Below, piece by piece: positions 1-5,066 of a stretch of DNA of 5,066 nucleotides; position 1 is the stretch's first letter, and each line of letters starts with the position of its first letter. The stretch lies in assembly GCA_000004985.1 (NCBI GenBank), contig GG739169.1; one strand, given 5' to 3'. The position numbers and the translations under genes were made by a program. The stretch comes from Naegleria gruberi (taxonomy: Eukaryota). The notes under the pieces were generated by a model. It saw only the letters and a list, made by a program, of their open reading frames with translations. It ran no database searches and was not told the origin of the DNA.

Positions 1-128
1 CTAAAAATATAATTAATTATTGGATTAATAGATGTGAAATATTATTACAAAAACAACAACAAGATAATAATAATAATATACAATTATATATTTATGAATA
101 AAAATGTTGAATTGTGTGTGCTTTCTGT

Positions 129-139
129 TTTAAAAAAAA
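129..139 (+). promoter_or_regulatory. A-rich translation-initiation context (aaaaaaaaaaATG)
   Basis: Seen directly in the sequence. The same A-tract-before-ATG arrangement recurs at 2399-2414, 3503-3512 and 4841-4845, before each of the four genes. This is the known dictyostelid Kozak-like preference. Confidence 0.4.
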
Positions 140-1000
140 ATGTATGAAATTGAAAAGAAATTTCTCTTCTCTAAAACATGGTTAAATAATGCACCATCAC
201 TATTATTAAAAAATACAAATAAATTACCATCATTATCTTTATTTAATAATAATAATATCGGAACACAATGTAAAAGTGATGGATTATTACAATTATTAAA
301 TAAATCAACATTTATAGGAGAAACAACATTTACAGATACATATTATGATATTTTAAATAATAATAATAATAATATAATATTACAATATAATGATAATACC
401 AATATTCATAATACTAATAATATTAATAATAAATATTTATTATCTAGATTAGATATTTGGTTTAGAAAAAGAAATAATTTATTTGAAATTAAAATACCAC
501 ACAATATGTCAAATAAATTAAATAATAATACTAATTATTTAAATTTTATAAATCAAGAAATTAATTTATTAAAACAATTAAATTATTCAAATATTGATCA
601 ATATAAAGAAATTACTAATAATGATGAAATTTTAAATTTATTAAATTTTATATTAAATATTAAATATCATAATTTAAATGAAATTTTAAATAATAATTTA
701 ATTGAACCATATTCATCAATACAAACAATTAGAAAAACATTTAAATTTAATGAATTTAAAATAGATTTAGATGAATCTATACAAATATATCCAAATTATA
801 TTAATGATTTATGTCAAATTGGTGAAATTGAATTAATTGTTGAAAATGAAAATGAAATTGAATTGGCATCTCAAAAAATTATTAATTTATGTAAGGAATT
901 TAATTTACAAACAGAAGAAGGAAATAAAAGTAAATTATTTACTGCAATTCAATTATCAAGTAAGGAACATTGGAATGTATTACAAGAATCTGGAATTTAA
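140..1000 (+). CDS. CYTH-domain protein, thiamine-triphosphatase-like (25-kDa ThTPase family); single exon, 286 aa
   Basis: The ORF is complete, with an A-tract (129-139) directly before the ATG. The N-terminal E-x-E-x-K signature (YEIEKKF) matches the start of the CYTH domain. From memory of the human THTPA sequence I recognise three matching blocks: FTDTYYD against human FRDTYYD, LDIWFRKRNNLFEIKIP against WLRRREDSGWELKCP, and IGEIELIVENENEIELASQKI against VGEVEALVHEEAEVPTALEKI. The stop is at 998-1000 and is followed by AATAAA motifs. Asn-rich insertions are typical of dictyostelid orthologues. Confidence 0.75.
   Translation: MYEIEKKFLFSKTWLNNAPSLLLKNTNKLPSLSLFNNNNIGTQCKSDGLLQLLNKSTFIGETTFTDTYYDILNNNNNNIILQYNDNTNIHNTNNINNKYLLSRLDIWFRKRNNLFEIKIPHNMSNKLNNNTNYLNFINQEINLLKQLNYSNIDQYKEITNNDEILNLLNFILNIKYHNLNEILNNNLIEPYSSIQTIRKTFKFNEFKIDLDESIQIYPNYINDLCQIGEIELIVENENEIELASQKIINLCKEFNLQTEEGNKSKLFTAIQLSSKEHWNVLQESGI
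356..373 (+). repeat. (AAT)6 coding trinucleotide repeat (Asn run) inside the ThTPase-like CDS
   Basis: Seen directly in the sequence. It encodes NNNNNN. Confidence 0.9.
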
Positions 1001-1016
1001 ATAAAAGATTAATAAA
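1000..1016 (+). terminator. Candidate poly(A) signals (AATAAA at 1000-1005 and 1011-1016) for the 140-1000 gene
   Basis: Two canonical hexamers lie immediately after the stop codon. Such hexamers occur frequently by chance in AT-rich DNA, so this is weak evidence. Confidence 0.3.
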
Positions 1017-1460
1017 ATAAAAGTTGTATTAAATTAAATCTTAAACTTTTTAAAACTCAATCCTTTAAGCAATATTATGATTCATGTTCAAATACTCGTA
1101 TTCCTGCCTCCTTTGATTCAAGTAATGTGTTTGCGAGCGTTGGTCCTGCGACTCAAGAAAAACACCTTCTTATACATTCGCATTTTGATTTTTCATTAAC
1201 CTCTTAAGTTCCCCAAGGTAGTGTCGTTCGAGTAAATTATAGATCTTTCCGTATCATATTTCCGAGGTTGTATTTAGCTTAAGTTGTATTACAGACTAAT
1301 TAATGATTGTTGGTAATCACAGTACTATGAGATTTTCTGTTGTGGAAGATGTATCATATAAAATTCCTAAGTATATGCAGACTAATTATATGAAACTGTC
1401 GTAACGTCATTATAACGCTATCGACTTTCGTCGTTTAGTTGATAGAGGTATTCCATCTTG

Positions 1461-1686
1461 ATGTTTGTTATACTGCACCAAACATTCTTTGAACTTCAGA
1501 TTAACAGCTTAGTAAACTGGGCCGTACCGAACAAGATGGAAGTGGTATTAATAGACATCTAACGTACATGTGTATCCATACTTGTCTTTAGTGGAATGAA
1601 TATATGAGTTTTGACGATCATTAGCTTATGTATTACATCGAGTCATAACCCAATATTTTCTTCTCAAATAATGACTCAACAATTGA
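1461..1686. repeat. Copy A of a diverged repeat unit of about 230-240 bp, truncated by the assembly gap
   Basis: It aligns by eye to 1741-1980 with shared blocks in the same order: atgtttgttata, cattctttgaactt, taaactgg, caagatggaagtggt, gtggaatgaata, (t)atgtattacat and ttcttctcaaat. I estimate roughly three quarters identity. Confidence 0.7.
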
Positions 1687-1736
1687 NNNNNNNNNNNNNN
1701 NNNNNNNNNNNNNNNNNNNNNNNNNNNNNNNNNNNN
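1687..1736. other. Assembly gap (50 N)
   Basis: The N run is seen directly. Its position between two repeat copies suggests a repeat-induced assembly break, so the true distance and copy number are unknown. Confidence 1.
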
Positions 1737-1740
1737 TCGT

Positions 1741-1980
1741 AATGTTTGTTATATTTCATCAATCATTCTTTGAACTTTTCAGATGGAACAGTTTGGTAAA
1801 CTGGATGTCACCGTATAACCATCTCCACAACACAAGATGGAAGTGGTCTAGTACATGTCTATCCCAAACTTGTTTCTAGGTAGTGGAATGAATACAGAGA
1901 GTATGAATTTTTATGATGATTAGGGTATGTATTACATACCCTATATGTTCTTCTCAAATTATGCCTCAGAATTATTTTCA
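1741..1980. repeat. Copy B of the diverged repeat unit of about 230-240 bp
   Basis: It shows the same ordered sequence blocks as copy A (see above). Confidence 0.7.
1921..1943. other. Perfect 23-nt palindrome/hairpin, tagggtatgt-att-acatacccta
   Basis: Seen directly. A 10-bp perfect inverted repeat surrounds a 3-nt centre. Three of its stem pairs are G:C, which is unusual in this genome. It is present only in copy B; copy A has a degenerate version at about 1625-1640. Confidence 0.8.
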
Positions 1981-2414
1981 TTGTACAACTAACGTGAACT
2001 ATGGATAATAAACAAACAACATCATTAACAACACGTATCAGTAAAATTCTACATATACATTTCTGCAGATTATTGGGAAAAGTAAGTATATTAGAAAAAA
2101 CCATATACATTACATTTTGTGTTAAAATCAATAGTTTCGAATAATGAACCTTTGCTCTTTCATCTCTAATCTACCACAATCAAAAGTTTAAGTGTAATTC
2201 TATTTATTACAGTTCCTTATTACATGCTTTGCCTTTTCGTTTTGGTAAACATTCTTCCGTTCTACATGTTTCGAATTTTTGCAATTCGAATTTCAAATGA
2301 TCCAATTTTACTGAACTCAATGCATATATATAACCAAGCCACATTGTACCATACAAATCTATTATTAAAAGTTCATTCATTTAAAATATTGAATTAATTC
2401 AAAAAATAAAAAAA

Positions 2415-3401
2415 ATGACATCACGATATATATTCAATAAAAATTTAGAACATGAACAAGTGAAAGCATCTAATAAATATCATAATACAGAAACTAAGAG
2501 AGTATTAACAGTTAAATTTGATAGAGATTCTAAAAATCAATATGTAACAAATTTAAAAAAACGTAAAGATATAAATCGTGTAATTGGATATGAACAACAG
2601 AAAAGACATGATGAAAAAATTAAACAACAAGAAAAGGAAGAAAAGAAATTAAGATATGATGAAATGTTAAGAAGTTTAGATATTGATCCTGATCAATTTA
2701 AAGGAAATTCTAAAAAGAATGAATATGAAAGATTATTAAAAAAACAAAAAACATTAAATGATGGAGTTAATGATGAAGATGATGAAGATGATGATGATGA
2801 TGGATTTAAATCTTCAACATTTAATTTAAAAACTGATATGGATAGTAGTGAAAGTGAAAGTGATGATAATACTAATAATAATAATCAACAATTTTTATTA
2901 AATATGAATAATCAATCAGATGATGATGAAGATGAAGCTGATAATAATGATGAATCATCGGAAGAAGAAGAAGAAGATAATAATAATATTAAAACATATA
3001 ATAATAATAATAATGAAGATGGAGAAGAATCATCATCAGTTTCAGTAACAATTAAACCATTTAATTTTAATACAGGTAGTTTTGATTCAGAAGAATCATC
3101 TGATAGTAGTAGTGATAGTGATGATAGTGATAATAGTGATGATGAAGAAAAGAAAGAAGAAAGAAAAGTATCAATTCGTCATCAAGTACTTTCACTTAAA
3201 CCTCATGAATTAAATAGAAAGATTGTAGAAATGCAAAGAGAAAAGAAAAAGGAAAAGAAACAAAAGAAATTTAATCCACAAAAAGCAGCACAAGATTTGA
3301 AAAAGAAAAAGAAATTTAAAAAGGAAGGTAAATCATTTGCTGAAAAAAAGAGAGAAGAAAAAAAGAAGAAACAACATGCTCAAAAAAGAAAGAGAAGATA
3401 A
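2415..3401 (+). CDS. Acidic, Ser-rich and Lys-rich protein, probably of the Nop25/NOL12/Rrp17 nucleolar family; single exon, 328 aa
   Basis: The ORF is complete with an A-tract before the ATG, and there is an in-frame stop upstream at 2382. The N-terminal block VKFDRDSKNQYVTNLKKRK resembles the family motif v-FDeE-Rr-yLTGFhKRK as I recall it. The central D/E/S low-complexity region is dense with casein-kinase-2-type sites. The basic K/R-rich C-terminal tail (KKKKKFKK...KRKRR) is typical of nucleolar or pre-ribosomal proteins. The family assignment comes from memory of the motif, not from a search. Confidence 0.55.
   Translation: MTSRYIFNKNLEHEQVKASNKYHNTETKRVLTVKFDRDSKNQYVTNLKKRKDINRVIGYEQQKRHDEKIKQQEKEEKKLRYDEMLRSLDIDPDQFKGNSKKNEYERLLKKQKTLNDGVNDEDDEDDDDDGFKSSTFNLKTDMDSSESESDDNTNNNNQQFLLNMNNQSDDDEDEADNNDESSEEEEEDNNNIKTYNNNNNEDGEESSSVSVTIKPFNFNTGSFDSEESSDSSSDSDDSDNSDDEEKKEERKVSIRHQVLSLKPHELNRKIVEMQREKKKEKKQKKFNPQKAAQDLKKKKKFKKEGKSFAEKKREEKKKKQHAQKRKRR
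2772..2801 (+). repeat. (GAT/GAA)n coding repeat (Asp/Glu run) inside the Nop25-like CDS
   Basis: Seen directly: gatgaagatgatgaagatgatgatgatgat. Further acidic/Ser and (AAT)n runs follow up to about 3150. Confidence 0.85.
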
Positions 3402-3512
3402 ATTATTTAAAATTATATTTAATTATTATTTAATATTTTAAAAGTTCATTAAAATAGTTCATCATGCCATTCATTGATGAATATATTTATTTTTATAATT
3501 TATTAAAAAAAA

Positions 3513-4169
3513 ATGTCATCACAACAACAACAAGTATCTAATACTAATAATAATAATAATAATAATATAATAACAGAACCTGAAGATACTAATGAATATA
3601 AATTTAAACATTATTGGGATTCTAGATTTGAAAAAGAAGAACAATATGATTGGTTAGGAACATATTCACAATGGAAACAATATCTTACTCCTATTTTATT
3701 ATCTACTAATACTACTACTACTACTATTATTAATAATAATACTATTAATAACAATACAACTGATGATAATAATAATACTATTAATGAAAAGAAAAAAGAA
3801 TTAAAAATCTTAATTATTGGATGTGGTAATAGTACACTTGGACAAGATATGTATATGGATGGATATACAAATATAATAAATATGGATTATAGTAGTAAAG
3901 TGATTGAAAAGATGAAATTAAAATATCCAAATATGGAATGGATTGAAATGGATATGTTAGATATGAAAGGATTTGAAAATGAAACATTTGATATTGTATT
4001 AGATAAAGGTACCATGGATGCACTTGTTGTTGATGCAGGTGATCCATGGGATCCTGAACAACACGTTAGATATGAAACTTTAAAAATGTGTAAAGAAATT
4101 TATAGAATTTTAAAACCAAGTGGTAGATTTTTACAAATTACTTTTTCACAACCTCATTTTAGAAAAATT
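3513..4169 (+). CDS. Exon 1 of a class-I SAM-dependent methyltransferase, EEF1A-lysine methyltransferase 4 / ECE2-N-terminal-domain family
   Basis: YWDSRFEKEEQYDWLGTY matches the family N-terminal motif (human EYWDQRY...YDWFGDF). KILIIGCGNS is the Rossmann motif I. NIINMDYSSKVIEKM matches human NVTSVDYSSVVVAAM. FDIVLDKGTMDALV matches FDVVLEKGTLDALL. LKPSGRFLQITFSQPHFRK matches LVPGGRFISMTSAAPHFRT. A GTATGT donor begins at 4170, directly after the Ile codon, so the intron is phase 0. Confidence 0.8.
3546..3566 (+). repeat. (AAT)7 coding repeat (Asn run) near the N-terminus of the methyltransferase; (CAA)4 at 3525-3536 and (ACT)5 at 3711-3725 lie nearby
   Basis: Seen directly. These are low-complexity insertions relative to animal orthologues. 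Confidence 0.9.
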
Positions 4170-4261
4170 GTATGTTTTATTTTTATATTTTTATATTTTT
4201 ATATTTAAATTTAATTTTATTTAATTTTATTATATTTAATATTTTTAATATTTTAAAATAG
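4170..4261 (+). other. Intron (92 nt, GTATGT...ATAG, essentially A/T only)
   Basis: The canonical dictyostelid donor GTATGT and acceptor AG are present, and the interior is nearly pure A/T. Splicing joins ...HFRKI to FLNPQTEDNQNVLDWSIKHVYVEEIGFGYPLFNIQKPPFN*. This restores homology to the C-terminus of human EEF1AKMT4: WSIKH matches WSLRH and GFGYPLFNIQK matches GFHFHLYLMHK. The unspliced read-through instead gives the nonsense tail IVCFIFIFLYFYI. Confidence 0.75.
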
Positions 4262-4384
4262 TTCTTAAATCCACAAACAGAAGATAATCAAAATGTATTA
4301 GATTGGTCTATTAAACATGTATATGTTGAAGAAATTGGATTTGGATATCCTTTATTTAATATTCAAAAACCACCATTTAATTAA
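4262..4384 (+). CDS. Exon 2 (terminal) of the EEF1AKMT4-like methyltransferase; stop TAA at 4382-4384
   Basis: See the intron evidence. There are 40 codons in frame after the acceptor, and their similarity to the C-terminus of the human family member continues. AATAAA lies downstream at 4422-4427. Confidence 0.72.
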   Translation, partial: FLNPQTEDNQNVLDWSIKHVYVEEIGFGYPLFNIQKPPFN

Positions 4385-4421
4385 TTATTTTAATACTTTC
4401 TCTATTTAATAATTAAATATT

Positions 4422-4427
4422 AATAAA
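4422..4427 (+). terminator. Candidate poly(A) signal AATAAA for the methyltransferase gene
   Basis: The hexamer lies 38 nt after the stop codon. Chance occurrence is likely in AT-rich sequence. Confidence 0.3.
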
Positions 4428-4845
4428 ATATATCATTCACAAACACTTTATTCTCGAAAGAAATAGTATTATTATAGTTTTATCTCCAATTGATAAATGC
4501 TCTATCTTTATATTCTGAACTGTGTGTCTGGTGCAAACAAATTAATCAGGTTGATGATAGAGAGAGAGATAAAAAGTAATTGTAGAATATTTCAAACGAT
4601 GGCTTTCAAAAGTATAAACGTTAAACCGTTTTAAAAATTTAAATCAACAAATCCTTAAAAAAAAACATCACTCTCCCTTAACAATTTATTGTACTAGCAC
4701 CATCACTACTTTCTCACTTAGTATTATCATCATCATCAACATTAATAGGAACATAATCTAGGCCATCTTAAACACATTACAACTATTTATTATATAATAC
4801 TAATAATAATACTAATACTAATATTAATAAGAATAATACATAAAA

Positions 4846-5066
4846 ATGTCATCGGAAAGTAGATCATCATCAACATCTAAAAGAAGACATTCTAAAGTAA
4901 ATATAGTAAAACAAGATGGTATTAATGATTTTTTAAAATCCTTAGAATCTGAAATTGAATTAAATAGAGGTTATTTAAATAGAAGTAAATCTTCAAAATC
5001 ATCATCTTCATCCTTAAATAAATCATATAATGATGAAAATGATAATAAATTAGTAACACAATCAAC
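4846..5066 (+). CDS. 5' end of a Ser-rich protein of unknown function (partial; runs off the window end)
   Basis: The start is aaaaaATG. The frame stays open for 73 codons to the window edge (MSSESRSSSTSKRRHSKVNIVKQDGINDFLKSLESEIELNRGYLNRSKSSKSSSSSLNKSYNDENDNKLVTQS...). Codon usage matches the neighbouring genes. The upstream 400 bp is non-coding. It is missing from the ORF track because it has no stop codon within the window. Confidence 0.5.
   Translation, partial: MSSESRSSSTSKRRHSKVNIVKQDGINDFLKSLESEIELNRGYLNRSKSSKSSSSSLNKSYNDENDNKLVTQS

What the first reader, a model, noticed from the sequence alone, without database searches (positions are those of the whole stretch)
1040..2400. Compositionally foreign, ORF-free island with diverged tandem repeats straddling an assembly gap
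The three flanking intergenic spacers are almost pure A/T, but this 1.35-kb stretch has many G/C and no coding capacity. It contains at least two copies of a unit of about 230-240 bp, at 1461-1686 and 1741-1980. I estimate roughly 75 percent identity with the same block order. The assembler broke exactly between them with 50 N, so the real array may be longer. Internal short direct repeats are also present (cagactaatta twice, and the ttgtattaca motif recurring at 1025, 1285 and 1630/1929). This is the signature of a transposon or complex-repeat remnant, or of a tandemly amplified non-coding element. Dictyostelid candidates include the TRE, DIRS, DDT and thug families, but I cannot assign a family without a library. 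It also enlarges the gene1-gene2 spacer to about 1.4 kb, against 111 bp and 461 bp for the other spacers.
Basis: seen in the sequence. Interest (0 to 1): 0.5.

Follow-up and report, generated by a model that had tools for sequence, protein, structure and literature searches.

The report
Ordinary Naegleria spacer with gap-flanking duplicate
The flagged stretch is a non-coding spacer between two genes on a small Naegleria gruberi scaffold (not a slime mould); its base composition is normal for Naegleria, and its only repeat is one roughly 230-bp segment found on both sides of the assembly gap, so it is ordinary and may partly be an assembly artefact.

Summary
The sequence features are real. A 1,414-bp gene-free spacer (1001-2414) has no coding capacity. 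Its core is 32% GC. Two diverged copies of a roughly 230-bp segment (1456-1686 and 1737-1980) abut a 50-N gap.

The framing is wrong on two points:
- **Organism.** The window is a complete 5,066-bp scaffold of Naegleria gruberi. Gene 3 is 100% identical to XP_002668272.1. The dictyostelid transposon families do not apply.
- **Composition.** The island is not foreign. Its GC and 3-mer content match N. fowleri spacers (32%) and lie near the N. gruberi genome mean (35%). A second spacer core in the window (4434-4783) is 29% GC. Only the 50-110 bp next to each gene are nearly pure A/T.

No testable hallmark of a transposon, tRNA, Rfam family, structured RNA or pseudogene was met. Only two copies exist in the window, and their differences fit uniform neutral decay. 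The homology runs exactly up to both contig ends. It is therefore either an old local tandem duplication whose remainder lies in the gap, or a false duplication of unmerged overlapping contig ends or haplotypes. I cannot separate these without reads.

Interest is low.

The parts
1001..2414 (.). Complete spacer between gene 1 (CYTH-domain ORF, 140-1000 +) and gene 2 (2415-3401 +). It is 1,414 bp including 50 N.
   Evidence: ORF list. GC is 30.5%. No Pfam hit in any of six frames at E<=10.
1051..2350 (.). ORF-free spacer core with Naegleria-normal composition (32.3% GC).
   Evidence: GC is 32.3%, against 32.1% for N. fowleri spacers. Its 3-mer distance is smallest to N. fowleri spacers (0.035). 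The genome mean for N. gruberi is 35%.
1001..1050 (.). Extremely AT-rich edge directly after the gene 1 stop codon (10% GC).
   Evidence: 50-bp bins. Similar edges lie at 2351-2414, 3402-3512, 4384-4433 and 4784-4845.
2351..2414 (.). Extremely AT-rich edge directly before the gene 2 start codon (14% GC).
   Evidence: 50-bp bins.
1456..1686 (.). Copy A of the duplicated segment. It runs to the last base of contig 1.
   Evidence: nhmmer E=9e-70 against the A/B profile.
1687..1736 (.). Scaffold gap of 50 N. This is a placeholder and the true distance is unknown.
1737..1980 (.). Copy B of the duplicated segment. It starts at the first base of contig 2.
   Evidence: nhmmer E=4e-75.
1451..1541 (.). 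10-bp inverted repeat, TTCCATCTTG (1451-1460) and CAAGATGGAA (1532-1541), closing a branched fold. It is the only locally stable fold in the island.
   Evidence: z = -2.8 for the minus strand of 1385-1545 and -1.4 for the plus strand. The upstream arm is not kept in copy B.
1923..1941 (.). Perfect 7-bp hairpin GGGTATG-TATTA-CATACCC in copy B. Copy A has only an imperfect counterpart.
   Evidence: Sequence; folds.
1292..1388 (+). Two exact CAGACTAATTA 11-mers (1292-1302 and 1378-1388). They bracket a weak, sub-threshold match to a C/D snoRNA family (snoR69Y).
   Evidence: expected 0.24 occurrences, and 5 of 200 shuffles give two or more. Rfam score 25.6 bits against a gathering score of 45.
1862..2170 (-). 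Longest stop-free stretch in the island (103 codons). It is not a gene.
   Evidence: 3.3% of shuffles reach this length. It has 0 homologues among 1.84 billion representative proteins. The equivalent part of copy A is broken by indels that are not multiples of three.

Best explanation
The stretch is an ordinary long intergenic spacer of Naegleria gruberi. It is not a mobile element, not foreign DNA and not a recognisable RNA gene.

Each gene in the window is bordered by 50-110 bp of almost pure A/T, presumably promoter, UTR or polyadenylation sequence (inferred). Any spacer longer than that has a core of about 29-32% GC, which is the normal composition of Naegleria non-coding DNA (shown).

Within this spacer, one non-coding segment of at least 230 bp was duplicated locally in tandem, by replication slippage or unequal exchange (inferred). 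The two copies then drifted apart neutrally, to about 11% substitutions plus many small indels (shown). The scaffold gap falls inside the duplicated region, so the true unit is 231 bp plus the unknown gap length.

Gene 2 is inverted relative to N. fowleri (shown), so the spacer sits at a lineage-specific rearrangement point. This may be why it is long (inferred). I put the duplication being real rather than assembly-made at only slightly better than even.
For: **Organism.** The spliced gene 3 is identical to N. gruberi XP_002668272.1, whose only contig is 5,066 bp.

**Composition**
- The island core is 32.3% GC. N. fowleri spacers are 32.1%, and the 3-mer distance is smallest to them.
- The N. 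gruberi genome is 35% GC (PMC9928731).
- The N. fowleri locus has an ORF-free spacer of 1,147 bp at 27% GC.
- The second long spacer of the window has a 28.6% GC core.

**Non-coding**
- Stops occur at about the chance rate expected for this composition (my estimate, roughly 8% of codons) in all frames.
- There is no Pfam hit.
- The longest open frame has 0 homologues.
- There is no relic of the neighbouring N. fowleri genes.

**Duplicate**
- The alignment score is 173, against 4 +/- 3 for shuffles.
- Only two copies exist in the window.
- Runs of identity fit uniformly scattered differences. The longest is 15, against 21 expected. There are 6 runs of 12 or more, against 3.8 expected, p=0.07.
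- Indels of 5-12 nt carrying well-formed sequence argue against base-calling error.

**Rearrangement.** The gene 2 orthologue lies head-to-head with gene 3 in N. fowleri but in tandem with it here.
Against: - Homology starts at the first base after the gap and ends at the last base before it. An unmerged overlap of contig ends would give exactly this pattern.
- Copies only 78-89% alike should not by themselves break an assembly, so the position of the gap needs another explanation, such as low coverage.
- The ratio of 16 indels to 22 substitutions and the absence of a transition excess (7 transitions to 15 transversions) are unusual for simple neutral divergence.
- The copy number in the rest of the N. 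gruberi genome could not be examined, so a dispersed repeat family is not excluded.
- Within this window, coding DNA (21.6% GC), the intron (2% GC) and the gene edges (about 9% GC) are all more AT-rich than the spacer core. If these reflect local mutational bias, a neutral core should also be more AT-rich.
Confidence: 0.4

Rival explanations
1. The spacer is ordinary, but the 'tandem repeat' is an assembly artefact. Contig 1 ends and contig 2 begins with the same roughly 230-bp genomic segment. The two versions come from two divergent haplotypes, or less likely from poor read tails. The assembler could not merge them, so the scaffolder placed them side by side with a minimal 50-N gap. The true spacer would then be about 1.13 kb with one copy.
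For: - Homology is bounded exactly by both contig termini, 1686 and 1737, and neither contig holds a second copy. This is the expected geometry of an unmerged overlap.
- The scaffold is tiny and extremely AT-rich. This fits poor clone coverage, though I have no coverage data.
- Naegleria is described as mainly a heterozygous diploid (PMC9928731).
- The high indel-to-substitution ratio and the lack of a transition excess look less like ordinary paralogue divergence.
- A run of exactly 50 N looks like a minimal placeholder (my reading, not tested).
Against: - About 11% substitutions plus indels of up to 12 nt is far above the allelic divergence I would expect, while the flanking genes assembled as single sequences.
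- Multi-base indels with clean sequence are not typical base-calling errors, and there are no ambiguous bases near the contig ends.
- Identity does not fall towards the contig ends; it is lowest in the middle of the overlap.
Confidence: 0.33
2. The island, or its duplicated unit, is a decayed fragment of an unclassified Naegleria repeat family or non-autonomous transposon that also occurs elsewhere in the genome.
For: - It is non-coding and internally duplicated. It is GC-richer than the local genes, intron and gene edges, which would suit a younger insertion.
- Most N. gruberi repeats cannot be classified as known transposons (PMC12344493), so the lack of a recognisable domain is not decisive.
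- It sits next to a gene that was inverted relative to N. fowleri.
Against: - There are no reverse transcriptase, integrase or transposase remnants in any frame.
- There are no terminal inverted or long terminal repeats and no target-site duplication at the island edges.
- No other copy is found in the window, in the 41 kb of N. fowleri and Willaertia loci, or in the viral and metagenome scans.
- Its composition equals ordinary Naegleria spacer DNA.
Confidence: 0.12
3. The duplicated unit encodes one or more lineage-specific small non-coding RNAs. An example would be a tandemly repeated snoRNA-type cluster, as known from the related Euglenozoa. The copies would then be paralogous RNA genes.
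For: - Four of the seven weak Rfam matches in the island are to C/D-box snoRNA families.
- One simple C/D-like candidate on the minus strand (2025 to 1963) coincides with the weak SNORD45 match.
- Both copies can form a hairpin at the same place with different stem sequences.
- There is a locally stable fold at 1385-1545.
- My one literature search found no Naegleria snoRNA catalogue, and Rfam coverage of the group is probably thin (my assumption), so a miss would be unsurprising.
Against: - All Rfam matches are far below their gathering scores, the best being 25.6 bits against 45.
- Whole-unit fold z-scores are only -0.4 to -1.45.
- The consensus folds are weak, at -14.4 and -11.0 kcal/mol for 262 columns. 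The two copies fold differently.
- The box-like motifs are not conserved between the copies. ATGATGA in copy B corresponds to ACGATCA in copy A.
- The C/D candidate count is no better than in shuffles, p=0.17.
- The differences between the copies are spread uniformly rather than sparing blocks.
Confidence: 0.08
4. The island is a dead gene (pseudogene), or a real gene broken by sequencing errors.
For: The longest stop-free stretch (103 codons) is somewhat longer than in most shuffles; 3.3% of them reach it.
Against: - Stops occur at about chance density in all six frames.
- There is no Pfam hit at E<=10.
- The open frame has no homologue among 1.84 billion representative proteins.
- There is no similarity to any N. 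fowleri neighbouring gene.
- The four flanking genes have intact frames, so sequence quality is adequate.
Confidence: 0.03

Closest known systems
False segmental duplications flanking gaps in shotgun assemblies of heterozygous diploids (unmerged overlapping contig ends or haplotypes). I cite this as established knowledge, not from a paper read here.
   Same: Two similar segments sit immediately on either side of a scaffold gap. The homology ends exactly at both contig termini, and neither contig holds a second copy.
   Different: The divergence (about 11% substitutions and 16 indels in 230 bp) is much higher than usual for such artefacts. No read-depth or trace evidence was available.
Local tandem duplication or low-copy minisatellite in intergenic DNA.
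   Same: The copies are in direct orientation with the same block order. They are non-coding, and their differences are spread uniformly as under neutral decay.
   Different: Only two copies are visible. Head-to-tail adjacency is hidden by the gap, and the unit length is unknown (231 bp plus the gap).
Unclassified repeats of N. gruberi reported in the methylome study (PMC12344493).
   Same: It is non-coding, repeat-containing sequence of N. gruberi with no recognisable transposon domain.
   Different: Membership in any genome-wide family could not be tested. The composition matches ordinary spacer DNA.
Tandemly repeated snoRNA gene clusters of Euglenozoa (my own knowledge of Euglena and trypanosomatids; a lead only).
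   Same: A few-hundred-bp non-coding unit is repeated in tandem in a discoban genome, with weak C/D-family resemblances.
   Different: No conserved C and D boxes, no terminal stems shared by both copies, no significant structure and no Rfam match at threshold.
   Same: It is a relatively GC-richer, ORF-poor stretch among AT-rich genes.
   Different: The host is wrong: it is Naegleria gruberi. There is no tRNA gene nearby, no transposon protein domain and no terminal repeats.

Membership tests
Dictyostelid transposons (TRE, DIRS, DDT, thug) | The host genome is a dictyostelid. | tested here: not met
   Gene 3 is identical to N. gruberi XP_002668272.1 on a 5,066-bp contig. The next best hits are N. 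fowleri (74%), Willaertia (63%) and Acrasis (48%).
Dictyostelid transposons (TRE family) | Insertion next to a tRNA gene. | tested here: not met
   ARAGORN finds no tRNA gene in the window.
Transposable element or remnant (any class) | Traces of reverse transcriptase, integrase, transposase or tyrosine recombinase coding sequence. | tested here: not met
   The six-frame translations give no Pfam family at E<=10. The longest open frame has 0 homologues.
Transposable element or remnant (any class) | Terminal inverted repeats, long terminal repeats or target-site duplication at the element ends. | tested here: not met
   The repeat search of 1001-2414 and the sensitive self-BLAST find no significant terminal repeat pair. 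The CAGACTAATTA pair brackets 75 bp with no inverted ends.
Transposable element or remnant (any class) | Multiple dispersed copies in the host genome. | not testable with these tools
   No N. gruberi genome could be searched. Exact-product look-ups for window genes found no N. gruberi contig. There is no copy elsewhere in the window or in the N. fowleri locus L001.
Tandem repeat array | Two or more copies more alike than chance, in direct orientation. | tested here: met
   Alignment score 173, against 4.3 +/- 3.1 for shuffles. 182 matches to 22 mismatches.
Tandem repeat array | Copies lie head to tail on one molecule. | tested here: inconclusive
   The junction is replaced by 50 N. Tandem Repeats Finder reports no array there.
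False duplication at an assembly gap | The similar segments occupy the very end of one contig and the very start of the next. | tested here: met
   Homology spans 1456-1686 (contig end at 1686) and 1737-1980 (contig start at 1737).
False duplication at an assembly gap | Half read depth or haplotype-specific reads over the two copies, and no read joining copy A to copy B. | not testable with these tools
   No reads or traces were available.
C/D-box snoRNA | C box (RUGAUGA) and D box (CUGA) brought together by a terminal stem, with a family-level match. | tested here: not met
   The best Rfam score is 25.6 bits against a gathering score of 45. One weak candidate in my own scan is no better than shuffles, p=0.17. 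Box-like motifs are not shared by the two copies.
C/D-box snoRNA | A guide of 10 nt or more complementary to rRNA, ending next to box D or D'. | not testable with these tools
Structured non-coding RNA in general | A fold more stable than shuffles, kept in both copies with compensatory changes. | tested here: not met
   Unit z-scores are -0.4 to -1.45. Consensus energies are -14.4 and -11.0 kcal/mol, with only 3 double changes each from two sequences. The one local fold with z = -2.8 is not kept in copy B.
Pseudogene | Translated similarity to a known protein. | tested here: not met

The most novel reading that the evidence does not exclude
The duplicated unit of about 230-290 bp is a pair, or a larger gap-hidden array, of Naegleria-specific non-coding RNA genes. 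An example would be a tandem snoRNA-type cluster like those of the sister group Euglenozoa. Such genes would have escaped Rfam because heterolobosean RNAs are hardly catalogued.
Probability: 0.07. Interest if true: 0.45.

Novelty: new member of a known kind. Interest (0 to 1): 0.1.

Why it matters
It matters mainly as a correction.
- **Taxon.** The window looked dictyostelid by composition, but it is a Naegleria gruberi scaffold. A search against a dictyostelid repeat library would have been misdirected.
- **Composition.** The 'foreign island' is simply what Naegleria non-coding DNA looks like once one moves more than about 100 bp from a gene.
- **Assembly.** The one structural oddity, a diverged duplicate hugging the only gap, is a flag for assembly curation. 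Existing N. gruberi Nanopore reads could settle in minutes whether the spacer holds one copy, two, or an array.

If the duplicate is real, it is an unremarkable neutral tandem duplication at a site where gene order differs from N. fowleri.

Tried and rejected
**Transposon and coding tests**
- Dictyostelid transposon: rejected, wrong organism.
- tRNA gene or SINE: none found.
- Transposon protein remnants: six-frame Pfam scan empty.
The longest open frame alone gave 0 hits.
- Pseudogene of N. fowleri neighbours: nothing convincing; the best match is an 18-residue AT-rich stretch at E=0.002 among 200 query pieces, and the rest are E>=0.027.

**RNA tests**
- Rfam on the whole window, on the island alone and on the 462-bp spacer gave only sub-threshold noise.
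- Structure was tested with a sliding z-score scan, single-copy folds and consensus folds on both strands. Nothing convincing emerged.
- My own C/D-box scan was no better than shuffles.
- 'Conserved blocks' as a sign of selection: rejected, because the identity runs fit uniformly scattered differences.

**Searches for relatives**
- Non-coding similarity to the N. fowleri locus: none.
- Willaertia shares no synteny beyond gene 3.
- An orthologue of gene 1, to find a second syntenic anchor: only bacterial-type CYTH proteins were found.
- Independent N. gruberi contigs to close the gap: none on record.
- Two-block pattern scans of viral and metagenome collections gave 0 hits. A looser pattern gave 5 hits that are chance matches in contigs of 40-58% GC with no extended similarity.
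- Vector, plasmid or phage contamination: no BLAST match.

**Literature**
- The N. gruberi genome paper (PubMed 20211133) is not held. Its heterozygosity figures and gap conventions could not be checked.
Full report
**What is in the sequence**

The window holds four plus-strand genes:
- g1, a CYTH-domain ORF (140-1000);
- g2 (2415-3401);
- g3, a class I methyltransferase with one 92-bp intron (3513-4169 and 4262-4383);
- the start of g4 (4846 onward).

The flagged stretch is the g1-g2 spacer, 1001-2414. The only run of N is 1687-1736, exactly 50 N. GC is 31.5% for 1040-2400 and 9.9% for the 111-bp g2-g3 spacer. It is 2% for the g3 intron and 16-24% for the coding regions. Every reading frame of the spacer has 25-37 stops per about 470 codons.

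Two segments, 1456-1686 and 1737-1980, are collinear. MAFFT column identity is 78%. A gapped pairwise alignment gives 182 matches, 22 mismatches (7 transitions, 15 transversions) and 16 internal indels of 1-12 nt. It scores 173, against 4.3 +/- 3.1 for shuffled sequence.

The short motifs also exist. CAGACTAATTA lies at 1292 and 1378, which is marginal because 5 of 200 shuffles also give two or more. TGTATTACA is exact at 976, 1285, 1629 and 1928.

**The organism is not a dictyostelid**

My spliced model of g3 is residue-for-residue identical to P0002. This is EFC35528.1 / XP_002668272.1, NAEGRDRAFT_76819, 'predicted protein [Naegleria gruberi]'. Its only contig is 5,066 bp long, the length of this window. 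The next best homologues are N. fowleri (74%), Willaertia magna (63%) and Acrasis kona (48%).

In N. fowleri the g2 and g3 orthologues are also neighbours. The window is therefore a whole small scaffold of the N. gruberi assembly. TRE, DIRS, DDT and thug are not candidate families.

**The composition is not foreign**

The published N. gruberi genome GC is 35% (PMC9928731). In the 21-kb N. fowleri locus, spacers are 22-40% GC (pooled 32.1%) and genes 30-40%. That locus contains an ORF-free spacer of 1,147 bp at 27% GC.

The island core (1051-2350) is 32.3% GC. Its strand-symmetric 3-mer profile is closer to N. fowleri spacers (distance 0.035) than to anything else tested.

Inside the window, the 462-bp g3-g4 spacer is not 'almost pure A/T' either. 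Its 350-bp core (4434-4783) is 28.6% GC. Only the 50-110 bp directly next to each start or stop codon are nearly pure A/T, at 6-14% GC. The 111-bp spacer consists of nothing but two such edges.

So the island is what Naegleria spacer DNA looks like when a spacer is long. The unusual composition in this window belongs to the genes, the intron and the gene edges, not to the island.

**Tests for known kinds of element**

- *tRNA genes.* None were found.
- *Rfam.* Rfam was run on the window, on the island alone and on the other long spacer. The best match is a C/D snoRNA family (snoR69Y) at 1298-1387, with 25.6 bits against a gathering score of 45. Three other weak C/D-family matches score 16-20 bits.
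- *C/D scan.* My own C/D scan finds one weak candidate, no more than in shuffles (p=0.17). The one perfect C-box-like ATGATGA in copy B reads ACGATCA in copy A.
- *RNA folding.* Whole-copy folds have z-scores of -0.4 to -1.45 on either strand. Two-sequence consensus folds are weak, at -14.4 and -11.0 kcal/mol over 262 columns.
- *Local fold.* The single locally stable fold spans 1385-1545 on the minus strand (z = -2.8). It is closed by TTCCATCTTG and CAAGATGGAA, and its upstream arm is not kept in copy B.
- *Protein domains.* The six-frame translations hit no Pfam family at E<=10.
- *Longest open frame.* The longest stop-free stretch is 103 codons (1862-2170, minus strand), a length reached by 3.3% of shuffles. 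It has no homologue among 1.84 billion representative proteins.
- *Gene relics.* There is no relic of the genes that neighbour g2 and g3 in N. fowleri.
- *Terminal repeats.* No terminal inverted or long terminal repeats mark the island's edges.
- *Contamination.* There is no match to plasmids or phages.
- *Relatives elsewhere.* Two-block patterns from the repeat found nothing in the viral and metagenome collections. A loosened pattern gave five chance hits with no further similarity.

**The repeat itself**

A profile built from the two copies finds only those two in the window. Their differences are spread as expected for uniform decay. The longest identical run is 15, against 21 expected. Six runs of 12 or more occur, against 3.8 expected (p=0.07). 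The apparent 'conserved blocks' are therefore no evidence of selection.

The key geometric fact is where the homology begins and ends. It begins at the first base after the gap (1737 aligns with 1456). It ends at the last base before the gap (1686 aligns with about 1975). Neither contig holds a second copy. Two readings predict exactly this.

*(a) A real tandem duplication with the gap falling inside the duplicated region.* The unit would be 231 bp plus the true gap length. Parts of what now look like unique flanks would belong to the unit.

*(b) A false duplication.* The end of contig 1 and the start of contig 2 would be the same locus, from two haplotypes or from poor read ends. They failed to merge and were set side by side with a placeholder gap.

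The evidence splits as follows.
- For (a): the divergence is large for alleles, at about 11% substitutions. Several indels are 5-12 nt of clean sequence, unlike base-calling noise. Identity does not fall towards the contig ends.
- For (b): copies this different should not confuse an assembler, so a gap exactly here is otherwise a coincidence. The scaffold is tiny and very AT-rich, so coverage was probably low (inferred). Naegleria is described as mainly a heterozygous diploid (PMC9928731). The indel-to-substitution ratio (16:22) and the lack of a transition excess are odd for ordinary paralogue divergence.

I could not obtain reads, or a second assembly of the locus. I rate (a) only slightly above (b).

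**Context**

In N. fowleri the g2 orthologue lies on the opposite strand, head-to-head with g3 and about 80 bp away (L001 8979-9920 minus; g3 at 10001-10915 plus). In this window g2 points the same way as g3. No orthologue of g1 or g4 was detected in the 21-kb N. fowleri locus (for g4 only a 73-residue low-complexity fragment could be tested), and Willaertia shares only g3. The long spacer therefore sits at a lineage-specific rearrangement point. That it is long for this reason is an inference.

**Verdict**

The best-supported reading is an ordinary Naegleria intergenic spacer. It has one local duplicate of non-coding DNA, which may be real or made by the assembly.

A relic of an unclassified repeat family cannot be excluded, because genome-wide copy number was untestable. 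Most N. gruberi repeats are reported as unclassifiable (PMC12344493). A lineage-specific small-RNA gene pair is the most novel reading left open, but nothing I could test supports it.

Interest is low. The useful outcomes are the corrected taxon, the corrected reading of the composition, and a flag for gap closure.

Noticed in passing
window 140-1000, 2415-3401, 3513-4383, 4170-4261, 4434-4783: Coding DNA in this window (21.6% GC) is more AT-rich than the cores of the two long spacers (32.3% and 28.6%). The g3 intron is 2% GC and the gene edges are 6-14%. The published N. gruberi genome mean is 35%. This reverses the usual pattern of coding being GC-richer than non-coding, and it makes the scaffold an AT-rich outlier. 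That may also explain why it is a tiny orphan scaffold.
   Followed up: partly
window 2415-3401 versus L001 8979-9920: Gene 2 is inverted relative to N. fowleri. There its orthologue (47.6% identity over 336 residues) lies head-to-head with the methyltransferase gene, about 80 bp away. Here the two genes are in tandem with a 111-bp spacer.
   Followed up: partly
window 140-1000: Gene 1 is an intact 286-codon CYTH-domain ORF whose exact product is not in the 15-billion-protein collection. Its best homologues are bacterial-type CYTH proteins (31-36% identity, for example from a Patescibacteria MAG). No orthologue was seen in the N. fowleri or Willaertia loci. It may be an unannotated gene and possibly a lateral acquisition.
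   Followed up: partly
window 2415-3401: The exact product of gene 2 is also absent from the protein collection, although it has a clear N. fowleri orthologue. The public N. gruberi annotation probably has a different model here, or none.
   Followed up: no
window 4434-4783: This is a second ORF-free stretch of Naegleria-normal composition (28.6% GC, C>G), lying upstream of gene 4. It has no Rfam match and no similarity to the island.
   Followed up: partly
window 976-984, 1285-1293, 1629-1637, 1928-1936: The near-palindromic 9-mer TGTATTACA occurs four times exactly. With one mismatch it occurs 13 times on both strands, against 4.2 expected, and no shuffle reached that. Two of the exact sites are the same position in copies A and B. 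It could be a protein-binding motif or chance.
   Followed up: partly
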